64,000 nt of DNA from an uncultured Bacteroidales bacterium (GCA_949298955.1 CASFYQ010000006.1:111473-175472), one strand, 5' to 3'. Positions 1 through 64,000 are shown, counted from the first letter of the stretch. The notes: a model not told the origin generated them from the sequence alone. A program made the numbers and translations.

Positions 1-168
1 GCCATGTTGAAGCTCTCGGAAATGTTGCCGTTGCTCTCGCGGCTGGAAGAGGAGGCTCCCGATTCGTGGAGCGATAGCTTGGCCGATGACCTGACACGGG
101 TACTCGTCCGAGCCGGACAGATGCGTGAGAGCCTACAATCTGTTTTAATGAAGGAGGAACAGCTATGA
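1..168 (+). CDS. 3' end of an ORF entering from the window edge (55 codons visible); function not assignable
   Basis: Frame 1 is open from nt 1 to the TGA at 166-168. The stop overlaps the ATG of the next gene (ATGA at 165-168), the usual sign of translational coupling. The visible C-terminus is acidic and helical with no recognisable domain. Confidence 0.4.
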   Translation, partial: AMLKLSEMLPLLSRLEEEAPDSWSDSLADDLTRVLVRAGQMRESLQSVLMKEEQL

Positions 169-1493
169 AACATATTCTTATCGTCGAGGACGACATCACT
201 TTTGCACTGATGTTGCAGACTTGGCTCACCAAAAAGGGCTTTGCCGTCACCACGGTCTCGGGGGTGGCTGCTGCCCGGAAATCGTTGCAGGAGGCAGAGG
301 CCGATTTGGTCCTTTGCGACCTGCGTCTGCCCGACGGCGAGGGTATCGACCTGTTGGAGTGGCTCAATGCGCGGCGACAGCCGGTGCCGGTAATCGTGAT
401 GACAAGCTATGCCGCTATCCCCTCGGCCGTGCAGGCCATGAAGCTGGGAGCCAAAGACTATATAGCCAAGCCTGTCAACCCCGAGGAGCTGTTGCAGAAA
501 ATCAACGAGGGAGTCGCGGACTCGGTTCGTGATACCGAGTCGGCGAATTTGATGCGTCGGCCCGCTTCCGAACAGAAAGAGACGGCCTATCTCGAAGGAC
601 AAAGCGAATCCGCCCGCAAACTCTATTCGTATGTGAAACTGGTAGCCCCTACCTCCATGTCGGTATTGATAAACGGTGCCAGCGGCACGGGCAAGGAGTA
701 TGTGGCCAAACGTATACACCAGTTGAGCAAACGGGCCGACGGCCCTTTTGTGGCCATCGACTGCGGGGCTATCCCCAAAGAGTTGGCGGCATCCGAGTTC
801 TTCGGCCACAAGAAGGGCTCGTTTACCGGTGCCATCGAGGACAAGACGGGGGCCTTTGTCGAGGCCGACGGTGGTACGATATTCCTCGACGAAATAGGCA
901 ACCTTAGCTACGATGTGCAGGTACAGTTGCTCAGGGTGTTGCAAGAGCGGCGGGTCAAGCCGATAGGTACAACTGCCGATGTCAAGGTCGATGTGCGGCT
1001 GATTGCTGCTACCAATGAAGATTTGAAAGCCGCTATCGCAGCGGGAACTTTCCGCGAAGATTTGTATCATCGCATCAACGAGTTTACTATCCATATGCCG
1101 CGCTTGTGCGAGCGGGGTGAAGATATTTTGCTTTTTGCCAATTTTTTTCTGGATCAGGCTAACCGCGAGTTGGAAAAACCGGTGCCGGGATTCCGTCCCG
1201 ATGCCATGGAGCAGATTTGCCGGTATCGTTGGCCCGGCAACTTGCGAGAGATGCGCAATGCGGTGATGCGGGCAGCTCTGCTTTCGCAGGGCGAACCCAT
1301 CGGGGTCGAACACCTGGGACTCGAATTTGCTACCGACAAGGGGGTGACGGCCTTGCACGACCCCGACAGCGAACGAGCCAAGATTGTGGCGGCGTTGCAG
1401 CGTTGTTCGGGCAACAAGAGTCGGGCGGCCGAGCTGTTGGGAATCGACAGGAAAACTCTGTACAATAAACTCAAATTATATCGAATCGAGTAG
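165..1493 (+). CDS. Sigma-54-dependent response regulator (NtrC/bEBP family: receiver + AAA+ + Fis-type HTH)
   Basis: N-terminal receiver domain (DLVLCDLRLPDG). Walker A GASGTGKE. GSFTGA variant of the GAFTGA sigma-54 contact loop. FLDEIG Walker B. C-terminal HTH AAELLGIDRKTLYNKLKLY. Confidence 0.93.
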   Translation: MKHILIVEDDITFALMLQTWLTKKGFAVTTVSGVAAARKSLQEAEADLVLCDLRLPDGEGIDLLEWLNARRQPVPVIVMTSYAAIPSAVQAMKLGAKDYIAKPVNPEELLQKINEGVADSVRDTESANLMRRPASEQKETAYLEGQSESARKLYSYVKLVAPTSMSVLINGASGTGKEYVAKRIHQLSKRADGPFVAIDCGAIPKELAASEFFGHKKGSFTGAIEDKTGAFVEADGGTIFLDEIGNLSYDVQVQLLRVLQERRVKPIGTTADVKVDVRLIAATNEDLKAAIAAGTFREDLYHRINEFTIHMPRLCERGEDILLFANFFLDQANRELEKPVPGFRPDAMEQICRYRWPGNLREMRNAVMRAALLSQGEPIGVEHLGLEFATDKGVTALHDPDSERAKIVAALQRCSGNKSRAAELLGIDRKTLYNKLKLYRIE

Positions 1494-1662
1494 AGGCGAG
1501 GTGTGTACCCGGGTTTTTGCCGGGCGTTTGGTCGGTTGCCGATTGCGAGATTGGGCGCGTACGAACAAGAGATTTCCCGTTCGTACGATGCCTTTTCCCT
1601 CTGCGTCACATTGTGGTTGACTCTTTGATGGCAGACCATGTGGGCGGCATCGGGATAATTTT

Positions 1663-1723
1663 GACGTGGGGCAGTGTGGAATAATTCTACACTGCCCCGC
1701 GTCGATTCTACACAATTCTACAC
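1663..1723. promoter_or_regulatory. Candidate upstream activator sequence: 15-bp-arm palindrome plus three direct ATTCTACAC repeats
   Basis: GACGTGGGGCAGTGT (1663-1677) / ACACTGCCCCGCGTC (1689-1703) form an inverted repeat with one mismatch. ATTCTACAC occurs at 1684-1692, 1705-1713 and 1715-1723, with an inverted near-copy GTGTGGAAT at 1674-1682. The block lies about 70-130 bp upstream of the -24/-12 element, the typical bEBP distance. Confidence 0.45.
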
Positions 1724-1790
1724 GTGTTGTTTTTGGGTGAATTTCTTTATCTGTTTAGTTATAAGTTTGTTAGTGTATGTGTCGAATGCT

Positions 1791-1806
1791 TGGCACGGCG
1801 ATTGTA
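1791..1806 (+). promoter_or_regulatory. Sigma-54 (-24/-12) promoter candidate
   Basis: TGGCACGGCGATTGTA versus the consensus TGGCACG-N4-TTGCW. The GG and the spacing are exact, and the only deviation is TTGT for TTGC. It lies 57 nt upstream of the ATG at 1863 and directly downstream of a sigma-54 activator gene. Confidence 0.6.
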
Positions 1807-1862
1807 TTTTCATTGGACGAAGAATGGAATAATAGAGTGTATAAAACTAAAAATGTGGAATT

Positions 1863-2201
1863 ATGAAAAAGTTAATGTTATCAGTCGCAGCACTTATGAT
1901 GTCGGTTAGCGTTTCAACTTTTGTTTCGTATGCACAGGGTCCGACCGAAGAACCGGCATCCACCGATACCGTTCCCACGCAGGAGCCTAAGAAAGACGAG
2001 CCGAAAGAAAGTGCTCTCTTGCTTTGCCTGTCCGAAGAACCGGCATCTACCGATACCGTTCCCACTCAGGAGCCTAAGAAAGACGAGCCGAAAGAAGGAA
2101 CTCTCTTGCTTTGCCTGACCGAAGAACCGGCATCTACCGATACCGTTCCCACGCAGGAACCCAAGAAAGACGAGCCGAAAGTAAACAATTTCATGGCATG
2201 A
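1863..2201 (+). CDS. Small secreted protein built of three near-identical 29-aa modules (EEPASTDTVPTQEPKKDEPKE-xx-LLLCL-S/T)
   Basis: Signal peptide MKKLMLSVAALMMSVSVSTFVSYAQ, then 2.7 tandem modules. A hairpin/T-tract terminator follows. The few substitutions between copies are synonymous or conservative. Confidence 0.7.
   Translation: MKKLMLSVAALMMSVSVSTFVSYAQGPTEEPASTDTVPTQEPKKDEPKESALLLCLSEEPASTDTVPTQEPKKDEPKEGTLLLCLTEEPASTDTVPTQEPKKDEPKVNNFMA
1947..2181 (+). repeat. 87-bp tandem repeat, about 2.7 copies, inside the small secreted protein gene
   Basis: Units start at 1947, 2034 and 2121 (GAAGAACCGGCATC...). They are near-identical at the DNA level. Confidence 0.95.
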
Positions 2202-2274
2202 CCGGTGTCATAGAGAAATAGACTAATCCCCGAAAGCGTTCTTATTTTTATCTGTTTTAGTGAAAGTGATGATT

Positions 2275-2311
2275 CCGTCACTCCCCTTCCGAAGGAGAGT
2301 GGCGGTTTTTT
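2275..2311 (+). terminator. Rho-independent terminator
   Basis: CCGTCACTCCCCTTC / GAAGGAGAGTGGCGG stem followed by TTTTTT (2306-2311). Confidence 0.7.
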
Positions 2312-2377
2312 ATACGGCTCTGTGGAAATATTAAAAGCGCAAAACCTTGTAAATAAAGGAATTGCGCTTTTGTTTAG

Positions 2378-2448
2378 TTGTCCGGGAAGGACTCGAACCC
2401 TCACAGGCGGAACCAGAATCCGAAGTGCTACCATTACACCACCGGACA
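2378..2448 (-). tRNA. tRNA-Gln (anticodon CTG)
   Basis: Manual cloverleaf on the reverse complement: acceptor TGTCCGG/CCGGACA, D stem GTGT/GCAC, anticodon loop TTCTGGT, T arm GAGGG-TTCGAGT-CCTTC. Length 71 nt; CCA not encoded. Confidence 0.9.
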
Positions 2449-2547
2449 AACTTTGTTTTTGTTTTGCGACTGCAAAGTTGCAATTTTATTTTTATATAGC
2501 CAGCGATTGATATAGGAATTTTCGGGAGGTTAACATTGTTTTACATT

Positions 2548-3312
2548 TTAACTTTTCAGAGGGAGAGCCGATTCGATGACTTGATAAGATTGCTTCAAGA
2601 GTTTATCGAGGTTATGCCCCTCATTTGCATCGGGATAGATGGGAGGGTGTATGGTGAGAACGATTTTCCCGGGTTTGAAATTGTAAGTGGTCCGGGGCAT
2701 CACGGCAAAGGCGCCGTCGATGGTGAGGGGTACCACGGGGAGTGAAAATTCTACGGCCAGTTGGAAGGCTCCACGCTTGAAGGGACGCATGGCACCGGTC
2801 CAGGTACGGGCACCTTCGGGGAACACGACGAGAGACATGCCGTTTTGTAAGGTCGATTCGGCTTTTTGCAGAGTCTCTTTGATGCTACCGGGGGTGGAGT
2901 TGTCGACAAAGATGTGGCCGGCGGCGGCACAGGCACGTCCCACGAAGGGAATGTGGCGCAGGCTTTTTTTCATCATCCACTTGAAATTGTGGTTGAGGTA
3001 TCCGTAGATGAGGAATATGTCGTAGGCACCCTGGTGGTTGGCTACGAATACGTAGGAGGTGTTTTTGTCGATGTTTTCGCGGCCTCGTACCTCGATGCGC
3101 ACGAGGGAGAATATGCAAAAGAGCCGCGACCAGATGTGAGCCGGATAGTATCCCCAGAAATTGCCGTTGCCCAGTCGGCAGCCGATGAGGGTAATGATGG
3201 CTGTGAGTAGGGTGAGTACGAGTAGTATGGGCATGGCAATGAGCCATTGGTATAGAAAGGTGAGTATTCGTAACATGTCGTTTTCGGTTTGGTTGATATG
3301 GTTTGGTTGCAA
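2548..3312 (-). CDS. plsC: 1-acyl-sn-glycerol-3-phosphate acyltransferase (PlsC family)
   Basis: HX4D motif (ANHQGAYD), FPEGARTW motif, N-terminal TM segment. Confidence 0.9.
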   Translation of the reverse strand: MQPNHINQTENDMLRILTFLYQWLIAMPILLVLTLLTAIITLIGCRLGNGNFWGYYPAHIWSRLFCIFSLVRIEVRGRENIDKNTSYVFVANHQGAYDIFLIYGYLNHNFKWMMKKSLRHIPFVGRACAAAGHIFVDNSTPGSIKETLQKAESTLQNGMSLVVFPEGARTWTGAMRPFKRGAFQLAVEFSLPVVPLTIDGAFAVMPRTTYNFKPGKIVLTIHPPIYPDANEGHNLDKLLKQSYQVIESALPLKS

Positions 3313-3478
3313 AGATAGTGCCCTCTGGGGGGTAGAAACAAATTTTAAGGGATATTCTTTTCGGGGGAGTTGCTTTTTGTGGTTGGGCAGGGTGGTGCCG
3401 GTGGTGGTGAACGGGGTGTGGTATATGCGGAAAGGCGACCTTGCGGGCCGCCTTTCCTGGGGGTGTGACGTGTGAACG

Positions 3479-4195
3479 TTATTTCGTTTTAGCTTCTACG
3501 TCGGGAGCGATGAGCTTGTATCCTTTGCCGTGGATATTGATAATCTCGATCGAGGGGTCGTCTTTGAGGTGCTTGCGCAGCTTGGTAATATAGACGTCCA
3601 TGCTTCGTGCATTGAAATAGTTGTCGTCAATCCAGATAGTTTTAAGGGCAAAGTTACGCTCGAGGATTTCGTTGACATGAGCGCAGAGGAGGCTGAGCAG
3701 CTCCGACTCCTTGGTGGTGAGTTTGGTACTCTTGTCGTCGATGGCGAGAACCTGTTTTTGAGTGTCAAAGGTAAAGCGGCCAATCTTGTACATGGTCACC
3801 TCTTTGCCTTTCTTGCCTTTTACACGGCGCAGAATGGCTTCGATACGGAACACGAGTTCTTCCATGCTGAACGGCTTGGTGATGTAGTCGTCGGCTCCGA
3901 TTTTGAATCCTTCGAGAATATCTTCTTTGAGCGATTTGGCCGTCAGGAATATGATGGGAACTTCACCGTTTACGGTACGAATTTCTTGAGCCAGCGTGAA
4001 GCCGTCTTTTTTAGGCATCATCACGTCGAGCACGCACAGGTCGTATTTGCCTTTGAGGAATGCTTTGTATCCGCTTTCTCCGTCGGAGAAGAGGTCGGCT
4101 GCATAGCCTTTGGCTTGCAGATACTCTCTTAACAGCATACCCAGATTTTCATCATCTTCGCAGAGTAGAATACGCAATCTTTCTTCCATAATCAT
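3479..4195 (-). CDS. rprY: OmpR-family response regulator, RprY-like
   Basis: Receiver domain (ILLCEDDENLGMLLREYL...VLDVMMPKKDG) plus a winged-helix C-terminus. 4-nt overlap with the upstream kinase gene. Confidence 0.88.
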   Translation of the reverse strand: MIMEERLRILLCEDDENLGMLLREYLQAKGYAADLFSDGESGYKAFLKGKYDLCVLDVMMPKKDGFTLAQEIRTVNGEVPIIFLTAKSLKEDILEGFKIGADDYITKPFSMEELVFRIEAILRRVKGKKGKEVTMYKIGRFTFDTQKQVLAIDDKSTKLTTKESELLSLLCAHVNEILERNFALKTIWIDDNYFNARSMDVYITKLRKHLKDDPSIEIINIHGKGYKLIAPDVEAKTK

Positions 4196-5727
4196 TTGTT
4201 TTTTATTAGTGGTAGTGTAATTATAAATGTCGAACCTTGGTTGAGCTCGCTTTCTACGCGGATATCGCCTTTGAGGTCGGTGATGATTTTATGGACGTAG
4301 GCGAGGCCCAGTCCGAATCCTTTTACATCGTGGCGGTTGCCGGTAGACACGCGATAGAACTTGTCGAATATTTTTTTGAGGTCTTCCCGTTTGATGCCTA
4401 TACCGTTGTCGCGAATCGATATTTCTACCTTGTCGCCGATGGTGCGGGTGCGAATGAAGAGCGACAGGGGTTCTTCTTCGCGGCGGTATTTCACGGCGTT
4501 GTCGAGCAGGTTGAATATGACGTTGGTAAAGTGCATTTCGTCGACCGATACGATGGCGTCTTCGGCTTCGAGGTCGGCATCGATTACGCCGCCGTATTTC
4601 TCGACTTTGAGTTTGAAGGTGCTCATGACGCTTGTGACGATGTCGTTCACGTCGACATTATGCAGTTTCATGAGGGTTTTCTGCCGGTCGAACATCGACA
4701 TCTGCAACACCTTTTCGACCTGGAAGCGCAGGCGCTTGGTCTCGTCGTTGATTACGCCCGATATATGTTGGAATAGGGCGGGGCTCTTTGACACCGAGGG
4801 GTCGTTGAGCATCTGTGCGGCCAGCGATATGGTCGATATGGGAGTCTTGAACTCGTGGGTCATGTTGTTGATAAAGTCGTTTTTCATCTCGGTGAGCTTC
4901 TTTTGACGGAAGGCTACGATGATGGTGAAAAGGAAAGTTACCAGCAGGATAAAGGTGAAGGCAAACGAGGGTATCATGAACTTGACCGAACTCGATATGT
5001 AGTTCCGCTTGGTGGGGAAATAGACCTTCAAATAGTTGATTTTGGCCGGCGGATCGTTGGGGAAGATGGCTTGCGTGAAGAGGTTCCCCTCAATCTTGGG
5101 GTCGTATTGGTTGGAGCTGTACAGAATTTCTTCGTTTTTGTTGTAGATGGCAAATTGGAACGGGAGATTGAGTCCATTGTTCTCAAACTCCGATTTCAGA
5201 TATATTTCCAGCTTTTTGATGTCGATACGTTCCATTACGGGCCGGTTGCTGGCTTTGCTTAGCATGTTGAGTATCACCTCGTTCAGCAATCCTTTCTGGT
5301 AGAGGTATTGCCCCTTGCGGGCCTCTTGCATGTTGCGGTAGGTGCTGATGAGGGTATTGTGGTCTTTGATGCGTGGTGCGGCCGGGGTGATGATGGTGCT
5401 GGTCTGCTCTCTGAACGAGAACACGGTCCCGTCGGGCGATACGATGGAAAATTGGTGATGCGTGGCAATGTCTTGTTTGTCGTTGCGCTGCTCATACGAG
5501 GAGAGCATTTTTTTCTCCTCCTCTTCCAGATATTCGTCGAGATAGCGTTGGGTTTCGTCGAGTTCGAGGCTTGTCGATACGGCATACAGGCTCCGCTTGA
5601 CGGCTTCGGTAAATTGCTCGTTTCTCATTTTTATCATGTTCTCCATATACATGATTTGTACATAGAGCAGCCCGATAAATGTGAGAGCCATGATGATGGC
5701 CAGTAGCCAGATGGTTGACTTTTTCAT
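4192..5727 (-). CDS. rprX: Sensor histidine kinase, RprX-like
   Basis: Two TM segments. H-box HEFKTPISTISL. N, G1 and G2 boxes (NLLDNAVKY, RDNGIGI, GFGLGL). Confidence 0.88.
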   Translation of the reverse strand: MKKSTIWLLAIIMALTFIGLLYVQIMYMENMIKMRNEQFTEAVKRSLYAVSTSLELDETQRYLDEYLEEEEKKMLSSYEQRNDKQDIATHHQFSIVSPDGTVFSFREQTSTIITPAAPRIKDHNTLISTYRNMQEARKGQYLYQKGLLNEVILNMLSKASNRPVMERIDIKKLEIYLKSEFENNGLNLPFQFAIYNKNEEILYSSNQYDPKIEGNLFTQAIFPNDPPAKINYLKVYFPTKRNYISSSVKFMIPSFAFTFILLVTFLFTIIVAFRQKKLTEMKNDFINNMTHEFKTPISTISLAAQMLNDPSVSKSPALFQHISGVINDETKRLRFQVEKVLQMSMFDRQKTLMKLHNVDVNDIVTSVMSTFKLKVEKYGGVIDADLEAEDAIVSVDEMHFTNVIFNLLDNAVKYRREEEPLSLFIRTRTIGDKVEISIRDNGIGIKREDLKKIFDKFYRVSTGNRHDVKGFGLGLAYVHKIITDLKGDIRVESELNQGSTFIITLPLIKNK

Positions 5728-5904
5728 TGTGTTTGCCTCGCAGTCTTTTTCCGTTTGAACGGGAGCCGGTGTTTGAGTTTTACATCATTTGTACAAATTT
5801 ATTACATAAACACCCAATCTCCCGTTTTTGTTTTATTTTTATGAAAACCTATAAATACTTAGTGTTAACACTTTCCTGCAAATTTAACAAACAAATGTTT
5901 ATAT

Positions 5905-5935
5905 GCAAAAAAGCCGCTGGGAAAAACCAGCGGCT
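5905..5935 (-). terminator. Rho-independent terminator downstream of the EF-G paralog
   Basis: AGCCGCTGG / CCAGCGGCT stem. On the minus strand it is followed by TTTTTTG. Confidence 0.7.
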
Positions 5936-5961
5936 TTTTATTTATTTAACAGAAAAGGGGC

Positions 5962-8121
5962 TTATTCGTCGGTTTGTTCGGCTTCGTAGGCTTTGAGCAG
6001 TTTCTCTTGAACGTCGGAAGGCACGAGTTCATACGAGGCGAATTTCATCGAGAAAGAGGAGCGTCCGCCGGTAATCGAGCTGAGGGCGGTCGAGTAGGAC
6101 GACATCTCTTTCAGGGGTACCTTTGCGGTAATTTTTTCGAATCCTTTTTCGCTTTCCATGCCCATGATGATGGCGCGGCGTCCTTGCAGGTCGCTCATGA
6201 CATCGCCCATGACGTCGGACGGAGTGAGTACCTCTACGTCGTAGATGGGCTCGAGAATCTTAGGCCCGGCATTGCGGAATGCCTCGCTGAATGCGTTGCG
6301 GCCGGCCAGGCGGAAGGAGATTTCGTTCGAGTCTACCGGGTGCATCTTACCGTCGTAGATACATACTCTCACGTCGCGGGCATAAGAGCCGGTGAGGGGG
6401 CCTTGCTCCATGCGGTCCATCAATCCTTTGACGATAGCCGGGATAAACCGGGCGTCGATGGCGCCGCCCACGATACAGTTGCATACGACCAGTTTGCCAC
6501 CCCATTCGAGGTCTATGGTCTGGGTGTCGCGCACGTTCATGCGATATTCCTGGTTGTTGAACTTGTAGACATCGGGAGCCGGCATGCCTTCGTAGTAGGG
6601 TTCGACGATGAGGTGAACCTCGCCGAATTGTCCGGCACCACCCGACTGTTTCTTGTGGCGGTAGTCGGCCCGGGCTGCTTTGGTGATGGTTTCACGGTAG
6701 GGGATGCGTGGTTCGACAAACTCGACGGCGAGTTTGTCGTTGTTCTCGATGCGCCATTTGAGGGTGCGCAGGTGAAATTCGCCCTGTCCCGATACGATGG
6801 TTTGCTTCAACTCTTTCGATTGTTCGATTTGCCAAGTGGGGTCTTCTTCGTGCATGCGGGTGAGGATTTCGCTCAGTTTCTCGGCATCGGCCTCGTTGGC
6901 GGGCTTGATGGCCCGCTGGTATTTGGGAGCCGGGTATTTGATGAAATCGAAATGGTATTCGCAGCCTTTGGCGTTAAGGGTGTTGCCGGTGCGCACGTCT
7001 TTGAGTTTGACCGATGCACCTATGTCGCCGGCTACGAGTTCGTCGACCGGGGTGCGTATCTGTCCGCACACGCAGAAGAGCTGGGCCAGACGTTCGCGAC
7101 CGTCGCCGCGGTCTACGTTCACCAGGTCGTCGCCTTGATGTACGGTACCCGACATTACTTTGAAATAGGAAACCTCGCCGATGTGGGGCTCGACCGTCGT
7201 CTTGAAGAAGAAGAGGCTCGTGGGGCCGTTGGCGTCGGGGGTAACCTCCTCGCCGGCGGTGTTCAGGGGTTTGGGCATCTCCGATACGAAAGGTACCACG
7301 TTGCCGAGAAATTCCATCATACGGCGCACACCCATGTCGCGCAAGGCACTCACGCAGAATACGGGATAGATGCTGCGGGTAACCAATCCTTTACGGATAC
7401 CTTCGCGCATCTCGTCTTCGGTCAAGGAGCCTTGGTCGAAGAATTTCTCCATCAGGGTCTCGTCGTTTTCGGCTGCGGCTTCGACCAGTTTTTGGTTCAG
7501 TTCCCGGGCTTTTTCCATTTCGCTCTCGGGGATTTCCGATATGGTGGGCTTGCCACCCTCGGGTGACCAGCTATACATTTTCATAAGGAGTACGTCGATC
7601 ATGGCGTTGAACGACGGCCCGCAGCTGAGCGGGTATTGCACTTGTACGATTCGGTTCCCGAATGTTTCGCGCATCTGGTTGATTACGTTCTCGTAATCGG
7701 CCTTTTCGCCGTCGAGTTGGTTCATGGCGAAAAGAACGGGTTTGTTCAGTTTCTCGGCGGTACGGAAAATGTTTTGAGTACCCACTTCGACTCCATATTG
7801 CGAGTCGATGACGATAACTCCCGTATCCGTCACATTGAGGGCGGTAATGGCGTTACCCACGAAGTCGTCGGCTCCCGGGCAATCTATTACGTTGAGTTTC
7901 TTCCCTAAAAATTCGGCATAAAAAACTGTGGAAAAGACCGAGTAGCCATACTCTTTTTCCACAGGGAAATAGTCCGATACGGTGTTTTTACCTTCGATGG
8001 TCCCGCGGCGTTTTATTACACCACACTCGTAGAGCATAGCTTCTGCGAGGGTGGTCTTACCCGAGCCTTTGCTGCCCAACAGGGCAATGTTTTTGATTTC
8101 GTGAGATTGATAAACTTTCAT
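5962..8121 (-). CDS. Elongation factor G paralog (EF-G2-like translational GTPase with non-canonical G motifs)
   Basis: Five-domain EF-G architecture over 719 aa. The P-loop is GSKGSGKT, G3 is DCPGADDF (Ala where the catalytic His sits in DTPGH), and G4 is NQLD. Confidence 0.9.
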   Translation of the reverse strand: MKVYQSHEIKNIALLGSKGSGKTTLAEAMLYECGVIKRRGTIEGKNTVSDYFPVEKEYGYSVFSTVFYAEFLGKKLNVIDCPGADDFVGNAITALNVTDTGVIVIDSQYGVEVGTQNIFRTAEKLNKPVLFAMNQLDGEKADYENVINQMRETFGNRIVQVQYPLSCGPSFNAMIDVLLMKMYSWSPEGGKPTISEIPESEMEKARELNQKLVEAAAENDETLMEKFFDQGSLTEDEMREGIRKGLVTRSIYPVFCVSALRDMGVRRMMEFLGNVVPFVSEMPKPLNTAGEEVTPDANGPTSLFFFKTTVEPHIGEVSYFKVMSGTVHQGDDLVNVDRGDGRERLAQLFCVCGQIRTPVDELVAGDIGASVKLKDVRTGNTLNAKGCEYHFDFIKYPAPKYQRAIKPANEADAEKLSEILTRMHEEDPTWQIEQSKELKQTIVSGQGEFHLRTLKWRIENNDKLAVEFVEPRIPYRETITKAARADYRHKKQSGGAGQFGEVHLIVEPYYEGMPAPDVYKFNNQEYRMNVRDTQTIDLEWGGKLVVCNCIVGGAIDARFIPAIVKGLMDRMEQGPLTGSYARDVRVCIYDGKMHPVDSNEISFRLAGRNAFSEAFRNAGPKILEPIYDVEVLTPSDVMGDVMSDLQGRRAIIMGMESEKGFEKITAKVPLKEMSSYSTALSSITGGRSSFSMKFASYELVPSDVQEKLLKAYEAEQTDE

Positions 8122-8270
8122 GATATTAAAGTTTTTAATAAAACAAGAACGCTTGTGTGCGTTTGAAACAAAGCGTTCGCAAAATATGAATTATATTTTG
8201 AAAAAGCAATGCCGGGAACTATGTTACAAAACATTGTTTATGAATCGGAATTTCGTATTTTTGTACCGCA

Positions 8271-9401
8271 ATGGCCGGAATTTATATTCATATCCCGTTT
8301 TGTGCAAGCCGCTGTATCTATTGCGACTTTTTCTCGTCGACCGATTCGTCGTGGCGGGGACGTTATGTCGAGGCTGTGTGCCGCGAGTTGCAGTTGCGTC
8401 GTGACGAATTGGGCCGTGAGCCGGTGTCGACGGTCTATTTCGGCGGGGGAACTCCTTCGACACTCTCGGCCGCCGAGCGCGACCGCCTGTTTGATGCCCT
8501 TTCGACGGTGGTCGATTGGAGCGAATGCGGCGAGGTGACTTTCGAGGCGAATCCCGACGATGTGAATCCTTTGTTCATAGCGTCGTTGAAAACGACACCG
8601 GTCAATCGGTTGAGTATGGGGGTACAGAGTTTCGACGATGTCCACCTGGCTTTCTTGCGCCGGCGCCATACGGCTCGTGAGGCTGTCGAGGCGGTGGCGC
8701 GTTGCCGGACTGCCGGATACGACAACCTCAGCATCGATCTCATTTATGGCTTGCCGGGCCAGACTATCGAGGGGTGGCGGGCCGATTTGCGGCAGGCGGT
8801 GGCGCTGGGGGTTCCGCATATCTCGGCTTACAGCCTCATCTACGAGGAGGGTACGGCTCTGTGGCGTCTGCGCGAGCGGGGTGAGGTGAAGGAGTGTGAC
8901 GAGGAGTTGTCGTTGCAGATGTTCGACGAGCTCATCGACCGCTTGGCCGGTGCCGGATACGAGCACTACGAGATTTCCAACTTTGCCCGCGACGGCCGTT
9001 ATGCCCGGCACAACACTTCATATTGGACGGGGGTGCCCTATCTGGGCCTGGGAGCGGCGGCTCACAGCTACGACGGCCGGGTGAGGCGCATCAATCCCGC
9101 CTCGTTGAGCGAGTATATAGGGGCAATCGAAGCCGGGCATGTGGCTTGTGTCGAGGAGCGGGAAGATTGCGACAGCCTTTACAACGAGCGTATCCTCACC
9201 TCGTTGCGCACTTGCTGGGGGCTCGATTTGGTGCGGCTGCGGGCCGATTTCGGCGAGGCTCGTGCGCGCTATTGTCTCGAACAGGCGCAACCCCATCTGA
9301 AAGCCGGGAGGCTCGCTCTCGACAATGGGGTGTTGCGTGTCACCCGCCGGGGGCTCTTTACATCCGACGACATCATGAGCGACCTCTTTTGGGTCGATTA
9401 G
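8271..9401 (+). CDS. hemW: Radical SAM heme chaperone HemW (HemN-like, oxygen-independent coproporphyrinogen oxidase family)
   Basis: N-terminal IYIHIPFCASRCIYCDF (CxxxCxxC) radical-SAM motif. Length and C-terminal HemN_C-like region fit the family. Confidence 0.9.
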   Translation: MAGIYIHIPFCASRCIYCDFFSSTDSSWRGRYVEAVCRELQLRRDELGREPVSTVYFGGGTPSTLSAAERDRLFDALSTVVDWSECGEVTFEANPDDVNPLFIASLKTTPVNRLSMGVQSFDDVHLAFLRRRHTAREAVEAVARCRTAGYDNLSIDLIYGLPGQTIEGWRADLRQAVALGVPHISAYSLIYEEGTALWRLRERGEVKECDEELSLQMFDELIDRLAGAGYEHYEISNFARDGRYARHNTSYWTGVPYLGLGAAAHSYDGRVRRINPASLSEYIGAIEAGHVACVEEREDCDSLYNERILTSLRTCWGLDLVRLRADFGEARARYCLEQAQPHLKAGRLALDNGVLRVTRRGLFTSDDIMSDLFWVD

Positions 9402-9416
9402 TTTGCACCGTCGCTT

Positions 9417-10088
9417 TTACAGTTTCAGTTTATACCCCAAAGAGAAGAGGGTGTTGAGCTGTTGGGGCGTTTTGCTCATGAGGTGTTCTTCCCGCACTTT
9501 TAATTCGATGGTGTTTTTGCTGTCGATGCGGTATTCGACTCCGGCATCGTACCACACCCGATCCATTTCTCCGGCCTGGTTGCCGTTGAGCAGGAGAAAA
9601 ATGTCGGCATGAAAAAACGGAGTCCATCGGCTGTTGGGTATGGCATAGCTGAACAGCAACTTGTTGCGCCACTTGTTCAGCGGCTTGTCGTCGCCTATCG
9701 TGTAGGTCGACTCGAACCGCGAACTCAACGACAGCGACCACTGCCTTATCGGGTAGGAGAAGGTTGCTCCCAGGTGATAGCGGTGGCGGTTCTTGTAGGT
9801 GCCCGGCGGAGTCTGCTGGTTCATGTAGTAGTAGAGCACATTCAATTTCAGATACTTGGGTATGGCGGTGTACGATACTGTCACGATGGGCATATAGCGC
9901 TCGTAGTATTTGCCCAGGGTCCACACGTTTTGTTGCAGTTGCAGGTTCACCCGGTCGATTTGTTTCGACACGGTGAAGTTCCACATGGTACCCACCTCGC
10001 TGCTGTATTCCCGGGCTGTCGCTGTCTGGGAAATCCCGGTAAGAAGCAGGGCCGAGAAGAGAATCGTTTTGAAAGAAAACCGTTTCAT
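9417..10088 (-). CDS. Putative outer-membrane beta-barrel protein (DUF2490-like)
   Basis: Signal peptide, alternating aromatic/hydrophilic beta-strand pattern, C-terminal ...GYKLKL. The family assignment is from memory only. Confidence 0.6.
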   Translation of the reverse strand: MKRFSFKTILFSALLLTGISQTATAREYSSEVGTMWNFTVSKQIDRVNLQLQQNVWTLGKYYERYMPIVTVSYTAIPKYLKLNVLYYYMNQQTPPGTYKNRHRYHLGATFSYPIRQWSLSLSSRFESTYTIGDDKPLNKWRNKLLFSYAIPNSRWTPFFHADIFLLLNGNQAGEMDRVWYDAGVEYRIDSKNTIELKVREEHLMSKTPQQLNTLFSLGYKLKL

Positions 10089-10090
10089 GC

Positions 10091-10564
10091 TTATTCGTGA
10101 TGATAAGGTTCGTTGTTGAGAATGGTCATGGCCCGATAGAGCTGTTCGGTGAAGATGAGGCGAATCATCTGGTGGGAGTAGGTCATCTTCGAGAGCGATA
10201 TTTTTTCTTGTGCGGCCTCATAGATGCGATTGGAGAAGCCGTAAGGTCCGCCAATGACAAAGACCAGCCGTTTGGCTACGTTGGCCATCTTTTTTTCGAG
10301 GTATGAGGCAAACTGCATGGAGGTGAACTCCTTGCCCCGCTCGTCGAGCAGGACGATGTAGTCGCCGGGCTGCAACGCTTTCAAGATGAGGTCGGCCTCC
10401 CGCTCTTTCTGCTGGTCGGTGCTGAGGCTTTTGGTATTGCGCAACTCGGGTATGACAATGGTCTCGAACGGCACATAATGAGCGAGCCGTTTGCTGTACT
10501 CATCGATGCCTGCGACGAAATACGGTTCCACCGTTTTTCCCACGACCAGTAGCGATATTTTCAT
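10091..10564 (-). CDS. rlmH: 23S rRNA (pseudouridine1915-N3)-methyltransferase RlmH
   Basis: MKISLLVVGKT...GGPYGF...SHQMIRLIFTEQLYRA, the SPOUT/RlmH signature. The ORF-track N-terminal 24 aa look like an upstream extension. Confidence 0.9.
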   Translation of the reverse strand: MKISLLVVGKTVEPYFVAGIDEYSKRLAHYVPFETIVIPELRNTKSLSTDQQKEREADLILKALQPGDYIVLLDERGKEFTSMQFASYLEKKMANVAKRLVFVIGGPYGFSNRIYEAAQEKISLSKMTYSHQMIRLIFTEQLYRAMTILNNEPYHHE

Positions 10565-10684
10565 GCCGGTTTTTAAATTTTCCGCAAAATTAGCATAAAT
10601 AAAGAGTAAAATCAAACTTGTTTCTCTCTTTGCCATGTGTTATCTTTGTGGCGATATAAGAAATTGTCAAAAAAACAGAAAGAT

Positions 10685-11533
10685 ATGAAAACTCCCGAGC
10701 AATTAATAGATGAGCTGATTGACTTGGCCTTTGCCGAAGATATAGGCGATGGCGACCACACGACCCTGTGCTGTATTCCTGCGACGGCTATGGGTAAATC
10801 GAAATTGTTGATTAAGGAGCCGGGCGTGCTGGCCGGTGTGGAGGTCGCGCGCGAGATATTCCGCCGTTTCGACCCCGAGTTGAAAATGACGGTCTATATC
10901 GAGGACGGTGCCGAGGTGAAACCCGGCGATGTGGCTTTTGTCGTAGAGGGGCGCATACAATCGTTGTTGCAGACCGAGCGTCTCATGCTCAACGTGATGC
11001 AGCGCATGAGCGGTATCGCCACCATGACCCGCCGCTATGTGAAACGGCTCGAAGGGCTGCACACCCGGGTGCTCGATACCCGCAAGACGACGCCGGGCAT
11101 GCGTATGCTCGAGAAGGCTGCCGTAAAAATCGGTGGCGGGGTGAACCACCGCATCGGTCTCTTCGACATGATTCTGCTCAAAGACAACCACGTCGACTTT
11201 GCCGGTGGTATCGAGAACGCCATCACCCGCTGCCACAACTATTTGAAAGAAAAAGGCAAAGACCTGAAAATCGAAATCGAGGTGCGCAACCTCGACGAGC
11301 TGCGCGAGGTGATGCGTGTGGGCGGTGTAGACCGCATCATGCTCGACAATTTTTCGCCCGAACTCACCCGCGAGGCTGTGAAGATTGTCGGTGGCAAATA
11401 CGAAATCGAATCGTCGGGGGGGATTACTTTCGATACCATCCGCGACTATGCCGAATGTGGCGTCGATTTCGTGTCGGTGGGAGCACTCACTCACTCGGTC
11501 AAAGGACTCGACATGAGCTTCAAGGCTTGTTGA
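10685..11533 (+). CDS. nadC: Nicotinate-nucleotide pyrophosphorylase (carboxylating) NadC
   Basis: Full-length QPRTase similarity (LDTRKTTPG, KDNH). A TATCTTTG -7 box at 10641-10648 favours the ATG at 10685. Confidence 0.92.
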   Translation: MKTPEQLIDELIDLAFAEDIGDGDHTTLCCIPATAMGKSKLLIKEPGVLAGVEVAREIFRRFDPELKMTVYIEDGAEVKPGDVAFVVEGRIQSLLQTERLMLNVMQRMSGIATMTRRYVKRLEGLHTRVLDTRKTTPGMRMLEKAAVKIGGGVNHRIGLFDMILLKDNHVDFAGGIENAITRCHNYLKEKGKDLKIEIEVRNLDELREVMRVGGVDRIMLDNFSPELTREAVKIVGGKYEIESSGGITFDTIRDYAECGVDFVSVGALTHSVKGLDMSFKAC

Positions 11534-11557
11534 TGGAATAATCGGTTACAAAACAGG

Positions 11558-11604
11558 CATCACCCCAAGAGTTCCACCGGATTCTTGGGGTGATGTTGTT
11601 TTTT
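11558..11604 (+). terminator. Rho-independent terminator after nadC
   Basis: CATCACCCCAAGA / TCTTGGGGTGATG 13-bp stem followed by TTGTTTTTT. Confidence 0.75.
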
Positions 11605-11685
11605 ATATTCTGTGACGGTTGAGCGGAGTGGTCATTCAACCCCGTAAGTTATTCTTCTATTAAGCGCTGCATTGAGGTGAGCGGT

Positions 11686-12045
11686 TTATTCTGTCGGGGA
11701 CGTTTTCTCGATGATTTGCAGCAGTTTGTAGGTCACGCTGCTGGCGTCGGCGGGAGGATTGGCCAGGGTAGTTTTTTCGACCGACAGGGTATAGGCGTAT
11801 CCTTTTTCATAGGTAAAGCCGGCGATGGCCCCGAAGGCGAGGGGTTGATAGTCGGTTTCTCCCGCCTCTTTCACCAGCATACACTCGACGGGCTGTTCGG
11901 ATCCCCAAGGCTGGTAGGAACCTGTTTGGGGCGAGACATAGAGGGTGATGGTCTCTACTCGGTCTTTCAGCATGTCGTCCTTGTTGCAACCGATGAGGAC
12001 AAGGTTCCCAAAAAGCAGGACGAGGAGCAGGAGTCGGGCTTTCAT
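11686..12045 (-). CDS. Small lipoprotein (possibly DUF4377-like)
   Basis: Lipoprotein signal ...LVLIGC. 119 aa. The family guess is from memory only. Confidence 0.65.
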   Translation of the reverse strand: MKARLLLLVLLFGNLVLIGCNKDDMLKDRVETITLYVSPQTGSYQPWGSEQPVECMLVKEAGETDYQPLAFGAIAGFTYEKGYAYTLSVEKTTLANPPADASSVTYKLLQIIEKTSPTE

Positions 12046-12229
12046 GATTTCAGGTGATTGGGGTTATTTGCCGGCAAATATAGAAAAAGAAAACTCTTCG
12101 GACAAAAACAGACGCCCGGATTTGTTCCGCATAGGTAAAAATTGAATATTATATGATATATACACCCGAGGCTGTATCTGGCAAAGCAGGTACAGCCTCG
12201 TACTTTATTTGTCTTGTGTTACAGGATTT

Positions 12230-12688
12230 CTAATTGTTGAGCACCAGGCGGAAGACCATGTCTTCGGGTTGCTGTTGGGCAAAGTCGCTGTACTGTACAT
12301 AGAAAGCCACGCTACCCGGCATGTAGTCGTAGGTATAGGTCTCGGTCCAGAGGAGGGTGCCTTCCGGATCGTTGCTGCCCCGGTGTACGGTATAGGGTAG
12401 AGGGGTGATGACCTCGTCGTCGGTACCCGGCGATTGTACCAGATAACCCAGTGCATAGCCGTTGAGGTAGAGGTCGTCGGTGATGTCTTTGTTGTCAAAC
12501 ACATACATATAGTAGGTGTTGAGTCCGTCACCCGAGATGACGAGCTCCCAGTCTTGCGATCTCACGGTGTAGGTGTAGTATTTCCAATACATGCCTTCGC
12601 CGACACCTTGGGGACCTTGGGGTCCCATGGGGCCTTCGCAGGAGAACAGAGCCAAACTTATAATCGCCAACAGTAAAATTTTTTTCAT
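12230..12688 (-). CDS. Lipoprotein with a short collagen-like GPxGPxGPxG stretch right after the lipobox Cys
   Basis: MKKILLLAIISLALFSC-EGPMGPQGPQGVGEG. The rest is aromatic-rich and beta-like. Confidence 0.65.
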   Translation of the reverse strand: MKKILLLAIISLALFSCEGPMGPQGPQGVGEGMYWKYYTYTVRSQDWELVISGDGLNTYYMYVFDNKDITDDLYLNGYALGYLVQSPGTDDEVITPLPYTVHRGSNDPEGTLLWTETYTYDYMPGSVAFYVQYSDFAQQQPEDMVFRLVLNN

Positions 12689-13082
12689 ACGTTATTCAAA
12701 TTATCCGTTTAAGACTGTGTGTCGAAAGAGGTTTCCCGATAAATTTCAGTTTCTCGAAACCTGTTTTTTGTACAAATATAACAAGGAGTTATTAAAAACG
12801 GCTCTGATTTCCGATAATTTAATTTTTTTAATGAACGCAGCCTTTTGTGCGGATAAGGTTATGAGGCCTCGTGCCGGGACGACGAGGAGATTGTTATGGC
12901 TTCTCCACATCGGGAGTGGTGACTTGGGCCGATTTGTTATAAAATGCTTATGTCCATGCTACGGGAGCTGAATAATTTGTACCTTTGTCGCCGAGGAATT
13001 ACAGTCCTGCGGGCTTGTATCTCGATATTGTTTTTCGGGCTGCGGGGCCTGTATGGGCATAATTGCGAATTTAGAAAGAACT

Positions 13083-14447
13083 ATGACAAATCGTACATCT
13101 CCATTGATTCTCGGTACCGAGTCTATCGGCAAGTTGTTGGTGCAGTATTCGGTGCCTGCTATTATTGCGATGACAGTCACATCGCTTTACAACATTATCG
13201 ACAGTATCTTTATTGGTCATGGCGTAGGGGCTTTGGCCATTGCCGGTTTGGCAATTACTTTCCCGCTGATGAATTTGGTGGTGGCTTTTTGTACGCTGGT
13301 AGGTATAGGAGGCGCTACGATAAGCTCTATTTTTCTGGGGCAGGGCGATAAGGTGCGGGCTACCGAGGTAGTGCACAATGTGCTGTTTATGTGCATAATC
13401 AATGCCATTTGTTTTGGTGGATTGACCTTTCTGTTTCTCGATCCCATTCTGCTCTTTTTCGGGGCGAGCCCCGACACGTTGCCCTATGCCCGTGATTTCA
13501 TGCAGGTGATTTTGCTGGGAACCCCCATTGCCTATGTTTTCATCGGCCTGAACAATGTGATGCGGGCTACGGGGTATCCCCGCAAGGCGATGCTTTCGTC
13601 GTTGCTTACAGTGGGGTGCAATGTGATATTGGCGCCTGTTTTCATCTTTTTGTTGGGGTGGGGCATACGGGGCGCCGCATTAGCTACGGTTGCGTCGCAA
13701 ATGGTCGCTATGGTGTGGGTACTTGCCCACTTTTCCAATAAAAAAAGCTTCGTCCATTTCGACCGACGTTATGCCCGGTTGAAAGCCCGGGTAGTGGGTA
13801 AGATTTTCTCGATAGGCATGTCGCCTTTCCTCATGAACGTGTGTGCCTGTGTGGTAGTGATTTTTATTAACAATGCGTTGCAACGTACGGGCGGCGACAT
13901 GGCTATCGGCGCCTATGGCATCGTGAATCGCACGCTCATGCTCTTTGTGATGATTGTGATGGGTATTACCCAAGGCATGCAGCCCATTGTGGGATATAAT
14001 TTCGGAGCCAGACAGTATGACCGGGTGCGCAAGACGTTGCGCTACGGTATTGCGGCCGGCGTATTGGTCACGACGGTGGGGTTTGTGCTGAGCGAGCTTT
14101 TCCCTCATGCTATCGTGGCTCTCTTTACCACCAGCGAAGAGTTGGTCGACCTGTCGGTTGTGGGGTTGCGCATCTGTTGTGCCATGTTCCCCTTTGTGGG
14201 GTGCCAGATTGTCATCTCTAATTTCTTCCAGTCGATAGGGAAGGCACCGGTCTCGATTTTTCTTTCCCTGTCGAGGCAGTTGCTCTTCTTGCTGCCGTTG
14301 CTGCTCATCTTGCCCGACTATTGGTCGACGAACGGGGTGTGGTGGAGTATGCCCATCTCCGATTTCGTGGCGTTTGTGATAGCCGTCATGGCGTTGGTGA
14401 TTCACCAACGCTCTATCCGTAGAAAATATCAGAGTGTTCAATCTTAA
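13083..14447 (+). CDS. MATE family efflux transporter
   Basis: 12-TM profile. N-terminal ...GKLLVQYSVPAIIAMTVTSLYNIIDSIFIGHGVG is typical of MATE/NorM. Confidence 0.9.
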   Translation: MTNRTSPLILGTESIGKLLVQYSVPAIIAMTVTSLYNIIDSIFIGHGVGALAIAGLAITFPLMNLVVAFCTLVGIGGATISSIFLGQGDKVRATEVVHNVLFMCIINAICFGGLTFLFLDPILLFFGASPDTLPYARDFMQVILLGTPIAYVFIGLNNVMRATGYPRKAMLSSLLTVGCNVILAPVFIFLLGWGIRGAALATVASQMVAMVWVLAHFSNKKSFVHFDRRYARLKARVVGKIFSIGMSPFLMNVCACVVVIFINNALQRTGGDMAIGAYGIVNRTLMLFVMIVMGITQGMQPIVGYNFGARQYDRVRKTLRYGIAAGVLVTTVGFVLSELFPHAIVALFTTSEELVDLSVVGLRICCAMFPFVGCQIVISNFFQSIGKAPVSIFLSLSRQLLFLLPLLLILPDYWSTNGVWWSMPISDFVAFVIAVMALVIHQRSIRRKYQSVQS

Positions 14448-14459
14448 AAATATGAGGCT

Positions 14460-14903
14460 ATGAAAAAGAGATTAACCATTGCGCTGGTGGCGCACGATAA
14501 CCGCAAGGCCGATATGGTGGAGTGGGTGAGACATAATGCCGAGTTGCTGTCGCATCATCACCTGGTGTGCACGGGTACGACCGGGCGATTGGTCAAGGGG
14601 GCTTTTGAGGATTTGAATATTCCGGCCGATGTCACTTGCATGAACTCGGGGCCGTTGGGTGGCGATGCCGAGATTGCCGCGCTGGTGGTGCGGCATCAAA
14701 TCGATCTCGCCATATTCCTTATCGACGACCTCAACCCGCAACCGCATGAAGCCGACATACAGATGTTGCTGCGCCAGTGCCGGGTGCATAATGTGCCTAT
14801 TGCCTGCAATCGGTATAGTGCCGACTTGATGATTACGAGCACGCTGTGGGACGACGATAGCTATGTGCCCAGCGAACCGAAATACATCTATTTCAAACGT
14901 TGA
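14460..14903 (+). CDS. mgsA: Methylglyoxal synthase
   Basis: IALVAHDNRK...LVCTGTTG...GPLGGD motifs. Confidence 0.92.
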   Translation: MKKRLTIALVAHDNRKADMVEWVRHNAELLSHHHLVCTGTTGRLVKGAFEDLNIPADVTCMNSGPLGGDAEIAALVVRHQIDLAIFLIDDLNPQPHEADIQMLLRQCRVHNVPIACNRYSADLMITSTLWDDDSYVPSEPKYIYFKR

Positions 14904-14947
14904 CAGCCTTCCGTTATTCCGGGGGCGGGGATATTGTTTACATGAAC

Positions 14948-14976
14948 GCGGTTTGTGTCGCACCGACACAAACCGC
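14948..14976. terminator. Hairpin between convergent mgsA and the ABC-F gene (possible bidirectional terminator)
   Basis: GCGGTTTGTGTCG-CAC-CGACACAAACCGC, a perfect 13-bp stem. No strong T-tract on either side. Confidence 0.45.
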
Positions 14977-14990
14977 GTTCGTCGTTTCTG

Positions 14991-16880
14991 TTAGCCTTCG
15001 ATTTCACTCAGTTCGAGCCAGCGCAAGGTCTTCTCGTCGAGCAGGTCGTTGACCTCGGGTAGCCGCTTCGATTTCGCAGTGAGTTCGTCTACCCCCAGGG
15101 TGCCGCTGCACAACTCGGTTTCGATGGCCTTTTTCTCCTCTTCGAGAGCCGCTATTTCGGCTTCGAGTTGCTCCAGCTCTTTCCTTTCCTTGAACGAGAG
15201 CCGTCGTCGGCTGTTTTCGGTCGGAGTGCGCTTCTCGGCTGTCGTTTTTTTGTTCTCTTGCCGAGCCTTTTCGGCCTGTTCGTTCCGCGCCTTTTGCTCT
15301 TGGGCTTCGCGCCATTCGCGGTAATCGGTATAGTTGCCGGGAAAATCTTTCAGTTCGCCGTTGCCCTTGAACACCAGCAGGTGGTCGGCCACTTTGTCCA
15401 TGAAATAGCGGTCGTGCGAGATGACGATGACACACCCTTTGAAATTGCGCAGGTAATCTTCGAGTACGTTGAGGGTAACGATGTCGAGGTCGTTGGTAGG
15501 CTCGTCGAGCACCAGGAAATTGGGATTGCTGATGAGTACCGTGCAGAGGTAGAGCCGGCGTCGCTCGCCACCGCTCAACTTATAGATATAATTGTGTTGG
15601 GTTTCGGGGGTGAAGAGAAAGTGTTGCAGGAACTGCGAGGCCGACAGTTTGCGCCCGTCGCCGAGCGAAATTTCTTCGGCGATGTCGCGCACGGCATCGA
15701 TTACCTTCATCTGGTCGTTGAATCGCATGCCCTCCTGGCTGTAATAGCCGAATTTGACTGTCTCGCCGATGTCGAACCGCCCGCGATCGGGCTTCACCTC
15801 GCCGATGAGCATTTTGATGAAGGTCGATTTGCCGGTACCGTTGTTGCCCACGATACCCATCTTTTCGTAACGGGTGAAGGTGTAGTCGAAATTCTCGATA
15901 ATCTTCAAGTCACCGAAACTCTTGGTGATGCCTTTGGCCTCGAAAATCTTGGACCCGATGTACGACGATTTCACTTCGAGCCGCACCTGACCGGCTGCCT
16001 TCTCGCGTCGCGCTTTCTCCTGCAACTCGGCAAAGGCGTCGATGCGGTATTTGGCTTTGGTGCCCCGGGCCTGAGGCTGGCGGCGAATCCATTCCAGCTC
16101 GGTGCGCATGAGGTTGCGTGCCCGGTCTATCTCGGCATTGTGTATTTCGATGCGTTCTTCGCGCTTTTCGAGATAGTAGCTGTAATTGCCTTTGTAGCTG
16201 TACAGAGTGCGGTCGTCGATTTCGACAATCTGGTTGCACACCCGGTCGAGGAAATAACGGTCGTGAGTGACCATGAGCAGCGTGATGTTCGAGCGGCGCA
16301 GGAACTCTTCGAGCCACTCGGTCATATCGATGTCGAGGTGGTTGGTAGGCTCGTCGAGAATGAGCAGGTCGGGCTCGGTGATAAGCACGTTGGCCAAAGC
16401 CAGTCGCTTCAGCTGTCCGCCCGACAGCTCGCGTATCGGTTGCTCGAAATGGGTGATTTTGAGTTGCGATAGAATCTGTTTGGCCCGTTGTTCGTAGTCC
16501 CAGGCTTTGGCGTGTTCCATGCGGTCGAGCAGGGCTTGCAGCCGTTCCGGGTCGTTGGCTTGGAGCGCTTGTTCATATTCGGCGATGAGGCGCACCGTTT
16601 CGTTGTCCGACTGGAAGCAGGCCTCGATGACCGTCAGCTCGGGCGCATACGACGGCGACTGTTCCAGATAGCCTACCCGCAACCCGTTGCGGTAGGTGAT
16701 GTGGCCGCTGTCATAGTCCTCCTTACCGGCCAAGATGTTGAGCAGCGTCGTTTTGCCCGCTCCGTTTTTGGCGATGAGTCCTATGCGGTCGCCTTCGCCC
16801 ACACCCAGCGAAATGTTTTCGAACAAAACACGGTCGCCGAATGATTTGGTGAGATTCTCTATCTGTAAATAACTGATCAT
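14991..16880 (-). CDS. ABC-F family ATPase (Uup/EttA-like, two ABC domains, no TMD, C-terminal coiled coil)
   Basis: Two Walker A motifs (GKNGAGKTT, GNNGTGKST). Two LSGG signatures (LSGGQLKR, LSGGERRR). Charged coiled-coil tail. Confidence 0.92.
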   Translation of the reverse strand: MISYLQIENLTKSFGDRVLFENISLGVGEGDRIGLIAKNGAGKTTLLNILAGKEDYDSGHITYRNGLRVGYLEQSPSYAPELTVIEACFQSDNETVRLIAEYEQALQANDPERLQALLDRMEHAKAWDYEQRAKQILSQLKITHFEQPIRELSGGQLKRLALANVLITEPDLLILDEPTNHLDIDMTEWLEEFLRRSNITLLMVTHDRYFLDRVCNQIVEIDDRTLYSYKGNYSYYLEKREERIEIHNAEIDRARNLMRTELEWIRRQPQARGTKAKYRIDAFAELQEKARREKAAGQVRLEVKSSYIGSKIFEAKGITKSFGDLKIIENFDYTFTRYEKMGIVGNNGTGKSTFIKMLIGEVKPDRGRFDIGETVKFGYYSQEGMRFNDQMKVIDAVRDIAEEISLGDGRKLSASQFLQHFLFTPETQHNYIYKLSGGERRRLYLCTVLISNPNFLVLDEPTNDLDIVTLNVLEDYLRNFKGCVIVISHDRYFMDKVADHLLVFKGNGELKDFPGNYTDYREWREAQEQKARNEQAEKARQENKKTTAEKRTPTENSRRRLSFKERKELEQLEAEIAALEEEKKAIETELCSGTLGVDELTAKSKRLPEVNDLLDEKTLRWLELSEIEG

Positions 16881-17415
16881 AGTCTGTGGTTAAGCGGACT
16901 CAAATTTACGACAAATGTAGTGATTGGGCAAATTGTTGCTCTCGTGGTTGCAAAAACTCTCGGGATTGGGTTGTTCGGAGCCGGTTGAGAGAACGTGAAG
17001 CCTGGGGGGGATATGCGGGCAAATCCAGGCGCCTGGTGTTTGTTTTGAATGATTTTCGAATGAAAAAACGGTTTCCTGCAAAAAATAAAGGCAGAACCGC
17101 TTGCGTTTAAGAATAAAGTTCTATCTTTGCAAAGTTTGATTGAGCCCGATGACATAAGGGTCGCGGGTTATACCAATCTTGTTATCCTATCTATCTACCT
17201 GAAACACAAAGAAAAAACACACACAAACGCCGACATTATCCGTTATTGCAAGACCGTTAAGCATTTGGTCGGAAATGCAGAGTCTTGCGGGAAATCCTTC
17301 TCGTCTTTATCTTTTTTCATGGGAACAGTAAAAATCAGCGGGGAAATAGACAAAAGAATATTTTTCTGCTCACTACCAGATACTCAGAAGAATAATAAGA
17401 GGATAGTTTTAAGTT

Positions 17416-17772
17416 TCTCCTCTATGTCGCATCGGCAATAGAGGAGAGGGCCACGCCGCGAGGGGGTGAAAAAAGGAATGAAAAAGGAGGCTGACAGGGA
17501 ATACATTAAAACTCCTCCTCTGTGTTCTCCGTGAGGAGAATATAGGGGAGGTGTCACGTAGCGAGGGAATGAAAAAAGAGGCTGACAGGGAATATATTAA
17601 AACTCCTCCCCCCCTGTGTTCTCCGTAAGGAGAATATAGGGGAGATGTCACGTAGCGAGGGAATGAAAAAAGAGGCTGACAGGGAATATATTAAAACTCC
17701 TCCCCCTGTGTTCTCCGTAAGGAGAATATAGGGGAGGTGTCACGTAGTGACGGAGGGGCCGTAAGGAGAATA
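17416..17772 (+). repeat. Hairpin-repeat array A: a lead hairpin plus about 3.5 tandem units of 92-104 bp, hairpins folding in the + strand sense
   Basis: Unit boundaries lie near 17441, 17545, 17639, 17731 and 17773. Hairpins CCCCTGTGTTCTCC-GT(G/A)A-GGAGAATATAGGGG at 17515-17550, 17611-17642 and 17703-17734; a truncated copy at 17757-17780. A separate 10-bp perfect inverted repeat lies at 17416-17447. Confidence 0.85.
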
Positions 17773-18110
17773 TAGGGGAGGTGTCACGTAGTGACGGAGG
17801 GGTTAAATACACTCATATAAAAACTTTATTTTCACTTTTTCAACCCCTCTCCTCGGGGCATAGGCCCTTCGGTTTCTCCCCTATATCACCGTCGTGACAC
17901 AGGGGAGAAATGAAGATAGTTCTTCTACCCTTTGGATTGTCGATAGTAGTGGATAGATTCCTCCTCCTCTGCTCGGCGATAGCCGAGAAAGGGGAGGTGT
18001 CACGTAGTGACGGAGGGGTTGAAAATCTCTCTGGCCCTTTTTCTTAACCCCCTCGCCTGCGGCACTCCCCCTATATTTTCTTGCAGAAAACACAGGGGGA
18101 GAGGGTAAAT
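17773..18110. repeat. Direct repeat S1 (left copy) of a composite segment carrying two minus-sense hairpins
   Basis: Aligns with 21222-21508, with roughly nine in ten positions identical by eye over the shared blocks. S1 carries an extra ~52 bp at 17921-17972. 18047-18110 is identical to 21636-21699 in array B. Confidence 0.85.
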
Positions 18111-18174
18111 CTATCGCCTGTCACATACGGAGAGGAGAGAATTGTCGTGAGGGCGACGGGGGTGGTGAATCACT

Positions 18175-19734
18175 TTAATAATCGTACTCGATATTGGTGA
18201 GCCTGTCATTCACAAAAGTCATCGACGATGGTAGCGATGGCGCTATTAGCTTTTTATCGACATAGAGTCCGGTAAACGCCCTAAAAAACTCGCTATATTC
18301 TCTATCATCGTAATACCACAAGGTAATCGTACGTCCATTCCGTACAGTTCTACTAATTTTATAAAGTCCCCTCGGAACGACCTCGCGCACCATTTCCTGA
18401 GTCATACCGACAGCGATTTCCTCGTTTGCCAAAAGGGTTCCGTATCGGCTCCCATATTTTGCCACAAGCCGTTTTTTTAATTCGGCTTTTTCCTTCGCTT
18501 CTTCCCCCTTTTTCAGAGCATACGCCCGTCTTACACCATCTCGCAATTCTATCAATGTTTTACTGTGATTAAGGTGGTATCTTAAAGATTCCGCCGCAGC
18601 TCCTTGTGACCCTATTCCCGATTCATATTTATGCAGCCAATTCCCCTCAACTTCTTCTCCATCGGCAAAAATGGTTTTTCCATCCGTGAAGATAGGCATA
18701 GGTTTTTCCTTACGAACAGAGCTTCTAAATTTCGTTGTGAGATCCCCTATAAATTTATCGCCATTGGCATAATAGTAGGTTCCCGAATCCGGTTCATCAC
18801 CTGAAAAAGTGCCTTCGAACTTATCACCATTGGCATAATAGTAGGTTCCCGAATCCGGTTCATCATCTGAAAAAGTGCCTTCGAATTTATCGCCATTGGC
18901 ATAATAGTAAGTCCCCAATTTCGGGTAAACTTTTATACTATCAGCGTAGTACTTGTAGTCAACAGCAGTGCCTTCGAACTTATCGCCATTGGTATAATAG
19001 TAGGTTCCCGATTTTATCAATCCCTCGTGTCCAACTACAAATACTACGCTGTCTATAATCCCATAGTCGATAGCTCCCTCAAATCTATCTCCATTTTCAA
19101 AGTTTACGATAGAAGTTTCGGGGGTAGAGTCCCGCTCATGCAATTCAATCGACTTAATATTGTAATAACCCTTTATAAAAAAAGGATATATTATTGTGTT
19201 ACCTTGTTTTTTATGAATCGCCATATTGGATCCTCGCAGGGAGTACTCTTTCACTTCCACCGGAGTCAATCTCAACTCGCCCTTACTTTTTACCTCTAAG
19301 CCATTACCTTCTTCTGCATTCGAAATCCGGAAAATTCCTTCCATATATATAGGATAATCCTTATGGATATAGCCACCGTCACGGGCACGACTATTCGACC
19401 ATTCTCTCGACCATCCATACCACAGATAAGTATTAAAAGTTCCCTCCAAATAGGCCGTCCCGTCTTTTACATAGTATCTGCCGCTGGCAATGGTATCTCC
19501 CAGATTTTCACCTACCCCATAACGAATCGTAATGGTTTGATTTTCGACAAACTGTTTTTTACGCACATAGCCGACAATGGAGTAAACACACTCGTGGAAA
19601 GAACCTTTCTTGTATTTGATAGTTTTCCATTGGGTACCTTTGGGCAAAGTCCCGGTCTCTTGCGCCGCGGCCGGCATGGCCACTGCGATCGCACACAACG
19701 ACAGTATAAGCGATATAATGCGGATTGTTTTCAT
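18175..19734 (-). CDS. Secreted MORN-repeat protein
   Basis: Signal peptide MKTIRIISLILSLCAIAVAMPAAAQ. Repeated GTYYYxNGDKFEGT units (MORN-type YxGxxxxGxxxGxG). Confidence 0.85.
   Translation of the reverse strand: MKTIRIISLILSLCAIAVAMPAAAQETGTLPKGTQWKTIKYKKGSFHECVYSIVGYVRKKQFVENQTITIRYGVGENLGDTIASGRYYVKDGTAYLEGTFNTYLWYGWSREWSNSRARDGGYIHKDYPIYMEGIFRISNAEEGNGLEVKSKGELRLTPVEVKEYSLRGSNMAIHKKQGNTIIYPFFIKGYYNIKSIELHERDSTPETSIVNFENGDRFEGAIDYGIIDSVVFVVGHEGLIKSGTYYYTNGDKFEGTAVDYKYYADSIKVYPKLGTYYYANGDKFEGTFSDDEPDSGTYYYANGDKFEGTFSGDEPDSGTYYYANGDKFIGDLTTKFRSSVRKEKPMPIFTDGKTIFADGEEVEGNWLHKYESGIGSQGAAAESLRYHLNHSKTLIELRDGVRRAYALKKGEEAKEKAELKKRLVAKYGSRYGTLLANEEIAVGMTQEMVREVVPRGLYKISRTVRNGRTITLWYYDDREYSEFFRAFTGLYVDKKLIAPSLPSSMTFVNDRLTNIEYDY
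18757..18915 (-). repeat. 66-bp tandem repeat (about 2.4 copies) encoding GTYYYANGDKFEGTFS(D/G)DEPDS
   Basis: Units start at 18757, 18823 and 18889 on the + strand. They are near-identical. Confidence 0.9.
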
Positions 19735-19753
19735 AGTGTATCTTTTTTATGGA

Positions 19754-20638
19754 TTATAAATATCTTTCGGTGAGATAGTCGATATAGTTCTCATGCCCCG
19801 CATAGGAGTTGTTCGCCAAGCGCATGAGAACCTCTTGGCAAGTGATGTGCCGGAAGTCGACACCGTCCGACTTGGCGATCTCGGCAAAACACCCGATTTC
19901 TTTCCTGTGCCCGGCTCCGGCCTCGCCCCATGTGTCGTACCACAGGTATAGCAACTTGAACTTTCGCCGGGGATTGCGCGCGCCCGTAGAGCGGCCTGTC
20001 GTCAAACCCAAAATATGAGTGATGAGCTGGGCCGCATCCAGATACTCAAAACGCCTGTCTCCGGCCGATATTTGCCGAGCCAATTCATAGAGCCCGGGAA
20101 TATCTCGCCACAACGGCTCATGCCCGATGTAGGATTCACAAAGGTGGCGATGACGTTTGTTGTAGGGTTCGGTAAATTTCGTCTCAATGGCAATCAGGCC
20201 CGAAGGTTCTTCGATAACCACATCGAGACAGGCGGGTTGCGGGAAAGTGCGGGCGCCGGCGCTTATCTTGAATTTCTGTTCAAATTTTATTTCCGTCTCG
20301 CCCCCTTGGGGATTGGAGCGCCTTGACAAATTCAACGCGCCCAGCAACGGCGACAGATCCTTGCCCTGCCAGTACTGAAACAGGTTGACCGTAAGCGCCG
20401 ACGACGAGTGTGTGGCGCACATTTTCGCCCGCTTCGTTCGAGTAGCATTCGTCTCGCCTCCGCCACCCGATTTGAACGAACGGGCGGTCGTTTGTGTCAG
20501 CGGCTCAAACAGGTTATCGGCGAGAGACTCCACATACGACAGTTCACCCGCTTTGCCAACCGTGCCGCTCATCAGCCTCGCCCCTCTCCGCCGTGCCCAG
20601 CATCGCTGCTTCAGCTTGATTTGTTTCGATCCGTTCAT
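19754..20638 (-). CDS. PD-(D/E)XK nuclease-like protein (putative orphan restriction-endonuclease-like enzyme)
   Basis: Core motif ACLDVVIEEPSGLIAIETKF, i.e. D-x13-E-x-K in the hydrophobic beta context typical of PD-(D/E)XK. Preceded by HSSSALTVNLF. The ORF is open up to 20767; the ATG at 20638 (MNGSKQ...) is my preferred start and 20572 is also possible. Confidence 0.65.
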   Translation of the reverse strand: MNGSKQIKLKQRCWARRRGARLMSGTVGKAGELSYVESLADNLFEPLTQTTARSFKSGGGGETNATRTKRAKMCATHSSSALTVNLFQYWQGKDLSPLLGALNLSRRSNPQGGETEIKFEQKFKISAGARTFPQPACLDVVIEEPSGLIAIETKFTEPYNKRHRHLCESYIGHEPLWRDIPGLYELARQISAGDRRFEYLDAAQLITHILGLTTGRSTGARNPRRKFKLLYLWYDTWGEAGAGHRKEIGCFAEIAKSDGVDFRHITCQEVLMRLANNSYAGHENYIDYLTERYL

Positions 20639-21221
20639 GGTATAGTTTATTTTAGCCCCGTCATGTGGCTCCTCATGACAGATGAAACAATATAAAAAGT
20701 GTGGAGCCATTCGTTTATTGTGTAGGAGGTCCTGACAAAACCCAAAAGCAAATAAACAATACTCCACACTCGATCGTATATGTTTTTCAACACATACAAC
20801 ACAAGTGACGAGTGTTATTGCTTATCCATGCTTTTTTTGAAACTGTCAGATTTCCTACACAGGATAAAAGCGAAACACTTTCACAAAACATTGCCGCTAT
20901 TTGCGACATTGCAAAGATAATGAAGTTTCCCTATAAAACAACAACATCTCCTCGCTTGGAGTATTGCGATTTGCCTTTGGGTTATTATATAATACGAAAA
21001 TGAAAATTTACGAAATGCAAACAAGTGTAAACAAGATTGAATATTTATCAATAAATCAAATTCCAATCTTTCATTAAGTCTTATAAATAAATCGATTAGT
21101 AAAATTTCTTATGCTAATTTGTTAACTTTATTTATGTATTTATTTATGTCGCTGAGCTATATAGGCATGATAGAAGGACGATAAGGCAAGACTTCATGCG
21201 AGACTGCGCAGCGGGAAGAAA

Positions 21222-21508
21222 GGGGAGGTGTCACGCAGTGACGGAGGGGTTGAAAACACTCATATAAAAACTTTTATTTCCACTTTTTCAACCCCTCTCC
21301 TCGGGGCATAGGCCCTTCGGTTTCTCCCCTATATCACTGTCGTGCCACAGGGGAGAAGTGAAGATAGTTTTTGGCGATAGCCGAGATAGGGGAGGTGTCA
21401 CGTAGTGACGGAGGGGTTGAAAATCTATCGGACACAGTATCTCTTAATCCCCTCGCCTACGGCGCTCCCCCTATATTCCCCTTGTGGAGAACACAGGGGG
21501 AGAGTTTA
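21222..21508. repeat. Direct repeat S2 (right copy) of the composite segment
   Basis: See S1. Contains minus-sense hairpins at 21324-21355 and 21465-21502 and the GGCGATAGCCGAG mini-hairpin (GATA loop) at 21373-21385. Confidence 0.85.
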
Positions 21509-21812
21509 AACCTTGGCATTTACAGGAAGCGCAGAAGAGAAACCCCCTCGCCTGCGGCACTCCCCCTATATTTCCTTGCAAAGAACACAGGGGGAGAGTT
21601 TAAACCTTGGCATTTACAGGAAGCGCAGAAGAGAAACCCCCTCGCCTGCGGCACTCCCCCTATATTTTCTTGCAGAAAACACAGGGGGAGAGGGTAAATG
21701 TAACTTCTTGGCATTTACAGGAAGCGCAGAAGAGGAAACCCTTCGTCACTGCCTGCGGCACTCCTCTATATTTTCTTGCAGAATACACAGGGGGAGAGGT
21801 GAATTTCCCTTT
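21446..21812 (-). repeat. Hairpin-repeat array B: about 4 tandem units of 94-101 bp, hairpins folding in the minus strand sense
   Basis: Units start near 21446, 21541, 21635 and 21736. Hairpins at 21465-21502, 21560-21596, 21654-21690 and 21761-21796. Read on the minus strand: CTCCCCCTGTGT...GCAA/ACAA...ATATAGGGGGAG. Confidence 0.85.
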
Positions 21813-21897
21813 ACATCACCCGCACAGGAACTATTCCGGGTTAAATTTTTTAATAATAATTTTGTCGTGTAAGTTTGTCAAAATGTAAAATAAACTT

Positions 21898-21905
21898 TAC
21901 ATTTG
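21898..21905 (+). promoter_or_regulatory. Bacteroides-type -7 box (TACATTTG) for the membrane protein/HTH pair
   Basis: Matches TAnnTTTG, 43 nt upstream of the ATG at 21948. This 8-mer class is expected by chance about 30 times in a window of this size, so the support comes from position. Confidence 0.4.
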
Positions 21906-21947
21906 TGGTGTGAGAGAAATCAACCTATTTACAAACCCTCATTTGTG

Positions 21948-22424
21948 ATGCTTATGAAAAAGACGTTTCTTTTACCCCACAGCTTTAAGAAAGCGGGTTG
22001 GGCTATTCTCGTTCCCTCCTTTATTATTGGGTTGCTGATGTTCATAGACGGTTGCAATGGTTTCCCCGGTTATTTGATGAAAGGGGTAGACCCGGCCGGC
22101 GAGTTGTATCGGGTGTTGGATTCTGATTCCATGACAGCGGTACTCAACAACATCGCCATCGTTGGTATCTGCGTGGGCAGTCTGTTTGTGGCCTGTTCGC
22201 GCGAGCCGATCGAGGACGAGCTTATCTCCCAGGTGCGGCTCAATTCGCTGCTCATAGCGCTATATCTCAATACGGCATTTATCATTGTGTCGGCCCTTTG
22301 TTTTTACGGACTCGATTATCTGTATGTGATGATAGGGAATATCTTCACCATGTTGCTGGTCTTCCTGGTGGTCTATGAGGTGAAAATGTGGCGACTCAAA
22401 AAATCGTTGAGAGATGAAGAATAG
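21948..22424 (+). CDS. Small 4-TM membrane protein of unknown function
   Basis: Four hydrophobic segments. Its 3' end overlaps the following HTH gene by 11 nt. The ORF-track start at 21903 looks like an upstream extension. Confidence 0.7.
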   Translation: MLMKKTFLLPHSFKKAGWAILVPSFIIGLLMFIDGCNGFPGYLMKGVDPAGELYRVLDSDSMTAVLNNIAIVGICVGSLFVACSREPIEDELISQVRLNSLLIALYLNTAFIIVSALCFYGLDYLYVMIGNIFTMLLVFLVVYEVKMWRLKKSLRDEE

Positions 22425-22614
22425 AATACGGGCCGAACGGGCCGAGCTTCGCATGACCCAGCAGGCATTGGCCGAAGCGACCGGCGTCAGCCGACAGACC
22501 ATCAATGCCATTGAGACGGGGCGGTTTGTCCCCTCGACTGTCCTGGCGCTGAAAATAGCCCGGGTGTTTCGGACATCGGTCGAGCGGATTTTCCAGTTGG
22601 AGTCTGACGACTGA
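22414..22614 (+). CDS. XRE-family helix-turn-helix transcriptional regulator (66 aa, YozG-like)
   Basis: RMTQQALAEATGVSRQTINAIETGRFVPSTVLALKIARVF is a canonical Cro/C1-type HTH. Confidence 0.9.
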   Translation: MKNRIRAERAELRMTQQALAEATGVSRQTINAIETGRFVPSTVLALKIARVFRTSVERIFQLESDD

Positions 22615-22660
22615 ATCGGGGAGGGGGATACCCCGGGAGATTGAATTTGAATAAACGGGC

Positions 22661-22697
22661 AACGGCCGCTGTCCATCATGGGGCAACGGCCGTTTTT
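22661..22697 (+). terminator. Probable intrinsic terminator after the HTH gene
   Basis: AACGGCCG (22661-22668) pairs with CGGCCGTT (22687-22694), followed by TTTTT. Confidence 0.5.
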
Positions 22698-22733
22698 ATC
22701 GGTAGGGCAGGGGCATGGTAGCCTCTGTTCGCA

Positions 22734-23693
22734 TTACAGCGGGTCGTATCCTGCTTCCTCGATGAGGGCTTTGTCGTCGTTGACCCCCGAGCCAAGGGTC
22801 GTGAGCATGTCGCCCATGAGCAGACCGTTCACCCCGGCCAGCAGCGCCTGTTTCTGCGTGGCGCGCGAAAGTCGGGCCCGTCCGCCGGCAAACCGAATGA
22901 ACGCGTGGGGCAAGATGAAGCGGAAGAGGGCGATGGTCACCAGTATCTCCTCGTCGCCGATGGGGGTGGTGTGTTCGAGCGGAGTGCCCGGAATGGGACT
23001 CAAGATGTTCATGGGCACGGAACAGACGTTCAACTCTTTCAGTTCAAAGGCTAACTCGATGCGCTGCCGCATCGTCTCGCCCATGCCGATGATGCCGCCC
23101 GAGCAGATTTCCATACCCAGCTCCTGGGCGGTGCGTATCGTCTCCTTTTTCTGTTCCGAGGTATGTGTCGAGCAGAGTTCGGGAAAATAGGACGAGGCCG
23201 TTTCGAGGTTGCAGTGGTAGCGCTTTACGCCCGCCTCTTTCAGCTTTTGCAGCTCTTCCCGTTTGAGCAGTCCCATCGAGGCACACAGTTGCAGATGCGT
23301 TTCGCGCCCCATGCGGCGGTACAGGTTGCAGAAGTAGTCGAGGTCGTCGCCCCGCACGCTGCGGCCGCTGGTCACGAGCGACAGCCGTTTGATTCCTTGC
23401 GACTCGTTGAGGCGGGCCATTGCCATTGCCTCTTCTTCGGGAATTGCGTCGTAGGTTTCGATACGAGTGTGGTAGTGGGCCGATTGGGCGCACCACTTGC
23501 AGTTCTCGGGGCAGTGTCCCGAGCGAGCGTTGATAATCGAGCAACTGTCGAGCGAGCGGTTGCAGAAATGCCGGCGAATTTCGTCGGCTGCGGCATACAG
23601 TTCGGTACGGCAGGCATGTTCGGCCAGTTCGATGGCTTCGTCGGGCGTAATCTCTCCGCCGGTCAATATGCGGTTTTTAATCTCTTGCAGCAT
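22734..23693 (-). CDS. bioB: Biotin synthase
   Basis: Radical SAM CPENCKWC motif and full-length BioB similarity. Preferred start is MLQEIKN... at 23693. Confidence 0.93.
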   Translation of the reverse strand: MLQEIKNRILTGGEITPDEAIELAEHACRTELYAAADEIRRHFCNRSLDSCSIINARSGHCPENCKWCAQSAHYHTRIETYDAIPEEEAMAMARLNESQGIKRLSLVTSGRSVRGDDLDYFCNLYRRMGRETHLQLCASMGLLKREELQKLKEAGVKRYHCNLETASSYFPELCSTHTSEQKKETIRTAQELGMEICSGGIIGMGETMRQRIELAFELKELNVCSVPMNILSPIPGTPLEHTTPIGDEEILVTIALFRFILPHAFIRFAGGRARLSRATQKQALLAGVNGLLMGDMLTTLGSGVNDDKALIEEAGYDPL

Positions 23694-23905
23694 AGTGTTT
23701 CGTTTTAGTTCCAAGCAGGAATTGTTGATTGGAGGGTACAAATGTAGATTTTTTTGCGAACAATAGGGGCGGGATAGCCCGATAAAAATCGGGCGGAAAG
23801 AGAGAGAGAGTCGAACCCTCCGTCTGTAAACCGTTTGTTCTTAGGGGAATAAGAAAAAAATGATTATTTTTTTTGCAAGGCTATTGCTATGTGCAAAAAA
23901 ATATC

Positions 23906-23913
23906 TACCTTTG
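23906..23913 (+). promoter_or_regulatory. Bacteroides-type -7 box (TACCTTTG) for the SRP RNA / tRNA-Thr unit
   Basis: Matches TAnnTTTG, about 5-8 nt upstream of the predicted RNA 5' end (GGGTAAG at 23918). Confidence 0.5.
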
Positions 23914-23917
23914 TGCC

Positions 23918-24015
23918 CGGGTAAGTCCTATACGGCCAGCTCCTTGTGAATCCCCCAGGGCTTGACCGCAGCAAGGGTAGCCGGTTGTAGCGGCGCGATG
24001 TAGATAGCTTACCCA
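23918..24015 (+). ncRNA. ffs: Probable small bacterial SRP RNA (4.5S / ffs)
   Basis: Terminal helix GGGTAAG...CTTACCC. Internal CCCAGGG...GCAGCAAGGG and GATGTAG elements resemble the helix-8 AGCA loop and the 3' GAUGUAGC of 4.5S RNA. About 98 nt, own promoter, no ORF. The apical loop is not a textbook GGAA. Confidence 0.55.
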
Positions 24016-24018
24016 CCT

Positions 24019-24092
24019 GCCTCTTTAGCTCAGTTGGCCAGAGCACGTGATTTGTAATCTCGGGGTCGTTGGTTCGAATCCGACAAGAGGCT
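24019..24092 (+). tRNA. tRNA-Thr (anticodon TGT)
   Basis: Acceptor GCCTCTT/AAGAGGC, D arm GCTC-AGTTGGCCA-GAGC, anticodon loop TTTGTAA, T arm GTTGG-TTCGAAT-CCGAC. Length 74 nt; CCA not encoded. Confidence 0.9.
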
Positions 24093-24100
24093 CAAAAGAA

Positions 24101-24136
24101 AAAGCCACTTTCGATTTTTCGAAAGTGGCTTTTGTG
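24101..24136. terminator. Rho-independent terminator after tRNA-Thr
   Basis: AAAGCCACTTTCG / CGAAAGTGGCTTT 13-bp stem flanked by A-run and T-run. Confidence 0.7.
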
Positions 24137-24210
24137 TTATATGGGGTTTCAATTATCCGCTGGTTTTCAATCCCCACTGATTTTCTACTGTCCCCAATTC
24201 AGGTGTAGAT

Positions 24211-24253
24211 AAAACACAAACGGCAAGAATATTTTTTATTCTTGCCGTTTGTG
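24211..24253 (-). terminator. Rho-independent terminator of the tRNA-Asp/tRNA-His unit
   Basis: CACAAACGGCAAGAAT / ATTCTTGCCGTTTGTG stem immediately 3' of tRNA-His. Followed on the minus strand by TTTT. Confidence 0.7.
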
Positions 24254-24331
24254 TGGGGTGCTAGATGGGACTCGAACCCACGACCCTCGGAACCACAATC
24301 CGATGCTCTAACCAACTGAGCTACAGGCACC
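24254..24331 (-). tRNA. tRNA-His (anticodon GTG) with G-1 and encoded CCA
   Basis: The reverse complement gives G-1 + GTGCCTG, D arm GCTC-AGTTGGTTA-GAGC, anticodon arm TCGGA-TTGTGGT-TCCGA, T arm GTGGG-TTCGAGT-CCCAT, then CTAGCAC-C-CCA. The acceptor stem has two non-pairs (C5:A68, T6:T67), which lowers confidence slightly. Confidence 0.8.
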
Positions 24332-24368
24332 ATGTTTGATTTTTGTAAAGGCGTTTTTTCGTCCTTAC

Positions 24369-24445
24369 TGGCGGTGCGGACGGGACTCGAACCCGCGACC
24401 CCATGCGTGACAGGCATGTATTCTAACCAGCTGAACTACCGCACC
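24369..24445 (-). tRNA. tRNA-Asp (anticodon GTC), CCA encoded
   Basis: Acceptor GGTGCGG/CCGCACC is perfect. Anticodon arm CATGC-CTGTCAC-GCATG. T arm GCGGG-TTCGAGT-CCCGT. Discriminator G + CCA. Confidence 0.92.
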
Positions 24446-24463
24446 AGTTTCGTTTTGCGACGG

Positions 24464-24471
24464 CAAAGATA
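24464..24471 (-). promoter_or_regulatory. Bacteroides-type -7 box (TATCTTTG on the minus strand) for the tRNA-Asp/His unit
   Basis: The reverse complement of 24464-24471 is TATCTTTG, 19 nt upstream of the tRNA-Asp 5' end. Confidence 0.5.
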
Positions 24472-24742
24472 GAGCATTTTTTTATTCTGCACAATATCTT
24501 GGATAAGAATTTTTGCAAAAAAATAATCCTCTGTTTTTATTCTGCACGGAAACAGATACTTACCCGATTGCTTGGCGGCTCTTTTTCTTGTGAGGCGGGT
24601 GGCTTTTACCGGATATGAATCTGCTGCCGGTTTGTTGAGGAATAAAAAAGTCCGGCCCCGGAGGTGGAAATGACCACGCCGGAGCCGGTAGAAATAATGG
24701 GGGACGTTACCGGGAGACTGGTGTCACCGCGGCATTGTCGAT

Positions 24743-27022
24743 TTAGCGGATAACGATTTTGTGGGTGGTGTTGTTGCCCGAAGCCGTTACATGGAGTATA
24801 TAAACTCCACGGGTGAGACCGGAAATTTGTATAGTCCCGTTTTCGGCTTCATGGTGTCCCAGCAGCATACCCGAGGTCGAATAGAGTGTTGCCTGTCGCA
24901 GCCCTTCGGCCGAGATGTGCAGAGCTTCACCCTGTTGGGCTATCGAGACGGTTTGCGAGCCGATGGCTTCGATAGCCGATTGTGACTTGACAAGAACCGA
25001 CAGGGGGATATATTTGTCGGCCGCGCCGCGTGAAGCCAGTTTGACGTATGCCTCGTGTACACCCAAATCGTTGCTGTTGAACGATACGGTGAAAGAGCCG
25101 CCTGTGGCGGGAAGCGATTGTGTAGAGAGTTTGAATTTGCTCGGGTTGGCTCCGCCCAGCGACAGTTTGATGGGTTCGGTGAGGTTCTTGCCGGTCACCG
25201 TGATTTTGCCGCTCACCTGGTCTTTGCCTTGTGCGGCAATCATGGTTACGCGGGTAGAATCGCTGGTTACCTCGGGCAGGTCGGTACGTCCCCAGCCTAT
25301 ATCGTCGAGGTAGTAGGTTACGGCGTTCTCATTGCCCCAGAGTCCGGTATATTTGAAAGCCATGAAGAAGACATCGTTGATGTCCTGTCCGTCCAGATTT
25401 ACATGAATTTCATTCCATTCTCCGTTTTGGTCGGGAGTGGCCGGTATACCTACTTCCAGCGGTTGGAAAAAGATGGGCAACCCGGGTATGGTATCGATGT
25501 AGTAAAGTTCCAGCTTGGTAGGACAATTCTCGAAAATATTTTCGCCCATTACCCGGAAGGTGAAGGTCTTCCCTTCGGTATTGTAACTCAAAGCGGGAGT
25601 GACAATCCACATCTCTACCGTTTCGTCGCTGGGAAGCTGGTATACATAGCCCGAAGCTTTGGCCATCTTCTCGCTGTCGAGTTCATATCCCCACCAGGGG
25701 CGATTTCCCTTGGGGGTCACGTTCTGCCAGCCGTCGATTTGCAGGTTTTCGTTTTTGACAGCGTTGTCGAAGGTCTCGAACAACCGGGTTTTGGGATTGC
25801 TCATATCCCAGTTGAACTGGCGTACGAGCGGGGCTTCACCCGGGGTGTCACCGGTAGTGGCTGTTCCGTTGAGGTCGACGATGAGTTCCTGGCCTTCGAG
25901 GGTGGTGAAATGTATCTCCGAGTGATATGTCCCTTCCTGTTTGGGGGCGAAGGTGATGGTGATTTTACTGGGGATATTCTTCACGAACATGGTGCTGGAT
26001 ATGCTGAATGCGGCTCCTTCGATGTGGGTGAGTGAAGCGTGGATATAGTCTATGCAGTTTTGGCTCGTGAAATCGATTATCTGGGTACTTGTTTCGCCAG
26101 CTTTGGCCGAGAAAGCGGGTATCGTAGCCGGCGAGATGCTCATCGAGGGAGGGTTGGAGGGGTCGGTGCAGTAAGCTTTCAGTTGGAAAGTCTGCGTGAG
26201 TTCGTAGTGCCCGGCGCTTTCGATAGTGACGGTTGCCGTGTGGCGTCCTATGGCTGTGGGGTTGTAGGTGAAGATTACCTGTTGCGACGATTCGGTTGTC
26301 GACTGAACCGACGAACTGAATTGCTTGGCATCTTTGCCCGTGATGCTGATGGTCACCGGCTGGTCGAGGTTGGCCTGGGTAATGGTGACGGCGGGATAGT
26401 CGACCGGGGTACCCAGGTGAGCCGATAGTTCGGTAAAGCTGGTCGGCGATACCGTGAGCGTGGGTTCGGCGGGAGTGCTGCCCTCGGCTTTTTGGAAACT
26501 GAAATCGTCGAAAAGCACCTCGACATTTTTGCTAATCAATACCCGGAAATAAAAACCGTTGGCACCTTCGGGGGTTGTGGTTTCGATGCTTTTTTCGGCC
26601 CAGGTGTCGGAGGTGAAGAAATCGGTCGACAGTTTGTCGGCATCGTGGTCGAGCTGGCCGTCGCGGGGGTGATCCCAGAAGCAGTCGAGCTTGATGTCGT
26701 TGCCGTTTTGCGAGGTCAATACCTTGTATTTGATGCGCAGGCGATAGGTGGCTCCGGGTTCGAAATCGGTGCTAATCTCTTGTTCGAGTATGTTTTGTGC
26801 CTGTTTGGCATTGTTTACTTTCATGGCTTGTTCGCCCTCGACCTTGTCGGCGGTTTCGACGACGGCCATTCCCAGACCCGTATTCCAGTCGGTGAAGGTA
26901 GTGGTTTGGAACAGTGCGTTGACCGTGGCATCTTCAAATCCCGGGTTCGACAGCATCTCGTCGGTGGCAAAAGCGCTGGTCGCCAGCAGCCAGAGGGAAA
27001 GGAGTAAAAATGGTTTTTTCAT
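24743..27022 (-). CDS. Secreted T9SS cargo protein (N-terminal CBM-like domain, Ig-like middle, C-terminal T9SS sorting domain)
   Basis: Signal peptide MKKPFLLLSLWLLATSAFA. N-terminal SNPGFED...W carbohydrate-binding-module-like start. C-terminal ~80 aa ending ...GLTRGVYILHVTASGNNTTHKIVIR is typical of the type A Por/T9SS CTD. Confidence 0.85.
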   Translation of the reverse strand: MKKPFLLLSLWLLATSAFATDEMLSNPGFEDATVNALFQTTTFTDWNTGLGMAVVETADKVEGEQAMKVNNAKQAQNILEQEISTDFEPGATYRLRIKYKVLTSQNGNDIKLDCFWDHPRDGQLDHDADKLSTDFFTSDTWAEKSIETTTPEGANGFYFRVLISKNVEVLFDDFSFQKAEGSTPAEPTLTVSPTSFTELSAHLGTPVDYPAVTITQANLDQPVTISITGKDAKQFSSSVQSTTESSQQVIFTYNPTAIGRHTATVTIESAGHYELTQTFQLKAYCTDPSNPPSMSISPATIPAFSAKAGETSTQIIDFTSQNCIDYIHASLTHIEGAAFSISSTMFVKNIPSKITITFAPKQEGTYHSEIHFTTLEGQELIVDLNGTATTGDTPGEAPLVRQFNWDMSNPKTRLFETFDNAVKNENLQIDGWQNVTPKGNRPWWGYELDSEKMAKASGYVYQLPSDETVEMWIVTPALSYNTEGKTFTFRVMGENIFENCPTKLELYYIDTIPGLPIFFQPLEVGIPATPDQNGEWNEIHVNLDGQDINDVFFMAFKYTGLWGNENAVTYYLDDIGWGRTDLPEVTSDSTRVTMIAAQGKDQVSGKITVTGKNLTEPIKLSLGGANPSKFKLSTQSLPATGGSFTVSFNSNDLGVHEAYVKLASRGAADKYIPLSVLVKSQSAIEAIGSQTVSIAQQGEALHISAEGLRQATLYSTSGMLLGHHEAENGTIQISGLTRGVYILHVTASGNNTTHKIVIR

Positions 27023-27562
27023 AAAAAAAGAGTTTAATGATATAGGAGAATCTCGTGAGTCGAGGCTCCCCTATGAGGTTAGGTAAATAGTTGTTTTTTT
27101 ATTCGGTAAAATTGTTCCCGTTGCAGGGCCTGTTTTCGATGGAGCTGGTGCCCCTGTGCGGCGGGTAAATTTTAGGCATAAAAAGGGAGATTATACGATT
27201 AACAAATTCTATATATTTTTACTTGGGAGGATAAATATAGAATGCACTTTTACAAAAAACATAAAAATATGTGTAATATTTATTGTTTTTTAACGTGTGA
27301 ATTTTGCTAAAATGGGAGGATTTTTAGTGGTGGAAATTTATTTTCCCGATAATTCTTAGGACTGCTTTTGGTGTGGAGATAGCTGTACGTAAGTGAGTTG
27401 GATTTTTTTTATTCTTTTGAAATTTCCCTGCAAAACTGTAAGAACAACAGTCCGGTAAAGATTGGCCGAAACCTGGTTGAGAGCCGCGTGTGTAGAATAT
27501 GGCAGCCGATAATTATAATCCCGATTAAATTTTCTACATTTGTGGATATTAACCGAGTGAAT

Positions 27563-29491
27563 ATGGAAAAAAATTTCGGATTTGTAAAAGTCGCGGCGGC
27601 CGTTCCCCGGGTAGAGGTGGCCGATTGCCGATACAATATCAGTGAGATAGAGAAGCAGATAGCCGAGGCTTCGGGCCTGGGTGTGCAGATAATTGTCTTT
27701 CCCGAGTTGTCGGTTACAGCCTATACTTGTGGCGACCTGTTCGGTCACACCTTGCTGCTCGACCAGGCGCAGCAGGCCTTGGCGCGATTGCTCGACGTAA
27801 CTCGCGATTGTCCGTTGCTGGTTGTCGTGGGTATGCCGGTCGCTTGGGGTAATAGCTTGTACAACTGTGCGGTAGCCTTTCAATACGGGCGAATTTTGGG
27901 AGTCGTTCCCAAGAGCTATCTGCCCAACTACAAGGAGTTTTACGAGGAGCGGTGGTTTGCCTCGGGGCTTTCCGTTGCGGGCGAGAGCGTTGTGTTGTGC
28001 GGCAGTCGGGTGCCCTTTGGTACCGACCTGCTGTTCGAGAGTGCGGGAGCGGTCGTCGGTATCGAGCTGTGTGAAGACTTGTGGGTGCCCATACCGCCCA
28101 GTAGCCATTTGGCACGGCAGGGTGCCGACATCATTCTCAACCTGTCGGCTTCGAACGAACTGATAGGGAAGCACCACTATCTGCTCTCGTTGCTGCGGCA
28201 GCAGTCGGCCCGTTGTTTGTCCGGATATGTGTATGCTTCGGCAGGGTTCGGCGAGTCGTCGACCGACCTGGTTTTTGCCGGGAATGGTATTGTGGTGGAG
28301 AATGGCACGATTTTGGCACAGACCGAACGTTTTGAACTGACCCCTCGTCTGGCGGTGAGCGAAATCGATGTAGAGCGGTTGCGCATCGAGCGTCGGGTGA
28401 AGACCTCTTTTGCCCAAGGCTCCGATTCGATGTCACGTCCTGTGCGCCGCATTTCTTTCGAGCTGGCCGATGTGCCTTTGCAGTTGACGCGCCCCATGTC
28501 GTCGCGTCCTTTTGTACCTGCCGACTCGGCCGTGCTGCATGGCCGTTGCGAGGAGATTCTCTCCATACAGGCAGCAGGGTTGGCCAAACGTCTGGTTCAC
28601 ACGCGGGCCCAAAGCGTGGTGATAGGAATCTCGGGCGGTCTCGATTCGACGTTGGCCTTGTTGGTGGCCGTGAAAGCCCTCGACCGGCTGGGTGAACCTC
28701 GGCAGAAAATCGTCGGGGTAACCATGCCGGGCTTCGGTACGACCGGTCGCACCTATCGCAATGCCGTGGCATTGATGCGGGCGTTGGGAATTACGATTCG
28801 GGAAATTTCGATACGCGAGGCATGCGAACTCCATTTCAGGGACATCGGTCACGATATGGCCGTGCAGGATGTTACTTATGAAAATTCGCAGGCTCGCGAG
28901 CGCACGCAGATCCTGATGGATATAGCCAACCAGACGGGAGGTTTGGTCGTGGGCACCGGCGACTTGTCGGAGCTGGCGCTTGGCTGGGCTACCTATAACG
29001 GCGACCATATGTCGATGTATGGTGTGTCGGCGAGTATCCCCAAGACTTTGGTCAAATATCTGGTACACTGGATGGCCGAAAATGAATTGACGGGCGAGGC
29101 CCGTGAGACATTGCTCGACATTGTCGATACGCCGATTAGCCCCGAGCTGATTCCGGCCGACGAGGATGGGGAAATCAAACAGAAAACCGAGGACTTGGTC
29201 GGCCCCTATGCGCTGCACGACTTTTTCCTTTACAATATGCTTCGCTACGGCTTCTCGCCAGCCAAACTCTATTTCCTGGCTTGTTATTCATTTGACGGGG
29301 AGTTTGACGACGACACAATCAAAAAATGGTTGAAAGTCTTTTGCCGCCGATTCTTCAACCAGCAGTTCAAACGATCCTGCTTGCCCGATGGGCCTAAGGT
29401 GGGATCGGTGAGTCTCTCGCCGCGCGGCGACTGGCGGATGCCCAGCGATGCGTCGAGTGCTTTGTGGCTGAGCGAGTGCGACGCGTTGTAG
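27563..29491 (+). CDS. nadE: Glutamine-dependent NAD+ synthetase
   Basis: N-terminal nitrilase/CN-hydrolase domain (FPELSVTAYTCGDLF, ELCEDLW). C-terminal NAD synthetase domain with SGGLDST PP-loop. A TACATTTG -7 box lies at 27535-27542. Confidence 0.93.
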   Translation: MEKNFGFVKVAAAVPRVEVADCRYNISEIEKQIAEASGLGVQIIVFPELSVTAYTCGDLFGHTLLLDQAQQALARLLDVTRDCPLLVVVGMPVAWGNSLYNCAVAFQYGRILGVVPKSYLPNYKEFYEERWFASGLSVAGESVVLCGSRVPFGTDLLFESAGAVVGIELCEDLWVPIPPSSHLARQGADIILNLSASNELIGKHHYLLSLLRQQSARCLSGYVYASAGFGESSTDLVFAGNGIVVENGTILAQTERFELTPRLAVSEIDVERLRIERRVKTSFAQGSDSMSRPVRRISFELADVPLQLTRPMSSRPFVPADSAVLHGRCEEILSIQAAGLAKRLVHTRAQSVVIGISGGLDSTLALLVAVKALDRLGEPRQKIVGVTMPGFGTTGRTYRNAVALMRALGITIREISIREACELHFRDIGHDMAVQDVTYENSQARERTQILMDIANQTGGLVVGTGDLSELALGWATYNGDHMSMYGVSASIPKTLVKYLVHWMAENELTGEARETLLDIVDTPISPELIPADEDGEIKQKTEDLVGPYALHDFFLYNMLRYGFSPAKLYFLACYSFDGEFDDDTIKKWLKVFCRRFFNQQFKRSCLPDGPKVGSVSLSPRGDWRMPSDASSALWLSECDAL

Positions 29492-29541
29492 AGAGTCTTT
29501 ATATATATAAATAAGGTAACAGGCGAGTCGGGAGAGTGTGA

Positions 29542-32500
29542 TTATTTCTCTTCCGGCTCGTTAGGTTTTGTAGCCGGTTGTCGTCTGACGATCTGAATCG
29601 AATCGGCGGGTAGAGTCGGGATTTCGGTTCGAGGGGCAGCCGTGGAGTTGAGGGTCGAGTCGGTCGGAGTCGTGGGCCGGGGAACCGTAGGGGCATTTTG
29701 TGTGCTGTCGGCCGGAGTTCTCGATTGAGTATTTTTCTTGAACAAGTCGCTCCAGCGGTTAAAATCGTGTTTCAGCATGATGCCTACGCCCTGTGTCGTA
29801 AGGGCCGACTTGATGTAATAGTTCTGGTCGTTGTAGTGGTTGTAGGCTTTGAGACGTATCGTCCCGCTCTTGTTGAGCAGATATTCCAGATCGAAATCGC
29901 CGATGAAGGTGTTGTTGTTGACCGTGTTGTCGCGGTATCCGAAATTGCCGTTGAAGATAAGCCGGTTGTTCAGCAGTTGGCTCGACAGGGCCAGGTCTAC
30001 CTCCATGTCGGAGAAATCGCCCTTCTCGCTGCGGAAATTCGGCGAGATGTTCCAGTTGTCGCTCAACTGTCCCAAAATATTGCCCAGTTGCGACGAGAGG
30101 GTCGACGATGCCACCGATACCAGCTCGTTGTTGCGGCTTTGTCCCATGTTCATGAAGTCGGGGGTGTAGAATCGGTTCAGGGCCAGCAGGTAGATGATTT
30201 GGCGGTTCATCATGTCGTTGGTGCTGATGATGCTGCGCACACGGCGGTCGACATCTTGGGTGAGGGTGGGGAAGGCGATGTCGAAGCTGAGGTCGGGGCG
30301 ACGCACGTCGCCCGAAACGTTCAGAATCGTTTGTACGGGCACGGTCGTTCGCGTCAGTTCCTTGTCGTTGGCAAAAGTCTCGTCGAGGTCGAGCAGATTG
30401 GCCGTGAGGGAGTAGATGGCCGAGATGTCGAGATTGGTTGCCATGGGGTCTCCGTGGAAAGATACCCGGCTGCCCTCTTTAATGGAAAAGTCGCGGGTGA
30501 TGATGTCTTGCAGGCTGAAATTGTAGCTCCCTTTTTCCAGCACATACGAGCCGTAGAGTTTCATGTCGTCGGCCATCGAGTTGTATTCGAGCCGTATACT
30601 GCCCCGGCCGGTCGCCTTGATCATGTCGCCGGTCGATTTGTCCATGACCAGATTCATCTTGGCTTGATTGGTCGCCTCGATTTGCAGATTGAGCGCCAGA
30701 ATACTGTTGCCTTGTATCGTAGTCTTTTCGAGCATGCGGGCATTGTTTTTGATGGCCATGCTGTCGGTGAAACTGTGGTGAGTCTCTGCAACGGGGCGGC
30801 TCGAATTGGTAAAAGTGATAAAGTCGTACTCGCCGGCAGCTTCGGAGCCTGAAAGCACGAAAGTAAAATTCGATTGATCGCCGGTCGACATATTCACATC
30901 GATTTGGTTTATCCCCGGGGAGCCTTTAAGCAAGGCCGAACCCGAACCGTAGATAGTGCCGTAGTAGACGGGGCTTTGTCGTTCGGTCACGTCGTAGACG
31001 AGGAAATCGTGTGCGTTGGTGATGGCGATGTCGTAGGCGAGGTTTTTGAAATTGCGGTGCGAGAGCCAGCCCGAGCCTTTGGCCGTGTGCCGCAATTTGT
31101 CATAGACGGTTACATTGTCGAACCAAATGCGGGTAGGCGAGAGGTGTATGCTGTCGGTGAGCGTATAGCGGGTGTTGAGGTAACCGATGCCGAAATTGAA
31201 ATTCTCGACATAAGCGTCGCCTGTCACGTTCAATGCCTTGAAGCGTCCGTAAAAGTCGATGTGTCCGCTGGCTACGCCCGAGAGGTCGGTCATGACGGTC
31301 GAGACAAAGGGGCGCAAGAAGGCGATGTTCAGCCGGTCGGGGTCGAACGACAGGGCGAGAGAGTCGCGGGTAGGAAAGATATACCCGTCGATATAGGTCT
31401 GTTTTTCTTCCTGATTCTCGACAAACCCTTTCATGAGGATACCCTGGTTGTCGTTGTCCCACATGCTGAAAAGGTGCAGGTCGCCGAATACGGCCCCGTT
31501 GTAGGCAAAGTTTTTGACATCGAACTGCTCGGTGCCGATACGGGGAGCGCCGGTAAAGAGATGTGAAGCAACCAAATTGCCGGTTGCATGGCCTCCGAAC
31601 GATACATGTCTGATGTTGAGGGCTCCGAAGATATAGTCGAGGTCTACGTCGTTGAGCTGGATATTCAGCTCGTCGTCTTCCCGATCCGAGGCAACGCCGT
31701 CGATGAATATGTATTGGGGCGAATGCGAAATTTCGAAATCACGCACTTCGAGATGTTTGTCGCAAAAGGTGAGTTCGGCCGGCTTCATCTGCCAAATGGT
31801 ATCGTTGAAGATGAGCGTCGAGGGGTTGACTCGGGTGTGTACCTGCAACTTGTTCTCGGTGGGAGTGCGCGAGAATGCGGTCGAGGTGTTCAGTTCGCCG
31901 TAGAAGGTCGACCGGGTGTCGTTGTTCCAGTTGAGCATCAGGTCGAGGCTGTCGTTGTGCGCCTTGCTGCGCAGACTCCAGTTGGTGCGAACCCGCTTTT
32001 TGTTGTAGGTGCTCGTCTCTATCGACAGCGATATTTGCGAGGTGTCTCTGCGGGCGGAGATGAAAGCATCTTCGATATGGGTCTTTTTATACCACAAGTG
32101 GGGCATTTGTCCGATGATGGAGGCAGTATTGAGGGCGCTGTTCATTTCGCCCTCGATGGTGGCCCGGTCGGTAAAGGTAACGGGTAGATCGAACACTTGC
32201 GCCATGTGCATATTGGGCTCGATGGTAAAGCGGAATCTGAATCGGTTGAGGGGGACGGGTTCCTCCTGTTTTTCCTTTTTTCCCTTTTTCCGGTTGCTTC
32301 GACTTTGTTCCGGTTCTTCGGGGCGGGGCATGATTGAGGGCAGAGCCTGGGTTACGAGCGATTGCAACGACTCTTTCAGTGTCGAGAATTGGTACTCTCC
32401 TTCAACCCGGCCGTTGATGTAGTCCGATGTAATGGCGATACTTTGCGGTGTTTGCCGGTTGTGGGCCTCGATGCTTAGCCGGTCGAGGGTGAAAATGTCG

Positions 32501-34236
32501 TTTTCTTTGGTGAAAGTGAGGCTGTCGAGCGAGACGGCCCCCTCGGCATTGTCGAGGTCGTTGCCGGTAAATTGGGCTGTGATGTTGAACCCCAATTTGG
32601 AGCCTTTATACCCGGGCATCAACTTCAGCTCGGCTACATCGATGTCGTGGGCCTGTACGGTGAGGTCGAACTCCGAATCCTGTTGTTTCAGCACAGCGAG
32701 CCCCTCGACCTTTACCCGGCCGTTGGGGTCGTCGATTTGGGCGATACCGTTGTAGCGGTTGTCGCCAAACTCGCCGTTGAGTGATATGTTTTCATAGGGG
32801 TATCCTTTATATTCGAAGCGGTTGATTGTGCCTGCGAGTTTGCCCGTTGGGGCTCGATAGGGTTCTTTGCGGCTGTCGAGCTCTATCTTGAAAATAAATT
32901 CGCCGTAGGGGTTTCCTTCGGCAAAAAGCCCGTGCAAGTCGAATTTTTGCGATTCGATAAGGCCGGAGTAGAGCATGCAGCCTGCTTTCTTGTCTTGTTT
33001 GGCTGCGATGTCGGAGTGTATGGTTCCCAAGTCGGTCGTGAGAGTCCCGCAGGCCGTCAGATTGTGTTGCCGGTTGGCGATGTCGCCGCTGAACCGTACG
33101 CTGCCCAAGCGTGCGATGGTGCTGCGCTGTTGGTGGGTGAGCGAGGGGATTTTGGGGAGAATGTTGGTCAGACCCTCGGCCGAGGCATTCAGGGTGATGG
33201 GGTCGCACACGATACTGCGGTTCGAGTCGGCGATTCGTTTTACGGCAATTTGGCTATGGGCGGTGATGCTACCTTGTCCGAAATCGAAATCGAAGGTGTG
33301 TACGTAGAAATTATTGGGCGTTCCTGACAGGTGCACCGACAGGTTGACCGAGGTCTCTATCTCGTCGAGCAGGGGGACGAACGGGGCGATGTCGGCGAGA
33401 GCGATTTTTGCTTGTGGTATTTGTAGCGAAAAACGGGTCTCGTCGAGGAGCTTGCGGGTCGAGAGCGTGTCGGGCAGGGTGGCCGTGACCGGCTTTATCT
33501 CGATGGCGCTGCCGGGGAGTTGTATCTTGAAATCGCTCAAAGAGGCTTGTTTGCGATTGGCCTCGGCTTTGAATTGCAGTCGGTTAAGTGTAAACCCCGA
33601 CCGCTCGTCGAATGCCAGCCGCTTAATCGAGATGTTTACCGAGTCGTCGGTAAATGATTTGATTGAAAGTTTCGACAGCAGGTTTCTCACCTCGATGTGA
33701 TTGGGGTCGAAGCGTCCCGGTTGGGGCGATGGCGCCGACAACAGGTCGTAGCGGATTTTGCCTCGGCGAATGATGGCGTTGTTTATCTTGAACTTGATTT
33801 TTCCCTTGGGTTTGTCCGATTTGCTTTTGAAGGCGTCGATGACAAACTGCAAGTTGGTGGCCGAGTCGGGGGCGGCTTGGGAGATGCGAGCATCGAGACC
33901 GAACAACTGAATATTGGTAAAGATAAGCTCTTTGTTGAATATAAGGTCGGAGAGCGCAATCCCGGCAGCCGCTTTATTGGCATACAGCAATGTGTCGCCT
34001 TTCAGGTCGGGCAGGTAGACCCCGAAGAGTTCGACTTTGTTAAAGGGCGAGATTTGTATCCGGTCGATGGTTATCGGGCTGTTCAGCAGAGCCGACAGCT
34101 CTTCGACCCCTGTACGTCTCACCCGCTCTTGTACGGCGGGTACCGACAACAGGATATAAGCAATCGTATATATCGCTATAACAGAGATGATAACGATATG
34201 GACAAATAACCGAAAAGCCGAATAGAATTTCCTCAT
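29542..34236 (-). CDS. tamB: Translocation and assembly module protein TamB (AsmA-like, 1564 aa)
   Basis: Single N-terminal TM anchor, very long beta-rich body, C-terminal DUF490-like region (...LIFNGNFGYRDN...RLKAYNHYNDQNYY...), then a Pro/Thr-rich tail. Confidence 0.85.
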   Translation of the reverse strand: MRKFYSAFRLFVHIVIISVIAIYTIAYILLSVPAVQERVRRTGVEELSALLNSPITIDRIQISPFNKVELFGVYLPDLKGDTLLYANKAAAGIALSDLIFNKELIFTNIQLFGLDARISQAAPDSATNLQFVIDAFKSKSDKPKGKIKFKINNAIIRRGKIRYDLLSAPSPQPGRFDPNHIEVRNLLSKLSIKSFTDDSVNISIKRLAFDERSGFTLNRLQFKAEANRKQASLSDFKIQLPGSAIEIKPVTATLPDTLSTRKLLDETRFSLQIPQAKIALADIAPFVPLLDEIETSVNLSVHLSGTPNNFYVHTFDFDFGQGSITAHSQIAVKRIADSNRSIVCDPITLNASAEGLTNILPKIPSLTHQQRSTIARLGSVRFSGDIANRQHNLTACGTLTTDLGTIHSDIAAKQDKKAGCMLYSGLIESQKFDLHGLFAEGNPYGEFIFKIELDSRKEPYRAPTGKLAGTINRFEYKGYPYENISLNGEFGDNRYNGIAQIDDPNGRVKVEGLAVLKQQDSEFDLTVQAHDIDVAELKLMPGYKGSKLGFNITAQFTGNDLDNAEGAVSLDSLTFTKENDIFTLDRLSIEAHNRQTPQSIAITSDYINGRVEGEYQFSTLKESLQSLVTQALPSIMPRPEEPEQSRSNRKKGKKEKQEEPVPLNRFRFRFTIEPNMHMAQVFDLPVTFTDRATIEGEMNSALNTASIIGQMPHLWYKKTHIEDAFISARRDTSQISLSIETSTYNKKRVRTNWSLRSKAHNDSLDLMLNWNNDTRSTFYGELNTSTAFSRTPTENKLQVHTRVNPSTLIFNDTIWQMKPAELTFCDKHLEVRDFEISHSPQYIFIDGVASDREDDELNIQLNDVDLDYIFGALNIRHVSFGGHATGNLVASHLFTGAPRIGTEQFDVKNFAYNGAVFGDLHLFSMWDNDNQGILMKGFVENQEEKQTYIDGYIFPTRDSLALSFDPDRLNIAFLRPFVSTVMTDLSGVASGHIDFYGRFKALNVTGDAYVENFNFGIGYLNTRYTLTDSIHLSPTRIWFDNVTVYDKLRHTAKGSGWLSHRNFKNLAYDIAITNAHDFLVYDVTERQSPVYYGTIYGSGSALLKGSPGINQIDVNMSTGDQSNFTFVLSGSEAAGEYDFITFTNSSRPVAETHHSFTDSMAIKNNARMLEKTTIQGNSILALNLQIEATNQAKMNLVMDKSTGDMIKATGRGSIRLEYNSMADDMKLYGSYVLEKGSYNFSLQDIITRDFSIKEGSRVSFHGDPMATNLDISAIYSLTANLLDLDETFANDKELTRTTVPVQTILNVSGDVRRPDLSFDIAFPTLTQDVDRRVRSIISTNDMMNRQIIYLLALNRFYTPDFMNMGQSRNNELVSVASSTLSSQLGNILGQLSDNWNISPNFRSEKGDFSDMEVDLALSSQLLNNRLIFNGNFGYRDNTVNNNTFIGDFDLEYLLNKSGTIRLKAYNHYNDQNYYIKSALTTQGVGIMLKHDFNRWSDLFKKNTQSRTPADSTQNAPTVPRPTTPTDSTLNSTAAPRTEIPTLPADSIQIVRRQPATKPNEPEEK

Positions 34237-34407
34237 ACTTAAAACGATACAAAAATAGTGTATCCTTTTGAAAGTACCGATAGAATCGCCCTTTTTCTTT
34301 GGTCGCGGGTTGTGAAAAATTGTGTAAAGGCAAGCGCTTTTTGGCTATAAATATGTACTTTTGCAGACCTTGAACAAGGAACGGTAATAAACGAAAAACG
34401 ATACGAT

Positions 34408-35427
34408 ATGAGTGTAACGATTTTAGGTATAGAGTCGTCGTGCGACGATACCTCGGCGGCGGTGATTCGCGATGAAGTGATGCTGTCGAATGTGATAGCC
34501 AGCCAGGCTGTGCACGAAGCTTATGGCGGGGTGGTGCCCGAGTTGGCTTCGCGGGCTCATCAACAGAATATCATACCGGTGGTTTCAGAGGCATTGAAGC
34601 GGGCCGGAGTCAAGCCCGAGGAGCTGAATGCGGTCGCTTTCACCCGCGGCCCCGGTCTTATGGGGTCGCTGCTGGTGGGAACCTCGTTTGCCAAAGGTTT
34701 CACCACGGCTCTCAATATCCCGTTGGTCGATGTGAATCATTTGCAGGCTCACGTGATGGCTCATTTCATCAAACGCACGCCCGACGATGACACGCGGCCT
34801 CCCTTCCCTTTTCTGTGCTTGCTTGTATCGGGAGGCAATTCGCAGATTATCAAGGTTGAAGCCTATAATAAAATGTCGGTTATCGGGCAGACTATCGACG
34901 ATGCGGCAGGCGAGGCTTTCGACAAGTGTGCCAAGGTGATGGGTTTGCCTTATCCCGGTGGGCCGGTAGTCGACCGCCTGGCCAAGGAGGGGAATGCCAA
35001 GGCTTTTGTCTTGAATAAGCCGCATATTCCCGGGCTCGATTACAGTTTCAGTGGGTTGAAGACCTCTTTCCTCTATTTGTTGAGAGATAAAGTCAAGGAA
35101 GACCCCGATTTTATCGAGAAAAATAAATGTGATCTTTGTGCTTCGTTACAGGCTACGATTGTCGATATACTTATGGACAAGCTTTACAAAGCGGTGAAGC
35201 AGACGGGCATCAAGCATGTGGCGGTTGCCGGTGGCGTATCGGCCAACTCGGCCGTGCGCGGGGCCTTCGAAGAGTATGCCCGGCGGTATGGCTGGACAGT
35301 CTACCTGCCTCCTTTCTCTTTCACGACCGACAACGCTGCGATGGTGGCTATTACAGGATATTACAAATATCTGGACAAAGAGTTTTGCAGCATCGAGAAG
35401 GCGCCCTTTGCCCGGGTGGAGTTATAA
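34408..35427 (+). CDS. tsaD: tRNA N6-adenosine threonylcarbamoyltransferase TsaD
   Basis: ILGIESSCDDTSAAV...HLQAH... is the Kae1/TsaD signature over the full length. Confidence 0.95.
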   Translation: MSVTILGIESSCDDTSAAVIRDEVMLSNVIASQAVHEAYGGVVPELASRAHQQNIIPVVSEALKRAGVKPEELNAVAFTRGPGLMGSLLVGTSFAKGFTTALNIPLVDVNHLQAHVMAHFIKRTPDDDTRPPFPFLCLLVSGGNSQIIKVEAYNKMSVIGQTIDDAAGEAFDKCAKVMGLPYPGGPVVDRLAKEGNAKAFVLNKPHIPGLDYSFSGLKTSFLYLLRDKVKEDPDFIEKNKCDLCASLQATIVDILMDKLYKAVKQTGIKHVAVAGGVSANSAVRGAFEEYARRYGWTVYLPPFSFTTDNAAMVAITGYYKYLDKEFCSIEKAPFARVEL

Positions 35428-35438
35428 ATGCAAGACAG

Positions 35439-36680
35439 ATGAATGCCGAGATTATTGTCATTGGCGACGAATTGCTCATCGGGCAGGTCGTCGATACCAA
35501 CTCGGGGTGGATTGCCCGTGAGTTGAATCATGTGGGGTGGGAAGTTACCGAGATTACGACTGTGCGCGACAGGGCGCGCGAGATTACCGATGCGCTCGAC
35601 AGCTCGTTTGCCCGGGTCGATGTGGTGCTGATGACCGGCGGGCTGGGCCCCACCCAAGACGATATTACCAAACAGACCCTTTGCCGCTATTTCGGCGGGA
35701 AGCTGGTTTTCAACGAGGGGGTATATGCTCATGTCGAGGAGATTTTCCGTCGTCGCAACTTGCAAATGAACAGTTCGACCCACGACCAGGCTTATGTGCC
35801 CGACGTTTGTACCGTTATCGAAAACCCCGTGGGCACGGCTCCTGTCATGTGGTTCGAGCGGGAAGGCAAGGTATTGGTGTCGATGCCGGGAGTTCCCGTT
35901 GAGATGAAGACGGTAATGAAAGAGTCGGTCATCGATCGGCTGCGCCGCCATTTCAACGACCATTCGGCTATTCTGCACCGCACCTGTTTGGTCAAGGATT
36001 TTACCGAATCGCGCCTCTCCGAGTCGCTCGCCTGCTTTGAGAAGCAGTTGCCGGCATATGTCAAGCTGGCCTATCTGCCCACGCCGGGAGTCATACGCTT
36101 GCGGTTGACGGCTCGAGGCGACGATGAGGCTCGGTTGCAGCCTGTCATCGACAGCGAATTTGCCAAGTTGAGAGTCTTGCTGGGCGAGCATCTTTTTTGC
36201 GATAGCGATGCTTCGCTGGCAGGGGCCTTGGGTCTTATGCTGGCCCGTCGCGGCGAGACGTTGGCCACGGCCGAGAGCTGCACGGGAGGGAATATCGCTC
36301 ACGAGATTACCCGGGTGGCCGGTAGCTCGGTCTATTTCAAGGGCAGCGTGGTGGCCTATTCTAATGAGGTGAAGGAGCACGTGTTGCAGGTCTCGCCTCG
36401 CACTCTCGAACAGCATGGCGCCGTGAGCCGTGAGACCGTGTTGCAGATGACCGTCGGTGTGCAGCGGTTGCTTTCGACCGATTGTGCGATAGCTACCTCG
36501 GGAATTGCCGGGCCGGGTGGTGGCACCGCCGAGAAACCGGTAGGTACGGTGTGGATTGCCGCCCGCTATGGCGAGCGCGACCGGGCCGACTGTTTCCGTT
36601 TCGAGGGAGACCGCGAACAGGTGATTGCACGAGCCACACAGTCGGCCTTGCTCATGCTGGTACAGCTTATGACCGAATAG
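35439..36680 (+). CDS. cinA: CinA family protein (MoCF-binding domain + nicotinamide-nucleotide amidase PncC domain)
   Basis: MNAEIIVIGDELLIGQVVDTNS..., then the C-terminal ...ATAESCTGG... CinA_C domain. The ORF-track start at 35136 would overlap tsaD and is rejected. Confidence 0.9.
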   Translation: MNAEIIVIGDELLIGQVVDTNSGWIARELNHVGWEVTEITTVRDRAREITDALDSSFARVDVVLMTGGLGPTQDDITKQTLCRYFGGKLVFNEGVYAHVEEIFRRRNLQMNSSTHDQAYVPDVCTVIENPVGTAPVMWFEREGKVLVSMPGVPVEMKTVMKESVIDRLRRHFNDHSAILHRTCLVKDFTESRLSESLACFEKQLPAYVKLAYLPTPGVIRLRLTARGDDEARLQPVIDSEFAKLRVLLGEHLFCDSDASLAGALGLMLARRGETLATAESCTGGNIAHEITRVAGSSVYFKGSVVAYSNEVKEHVLQVSPRTLEQHGAVSRETVLQMTVGVQRLLSTDCAIATSGIAGPGGGTAEKPVGTVWIAARYGERDRADCFRFEGDREQVIARATQSALLMLVQLMTE

Positions 36681-36801
36681 CCTGAATGAAAAAAAGTTCC
36701 TATTTTGGTTGTCTAAAATTTGGAAGCTATTCTTAAAATGCTTTACTTTGCACTCTGTTTGCGAAAGCAGTGAGAAAAAACAAATAAAATTATAGATAGC
36801 G

Positions 36802-37056
36802 ATGTCAAAGATTTGTCAAATTACAGGGAAAAAAGCAATGGTTGGCAACAACGTTTCGCACTCGAAAAGAAGAACGAAAAGAAGATTCAATGTCAACCTC
36901 TTCACAAAGAAATTTTATTGGGTAGAACAGGATTGCTGGATCACGCTTACATTGTCGGCTGCCGGTCTTCGCACTATCAATAAAATGGGTTTGGACGCAG
37001 CTCTCAAACAAGCTGCCGGAAATGGGTATTTAACTGAAGTAAAAATGTTGTATTAA
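36802..37056 (+). CDS. rpmB: 50S ribosomal protein L28
   Basis: [33 protein letters not shown]. Confidence 0.95.
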
Positions 37057-37059
37057 GAT

Positions 37060-37248
37060 ATGGCAAAGAAAGCAAAAGGTAATCGCGTTCAGGTGATCCT
37101 CGAATGTACGGAACACAAGGCTAGTGGTATGCCGGGAACATCGCGTTACATTACCACCAAAAACAGAAAAAATACCACAGAACGTTTGGAGTTGAAAAAG
37201 TACAACCCCATTCTGAAAAGAGTTACTGTACACAAAGAAATAAAATAA
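37060..37248 (+). CDS. rpmG: 50S ribosomal protein L33
   Basis: [19 protein letters not shown]...[22 protein letters not shown]. Confidence 0.95.
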
Positions 37249-37262
37249 GGAAGGATTGAACC

Positions 37263-37415
37263 ATGGCAAAGAAAACAGTTGCATCGTTGCAAAAAGGCGA
37301 AGGCCGTACTTATTCGAAAGTAATCAAAATGGTGAAATCGCCGAAGACGGGAGCTTACATCTTCCAAGAGGAAATGGTTCCCAACGAATCGGTGAAAGAT
37401 GTACTTAGTAAGTAA
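37263..37415 (+). CDS. DUF4295-family small protein (50 aa), the usual third member of the Bacteroidota rpmB-rpmG cluster
   Basis: Not in the ORF track (under 60 aa). My translation: MAKKTVASLQKGEGRTYSKVIKMVKSPKTGAYIFQEEMVPNESVKDVLSK*. It starts 15 nt after rpmG. Confidence 0.75.
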   Translation: MAKKTVASLQKGEGRTYSKVIKMVKSPKTGAYIFQEEMVPNESVKDVLSK

Positions 37416-37547
37416 GTCATAATTAGCAAAATATAAAGAAAACTTTCTTATACAAAATGTGTAAGGAAGTTTTTTTTTACCATGATAATTTTATAGCTTT
37501 GCATAAAACGCGGCAACTCCGCACGGTTGCATTTTAAATGTTCGTAT

Positions 37548-38501
37548 ATGGGATTGTTTGATTTCTTTTCGAAAGAAAAAAAAGAGACGCTGGACAAAGG
37601 TCTCTCCAAAACCAAAGAGGGCGTGTTTTCCAAGTTGGCCCGCATTGTCGCCGGCAAGTCGCAGGTCGACGATGCCATTTTGGACGATTTGGAAGAGGTG
37701 CTCATAACCTCGGATGTGGGTGTAGAGACGACGTTGCGCATTATTGAACGGATAGAAAAACGAGTTGCTCGTGACAAATATGTCAACACGACCGAGCTGA
37801 ACAAAATTCTTCGCGAAGAGATTACGGCATTGTTGACCGAGAATGGTGTGGAAGAGGAGGGCGAGTTTACCGTACCTGCCGACAAAAAACCCTATGTGAT
37901 TATGGTCGTAGGTGTGAACGGTGTGGGCAAGACCACCACGATAGGAAAAATGGCCTATCAGTACAAGAAACGCGGCAACAGTGTCTATTTGGGGGCCGCC
38001 GATACTTTCCGGGCCGCTGCTGTCGAGCAGTTGATGATTTGGGGCGAGCGGGTAGGAGTGCCTGTGGTGAAACAGAAGATGGGCGCCGACCCGGCATCGG
38101 TGGCTTTCGATACCCTTAGCTCGGCCAAGGCCAACAACGCCGATGTGGTGATTATCGACACGGCGGGCCGCCTGCACAACAAACTGAATCTGATGAACGA
38201 GCTCACCAAGATCAAGAAGGTGATGGAGAAGATTGTTCCCGGCGCACCGCACGAAGTGCTGCTGGTGCTCGACGGTTCCACCGGTCAAAATGCCTTCGAG
38301 CAGGCCAAGCAGTTCACGGCAGCCACCGAGGTGAACGAGTTGGCTATCACCAAACTCGACGGAACGGCCAAGGGTGGTGTGGTTATCGGCATATCCGACC
38401 ATTTCAAGATACCGGTCAAGTATATCGGGCTGGGCGAGGGTATGGAAGATTTGCAGGTATTCCGCCGTAAAGAGTTTGTCGACTCTCTGTTCGGTGATTG
38501 A
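37548..38501 (+). CDS. ftsY: Signal recognition particle receptor FtsY
   Basis: NG domain motifs GVNGVGKTT, DTAGR, TKLDGTAKGG. Confidence 0.93.
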   Translation: MGLFDFFSKEKKETLDKGLSKTKEGVFSKLARIVAGKSQVDDAILDDLEEVLITSDVGVETTLRIIERIEKRVARDKYVNTTELNKILREEITALLTENGVEEEGEFTVPADKKPYVIMVVGVNGVGKTTTIGKMAYQYKKRGNSVYLGAADTFRAAAVEQLMIWGERVGVPVVKQKMGADPASVAFDTLSSAKANNADVVIIDTAGRLHNKLNLMNELTKIKKVMEKIVPGAPHEVLLVLDGSTGQNAFEQAKQFTAATEVNELAITKLDGTAKGGVVIGISDHFKIPVKYIGLGEGMEDLQVFRRKEFVDSLFGD

Positions 38502-38575
38502 TTTTTGAATTTCAGGTTTACGGCTGGGGAGTCGCGCAAGACTCTCGCGGCCGTCTTTTTTTCATGTAGTGTCAA

Positions 38576-39874
38576 ATGATAAAAAATAGCGTCGATATTA
38601 TTACGTTGGGCTGTTCCAAGAATCTGGTCGATTCGGAGCGGCTCTTGCATCGTTTTGCCGAAGCCGGTTACAAAGTGCGGCACGACCCCGAGAAGGTCTC
38701 GAGCGAGTATGTGGTCGTCAATACCTGCGGTTTTATCGGTGATGCCAAAGAGGAGTCTATCGAGATGATTTTGCAGATGGTCGAGGCCAAGAAGGCCCGC
38801 AAGATACGCCGCCTCTATGTGATGGGTTGCCTCTCGCAGCGTTACCGCGAAGAACTGGAAGCCGAGATTCCCGAGGTGGACAAGTTTTACGGGAAATTCG
38901 ATTGGACCGACCTGCTTACCGACTTGGGCGCCGGCAACGACGACGCCAAGGATTTCGGTCGCATACTCACCACCCCCCCGCATTATGCCTATGTGAAGAT
39001 TGCCGAGGGGTGCAACCGCTTCTGCTCCTATTGTGCAATACCGCTCATTACCGGGCGATTTGTCTCTTATCCCATGGACGAGTTGCTCGACGAGGTGCGC
39101 TCGCTGGTTGCCCAAGGGGTAAAGGAGTTCCAGATTATCGCACAAGATCTTTCGTCCTATGGTCTCGACCTCTACGGCGAGTTGAAATTGCCTGAGCTTA
39201 TCGACCGCATGGCTCAAATCCCGGGGGTGAAATGGATTCGTCTGCACTATGCCTATCCCTCGCAATTTCCTTACGAAATCTTGCCGGTGATGCGCCGCCA
39301 TGCCAATGTGTGTAACTACCTCGACATCGCTTTGCAGCATATCAGCGATCATATACTCACCGATATGCGTCGCCATGTGACCAAGCAAGAGACCTATGAA
39401 CTATTAAGACGCATACGGGCCGAGGTGCCCGGTATTCATATCCGCACCACCCTCATGGTGGGATACCCCGGCGAGACCGACGAGGATTTCGAGGAGCTGA
39501 AACAATTTGTGCGCGAGGCCCGGTTTGAGCGTATGGGGGCCTTTGCCTATTCCGAGGAGGAGGGCACCTATGCCGCTAAACATTTCCCCGACTCGATTCC
39601 CGAGGAGGTGAAGCAGGCCCGGCTCGACGAGCTGATGGCTTTGCAGGAAGAGGTGGCTTTGGAGAGTAACCGAGCAAAGGTGGGGCAGGAGTTTGAGGTG
39701 ATGGTCGACCGTGAGGAAGATGATTACTATGTGGGCCGTACCGAATACGACTCGCCCGAGGTCGACCCCGAGGTTCTTATTGCCAAGACCCACTCACTGC
39801 CTGTCGGCGAGTTCTGCCGGGTGAAGATTGTCGAGGCCATGCCCTTTGAACTCATGGCCGAGCCGGTCGAGTAG
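38576..39874 (+). CDS. rimO: Ribosomal protein S12 methylthiotransferase RimO
   Basis: N-terminal UPF0004 Cys triad (LGCSKN...NTCGF), radical SAM CNRFCSYC, C-terminal TRAM domain. Confidence 0.93.
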   Translation: MIKNSVDIITLGCSKNLVDSERLLHRFAEAGYKVRHDPEKVSSEYVVVNTCGFIGDAKEESIEMILQMVEAKKARKIRRLYVMGCLSQRYREELEAEIPEVDKFYGKFDWTDLLTDLGAGNDDAKDFGRILTTPPHYAYVKIAEGCNRFCSYCAIPLITGRFVSYPMDELLDEVRSLVAQGVKEFQIIAQDLSSYGLDLYGELKLPELIDRMAQIPGVKWIRLHYAYPSQFPYEILPVMRRHANVCNYLDIALQHISDHILTDMRRHVTKQETYELLRRIRAEVPGIHIRTTLMVGYPGETDEDFEELKQFVREARFERMGAFAYSEEEGTYAAKHFPDSIPEEVKQARLDELMALQEEVALESNRAKVGQEFEVMVDREEDDYYVGRTEYDSPEVDPEVLIAKTHSLPVGEFCRVKIVEAMPFELMAEPVE

Positions 39875-39896
39875 AATTACCAAATTTCCCGTGGTT

Positions 39897-40991
39897 ATGG
39901 ACAATGCAGCTTCTGTCATATCTCTGTTGACGCAGGCTATCGGGCAGAGTCTCGATAGCCGTTTCCCGGCTTATGCTTTTCGGTTGCCGGGCGAGACGAC
40001 CTTTTATTGGGGTTCCTGTTCTGTCGGCGATATGGTCGCTCTCTCGGACGAGGGTCTCTCTGAGGGACAGGAGGGTTTTCTCTTTGCACCCTTCGATCGG
40101 GGGGAGTTTCCCTCTCTCTTTTTCCCGGTGAAATCGATGCCGGCCGAGGCCATCGATCGGGAACAGTTTAAATGCCATGCAGGCCTTCTTGCAGCCGACG
40201 ATGCTACGATACCGTCGGTAGATTGCGATTATACATCGTATTCCAGTCAGGCTCAAATGCTTATCGAGGCTATGATTCGAGGCGAGTTACGAAAGGCGGT
40301 GCTCTCGCGCACGGTGACTCTGCGTCGCCCGACGGTTTCCGATGCCGAACTCTTCCTGCGGTTGGCAGCGAAATATCCCATGGCCTTTGTCAGCTGGGTG
40401 CATCTGCCCGGGCGGGGCCGCTGGATAGGTGCCACACCCGAGACTCTGCTCGATTACGACGGGCGTATGTTGTCGACCATGGCATTGGCCGGAACTCGCA
40501 AAGCCGGCGCTCCGGGAGAGTGGGGGCAGAAGGAGCTGGAAGAGCAGCAGATTGTGACCGACTCGATTGTGGCCGCACTCAAAAGCCGGGGTCTGGCTCC
40601 GGTCGTAGGCGACCGATTCACCCGGGTGGCCGCCCAGGTCGAGCATTTATGCACCCCCATTTCGGCCGAGGTTCGTTTGAGTGGTGACCGGCTGAACGAG
40701 ATACTGTGTGCACTGCACCCTACACCGGCCGTCGGGGGGTATCCCAAAGCCGAGGCAAAGGCTTGGATCGATCGAGTGGAGCCGCATAGGCGCCGCTATT
40801 ACGGCGGCTATCTGGGGCCTGTACGAGTTGACGGAGTGCGTTTGTTTGTCAATTTGCGTTGTTTGGAAGCGAATAATTCGCTTTTGAGATTGTATGTGGG
40901 GGGCGGCCTGACGGCACAATCGCAACCCGCCAGTGAGTGGTGCGAGACCGAAGCCAAGGCACAGACGCTGCTCTCGGTCATAAACGGTTAA
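39897..40991 (+). CDS. menF: Isochorismate synthase
   Basis: Chorismate-binding C-terminal half (...LHPTPAVGGYP...YYGGYLGP...) and position at the head of the men cluster. Confidence 0.88.
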   Translation: MDNAASVISLLTQAIGQSLDSRFPAYAFRLPGETTFYWGSCSVGDMVALSDEGLSEGQEGFLFAPFDRGEFPSLFFPVKSMPAEAIDREQFKCHAGLLAADDATIPSVDCDYTSYSSQAQMLIEAMIRGELRKAVLSRTVTLRRPTVSDAELFLRLAAKYPMAFVSWVHLPGRGRWIGATPETLLDYDGRMLSTMALAGTRKAGAPGEWGQKELEEQQIVTDSIVAALKSRGLAPVVGDRFTRVAAQVEHLCTPISAEVRLSGDRLNEILCALHPTPAVGGYPKAEAKAWIDRVEPHRRRYYGGYLGPVRVDGVRLFVNLRCLEANNSLLRLYVGGGLTAQSQPASEWCETEAKAQTLLSVING

Positions 40992-41004
40992 TCGAATAGA
41001 ATGT

Positions 41005-42690
41005 ATGAAAACAACAGATAAACAGGGCTGCAATGCCCTTGTCGAGATTTTGGCCAAGCAGGGAGTGAAACGGGCGGTACTCTCGCCCGGGTCGCGAAAT
41101 GCGCCTGTGCTGATGGCTTTTTCGCGTTCGTCGGCAATCGAGACCTATGTGGTGGTCGATGAGCGCACGGCTGCTTTCATGGCGCTGGGCATGTCGCAGC
41201 GCAGCGGCGAACCGGTGGCACTGGTCTGTACCTCGGGTTCGGCTTTGCTCAATTATGCTCCGGCTGTGGCCGAAGCTTATTACCAGCATATCCCGTTGGT
41301 GGTTATTTCGGGCGATCGCCCCATCGAGTGGATTGACCAGGACGACGGGCAGACTTTGCGACAGTACGGGGCTTTGTCTCACATCGTGAAACGGTCGTAT
41401 GACTTGCGGGCCGAGTGGACTTTGCCTACCGATGGCTGGTATTTCAACCGTTGTGTAAACGATGCGGTGCTCACGGCCCTTGCGGGAGAAGCGGGGCCTG
41501 TACACATCAATCTCTCCATTACCGAACCGCTCACCGGCGAGATTGATGCGACACCGCGTCACGAGCGGTTGGTCATGCGAGTCCCCTCGGCGGGTTTGCC
41601 CGACGAAGAAGCCCTTTCGTCTCTGAGCCACGAGTTCATGTCGGCCCATAAGGTGCTTGTTGTGGCCGCTTTCATGCAACCCGACGTGGCGTTGAGTCAA
41701 GCTCTTGCCCGGTTGGCCGAGCTGCCCCAGGTGGTGGTGCTCACCGAGTCTATCGCCAATGTGCAGGGCGATAGGTTTATCCCCACCATCGATCGGGTTT
41801 ACTCGGTCATTGACAAAAGCGAGTGGCCCGATTTTGCTCCCGATCTGCTCGTCACCTTGGGCGGTTCGCTGGTATCGCGCATGATTAAGGCTTTTTTACG
41901 ACAACACAAACCCCTGGCACACTGGCGCATTTCACAGGGCGACCATGTGGTCGACACCCTGCAAGCGCTCACTCGCCACATCGATGCTTCGCCCGCCCGT
42001 TTTCTCGATGCAATCGTTCGCCGGGTTGCCCCGGTCGAGAGCGATTTCTCGACTCGTTGGCACGATAAGGAACAGTTGGCCACTCGTTTGCACGACGATT
42101 ATATCGCTCGTATCGGGTGGTGCGACTTGAAAGCTTTCTCGCTGATTCTGCCTGCGATTCCGGGCGGTACCGCTCTGCAACTCTCCAACGGGACTACGGT
42201 GCGTTATGCCCAGCTTTTCGATACCCCGCAGGTAAGTCGTAGCGACTGCAATCGCGGGGTGTGCGGCATCGACGGTTCTACTTCGACAGCAGCCGGAGCC
42301 GCTTGTGTGGGCGATGAGCCAACGGTCTTCATTACGGGCGACATGAGTTTTTCCTATGACGTGAACGGGCTTTCGGTGGCTTGTCTGCCACCTCGGTTCA
42401 AGGCGATTGTCATGTGTAACGGCGGAGGTGGTATCTTCCGCTTTATCAAGCCCACGGCCGGGTTGCCCGAACTGGAACGCTGCTTCGAGGTGCACCGCGA
42501 GATTCCCGTGGAGAAATATGCCGACCTCTTCGGGCTGCGGTATTTCGAGATTCACGACGAGGCTTCGGCAGCCGAGGTATTACCCCGTTTTTTCGCCGAG
42601 AACGAGCGTCCCGCAATCTTGGCGGTGCATACGCCCAACGTCTATAATGCCGAGGTGTTGCGAGGCTATTTCCGTCGGGCCCGGCAGTGA
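41005..42690 (+). CDS. menD: SEPHCHC synthase (2-succinyl-5-enolpyruvyl-6-hydroxy-3-cyclohexene-1-carboxylate synthase)
   Basis: ThDP-enzyme architecture (SPGSRNAP..., GDxSFxYD... ThDP motif [11 protein letters not shown]). Confidence 0.92.
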
Positions 42691-42725
42691 TAATATTGAA
42701 TATTGGAATATTAAAACGACACGAT

Positions 42726-43550
<825 letters not shown>

Positions 43551-43551
43551 G

Positions 43552-44601
43552 ATGCTGAAAGCGACTTATACGCCCTATACGCTTCGTTTCAAGGTGCCGA
43601 GCGGAACCTCGCGCGGTGTCCTCACCGAGAAGGAGACCTATTTTATCAAGGTATGGGACGATGCCGACCCCGGCCATTTCGGGTTGGGCGAGTGTGCTCT
43701 CTTTCGAGGGCTTGGTGCCGACGACCGCCCCGAATATGAGAGCATGTTGCAGCAGGTATGCCGAGAAATCGACCGCTACGAAAACCTCGACCTCACGGCG
43801 TGGAGCTCGATACGTTTCGGGGCTGAGACTGCTTTGGCCGACTGGCGTAACGGGGGGCATCGGGTCATATTCCCGTCCGATTTTGCAACGGGCGGACGGG
43901 GTATCGTCATCAACGGGCTGATATGGATGGGCGACAAGCGCACCATGGCGGCACGTATCGAAGAGAAACTGGCGGCAGGATTTTCGTGCATCAAGTTGAA
44001 GATTGGAGCCATCGATTTTGACGATGAATGCGAATTGCTCGACTTTATCCGTCGGCGATATTCTCGCGAACTTATCGAGCTGCGGGTCGATGCCAACGGC
44101 GCTTTTGCCCCTGAACGGGCGTTGGAGTATCTGAAACGCCTCTCGGCTTATGATTTGCACTCCATCGAGCAGCCCATACGAGCCGGGCAGTGGGAGGCAA
44201 TGGCCCGCCTGTGCGAAGCTTCGCCTCTGCCCATCGCTCTCGACGAGGAGTTGATAGGAGTGAATGATTCCATCGCAAAAATCGAGCTTTTGAAAACCAT
44301 TTCACCGCAATATATCGTGTTGAAGCCCTCGCTCATCGGTGGCTTCTCGGGTACGCACGAGTGGATTGAGGCGGCTCGGACCTGTGGGGCCGGGTGGTGG
44401 ATTACCTCGGCGCTGGAGTCGAATGTGGGGCTGAATGCCATTGCCCAGTTCACCGCCACACTCCCCGTGGATATGCCGCAGGGGCTGGGAACCGGTGCAC
44501 TTTATACCAACAATATACCTTCGCCGCTCGAGCAGGTGGGCGAGATATTGCGATATAACCCCGAGCGAGAGTGGATTTTTTCGATGGATTCATGGAAATA
44601 A
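43552..44601 (+). CDS. menC: o-Succinylbenzoate synthase (enolase superfamily)
   Basis: Enolase-superfamily metal ligands pattern (KLKIG, DANGA, IEQP, LDEE) and men context. Starts 2 nt after the menB stop. Confidence 0.85.
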   Translation: MLKATYTPYTLRFKVPSGTSRGVLTEKETYFIKVWDDADPGHFGLGECALFRGLGADDRPEYESMLQQVCREIDRYENLDLTAWSSIRFGAETALADWRNGGHRVIFPSDFATGGRGIVINGLIWMGDKRTMAARIEEKLAAGFSCIKLKIGAIDFDDECELLDFIRRRYSRELIELRVDANGAFAPERALEYLKRLSAYDLHSIEQPIRAGQWEAMARLCEASPLPIALDEELIGVNDSIAKIELLKTISPQYIVLKPSLIGGFSGTHEWIEAARTCGAGWWITSALESNVGLNAIAQFTATLPVDMPQGLGTGALYTNNIPSPLEQVGEILRYNPEREWIFSMDSWK

Positions 44602-45611
44602 CACTCAATCACCGCATTTGCCGCACCCGCGACGAGGTGCTGGCCGCAGCCACTCCGCAGGTGGCCGACTTTCTCGACGAATGGTTTTCGCCGACCGATT
44701 TTGTGTGGGGACACACCTCGGGCTCGACCGGGACTCCCAAGCCCTTGAAGTTGTTGAAACGCGACATGGAGGAGTCGGCCCGGCTCACGCTCGATTTCTT
44801 TGGCATCACTTTGGGCACGACCATGCTGTTGTGCCTCTCGCCCGACTACATCGCCGGGAAGATGATGATTGTGCGAGCACTCCTCTCGGGGGCCGATTTG
44901 CTGGTGGTGTCGCCGTCGTCCCTGCCATTTTCGACTATCGACGAGCCGGTCGATTTTGCCGCTCTCGTTCCGGCGCAGGTGGTCGAGTCGTTGCGTGACG
45001 ATACACAACGGGAGCGGTTGTCCCGCACAGGTTCGCTCATTATTGGCGGAGCTCCGCTTTCGCCTGCCGCCGAAGCCCGGTTGTCCGAGCTTCCCGTACA
45101 CGCTTACGCTACCTATGGCATGACCGAAACAGTATCGCATGTGGCTCTGCGCTGCATAGGCGATTCCTCAATGAGTTATCGGGCATTGGGCAATATCACC
45201 TTTACAGTCGACGAACGCGACTGTCTGGTCATTCACACGCCCCATTTTGCCGTAAAACAATTTGTTACTAACGATGTCGTATCGCTTGCCGACGAGCGCA
45301 CCTTTCGTTGGATAGGCCGGTATGACCATGTAATCAACAGCGGGGGAGTTAAGATATTTCCCGAGCGGGTCGAGCAGAAAATCGCCGCATTGTTTACTCG
45401 CCGCTTTTTCATTATCGCTTGTGCCGATGAGAAATGGGGCGAGTGTGTGGCTTTGGCGATAGAGGGAGACCCTCTGCCATGGGCCGACGAGGTTGCTTTG
45501 CTCGCACGCATTCGGGCCGCTGTCGACCGTTATGAGGTGCCGCGGCGGGTCGTTTATCTGCCGGTATTTGCCGAGACCTCGTCGGGCAAGGTGATTCGGC
45601 ACCTCCCTTGA
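44592..45611 (+). CDS. menE: o-Succinylbenzoate-CoA ligase (short Bacteroidales-type AMP-binding enzyme)
   Basis: AMP-binding motif TSGSTGTPK, YGMTET, SGGVKIFP. The start is at 44571 or 44592; both overlap the menC 3' end. Confidence 0.85.
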   Translation: MEITLNHRICRTRDEVLAAATPQVADFLDEWFSPTDFVWGHTSGSTGTPKPLKLLKRDMEESARLTLDFFGITLGTTMLLCLSPDYIAGKMMIVRALLSGADLLVVSPSSLPFSTIDEPVDFAALVPAQVVESLRDDTQRERLSRTGSLIIGGAPLSPAAEARLSELPVHAYATYGMTETVSHVALRCIGDSSMSYRALGNITFTVDERDCLVIHTPHFAVKQFVTNDVVSLADERTFRWIGRYDHVINSGGVKIFPERVEQKIAALFTRRFFIIACADEKWGECVALAIEGDPLPWADEVALLARIRAAVDRYEVPRRVVYLPVFAETSSGKVIRHLP

Positions 45612-45779
45612 TTGCTCGGCGGTCAATTCTCGGTTGGAAGCCTCTATCTATGCTTTTTTTGCCTGCTTTTTTGCCTGAGTCTTAAAATTTTTTTGTCGGG
45701 CGGTGTTGGAGGAAATCGAATTTATGTATACCTTTGACACGATAATATAATTGTTCAATCACATTTTGCTATTTTAGTC

Positions 45780-48005
45780 ATGAAAAACATGAAATCTGTA
45801 TGGAGTGCCATGCTTTTGTGTATCTCGGGTATGGTTGTGGCTCAAACTCCTGTTTATCTCGATGATACGCAACCGATTGAAGATAGGGTGGAAGATGCTC
45901 TCGCGCGTATGACGCTCGAAGAGAAAGTTGCCTTGTGTCATGCGCAATCGAAATTCAGTTCGCCGGGAGTGCCCCGTCTGGGTTTGCCCGAGAACTGGAT
46001 GACCGACGGCCCGCACGGCATACGGCCCGAGGTGGCTTGGGACGAGTGGTACCAGGCCGGTTGGACCAACGATTCGTGTATGGCTTTCCCCGCCCTTACC
46101 TGTCTGGCCGCTACGTGGAATCCCGATATGGCTCTCCTCTATGGTAAATCGATAGGCGAAGAGGCCCGTTATCGCAACAAGAACGTCTTGCTGGGGCCCG
46201 GGGTGAATATCTACCGCACGCCGCTGAACGGGCGCAATTTCGAGTATATGGGCGAGGATCCTTATCTGGCTTCCGAGATGGTTGTTCCTTATATCGAGGG
46301 GGTGCAGGCGTGTGGGGTGGCTGCCTGTGTGAAACATTTCGCCCTCAACAACCAGGAGTGCGACCGTCACCGGGTCGATGTCGATTTGAGCGATAGGGCG
46401 CTTTACGAAATCTATCTGCCGGCTTTCAAAGCGGCTGTGCAGCGCGGTAAGACATGGGCCATCATGGGTTCATACAACCTTTATAAAGGCCAGCACTGTT
46501 GCCATAATCAGATTCTGCTCAACCGTATTCTTCGCGACGAGTGGGGATTCGACGGTGTCGTCGTATCTGATTGGGGAGGTGTGTACAATACTCGCGAGGC
46601 CGCTTATAACGGTCTCGATATGGAGTTTGGCACCGGAACCGACGGCCTGTCGGTGAGCGCGAGCGATGCCTATAACCACTACTATCTGGCACAGCCTTTT
46701 CTCAACGAGGTGAAGGCCGGGAATATTCCCGAGTCGGTTCTCGATGGGAAGGTACGCAATATCTTGCGGCTCATGTTCCGCACGACGATGAATAGGAACC
46801 GCCCATATGGCTCGTTCAAGAATCCGGCACATGCCGAGGCTGCCCGACAAATTGCCGCCGAGGGTATTGTGCTGTTGCAGAATCGCGACCGGGTGCTGCC
46901 TATTCGGTTAGACAAAACCCGTAAAATACTGGTCGTGGGCGAGAATGCCATTAAGATGATGACCGTGGGAGGCGGCAGCTCGTCGTTGAAAGCCCGTTAT
47001 GAAATCTCTCCCTTAGATGGTCTGCGGGCGAGAGTAGGCGATGCTGCCGAGGTGATTTATGCCCGGGGTTATGTGGGTAATACCGATGGTTCCTATAACG
47101 GGGTTGTCTCGAAGGTAGACTTGTCGGAGTCCCGCTCGGCCGACGAACTGCTCGACGAGGCGGTGAGTCTGGCACGCGATGCCGATTATGTCATTTTCGT
47201 TGGCGGATTGAACAAGAACAGCCGTCAGGACTGCGAGGGGAAAGACCGGGAATCTTATGGCTTGCCCTACAATCAGGATCGGGTTATCGAGGCCTTGGCC
47301 CGGGTCAATCGTCGCACCGTGGTGGTGCTTGTCTCGGGCAACAGTGTTGCCATGCCTTGGGCCGATCGGGTTCCGGCTATCGTCGAGGGTTGGTATTGTG
47401 GTAGCGAGGCGGGCAATGCTTTGGCTTCGGTGTTGGTGGGTGATGTGAATCCGTCGGGCAAACTGCCCTTTACCATGTGTGAGCGGCTTGAAGACTATCA
47501 TGCCCATGCTCTTAACGACCCGCTGGTCTATCCGGGAGTCGGTTACAAGCAATTCTATAAAGACGATATTTTTGTGGGTTACCGCTGGAGCGACCTGCAA
47601 AAGAGCAATAAACCGCTCTTCTGCTTTGGTCACGGTTTGAGTTACACGACATTTGAGTATAGCCGGGTGACACTCGACCGCAAACAGATGACCGCTGCCG
47701 ATACGCTGCGGGTGCGGGTTACGGTGAAGAATACGGGTCGTCGTGCCGGGGCAGAGGTGGTGCAGCTCTATGTCTCCGACGCTGAATCGTCGTTGCCTCG
47801 TCCCTTGAAAGAACTGAAAGGGTTTGAGAAGGTAATGCTGCAACCGGGCGAAAGTCGTGAGGTGGAGTTTCTGCTCGACTGCACGAGCCTCTCTTATTTC
47901 GACGACACAAAGCACGAGTGGGTGGCCGAGCCGGGTCGCTTCGAGGTGCTCGTCGGGGCCTCGTCGGGCGATATTCGTTCCAAGGCCGGTTTTGAATTGA
48001 GGTAG
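45780..48005 (+). CDS. Glycoside hydrolase family 3 (beta-glucosidase/beta-xylosidase type), secreted
   Basis: Signal peptide. GH3 N-domain motifs (GPHGIR, KHFALNNQE, VVSDWGG). C-terminal FnIII-like domain. Confidence 0.92.
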   Translation: MKNMKSVWSAMLLCISGMVVAQTPVYLDDTQPIEDRVEDALARMTLEEKVALCHAQSKFSSPGVPRLGLPENWMTDGPHGIRPEVAWDEWYQAGWTNDSCMAFPALTCLAATWNPDMALLYGKSIGEEARYRNKNVLLGPGVNIYRTPLNGRNFEYMGEDPYLASEMVVPYIEGVQACGVAACVKHFALNNQECDRHRVDVDLSDRALYEIYLPAFKAAVQRGKTWAIMGSYNLYKGQHCCHNQILLNRILRDEWGFDGVVVSDWGGVYNTREAAYNGLDMEFGTGTDGLSVSASDAYNHYYLAQPFLNEVKAGNIPESVLDGKVRNILRLMFRTTMNRNRPYGSFKNPAHAEAARQIAAEGIVLLQNRDRVLPIRLDKTRKILVVGENAIKMMTVGGGSSSLKARYEISPLDGLRARVGDAAEVIYARGYVGNTDGSYNGVVSKVDLSESRSADELLDEAVSLARDADYVIFVGGLNKNSRQDCEGKDRESYGLPYNQDRVIEALARVNRRTVVVLVSGNSVAMPWADRVPAIVEGWYCGSEAGNALASVLVGDVNPSGKLPFTMCERLEDYHAHALNDPLVYPGVGYKQFYKDDIFVGYRWSDLQKSNKPLFCFGHGLSYTTFEYSRVTLDRKQMTAADTLRVRVTVKNTGRRAGAEVVQLYVSDAESSLPRPLKELKGFEKVMLQPGESREVEFLLDCTSLSYFDDTKHEWVAEPGRFEVLVGASSGDIRSKAGFELR

Positions 48006-48026
48006 TGTTTCTCCCATTATTACGCA

Positions 48027-48067
48027 AAAGGCGCCATTTCTCCTGAACAGGAGACGGCGCCTTTTGT
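48027..48067. terminator. Bidirectional hairpin terminator between the GH3 gene and the Crp/Fnr gene
   Basis: AAAAGGCGCC...GGCGCCTTTT outer stem with inner TCTCCTG/CAGGAGA. A-run and T-run on the two sides. Confidence 0.7.
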
Positions 48068-48097
48068 TATGATGTGTAAAAGATTGTGTATCGCGGG

Positions 48098-48799
48098 TTA
48101 TCCGAATTTGCTGATTTTGCGAAGCCGCTCTTCGTCGATAATCTGTATGCGGCGGCCGTCAACCGTGATAATCTTTTCGTTGGTAAAGCTCGATAGTGTG
48201 CGAATGGCATTCGAGGTTGTCATGTTCGACAAGTTGGCCAAGTCCTCGCGCGCCATGTAGATATTGAGGGTGAGTCCGTCTTCTTCAACACCGTAGTTTT
48301 CTTTGAGTACCAATAGCGACTCGGCCAACCGGCCTCGAATGTGTTTCTGCGTGAGGTTCACCGTGCGGGCGTCCGATATGCCCAAGTCGTTGGAAAGCTC
48401 TTTGATGAAAAACCAGGCCAAGCCATTGTTCTTGCGGATATGCTCTTCGACCAGCGGCATGGGCAGAAATCCTACGGCCGAGGTTTCGATGGCGGCGGCG
48501 GCGGTCACATAGGACTCGCGCGAGAAATAGGCCCGGTAGCCGAAATATTGAACCGGACGAATCAACCGGATAATTTGGCTGCGTCCACCCACACCGTCCT
48601 TGTAGATTTTCACTTTTCCTTTCAGCAAGCACATGAGTTGTGAGGGTGTTTCTCCTTCGCTGTATATGATTTCGTTCTTCTTGAAATTCTGTATCTTGAA
48701 ATTTTCGGCAATAATGCGTTTCTCCTCATTTTCGAGCAGCGCCCAAAAATCAGACATCTCTTCTTGCAGGATAGACTCTAATGTGCTTTTCTTGACCAT
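48098..48799 (-). CDS. Crp/Fnr family transcriptional regulator
   Basis: cNMP-binding beta-roll (GE...LLKGKVKIY) plus C-terminal HTH (REDLANLSNMTTSNAIRTLSSF). Confidence 0.88.
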   Translation of the reverse strand: MVKKSTLESILQEEMSDFWALLENEEKRIIAENFKIQNFKKNEIIYSEGETPSQLMCLLKGKVKIYKDGVGGRSQIIRLIRPVQYFGYRAYFSRESYVTAAAAIETSAVGFLPMPLVEEHIRKNNGLAWFFIKELSNDLGISDARTVNLTQKHIRGRLAESLLVLKENYGVEEDGLTLNIYMAREDLANLSNMTTSNAIRTLSSFTNEKIITVDGRRIQIIDEERLRKISKFG

Positions 48800-48966
48800 T
48801 TGCCTTATAACTATGTTTTACAGCACAAAAATAACTAAAAAATTGATATATTGTTTCTTAAAAGAGTAGAAATATCGGTTTTTTATAATAAGTCGCAGTT
48901 TGGAATGAGAAAAAATAAGGAGAGAGAATCATTTCTCCCTCCTTATGAGCTGTATAGCCGGAACTG

Positions 48967-49914
48967 TTACAGGTTGTTGTTGATGAGGTATCGCTCGGCA
49001 TCGATAGCCGCTTTGCAGCCCGAGGCCGCGGCCGTGATAGCCTGGCGGTAGCGGGGGTCGGCCACGTCGCCGGCAGCGAATACCCCGGGTATGTTGGTCT
49101 CGGTCGTGTAGGGTGCGGTGACAATGTAGCCGTTTTCGTCGAGGTCGATTGCTCCTTTGAAAATATCGGTATTGGGTTTGTGGCCGATAGCCAGGAAGAA
49201 ACCGTCGATAGCCAGGTCGTACCGCTCCTCATGGTCGGTGTCACGTCCTTTAACCAGATGCACGCCTTCCACGCCGTTCTCGCCGAACAGGCCTTCGGCC
49301 TGGGTCTCGAAGAGGATTTCGATGTTGGGATTTTCGGTGACACGTTGCTGCATGATGTTGGAGGCTCGCAGATAGTTCTTGCGTACAATCAGATAGACCT
49401 TCGAGGCGAGGTGGGAGAGGTATTCGGCCTCTTCGCAGGCGGTGTCGCCGCCGCCCACGACGGCTACAATCTTCTTGCGGTAGAAAAATCCGTCGCAGGT
49501 GGCGCAGGCCGATACACCCATGCCGGCATATTTGGCTTCGTCGGGGAGTCCCAGATATTTGGCCGAGGCTCCTGTCGAGATGATGACCGTGTCGGCCTCG
49601 ACAACCTTTTCACCTTCGATGGTGATGCGATAGGGTTTCGAGGAGAAATCGGCGGCGGTAGCGGTACCGCGGCGAATGTCGGTACCGAATCGGGTGGCCT
49701 GTTTTTTCAGGTCTTCCATCATGTCGAATCCCGATATACCTTCGGGATAACCGGGAAAGTTTTCTATTTCGCTGGTTGTCGTGAGTTGTCCACCGGGTTG
49801 CATGCCTTCGTAGAGAACCGGTGACAGATTGGCCCGCGAGGCATATATGGCTGCGGTGTAACCGGCCGGGCCGGAACCGATAATGAGACAACGGATTCGC
49901 TCGTTTTGTTCCAT
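48967..49914 (-). CDS. trxB: Thioredoxin-disulfide reductase
   Basis: GSGPAGYTAA FAD motif, redox-active CATCDG, GGGDTACEEA NADPH motif. Confidence 0.95.
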   Translation of the reverse strand: MEQNERIRCLIIGSGPAGYTAAIYASRANLSPVLYEGMQPGGQLTTTSEIENFPGYPEGISGFDMMEDLKKQATRFGTDIRRGTATAADFSSKPYRITIEGEKVVEADTVIISTGASAKYLGLPDEAKYAGMGVSACATCDGFFYRKKIVAVVGGGDTACEEAEYLSHLASKVYLIVRKNYLRASNIMQQRVTENPNIEILFETQAEGLFGENGVEGVHLVKGRDTDHEERYDLAIDGFFLAIGHKPNTDIFKGAIDLDENGYIVTAPYTTETNIPGVFAAGDVADPRYRQAITAAASGCKAAIDAERYLINNNL

Positions 49915-49942
49915 AGTTGTATTCTGTTTTAATGCTGAATAA

Positions 49943-50587
49943 TTAGCGTAAATCAATGATTTCGGCTTGGGGATACTGCTTTTTGTCGAAAACGAATGTC
50001 GATTCGGGAAAGTTTTGTCCCGTGACATATTTCGACAAGACAATCGTGCTGCTTGTGCGGTCGCTGTATTGAATCAGAAACGACTTGGGGGTCCAGGTTG
50101 CGGCATCGATGGTGATGACCACGCGCTCGATGGCCGTATCTTTTTTCTTGGGGGTGAGTTCGGCGGTGCGCTCCTGGCTGCTTTTTGATTTCAGAGCCTT
50201 GACGTCGAAATTTTTCTTATAAGAATTAATAAGGATATAGGGATTGACTGCGGCAATTTCGTCGGGGGTAGGCTCGGTGAGGTTCACCTCGTCGGTTGCT
50301 TTCACATAGGCCCATTGCAGCCGGCCGTTGTACCACACGGTCATGGTCGGGGTGGACCAGTAGAATTTGTTGCCTGCGAGTTTTATCGTACCGTTTTGTT
50401 TGTCTATTGGTTCGTTTAGGGCATTCGAAGCGGTCAGAGTAAACGAGGCTTCGATGTGGCCCGAGCGGCGGAAATTTTCCACTACCTTGTCCAGTGCGGC
50501 GGCACCGGTTTGCGCACAAGCTGTCTCGGTTCCTGCCAAGAGGAAGAGCACAGCGCAGAAAAGAGAGAGAATGCGGTTTGTATTCAT
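49943..50587 (-). CDS. LolA-like outer membrane lipoprotein carrier family protein
   Basis: Signal peptide, about 210 aa, and position between ftsK and trxB as in other Bacteroidales. 4-nt overlap with the ftsK stop. Confidence 0.72.
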   Translation of the reverse strand: MNTNRILSLFCAVLFLLAGTETACAQTGAAALDKVVENFRRSGHIEASFTLTASNALNEPIDKQNGTIKLAGNKFYWSTPTMTVWYNGRLQWAYVKATDEVNLTEPTPDEIAAVNPYILINSYKKNFDVKALKSKSSQERTAELTPKKKDTAIERVVITIDAATWTPKSFLIQYSDRTSSTIVLSKYVTGQNFPESTFVFDKKQYPQAEIIDLR

Positions 50588-53100
50588 TTCATTAATTCCA
50601 GTTTGTTTTCAAGAGCCATAATATCTGAGATTAAGACCTGACGGGGTTTTCCGCCCTCGCTCGGGCCCACGATGCCGGCTGCTTCAAGTTGGTCCATCAC
50701 CCTGCCGGCGCGGTTGTACCCGATGGAGTACCGCCGTTGTAGCGAGGAGGTAGAAGCCTGTCCCGAGACAACAATCATTTTTGCGGCCTCTTCGAACAGC
50801 GGGTCGCGATTGCTTATGTCGGCGGGGCCACCCGCATCGCTGTCGGCGTTTTTGTATTCGGGCAGTTCGTAAGCTTCGGGGTAGCCCTGTTGCTTGCTGA
50901 TGTATTCGCAGATGCGTTTTACCTCGGGGGTATCGATAAAGGCACATTGGATACGCTTCAATTCGCCGCCTTCGGTAAAGAGCATATCGCCTCGGCCGAT
51001 GAGCTGGTTGGCTCCCGGAGCGTCGAGAATGGTGCGCGAGTCGACCATCTGCATCACACGGAAAGCGATACGGGCGGGGAAATTGGCCTTGATGTTACCC
51101 GTGATGACCGTCGTCGACGGACGCTGGGTGGCGATAATCATGTGGATACCCACGGCCCGGGCCTTTTGGGCGATACGGGCGATAGGCATCTCGACATCGC
51201 GTCCGGCCATCATGATGAGGTCGGCAAACTCGTCGATGACAACCACGATATAGGGCATGAACTTGTGACCGTTGTTGGGGTTAAGCCGGCGGTGTATAAA
51301 CTCGTCGTTATACTCCTTGATGGTTCTCACGTTGGCCTTGGCCAGCAGGGCGTAGCGGTTGTCCATCTCGATGCAGAGCGAGTTGAGGGTGGCGATTACC
51401 TTGTCGCTGTCGGTGATGACCGCCTTCTCGGCATCGGGCAGTTTGGCCATGAAGTGGCGTTCGATGACCGAGTAGATGCTGAACTCGACCATTTTGGGGT
51501 CGACCAGCACGAATTTGAGTTGTGCCGGGTGTTTCTTGTAGAGCAGCGAGGTGATGATGGCGTTGAGTCCTACCGACTTGCCCTGGCCGGTGGCACCGGC
51601 TACCAGTATGTGGGGCATCTTGCACAGGTCGGCGATGTACACCTCGTTGGTGATGCTCTTGCCCAGTGCCAGCGGCAGGTCGTATTTGCACTCCTGGAAC
51701 TTGCGTGAAGCGAGTACCGAGTACATCGATACCATCTTGGGTTCTTTGTTGGGCACCTCGATACCCACGGTTCCTTTGCCGGGAATGGGGGCGATGATGC
51801 GGATTCCCAATGCCGAAAGGCTGAGGGCGATATCGTTCTCGAGGCTCTTGATGCGGGCGATTCTCACACCTGCCTCGGGTTTGATTTCGTAGAGGGTGAC
51901 GGTGGGGCCCACGGTCGCCGTGATGGAACTGATACCGATGTTGTAGTTTTTCAACGTCTCGGTGATGAGCTTTTTGTTGGCAGCCTGCTCCTCCATGTTA
52001 ATCTCCACCTCGCTGCTCTCGCGTTTGTCGAGCAAGTCGAAAGTAGGCCGTTTGTAGTGCGAGAGATCTTTGGTGGGATCATAGTCTTCGAGGGGTGCCT
52101 CTTGGGTGGCCAGCTCTTCGGTCTCGGCCGTCTCGATGACAAACGAAGGATCGCCCGTGTCGATGGTCATTCGCCTGGTTTCCTCCGGGTCGTGGGGCGT
52201 ATTCTCCTGAATTTCCTCGGGGGTGGGCAGCGGCTCTACACAATCGTCGGGATAGGTGTCGTCTATTTCTTTGTCCGGTACATTGTCGGGCTCTTCGGCC
52301 GGAGTCTCGGCTGTGGGAGTTTGCTCTTCGGCCTCGGCTTCTTCGGCATTCTCTTCCTCGTTGTCCGAGTTTTCAGAACTGTCGTCGTCAATGCCTGCCG
52401 TAGTTTGGGCCGCTTTTCCCCGGATAGCCTGTATGGCTTTGCCGGTGAGATTGATAGATGAGACTCGGCGTATGTAGTCGATGGTCTTGTAGCTCAAATG
52501 GACCAGCAAGATGATGGCAAGAGCCGCGATAAACAAGGCCGTGCCCCAAGGGCCTATCCAAGCGTTGAGCCATAGTGTGGCATAGTAGCCGTGATACCCG
52601 CCCAGATAGAGAAAAGTATTGTTGTAGCTGTGCAGGAAGATGAACCCGAAGAAGAGCGAGAGCACGATAATCGAGAGCGCGCAGCTGATGGTGAACCGTA
52701 TCAGGCGAGCATGCGACACTTTGATGAGCTTGCGCCCCACCACATAGAGCCACAGGGCTACGATAAAGGACGAAATGCCCATCCAGCGGTTGATCATGAG
52801 ATTGGAAAGGTAGGCTCCGAATGCCCCTGTCCAGTTCTGTATGTCATTGCTTATCGACGAAAGTTCGCCCACCGAGAGATTCTCGACTTTACTTTGGTCG
52901 GCACTTCCTGTGAAGAAGAATGAAATGAGCGAGACAGTGAAATAAATCGAAAAGATGATGAGAACGATTCCGATGATGAAATTCACACGTTCGTTTCGAA
53001 ACAAACCTTTGCGGTTTTTTGTCTCCTGTACCGATTCTTCGGGCACTCCGATTTCTTGTGGAGCGGGCTGTATCGTAGCTTTTTCCTGAGTCTTAGACAT
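50584..53100 (-). CDS. ftsK: DNA translocase FtsK
   Basis: N-terminal multi-TM domain, acidic linker, motor domain (GATGQGKS Walker A, VVVIDEFADL Walker B), C-terminal gamma/winged-helix domain. Confidence 0.93.
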   Translation of the reverse strand: MSKTQEKATIQPAPQEIGVPEESVQETKNRKGLFRNERVNFIIGIVLIIFSIYFTVSLISFFFTGSADQSKVENLSVGELSSISNDIQNWTGAFGAYLSNLMINRWMGISSFIVALWLYVVGRKLIKVSHARLIRFTISCALSIIVLSLFFGFIFLHSYNNTFLYLGGYHGYYATLWLNAWIGPWGTALFIAALAIILLVHLSYKTIDYIRRVSSINLTGKAIQAIRGKAAQTTAGIDDDSSENSDNEEENAEEAEAEEQTPTAETPAEEPDNVPDKEIDDTYPDDCVEPLPTPEEIQENTPHDPEETRRMTIDTGDPSFVIETAETEELATQEAPLEDYDPTKDLSHYKRPTFDLLDKRESSEVEINMEEQAANKKLITETLKNYNIGISSITATVGPTVTLYEIKPEAGVRIARIKSLENDIALSLSALGIRIIAPIPGKGTVGIEVPNKEPKMVSMYSVLASRKFQECKYDLPLALGKSITNEVYIADLCKMPHILVAGATGQGKSVGLNAIITSLLYKKHPAQLKFVLVDPKMVEFSIYSVIERHFMAKLPDAEKAVITDSDKVIATLNSLCIEMDNRYALLAKANVRTIKEYNDEFIHRRLNPNNGHKFMPYIVVVIDEFADLIMMAGRDVEMPIARIAQKARAVGIHMIIATQRPSTTVITGNIKANFPARIAFRVMQMVDSRTILDAPGANQLIGRGDMLFTEGGELKRIQCAFIDTPEVKRICEYISKQQGYPEAYELPEYKNADSDAGGPADISNRDPLFEEAAKMIVVSGQASTSSLQRRYSIGYNRAGRVMDQLEAAGIVGPSEGGKPRQVLISDIMALENKLELMK

Positions 53101-53434
53101 ATTTGAAAATCCTGTAACAATAAGTTTGAAGATGGTGGAAGACAAGGATATAAAGTTAAGGGCACCTGAACTTTTTGTCGACCCATCTTTTGTTTTCACA
53201 TTATGCAAAGATAGTGAAACCTGTTGAAATGCGGGGCAGGTTGAGGAAGAATAATGCGGTAAAATCATTCGGCGTTCAGATTAAATAGAAATCGTTTCCA
53301 TATATTTTCTTTTTTTTGCTGCAAAATTGCGCATCTATCTATGCGAGAATATGGCATAGGCTGCCGAAATGAAATCTTTCTTCGACAAGGAAATATCGGT
53401 TGTGAGACAGCTCTCTCTCGAGAGTTTCTGATAT

Positions 53435-53475
53435 AAACAAGGCCGGGACTTGTTTATGTCGCCCCGGCCTTGTTT
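53435..53475 (-). terminator. Probable terminator downstream of the oxidoreductase gene
   Basis: AAACAAGGCCGGG / CCCGGCCTTGTTT 13-bp stem. T-rich on the minus strand after the stem. Confidence 0.55.
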
Positions 53476-53500
53476 GTGTGGTTATGTAAAGAGAGGGTGT

Positions 53501-54886
53501 TCAGATGCTTACTTTGCGGTCATGCAAGCGGCTCTCTTCGGCTTTGAAGCCCATGATGTGGCTTTCGACCGAGACGTCGATGGCGCTCGACAGATAGCTG
53601 TGGTCGTTGTTGCCCACGGCATTGATAAAGTCGCGTACCAGGCACAAGTCGCCTCCGCCGTGGCCGTGCCCTACATAGCTTTTGACCTCTTCTACCCGGG
53701 CGTCCCATATACGTTGTTTGCCGCTTCGGAAATCGGTTACCGTGAAAGTGCTCATGTCGCCCACGATTTCACCTCGTGTTCCCATAATCTGGGTTCTTCT
53801 TCCTCCTTTGGCCATGAAAGCTTCCATCGAGAAATTGGCTGTTACTCCGTTTTCAAACTCCATGCTCGTCACATAGTGGTCACACTGGTCGTTGTCCATT
53901 TGGAATACGCATCGTCCGTAGTTGGTCGTGCGCAATATCTGTCGAATGGCATCGTCTTGCAGGCTGCGTTCCTTGGGCAAATCGAAGGCATAGATATGTT
54001 TCCGTTTCTTGATGTATATGTCTAAGGCCGAGTAGGGGCATTCGCTTTCGTAGGGGCAGTTGTCGATACAACGTTCGGCGGCACCCCGAGGCATGTTTTC
54101 GCGTTTGAAATAGGTGAGCGACCCATAGGCCGATATAGATCGGCAGGGCGAGCCGACCAGCCATCTGATGATGTCGAGGTCGTGGCACGACTTGGCCAGG
54201 ATAATGGGGGTAGTCTCTTTGGAATTGTGCCAGTTACCCCGCACAAAGGAGTGGGCCATGTGTCCATATTGTATAGGCTCGAGATGCTGTATGCTGATGA
54301 GTCGGCCGATTTCGCCCGAGTCGATAATCTCTTTGAGGGCGATGAAATAGGGGGCATAGCGCAGCACATGGCACACCCCCACGAAAGCATTCTTGCGCAG
54401 GGCCAGGTCGAGTATGTCGGTACACTCTTTTTCGGTGGGAGCGATGGGTTTTTCGAGTAGAATGTGATACCCCATCGAGAGAGCTTTCATGCAAGGCTCG
54501 TAGTGTAGGTTGTCGGGCAGGCTGAGGACTATGGCATCGGCCATTTTAGGCCTGTCGAGAGCCTCTTTCCAATCGGTGAAACGGTTCTCTTGGGGCACAT
54601 CGTGTTCGTTGCTCATGTTTTCCAGCCGCAGGCGGTTGGTGTCGGCTACCCCCACGATTTTCATGCAGTCGGGGTAACGTTGGGCATATCCGGCATACAC
54701 ATTTCCCCGATTCCCGGCTCCGAGAACGAGAAACGTGACGGGCTTCTTTACCGAGGCTTTCAAATCTTTTATATGAGCTTCTATGCGTGACTTGTTGTCC
54801 GATTTCCCATTGGCCAAAATAGAGGGGGCAAATGCTGCACCGAGGGCCGTAGCTCCCATGATTTTTAGAAATTCCGAGCGTTTCAT
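53501..54886 (-). CDS. Gfo/Idh/MocA family oxidoreductase with a Tat-like signal (GH109-like architecture)
   Basis: N-terminal MKRSEFLKIMGATALGAAFA. Rossmann motif LVLGAGNRG. The ATG at 54907 is an alternative start. Confidence 0.88.
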   Translation of the reverse strand: MKRSEFLKIMGATALGAAFAPSILANGKSDNKSRIEAHIKDLKASVKKPVTFLVLGAGNRGNVYAGYAQRYPDCMKIVGVADTNRLRLENMSNEHDVPQENRFTDWKEALDRPKMADAIVLSLPDNLHYEPCMKALSMGYHILLEKPIAPTEKECTDILDLALRKNAFVGVCHVLRYAPYFIALKEIIDSGEIGRLISIQHLEPIQYGHMAHSFVRGNWHNSKETTPIILAKSCHDLDIIRWLVGSPCRSISAYGSLTYFKRENMPRGAAERCIDNCPYESECPYSALDIYIKKRKHIYAFDLPKERSLQDDAIRQILRTTNYGRCVFQMDNDQCDHYVTSMEFENGVTANFSMEAFMAKGGRRTQIMGTRGEIVGDMSTFTVTDFRSGKQRIWDARVEEVKSYVGHGHGGGDLCLVRDFINAVGNNDHSYLSSAIDVSVESHIMGFKAEESRLHDRKVSI

Positions 54887-55081
54887 GATTTTTAGATTTG
54901 TGTCCAAAAGTTTCTGCGAATATAGAAAAAATAAAAATATGAAACAATCTATTTTGTTTTTATTTTCGATTCATGTATATTTTGTTTCTTTTTTATTCTT
55001 AAAATGATTTTCTAAATTTTGTCAGAACCGTTTGGGAAAAGAAAATGAATCGCTATATTTACTTATTGAAAACAAAGATTC

Positions 55082-55624
55082 ATGGCGCAAAACGAAGATT
55101 GGCATAAAATCGTGGCAAAGCCGCTGAAAAAGGAGGAGATGACGGTTGCCGTGGCCGAATTGTTGCAGTGGAACCCGAGTCTCGATGTTGTGATGGATAT
55201 GGCATTGGGGCAGGGAGCCGAAGCCTTTCGGGCATCGCGCTGTGTCGCTATTGTCTACGAGCAGGACAGGAGTCTCTTTCTGGATTATCTTCGTCGCTTC
55301 GTATCCGATTTCGGCCGGGTGACCCAGCAAGGTGTACGGCGCATATACGGCAGCCTCATGCTGCATCTGTTGGAGCGAGACGAATATCGGCCCGATAGCG
55401 ATGAGGCCGAGCGGCTGGCCGAGGTGGTTTGCGCTTGGAGTATCGAGCCGGGAGTGAAGATGTCGAATCTGTTGTGGACGCTTGCGATTCTCTCTCATTT
55501 GTCGCGGCAGGTCGAGTGGGCGGGCGATATGGTGCAGCAGATTGCAGACCTGAACGAAACGGATTGTTCGCCCGGCATGAGAGTTTTGCTCAGACGGATA
55601 CATAAATCATTTAAAATAGCTTAA
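55082..55624 (+). CDS. Hypothetical all-helical protein (180 aa)
   Basis: An ORF with good coding appearance and no motif I can name. Confidence 0.55.
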   Translation: MAQNEDWHKIVAKPLKKEEMTVAVAELLQWNPSLDVVMDMALGQGAEAFRASRCVAIVYEQDRSLFLDYLRRFVSDFGRVTQQGVRRIYGSLMLHLLERDEYRPDSDEAERLAEVVCAWSIEPGVKMSNLLWTLAILSHLSRQVEWAGDMVQQIADLNETDCSPGMRVLLRRIHKSFKIA

Positions 55625-55701
55625 ATGTATTTTATTCGCCGCGAGAACCTGTTGTTATGATTACATTTGTAAAGAAAACCTGTGGTAAAAGGAGGTTTGA
55701 T

Positions 55702-56739
55702 ATGAGAAAATGGTTGTTTTTTATCGTTATGGTTTCCCTGTCGCTGACGGGTTGCCGGTCGGTATCGGTTCTCTCGTTCGACGTGTGGAGACCGGCCAAG
55801 GTGACCTTTCCGCCTACCATCGAGCGGGTGACGGTTGTGAACAATTCGGCAGAACCCGATGAAAAGGCGGGAAACAGATATAAAGATATTTCGGGGCAGG
55901 AGTATACGTTGGTCGTCCCGCACGACAGCACCACTTATCGGTTGGCCGAGTGTATAGCTGTCGATTTGGCCGATGCCCATTATTTCCCCGAGATTACGAT
56001 TTTCTACGATGATTCTATTACCTTGCCCAAGAATATTTATCCGTTGTTGACCGACAGCCAGCTGACGACGATACGGGGAGGAGCCGACCGCACGGCGGTT
56101 GTCTCGCTCGATCGCACCGACATGGTCGTGAATATGGCGGATCAGACTCTGCAAGGGGCTTCGGGCGAGACGGTTTTTGCAACGGATCTCTCGGTGGCTA
56201 CCTCCTTGTGTGTACGGGTTTACTGGCCCGATAGTCTCGAGCCTTCCACGCAACTGGTTGCCGATACTATCTATTGGCAGGCTTTCGGCTATACGCCCGA
56301 CGAGGCACATGGCTCGTTGCCCCAGACATCGGCTTTTATTCAAGAAGCGATGTATCACGTGGCAAGGCGGTTGCGCAACTTGTTTATCCCTCATGTCGAC
56401 AATGTAGAACGTTATATTTACACCTCGACCGAACCGGCCATGGGCGATGCCTACGATTTTTGGCAACAGAAGAAATTCAAGGAAGCTTCGTATCTATGGG
56501 AATATGTTTATGAGGAACAGAAGAACCGGACTCGTCGTGCCATGGCTGCTGCCAATTTGGCTGTCTATAACGAGCTGTTCGACCGTTACGACGAGGCGCT
56601 CGAGTGGGTGGAGAAATCGCTTGCGCTTTTCCAGCAGAAAGCGGACGAAGAGAACCCCGATGTCGCCATGTTGAAGGAGTATCGGCGGCAACTGCTCGAA
56701 CGGAAAACCGATAACTCGACCCTGCAACAGCAGATGTAG
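55702..56739 (+). CDS. Lipoprotein with a C-terminal TPR-like helical region
   Basis: Lipobox ...VSLSLTGC. The C-terminal ~110 aa have a TPR-like pattern (ASYLWEYVY..., AAANLAVYNELFDRYDEALEWVEKSL). Confidence 0.72.
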   Translation: MRKWLFFIVMVSLSLTGCRSVSVLSFDVWRPAKVTFPPTIERVTVVNNSAEPDEKAGNRYKDISGQEYTLVVPHDSTTYRLAECIAVDLADAHYFPEITIFYDDSITLPKNIYPLLTDSQLTTIRGGADRTAVVSLDRTDMVVNMADQTLQGASGETVFATDLSVATSLCVRVYWPDSLEPSTQLVADTIYWQAFGYTPDEAHGSLPQTSAFIQEAMYHVARRLRNLFIPHVDNVERYIYTSTEPAMGDAYDFWQQKKFKEASYLWEYVYEEQKNRTRRAMAAANLAVYNELFDRYDEALEWVEKSLALFQQKADEENPDVAMLKEYRRQLLERKTDNSTLQQQM

Positions 56740-56905
56740 CCCGGTAGGGGGCGCTTTGGTATGATAAACGATTCGGCGGAAGAGGGGCTTGGACCGCTCC
56801 TTTCCCGCCGAATATGGTTTTGGAGAAGGGGAATCTTTGGAGAATCTTTGACAGCGACTGAACGATACCTGCACGAGGCTCGTGTCTGCGGCAGCCTTTC
56901 TGTCG

Positions 56906-57493
56906 TTATCGGTTGTCGGGTTTGCCGTTGTCGTCGATTATCCGAATTACTCGAGCCGGCACGCCGCCAACTACCGTGTTGGGTGCGACATCTTTCGTCA
57001 CTACGGCACCCGCGGCCACCACGGCATTGTCGCCAATGGTGACTCCTTGCAGAATGGTTGCGTTGGCTCCCACCCATACATTGCGTCCCAAGATAATGGG
57101 AGCAGGACAAGTGGTTTTGCGCTCTTGCGGAGCAAGGTTGTGGTTGAGGGTGGCAAAGACTACGCCGTGTCCTATCTGACAGCCGTCGCCGAGAGTAACG
57201 CCGCCGTGGTCTTGAAAGTGGCAGCAGGCGTTGATGAAAACCTCGTTGCCTAAGTGGAGGTTTTTCCCGAAATCGGCATACAGGGGCGGGAATACCCGCA
57301 CCGTCGCCGGTACGGGGCGGCCCGTGAGTTGGGCGAGCAGGTCGCGTATCTCGTCTTGCGTGTGATAAACATTGTTCAACTGGCAGGTGATGCGGCGAGC
57401 CTCGTCGCTCATCTCGTCCATAAACCGTCCTATTTCGGGGCCACAGAGCGGTTTGCGGGCAGCGGCATGTTGTAAAAAGTCATCGAGAGTCAT
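56906..57493 (-). CDS. Sugar O-acetyltransferase (Maa/LacA hexapeptide-repeat family)
   Basis: Mac N-terminal domain plus left-handed beta-helix hexapeptides (VWVGANATILQGVTIGDNAVVAAGAVVTKDV). Confidence 0.9.
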   Translation of the reverse strand: MTLDDFLQHAAARKPLCGPEIGRFMDEMSDEARRITCQLNNVYHTQDEIRDLLAQLTGRPVPATVRVFPPLYADFGKNLHLGNEVFINACCHFQDHGGVTLGDGCQIGHGVVFATLNHNLAPQERKTTCPAPIILGRNVWVGANATILQGVTIGDNAVVAAGAVVTKDVAPNTVVGGVPARVIRIIDDNGKPDNR

Positions 57494-57504
57494 ATCTCGT
57501 AGGT

Positions 57505-58518
57505 TTATTTCAGATAGTTACGGAAGAATGCTTCGATTTTATCGAAGGGAATAATGTCGGTTCGGTCGTACAGGTCGACATGCGAAGCCCCGGGAATAAT
57601 CATCAACTTCTTGTTGTCACCGGTGAGGCGTTTGAAAGCATCTCGACTGAAATAGAGCGAGTGCGCCTTTTCGCCGTGAATCATGAGCACGGCGCTGCGT
57701 ATCTCGTCGCTGTAAGCGAGCATGGGTGTGTTGATGAACGAGAGAGCCGAGGTGACATTCCAGCCGCTGTTGGAATTGAGCGAGCGTTTGTGGTATCCGC
57801 GAGGAGTCTTGTAGTAGGCATGATAGTCTTTGACAAATTGCGGAGCATCGTCGGGCAGCGGGTCGACTACGCCACCGGCCAAAGCATAGGAGCCGTTGCG
57901 TGCGTCGGCCGTGCGTTGGGCGTTGAGTTGTTGGCGCAGGGCATAACGCCGGTCGGCATCCATCGAGTCGAAATAGCCGTTGGCATTGACCCGGCTCATG
58001 TCATACATGGTCGAGGTAACCGTAGCCTTGATGCGGGTGTCGATAGCTGCTGCATTGAGCGCCAGACCGCCCCAGCCGCAAATGCCCAGGATACCGATGT
58101 GCTCGGGATCGGCCTTGTCGCAGGTCGACAGAAAGTCGACCGCTGCGCAAAAGTCTTCGGTATTGATGTCGGGCGATGCTACATAACGCGGTTCGCCGCT
58201 GCTCTCGCCCGTGTAGGAGGGGTCGAATGCTATCGTGAGGAATCCGCGCTCGGCCAAAGTTTGGGCATAAAGCCCCGATGCCTGTTCCTTTACGGCTCCG
58301 AAGGGACCCGATATGGCGATGGCCGGCAATCGGCCTTCGGCGTTTTTGGGGACATACATATCGGCAGCCAGTGTGATGCCGAACCGATTTTTGAATTGTA
58401 CGCGTTCTACTTTCACCCGGTCGCTCGGGGCAAAAGTCTTTTCGTTTTCTTGTGCTTGAATCATATTCATTGCAAACAGGGTTAAAAACAGGGTGAGAAT
58501 TGTGATTTTCGTATTCAT
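57505..58518 (-). CDS. Secreted alpha/beta hydrolase
   Basis: Signal peptide MNTKITILTLFLTLFAMNMIQAQ. Nucleophile-elbow-like GICGWGG. C-terminal HVDLYD. Confidence 0.85.
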   Translation of the reverse strand: MNTKITILTLFLTLFAMNMIQAQENEKTFAPSDRVKVERVQFKNRFGITLAADMYVPKNAEGRLPAIAISGPFGAVKEQASGLYAQTLAERGFLTIAFDPSYTGESSGEPRYVASPDINTEDFCAAVDFLSTCDKADPEHIGILGICGWGGLALNAAAIDTRIKATVTSTMYDMSRVNANGYFDSMDADRRYALRQQLNAQRTADARNGSYALAGGVVDPLPDDAPQFVKDYHAYYKTPRGYHKRSLNSNSGWNVTSALSFINTPMLAYSDEIRSAVLMIHGEKAHSLYFSRDAFKRLTGDNKKLMIIPGASHVDLYDRTDIIPFDKIEAFFRNYLK

Positions 58519-58741
58519 AGCTTTTCTATTTCGAGGGTCGTTTTCGAGCCTCATTTCTCTGCTACAAAAATAGATGGTGTTTCTCCTTCGACTTGTATAT
58601 AAATTACAGGATTTTATACCATAATCGTTGTTCTTCGAATACGCGCATGTTCACCTCGCCCGGTTTCCCGGCATAACGTCGTGTTTTGTTATACCGAGTA
58701 AACAGAGCATACCCTGTTTTTCTCCGTTCCCGTTTTCCGGT

Positions 58742-59425
58742 TCAGTCGAAAATAACCCCAGGATTCATCTCGGCGGGCGACCGCCAGCGTATACCGTAGT
58801 CTCGGAAGAGAATGCGTTGAAGCGTGGGCCAGTAGGAGAAGCAGAATCCCATGCCGCGCGGTTCGTTGGCCAGTTCGGCATGAGCTTTCTCTTCGGCCCG
58901 GGCGATAGCCTCTTCATACTCGGCCGTCCATTCGATGGGGTCTTTGCGCAAGTGTCCGTCGTTCTCGATGTCGTCGAATCGTTTTTGGTCGGCAGCCATT
59001 ATGTTGAGCGAATAGCGGGTTATCTCGGCATTGAGGGGGTCGATACCCATTTCCAGGTTCTCGGCCTGTTCATCATTCAGCTCGATGATGGCATCACGTT
59101 CGAGCTCCATCAGCCGCAGGCTGAGGCGCGGGTGGTTGTAGAGGGCGGCTCGGGCTCGGTGGCATACGTTGGCGGCTATTACACGCCTCTCTTCACATTC
59201 GATAAGCGCCGGTATATACTTGGCGATTTCCCGGCATAAAGCTGCATTTTTCCAGGCGGGACCGAAATCGATCATATATTCTTCGCACAGCAGTGCGTTG
59301 GCACAAACCAATTCGCAGATGGCATCGGCGTTACCTGCATCTTTTTTGAGTATATCGATCTGTTGACGCCGTATCTCTTCCAAATCGGCCGTGGTGTATA
59401 TCTTGCCGTCTATTTCTTGAGCCAT
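58742..59425 (-). CDS. Hypothetical cytoplasmic protein (227 aa), last gene of a three-gene operon
   Basis: No signal peptide. Helical, Cys-rich N-half. C-terminal motif GMGFCFSYWPTLQRILFRDYGIRWRSPAEMNPGVIFD. Confidence 0.7.
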   Translation of the reverse strand: MAQEIDGKIYTTADLEEIRRQQIDILKKDAGNADAICELVCANALLCEEYMIDFGPAWKNAALCREIAKYIPALIECEERRVIAANVCHRARAALYNHPRLSLRLMELERDAIIELNDEQAENLEMGIDPLNAEITRYSLNIMAADQKRFDDIENDGHLRKDPIEWTAEYEEAIARAEEKAHAELANEPRGMGFCFSYWPTLQRILFRDYGIRWRSPAEMNPGVIFD

Positions 59426-59457
59426 AATAATGTGTAATTAAATTGTTTAAGTTGTTG

Positions 59458-60744
59458 TTATGCTTTGTAGTCGTATTGTCGGGCAATCTCCTCATAGCTT
59501 GCGATGAGTTGGGGATCGGCCCGGTCGCATTTGAGCATCTCCAAGTAGGCTATTATGGAAGGACGATGCCCTTTATTGGCAGCCAAGCAGTATTGTTTGA
59601 GAGCCGTTTGGTGCATTTGACCGGCCCGTTCGAGGTCGCCTTCCTCACGGACAATGCCTGTGGCTATGTCGCAAATCCGTCCCATGTAATAACGGCACCA
59701 AAGCGAATCGGCATCGAGTCCTTGCTGCATGAAATCCATGATAACCTTGTCCTCGAAAAAGGACATGCCCTGTTTGATGAAATAGTGCATCAATACAAGC
59801 CCGAGAATGTTGTAACAACCTTCCTCCTCGGAGTGCTCGTCGTAGTATTTCGAGAGTATGTCGATATATTGGGTCGTTTGGTTGTTTTTGTCATCGTTCT
59901 CCGTATCGTCAAGCCAGTCGTTGAGCAACCTTTGCCCTTTGAGGAGCAGCCCTTCCCAGGTATTATCGGCAATCATTTGTTCGAGCAGTTCGTCGGCCGT
60001 CTTTTCGTTGTGCCGGAATCCATAGCGGGCCATAGCGTCGAAGATACCCATGTCGGCACCATTCTCGCGAGCAATCACGGCATAGCGGCCGGCCAAGGCA
60101 ATATCGCCCATATAGGTGGCCGCGTGGACAATCGAGTCGAGAATGGCCATCAAAAGCTTTTCTGTGCGGTGTTCCAGTGCGAGCATTTGGTCGGCGGCCC
60201 ATTGCAGATAGCGTAAGGCATAGGCCATATTCACATGGCTGTACATTGGCAGCATGAACATCTTGCCTATATTGTAGGCGGCAAGTGCCCGGTATTCGGG
60301 CCAAATTTTCTCGTTGTCGATGACCGACTGATACAGCTGTGTGGCATAGGTGAGATACTCGCTGCCTGTTACTCCTCGCTCATGCAGGAATGTCCAGTGG
60401 TCGGGGTCGGTAAACCAGTCGGCTGCCTTCAAGGCCGATTTGTAGTCGCCGGATTCACCTTCCTTTTTCCACTCCAAAACGGTGCGATATTCTTTTTCGG
60501 AATCGGGGGGTGTTGGGTCGCCAAATTCGTCTAATGCGGCTTTGCACTTGTTGTATTGAGTGCGTGCGGCATAGATGAGGTCGGTGAAATCCTCGTCGAT
60601 GTCACGCAGTTTCTGCAACTCGAGATAATAATCCCACGCTTGTCGAGCCCAAATGAGAGCCTTGGCATATTGCCCCTCTTGATAAAGGGCGCCGCTGGTG
60701 TCCAGCGATTCCAAGGCATTTTTTTTCAGTTCGATTTTGTCCAT
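59458..60744 (-). CDS. Sel1/TPR-like helical-repeat protein (428 aa)
   Basis: Repeated A-x-x-Y/L...A...G helical-hairpin patterns (AAYNIGKMF, ALRYLQWAADQ, KQYCLAANKGHRPSIIAYLEML). No signal peptide. Confidence 0.7.
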   Translation of the reverse strand: MDKIELKKNALESLDTSGALYQEGQYAKALIWARQAWDYYLELQKLRDIDEDFTDLIYAARTQYNKCKAALDEFGDPTPPDSEKEYRTVLEWKKEGESGDYKSALKAADWFTDPDHWTFLHERGVTGSEYLTYATQLYQSVIDNEKIWPEYRALAAYNIGKMFMLPMYSHVNMAYALRYLQWAADQMLALEHRTEKLLMAILDSIVHAATYMGDIALAGRYAVIARENGADMGIFDAMARYGFRHNEKTADELLEQMIADNTWEGLLLKGQRLLNDWLDDTENDDKNNQTTQYIDILSKYYDEHSEEEGCYNILGLVLMHYFIKQGMSFFEDKVIMDFMQQGLDADSLWCRYYMGRICDIATGIVREEGDLERAGQMHQTALKQYCLAANKGHRPSIIAYLEMLKCDRADPQLIASYEEIARQYDYKA

Positions 60745-60751
60745 GGTATTT

Positions 60752-61942
60752 TTATTTTTTTTGTTTGGATAAGAGCGCGCGTTGTAGTCCGCCGTATTTC
60801 GACAGATTGGGGATAGCCACGGTGAATCCCATTTGCTTGAAATTGTCGAGGCTGTGTGTATTGTCGGGGGCCACGGTAGCCAGTATATACTCTGTCTCTT
60901 CGTTGCAGGCCCGGTCTATGACGGTTGCAACGAGCGTTTGTTGAAGTTTGTTGCCCCGGTAGGAGGGGTGTACCATCACCATGTCGAGCGTAGCGCATTT
61001 GCGCCAGTTGAGTCGGCCGTCCGAAGCCAGGTTTCGCGTCCCTTTGCGATTGGCGACCAGCAGGGTAAAGGCTACGAGCTCGTTTTGGCTGTTGAATACA
61101 CCTATCAGGGAGTCGAGATGCAGCGATTCGATAAGCTCGTTGCGGGTGAGCGGGGCAAGCTGCGAGGGGTCGGGCATGGCCTGGTAGACCACCTCTTGCA
61201 GATTCAGGATTGCCGTCAAATCGTGGAACCCCAATTCTCTGGTTTTTAAAACCTCGCCGCTGCGGGTTGTCACATCGGGATAGTGTGTCAGTTCAGGCTC
61301 TTTATCGAAGATGTAAAGTTTCCTGTCGAGGTATTCGTCTGAAAAACAGAATTTCCCGTTGGGAATATGGTTTAGCCCTTTGTTCTTTCGGCGATAGTCG
61401 ATCCAAATATCATACAACACGAAAATCTGCCGGTAGGACGATGAGGTGGGCAAAATGTAATTTTCCTGAATGTAGGGGTTATTGATAAAGATGAAGAAAC
61501 GGTATCCGAACAAATCGTCGATGTCCGAAATCTTGGCAATGCGGTTGTTGATGAGCAAGTATAGGTTTTCAAAAAATGTACAGTAGGCGGCAATATCGTT
61601 TTCGTTCGTATCGTTTTCGAGCCTCTTGTCGGCAAATTTGCTCATGTAGCTGCGTTCGAGCAAGCCGTATACTTTCATCAGGGTACTGTTTTCGTGGAAA
61701 TAGTTGTTGAGGTTGATGAGAGTCTCGCAGCAAGTTACTACTTGGGAGTTTTGCAGCTCGACCGCAATGAAGATGGCTCCCACAATCGTACCTACGAGAG
61801 AGAACACATCGACTATTTTGTCTTCGCCGAACGGTTTGGTAACAAATATATAGATGCAAATCACGATGAGGCATATCACAAACAGGAGCAAGAACACCCG
61901 GTTGCTCATGTTGCGGAGGCGGTTTAACGTAACTTTTCGCAT
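60752..61942 (-). CDS. Membrane-anchored fusion: 2-TM N-terminus + helical domain (possibly DUF4760-like) + C-terminal GNAT acetyltransferase
   Basis: TM1 VFLLLFVICLIVICIYIFV and TM2 VFSLVGTIVGAIFIAV. The C-terminal ~165 aa carry a GNAT motif-A-like VHPSYRGNKLQQTL and a beta-strand pattern. Confidence 0.75.
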   Translation of the reverse strand: MRKVTLNRLRNMSNRVFLLLFVICLIVICIYIFVTKPFGEDKIVDVFSLVGTIVGAIFIAVELQNSQVVTCCETLINLNNYFHENSTLMKVYGLLERSYMSKFADKRLENDTNENDIAAYCTFFENLYLLINNRIAKISDIDDLFGYRFFIFINNPYIQENYILPTSSSYRQIFVLYDIWIDYRRKNKGLNHIPNGKFCFSDEYLDRKLYIFDKEPELTHYPDVTTRSGEVLKTRELGFHDLTAILNLQEVVYQAMPDPSQLAPLTRNELIESLHLDSLIGVFNSQNELVAFTLLVANRKGTRNLASDGRLNWRKCATLDMVMVHPSYRGNKLQQTLVATVIDRACNEETEYILATVAPDNTHSLDNFKQMGFTVAIPNLSKYGGLQRALLSKQKK

Positions 61943-62167
61943 AATCTACCCTTTGTTTATATGAGTAAAGAAAAAGGATTGCGTTGATATCGATATTAAA
62001 TTTGTCGTGTAAATCTAAATGTTTGCATTCACACCGCTTAAAAATACGAAATATTATTGTGTGATAAACAATTTTTGTGAAGAATTTGCATGATAACCGG
62101 AAAAATAGAAGAATAGGGCGATGGCTTGGAGTCGCAAAGCTGCTCCGGTTGCGGTGGACGGTAGGGT

Positions 62168-62204
62168 GAAAAAACGCCCGGTGGAGTTTTTCTCACCGGG
62201 CGTT
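62168..62204 (-). terminator. Rho-independent terminator of pgk
   Basis: AACGCCCGGTG / CACCGGGCGTT stem. The minus strand then reads TTTTTTC. Confidence 0.75.
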
Positions 62205-62230
62205 TATATGCGGTTTTATATATACCGGCA

Positions 62231-63493
62231 TTAGCCTTGAATAGCTGCGATACCGGGCAATACTTTACCTTCGATAGCTTCGAGCAGGGCACCGCCACCG
62301 GTCGAAACGTAAGATACTTGATCGGCCAGACCGAACTTGTTGACACAAGCCACCGAGTCGCCACCGCCTACGAGCGAGAAAGCTCCGTTCTTGGTAGCCT
62401 CTACGATAGCTTCGGCAACAGCGCGCGAACCCGAGGTGAAATTGTCAAATTCGAATACGCCCGTCGGGCCGTTCCACAAGATAGTTTTCGATTTTTTGAT
62501 GACATCGGCGAAGAGAGCCTCCGATTTGGGACCGATGTCCATGCCTTCCCAACCGTCGGGAATTTTGTCTACGTCGCAGAAATCGGTGTGAGCGTCGTTC
62601 GAGAAATCGTCGGCGATTTTGGCATCGACAGCCAGCACGAGATTTACGTGGTTGGCTTTGGCTTTTTCAATCAGTTCGAGAGCCAGGTCGAGTTTGTCGT
62701 CTTCGCAAATCGATTTACCGATTTGGCCGCCCAGAGCTTTGGTGAACGTGTAGGTCATACCGCCGGCGATGATGAGGTTATCGACTTTGGTCAACAGGTT
62801 TTCGATGATGTCGATTTTCGACGAAACTTTCGAACCGCCCATGATAGCCGTGAAGGGGCGTACCATCTCTTTCATCACTTTGTTTACGGCAGCCACTTCT
62901 TTGCCCATGAGGTAACCGAACATTTTGTTTTCGGGGGTAAAGTATTCGGCCATCAGAGCCGTAGAGGCGTGAGCGCGGTGAGCTGTACCGAAAGCGTCGT
63001 TTACATAAGCGTCGGCCAGGCTGGCAAGTTCTTTGGTAAATTCTTTCTGGCTGGCTTTAACGGCTTTCTTGGCCGCAGCTTTTTCTTCGTCGCTGGCATC
63101 TTCGGCCAAGCCTCTGGGTTTGCCTTCTTCTTCGGCGTGGAAACGAAGGTTTTCGAGCAGCAGCACTTCTCCCGGTTTCAGGGCAGCGGCAGCGGCTTTT
63201 ACTTTTTCGCCTACACAGTTATCGACAAATTTTACTTCGGTGCCCAGCAGCTCGCTCAGGTGAGCTACGATGTGACGCAGCGAGAATTTATCTTCGGGTC
63301 CTTTTTTGGGGCGTCCCAGGTGCGAGCCGATGATGAGACTGCCGCCATCGGCCAGAATCTTTTTCAACGTAGGCAATGCCTTTACCATACGAGTGTCGTC
63401 GGTGATGTTAAAGTTCTCGTCGAGGGGAACATTAAAATCTACGCGTACAAATGCCTTTTTACCGGCAAAATTGTAATTGTCAATAGTTTGCAT
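62231..63493 (-). CDS. pgk: Phosphoglycerate kinase
   Basis: Full-length PGK similarity ([16 protein letters not shown]-type, GGGDS). Confidence 0.96.
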
Positions 63494-63588
63494 ATTGGTT
63501 AATATTTAGTATGTAACTCGTTTCCGTTTGGCAAATTTAGCTAAAAAACGATTATCTTTTTACTATTAAATGCTATTTTCTTTAAAAA

Positions 63589-64000
63589 TCAGAGTAATCC
63601 TTTGCTGTGCAGCAGATGTTCCATCTCGTATTGTACTTTCAACGCCTCTTCGCGGGCGGCTTGGGCGAATGTTTCATCGGATGCGGCATAGATGATTTTG
63701 CGCGAAGAGTTAACAAGCAAACCGCATTCGCTGTTCATGCCGTAGGTGGCTACCTCTTCGAGGCTTCCTCCTTGGGCGCCAACGCCGGGAACCAGCAGGA
63801 AATTGTGGGGGGCGATGCGACGCACGTCTTCAAACAGTTTGCCTTGGGTGGCGCCTACGACAAACATCAGTTGTTCGTCGGTGGCCCAGGTTTGGGCGGT
63901 GCGCAAGACTTTCTCGAAAAGGCGTTCGCCGTCGGCATCGGTTGTCAACTGGAAATCGTGCGAGCCTTTGTTGGAGGTAAGTCCGAGCAGAATGACCCAT
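63589..64000 (-). CDS. pyrF: Orotidine-5'-phosphate decarboxylase (long/type 2), 3' part; the gene continues beyond the window
   Basis: ...[10 protein letters not shown]... motif. The frame stays open to nt 64000 upstream of the ORF-track Met. Confidence 0.88.

Follow-up and report, generated by a model that had tools for sequence, protein, structure and literature searches.

Hairpin arrays at a gut Bacteroidales locus are part of a family of two-hairpin intergenic repeats that appears not to have been described before

In the 64,000-nt stretch of Bacteroidales DNA analysed here (the window), two opposed arrays of hairpins flank a pair of genes, which raises the question of what the hairpins are and whether they form a unit with the genes that they enclose. 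A preliminary description of the sequence had listed 11 hairpins and left several hypotheses open. Here we show that the hairpins are members of a repeat family, apparently not described before, whose intergenic two-hairpin copies are found in Barnesiella and related gut Bacteroidales, and that the two genes between the arrays are unrelated to them, having been either inserted here or lost in relatives.

A covariance model of the repeat, R1, gave 13 matches in the window at E<1e-5 and one at E=1e-3, placing 14–15 copies between positions 17409 and 21803 (Table 1). The other 59 kb held no copy, the next match reaching only E=0.43, which bears out the earlier statement that the hairpins occur nowhere else in the window. 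All 11 hairpins of the preliminary description were recovered with their coordinates unchanged, and what it had called neighbouring mini-hairpins, or had missed, proved to be further copies: the degenerate element that lies outermost in array A, elements Y and Y′, and the partial a-type element. Tandem Repeats Finder (TRF) confirmed that the arrays are tandem, with a 94-bp unit in both (17475–17754, 3.0 copies, 93% matches; 21449–21798, 3.6 copies, 88% matches), and the two are mutually inverted, as described. The pattern CCCTATAT-N8-24-CACAGGG matched eight times, always at 17.6–21.7 kb, and never in 100 shuffles; a 28-nt motif, GGGGAGGTGTCACGTAGTGACGGAGGGG, was present in five copies. GC content drops from about 0.53 in the flanks to about 0.45 at 17–22 kb, where the arrays and the cassette lie.

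The repeat unit is not the single hairpin originally supposed. Each hairpin is half of a two-hairpin element, an imperfect palindrome of 65–77 nt with the consensus CTCCYC-TGTGT-(variable apex)-ATATA-GGGGAGG-(variable second hairpin)-GGAGGGGTT; the 28-nt motif is its 3′ half. The long hairpin (hp2) has a conserved foot, CTCCYC-TGTGT/ATATA-GGGGAG, and a free apex, and is followed by a short hairpin (hp1) and then the tail.

Table 1 Hairpin elements and cassette features in the window
Feature	Coordinates	Strand	Evidence
Degenerate hairpin element, outer end of array A	17409–17471	+	R1 24.5 bits, E=7.6e-6
Array A element 1; hp2 loop GTGA, hp1 degenerate	17507–17573	+	R1 49.5 bits; within TRF 94-bp array 17475–17754
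Array A element 2	17601–17667	+	R1 44.2 bits
Array A element 3; full two-hairpin a-type, hp1 GTCAC-GTA-GTGAC	17692–17763	+	R1 59 bits; folds
Exact 44-bp duplication of 3′ half of array A element 3	17759–17802	+	TRF 17715–17802, period 44, 2.0 copies, 100%; motif match 17775–17802
Spacer sp1, between tail-to-tail a-type and b-type elements	17803–17838		Direct repeat D11; recurrent downstream flanks
Element X, b-type CACTTCTCCCC...GAGAGGGGTT	17839–17915	-	R1 62.8 bits; DNA fold -18.5 kcal/mol, z -4.5
Element Y; variant hp2 CTCGGC-GATA-GCCGAG	17956–18023	+	R1 37.8 bits; variant also in other genomes
Element H, 99% identical to array B unit 3	18043–18108	-	R1 72.5 bits; direct repeat D1, 99%
Cassette gene 2, 519-aa protein	18175–19734	-	Signal-peptide-like N-terminus; 66-bp (22-aa) internal repeats
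Cassette gene 1, REase-ARP/PGN_0703-family putative restriction endonuclease	19754–20638	-	PF22558, E=5e-16
-7 box and structured leader RNA of cassette	20685–20919	-	Alignments; covariation
Partial a-type element, 3′ half intact	21187–21254	+	R1 17.9 bits; motif match 21222–21249, 1 mismatch
Element X′, b-type, direct repeat of X	21287–21363	-	R1 53.5 bits; D6, 93%
Element Y′, 5′-truncated, direct repeat of Y	21356–21421	+	R1 match 21316–21421, 42 bits; D4, 89%; coordinates trimmed by eye
Array B element 1	21443–21509	-	R1 63 bits; TRF array 21449–21798
Array B element 2	21538–21603	-	R1 65.9 bits
Array B element 3	21632–21697	-	R1 68.4 bits
Array B element 4, diverged	21733–21803	-	R1 32.2 bits

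The family extends well beyond this locus, its gut Bacteroidales hosts including Barnesiella, Ca. Limisoma and MAGs labelled Bacteroidaceae. A genome scan found 51 Bacteroidales blocks with the hairpin pattern, and R1 found at least 150 strong copies in Bacteroidales MAGs and on viral contigs; the Barnesiella MAG CALUFO01 has 76 copies in 21 8-kb blocks. These data come mostly from MAGs, and because the pattern used to find the loci required TATAT/ACACA, one copy or more at each locus is subject to ascertainment bias. R1 found no copies in 31 non-Bacteroidales chance loci or in 640 kb of control Bacteroidales loci. Nearly all copies are intergenic, next to housekeeping genes (for example, those for S1, an aminotransferase, RadC and CdaA). 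They lie in both orientations and in clusters of 2–9, which are frequently mixed-orientation mosaics. One composite, an a-type (+) element, a spacer and a b-type (-) element placed tail to tail, is recurrent, and its a-type/sp1/b-type form is found again at Barnesiella MAG loci; locus L009 contains a 347-bp higher-order repeat of three elements, repeated three times, and an RGIG composite was also seen.

Throughout the family the stems are conserved as structures. Stem covariation, for which the preliminary description had proposed a test, is present: 95% of stem cells are paired, and 296 cells carry double changes compared with 86 in shuffled data (0 of 500 shuffles reached the observed value), distributed over 12 of the 16 stem pairs. 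The compensatory changes noted in the apices are real, because the 67 distinct apices have 3.45 contiguous pairs, compared with 0.66 when shuffled. Fold z-scores of the elements range from -4 to -5.6. The opposition of TGTGT and ATATA, reported for every copy, is nearly invariant, with the two G·T positions kept in 140 and 120 of 144 distinct copies. The earlier argument for a selected single-strand structure is supported, but the strand asymmetry is confined to three fixed G·T positions; elsewhere G·T (24) and A·C (29) mismatches are about equally frequent. The loops, first described as mostly GNRA, are G..A loops, mainly C-GNA-G or C-GNNA-G, with GNA triloops the commonest; loops of these kinds form exceptionally stable DNA mini-hairpins (PMC13037366, PMC3201870).

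Conserved hairpins of this kind might act as RNA, the sense transcript folding with G·U pairs and GNRA-like loops to form a processed small-RNA array, to stabilise mRNA 3′ ends or to terminate transcription. Folding with RNA parameters favours the sense strand in all 154 of 154 copies (-31.5 versus -21.5 kcal/mol for the antisense), element H lies in sense orientation 67 nt past the stop codon of the 519-aa gene, and E. coli REPs provide a precedent, as they can stabilise mRNA (PMC3733652). However, relative to the gene next upstream, elements have the same sense in 46 cases and the opposite sense in 57, their clusters occupy tandem, convergent and divergent intergenic regions (eight in divergent promoter regions), and both orientations are found inside single clusters. 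This lack of co-orientation with genes makes an obligate RNA role unlikely. The hairpins are not followed by a T-run, and C-G-closed GNA triloops and GNYA loops are motifs of the DNA type, not the RNA type. Consistent with the earlier failure to assign a known riboswitch or RNA family, no Rfam 15 family matches the hairpins: only SRP RNA and tRNAs pass the gathering threshold in the window, and matches at 17.0–22.2 kb with E≤10 are chance miRNA-like matches far below threshold. We therefore consider an RNA function improbable, and the processed small-RNA array suggested earlier is disfavoured by the orientation counts, the range of intergenic settings and the loops.

Could the elements instead have moved as double-stranded DNA? 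As MITEs, they would be non-autonomous remnants of a DDE-type IS, recognised by their terminal inverted repeats (TIRs) and making a short target duplication, with incidental internal hairpins. A length of 65–110 nt fits, and a-type elements have TIR-like ends, in which the 5′ TTAAACTCCTCC matches the reverse complement of the 3′ end, TTAAACCCCTCC, at 12 of 13 positions. Both a-type ends lie in TTTAAA, a palindrome that may represent a duplicated target and that makes a TIR indistinguishable from a target duplication. The terminal match is, however, restricted to subfamily a; taking all copies together, 72% of terminal cells are paired, and the changes are mostly one-sided. Moreover, the internal stems covary and apices are swapped with the stem kept, neither of which a TIR-only element would need, the element boundaries merge into further repeat modules, and about 700 kb of element-rich loci yielded no parent IS or transposase. 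On balance, a MITE origin seems unlikely.

The genes between the arrays have a separate history. In two Barnesiella relatives, L079 (93% identity) and L051 (85%), this locus has the opposed arrays but no cassette; the approximately 4 kb is therefore an insertion here or a deletion in the relatives. Junction alignment places one boundary of the extra DNA at the end of element H (about 18110), and BLAST shows synteny with L079 resuming at about 21634, in array B element 3. The cassette is flanked by direct repeats of hairpin elements of about 340 bp, X-Y-H (D1, D4, D6 and D11). Gene 1 encodes 294 aa counted from the ATG at 20638, and the product of gene 2 has no Pfam or NCBIfam match. Upstream lie a Bacteroidetes-type -7 box, TATCTTTG (20919–20912), and a conserved, covarying leader RNA of about 220 nt, which ends in a stem and T-run and is absent from Rfam. 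Both genes and the leader are outside the hairpin repeat family; 81 other loci have this leader, most with a nuclease homologue, and no hairpins. The unit of arrays and cassette implied at first is thus not supported, and the reported co-orientation of the minus-strand copies with the enclosed genes is meaningless because the relatives have the arrays without those genes. The two convergent arrays would be ancestral, and a foreign cassette of 3.5–4 kb (leader RNA, REase-ARP nuclease gene and repeat-protein gene) would have come to lie between the array tails, probably by recombination at the repeats that left the X-Y-H direct repeats.

The same structure could be expected if the folded hairpins were attC-like substrates of a site-specific recombinase and the cluster a capture platform that took in the cassette, which lies exactly between the convergent arrays; the relatives would represent the empty state, and flanking direct repeats would follow circle integration at a shared site. 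Yet ordinary homologous recombination between repeats of 84–99% identity explains this arrangement, the annotated neighbours include no integrase, the element ends do not preserve the integron core sites RYYYAAC/GTTRRRY, elements elsewhere flank housekeeping genes rather than cassettes, and the other leader loci are free of hairpins. We regard attC-like sites as very improbable, in keeping with the preliminary description, which could not assign the hairpins to attC.

With family membership, structure conservation, dispersal, mosaic organisation and insertion/deletion polymorphism established, we favour as reasonably probable a REP/BIME-like dispersed repeat family of gut Bacteroidales that probably acts as single-stranded DNA. 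Among the hypotheses left open earlier, it is the REP/BIME-like one that gains support, from dispersed, multi-copy, intergenic repeats in both orientations, mosaics and covarying stems. A trans-acting enzyme encoded elsewhere, for which an HUH/Y1 RAYT-like protein is the default guess, would recognise the element in its folded single-stranded form and copy it; slippage or unequal exchange would then multiply units locally into 94-bp arrays and mixed-orientation mosaics. In REPIN–RAYT systems a single-copy RAYT gene lies between inverted REPs; the association with RAYT/TnpA genes proposed for checking was not found here, as neither the window nor some 700 kb of element-bearing loci contains an ORF with an HUH...Y motif. 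Also weighing against this reading, no clean pair of a filled and an empty site came to light, the canonical REP tag is missing from the hairpin foot, the strand asymmetry is confined to three positions, and orientation shows no bias relative to local GC skew (52:45), although inverted pairs would mask one. It is conceivable, if doubtful, that the repeats are the DNA half of an unrecognised Bacteroidales system, in which a non-RAYT enzyme would cut and join folded single-stranded hairpins with fixed G·T wobbles and convergent arrays would be cassette landing pads. If so, the arrays would capture or release cassettes such as the defence-like REase-ARP unit, forming a platform distinct from integrons.

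Several known systems invite comparison. A CRISPR array, in which short identical repeats alternate with unique spacers and to which the preliminary description could not assign the hairpins, was rejected, as the whole 94-bp unit, including the part between hairpins, repeats at 88–93% and copies elsewhere are dispersed singly. Type III toxin–antitoxin (ToxI-like) RNA repeats, tandem arrays that lie immediately 5′ of their toxin gene in the same orientation, were likewise rejected: the relatives' arrays adjoin conserved neighbours only, and dispersed copies are single or of mixed orientation. Correia elements of Neisseria and other bacterial MITEs resemble the family in being intergenic, about 100 nt long and rearrangement hot spots, with inverted termini and transcript hairpins. 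What defines Correia elements is 26-nt TIRs together with a TA duplication; in the present family it is the hairpin foot, inside the element, that is conserved, matching termini are confined to one subfamily and no duplication is resolvable. IS200/IS605-derived PATEs (palindrome-associated transposable elements) function through imperfect hairpins in one DNA strand, as proposed here, and likewise have two same-strand hairpins per element and no need of classical TIRs. The left-end and right-end hairpins of IS200/IS605 resemble each other; the two hairpins here are unlike one another and, in a further difference, the elements form mixed-orientation mosaics and tandem arrays. Neither TnpA nor a conserved target tetranucleotide could be found or defined for this family in the loci examined.

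The closest likeness is to the REPs, BIMEs and REPINs of Proteobacteria, above all to the REP/BIME repeats of E. coli, which are also short, extragenic, imperfect palindromes with many copies per genome and co-existing subfamilies; as in REPs, fixed mismatches give every copy an orientation. The REP/BIME elements compared are those of Enterobacteria and the REPIN–RAYT systems those of Pseudomonas; the present hosts are Bacteroidales. The unit of the present family has two hairpins and 65–77 nt rather than 20–40 nt, and a C-rich foot in place of the 5′ GT[AG]G or CGTC tag of canonical REPs (PMC6006769); GTAG occurs only within hp1 of some window copies, with GCA or GAA loops instead elsewhere. 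The 'atypical' REPs listed for Bacteroidetes RAYT subclass 2.6 are, among the entries covered, of other sequences and from other orders, and four motifs of the family had no match in either of the two supplementary files. BIMEs are alternating-orientation clusters with characteristic linkers (PMC2817692), an organisation met here in the a(+)–spacer–b(-) composite, the L009 repeat and the RGIG composite. REPINs are inverted doublets with a spacer (PMC3337134), and such doublets are found in the Bacteroidales family too.

The hairpin repeats of the preliminary description were confirmed as a whole: by two arrays found with Tandem Repeats Finder, by a core pattern that occurs eight times in the window and in none of 100 shuffled sequences, and by matches to R1, a covariance model of the element. 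R1 recovered all eleven of the hairpins first described, and repeat comparison bore out that arrays A and B are mutually inverted. The mini-hairpins noted beside them are also present, but as parts of further family members (elements X, Y, X' and Y') rather than as separate structures.

Positions of the repeat arrays, the intervening cassette and neighbouring features in the window
Feature	Position (strand)	Details
87-bp tandem repeat	1943-2181	2.7 copies, 93% matches
92-aa ORF between uup and array A	16877-17155 (-)	Low-complexity, implausible translation; probably not a gene, so that the uup-to-array interval (~530 nt) is non-coding
Arrays and cassette	17-22 kb	GC ~0.45, against ~0.53 around
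R1 matches	17409-21803	13 at E<1e-5 and one at E=1e-3; best match elsewhere in the 64-kb window, E=0.43
Array A	17475-17754	94-bp tandem repeat, 3.0 copies, 93% matches
Array B	21449-21798	94-bp tandem repeat, 3.6 copies, 88% matches
Core pattern CCCTATAT-N8-24-CACAGGG	17.6-21.7 kb	All copies in the window
28-nt motif GGGGAGGTGTCACGTAGTGACGGAGGGG	17.6-21.7 kb	Five copies
a(+)-spacer-b(-) composites	17692-17915; 21187-21363	
Extra DNA between arrays	17662-21634	~4 kb (BLAST)
Junction of extra DNA	~18110	Directly after element H
66-bp tandem coding repeats	18755-18916	2.5 copies, 93%; in the 519-aa gene
Nuclease-gene leader	~20919-20685 (-)	Non-coding, ~220 nt
Array B spacers	21510-21545	Version of module TTTAAACTCYCCCTCTGTGTTTMCTGYAAWCGGYAAGGNGGTACAT
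Small SRP RNA (Bacteroidales), then tRNA	23912-24445	Two further tRNAs on the opposite strand; ~2 kb from array B; unremarkable setting to the right of the locus

To define the repeating unit, the foot of the hairpin was searched for in public genomes and viral contigs, and the matches were aligned. In these alignments the single hairpin proved to be half of a larger element of 65-77 nt, which on its sense strand (the strand that forms the G.T/G.U pairs) reads (TT)AAACTCCTC(C/T)C-TGTGT-[apex stem and loop]-ATATA-GGGGAGG-T-[hp1]-GGAGGGGTT(T)AA. The long hairpin with the TGTGT/ATATA foot is termed hp2 and the short second hairpin hp1; the 28-nt motif corresponds to the 3′ half of the element, that is, stem end, hp1 and tail. 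Subfamilies are told apart by hp1 and by the outer portion of the long stem: subfamily a carries ...GGTG-GCAC-GCA-GTGAC-GGAGGGG, subfamily b CACTTCTCCCC...GAGAAACCGAGGAAC-N4-GTTCCGAGGAGAGGGG, and subfamilies c, d and e occur in Bacteroidaceae-labelled metagenome-assembled genomes (MAGs) and in Ca. Limisoma; in a further variant hp2 is CTG-CTCGGC-GRTA-GCCGAG-ATA. The aligned multi-copy composites gave no clean element ends or target duplication, because the flanks merge into further repeat modules. A semi-conserved module, TTTAAACTCYCCCTCTGTGTTTMCTGYAAWCGGYAAGGNGGTACAT, precedes many a-type elements (L009, L041, L053, L061, L087 and other fetched loci) by about 45 nt; its opening resembles the head of the element and then diverges, and it may be a truncated element or a piece of a longer unit.

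Pairing statistics were taken from A2, a model-guided alignment of 150 copies, in which 95.1% of cells pair (82.3% in shuffles) and two-sided changes occupy 296 cells (86 in shuffles); none of 500 shuffles attained the observed values, and pairing was halved when partners were slid. The outer stem pairs alternate between C-G and U-A, with 31 and 44 double changes, and three or four pair types appear at the apical positions. The apices enclosed by TGTGT and ATATA, of which 67 are distinct, hold 3.45 contiguous pairs from the base, compared with 0.66 when shuffled. Two G.T positions are near-invariant (140 of 144 and 120 of 127 copies with letters there), and a third is C-G in 75 copies, T.G in 62 and C.A almost never. 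Elsewhere, mismatches of the G.T (24) and A.C (29) kinds are rare and similar in number, which rules out a general strand asymmetry; the asymmetry is therefore a fixed signature and not a general tolerance. A terminal closing helix, or three-way junction, between TTAAACYCCT and AGGGGTTTAA was not accepted beyond subfamily a, with 72% of cells paired and one-sided changes. The extended hp2 stem, unlike this terminal helix, shows true CG<->UA double changes.

Of the two strands, the sense strand gives the better fold in all 154 copies under RNA parameters and, by a smaller margin, in all four window elements tested under DNA parameters. The loops start with G and finish with A. They had been described as mostly GNRA, a reading that did not hold: the commonest class is the C-GNA-G triloop (42 in hp2, 35 in hp1), and GNYA tetraloops (GTCA, GCCA, GACA) equal GNRA in frequency. 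GCGNAGC and GCGNNAGC are motifs of ‘extraordinarily stable mini-hairpin DNA’, and the stability of d(GNA) loops needs a C-G closing pair (PMC13037366, PMC3201870). The loop types thus argue for DNA over RNA. Relative to the adjacent upstream gene, the sense strand is the same in 46 cases and opposite in 57, and orientation shows no bias with respect to local GC skew (52:45). Because the loops are of the DNA type and the copies are not co-oriented with genes, we infer that the constraint may act on folded single-stranded DNA. Copies transcribed in sense would also form very stable RNA hairpins, with predicted energies of -25 to -41 kcal/mol.

Across 89 fetched public loci, R1 gave 174 matches at E<=1e-3, the best 150 of which all lie in Bacteroidales MAGs or viral contigs. 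Among these best 150, the Barnesiella MAG CALUFO01 holds 76 copies in 21 8-kb blocks (on one 140-kb contig, 6 of its roughly 17 blocks), the ‘Bacteroidaceae’ MAG RGIG6483 18, RGIG7723 and Ca. Limisoma intestinavium 10 each, another Barnesiella 7 and IMG/VR viral contigs 5, with smaller numbers in Prevotellaceae- and Porphyromonadaceae-labelled MAGs. R1 found no copy in 31 non-Bacteroidales loci, which were chance matches to a loose pattern, and none in a separate, independent set of Bacteroidales-type metagenome loci (640 kb), the sole exception being a contig from the strain of the window itself; by these results the model is specific. In the window's closest relatives (L079 and L051), the exact pattern occurs in one block each, which is the same locus, so the family is sparse in the window's lineage but dense elsewhere. 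In searches of annotated collections, no plasmid matched, and five phage records did, all unannotated and named ‘Bacteriophage sp.’. The contigs from gut samples that carry the element under a viral or ‘Bacteriophage sp.’ label are L001-L005 (IMG/VR), MT836672, MT836359, MT839338, MT838468 and MT836850; the label is that of the records, and the contigs may be phage genomes or host flanks.

Copies are nearly always intergenic, in clusters of 1-9 elements that lie between tandem (30), convergent (9) or divergent (8) genes, and their neighbours are ordinary genes, encoding ribosomal protein S1, an aminotransferase, RadC, a glycosyltransferase, CdaA and a BspA-type LRR protein. One composite recurs, an a-type element (+) and a b-type element (-) set tail to tail across a spacer of about 38 nt, and is present twice in the window. 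At locus L009 a 347-bp three-element repeat occurs three times. In the RGIG MAGs, an inverted element pair of about 225 nt is set among different hairpin modules, so these genomes hold several co-clustered hairpin families. Such modules, for example ACGCACC-GCTG-GTGCGT and ACGTC-GCA-GACGT at L011, L012, L021, L026, L040, L043, L080 and L081, also have G..A loops.

The window belongs to Barnesiella, with 93% DNA identity to MAG MGYG-HGUT-01604 (L079) and 84-85% to Ca. B. merdigallinarum (L051) on both flanks of the locus (the uup side and the far one). In both relatives, convergent arrays occupy the same place, with three plus and two minus copies in L079 and four plus and two minus in L051 (window orientation), compared with four of each in the window. 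Their arrays abut, with a gap of about 22 nt in L079, and lack the cassette of leader, nuclease gene and 519-aa gene that separates the arrays of the window. The arrays are therefore ancestral and variable in copy number. Direct repeats of about 340 bp flank the extra DNA of the window (X-Y-H and X'-Y'-B units, 84-99% identical, spaced by 3447 bp). The cassette is an insertion in the window or a deletion in the relatives, and either way the event passed through the repeats.

The nuclease of the cassette is a PGN_0703/REase-ARP putative restriction endonuclease (PF22558). The second gene encodes a repeat protein of 519 aa that looks secreted and matches no Pfam or NCBIfam family; the 66-bp repeats of this gene encode GTYYYANGDKFEGTFSxDEPDS units that are MORN-like by eye. 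Exact look-ups of the window's own proteins gave no record. Four Logan contigs of the same strain (L095-L098, window ~21245-18836) carry an identical nuclease gene and end in a hairpin element on one side and in the 66-bp repeats on the other; L095 is present in at least 20 samples. The nuclease was considered as a cognate enzyme of the repeats, in the manner of a RAYT (the HUH/Y1 enzyme of REP systems) flanked by REPs. This was rejected: the relatives have arrays without the nuclease gene, and no elements lie at five homologue loci in other genera or, among the matches listed, at 81 leader-motif metagenome loci (640 kb), most of which encode a homologue. From these sequence comparisons, the hairpin family and the nuclease cassette appear to be unrelated: an insertion happened to bring them together, and they do not form one system.

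At the DNA level, the nuclease gene's non-coding leader shares 77-80% identity with those of homologues across genera, whose proteins are only about 50% identical. It carries a Bacteroidetes -7 promoter box (TATCTTTG); at its end, a long stem precedes a T-run. Its ten helices have 97% of cells paired, with 74 double-change cells against 18 in shuffles (0 of 500), and five of the six pairs of a long-range helix covary; Rfam gave no match. Two of its loops, CUGACAG and UGUCAG, are invariant and complementary to each other. When metagenomes were scanned with an invariant leader 20-mer, at least 80 loci were found (the leader and nuclease loci, fetched by the leader motif or as encoding the nuclease, are L092-L094 and L099-L179). 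Among the matches listed, the REase-ARP gene begins about 218 nt past the motif in 61 of 91 oriented matches, other copies precede HTH, WYL-like, type I R-subunit-like, vWA-like or lipoprotein genes, and the leader lies directly downstream of an integrase-DUF6291-primase (PriCT_2) module at 40 of 62 loci with enough upstream DNA. Where gene calls existed, an AlpA-like gene lies between integrase and DUF6291. The cassette therefore represents the cargo end of integrative elements of a common family, and the window holds this end only. As judged from these gene contexts, the leader site looks like a hot spot for defence-like cargo in small integrative elements, possibly satellite-like. The leader RNA, which covaries and heads variable defence-like cargo genes of a widespread integrative-element family, is possibly as interesting as the hairpins or more so.

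To our knowledge, REP-type repeats are not a known feature of the abundant gut Bacteroidales, and published Bacteroidetes REPs, as far as the accessible portions of the reports describe them, come from other orders and look different. The family in Barnesiella and its relatives is dense and structurally constrained. Its repeats disrupt short-read assemblies, as in the contigs of the window's strain that end within an element, and generate variable-number arrays and recombination hot spots for the entry and exit of islands. R1 provides a specific marker with few false positives, of use in typing strains and in connecting phage contigs with their hosts. As for mechanism and enzyme, we infer an enzyme that would read the two-hairpin DNA signature with its fixed G.T pairs.

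In the Rfam scan that the preliminary description had proposed as a check, no family matched the hairpins, at gathering thresholds or at E<=10. CRISPR, attC and ToxI-like arrays each miss a defining feature of their kind. No ORF with an HUH/Y1 motif was found in the window and about 700 kb of fetched loci. For RAYT subclass 2.6 of the Bacteroidetes, the available part of the source reports ‘atypical’ REPs, which it places in other orders and which are unlike the hairpin family; four motifs of the family are absent from both supplementary files on these REPs. The hairpin family shares with REPs and BIMEs a palindromic structure, extragenic dispersal and mosaic clustering, but lacks the GT[AG]G foot, a REP feature (PMC6006769). 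The accessible text describes BIMEs as regularly spaced REPs in alternating orientations (PMC2817692) and a REPIN as an inverted REP pair with a spacer (PMC3337134), and the hairpin composites match these descriptions as given there. Given these fits and misses, and as we found no description of the family in the searchable literature, we file it on sequence features as working like REP/BIME repeats rather than as a demonstrated member. The initial interpretation is right in part: the arrays and cassette as one unit drop out of it, and the hairpins, a family new for Bacteroidales, are probably REP/BIME-like repeats that act at the level of single-stranded DNA.
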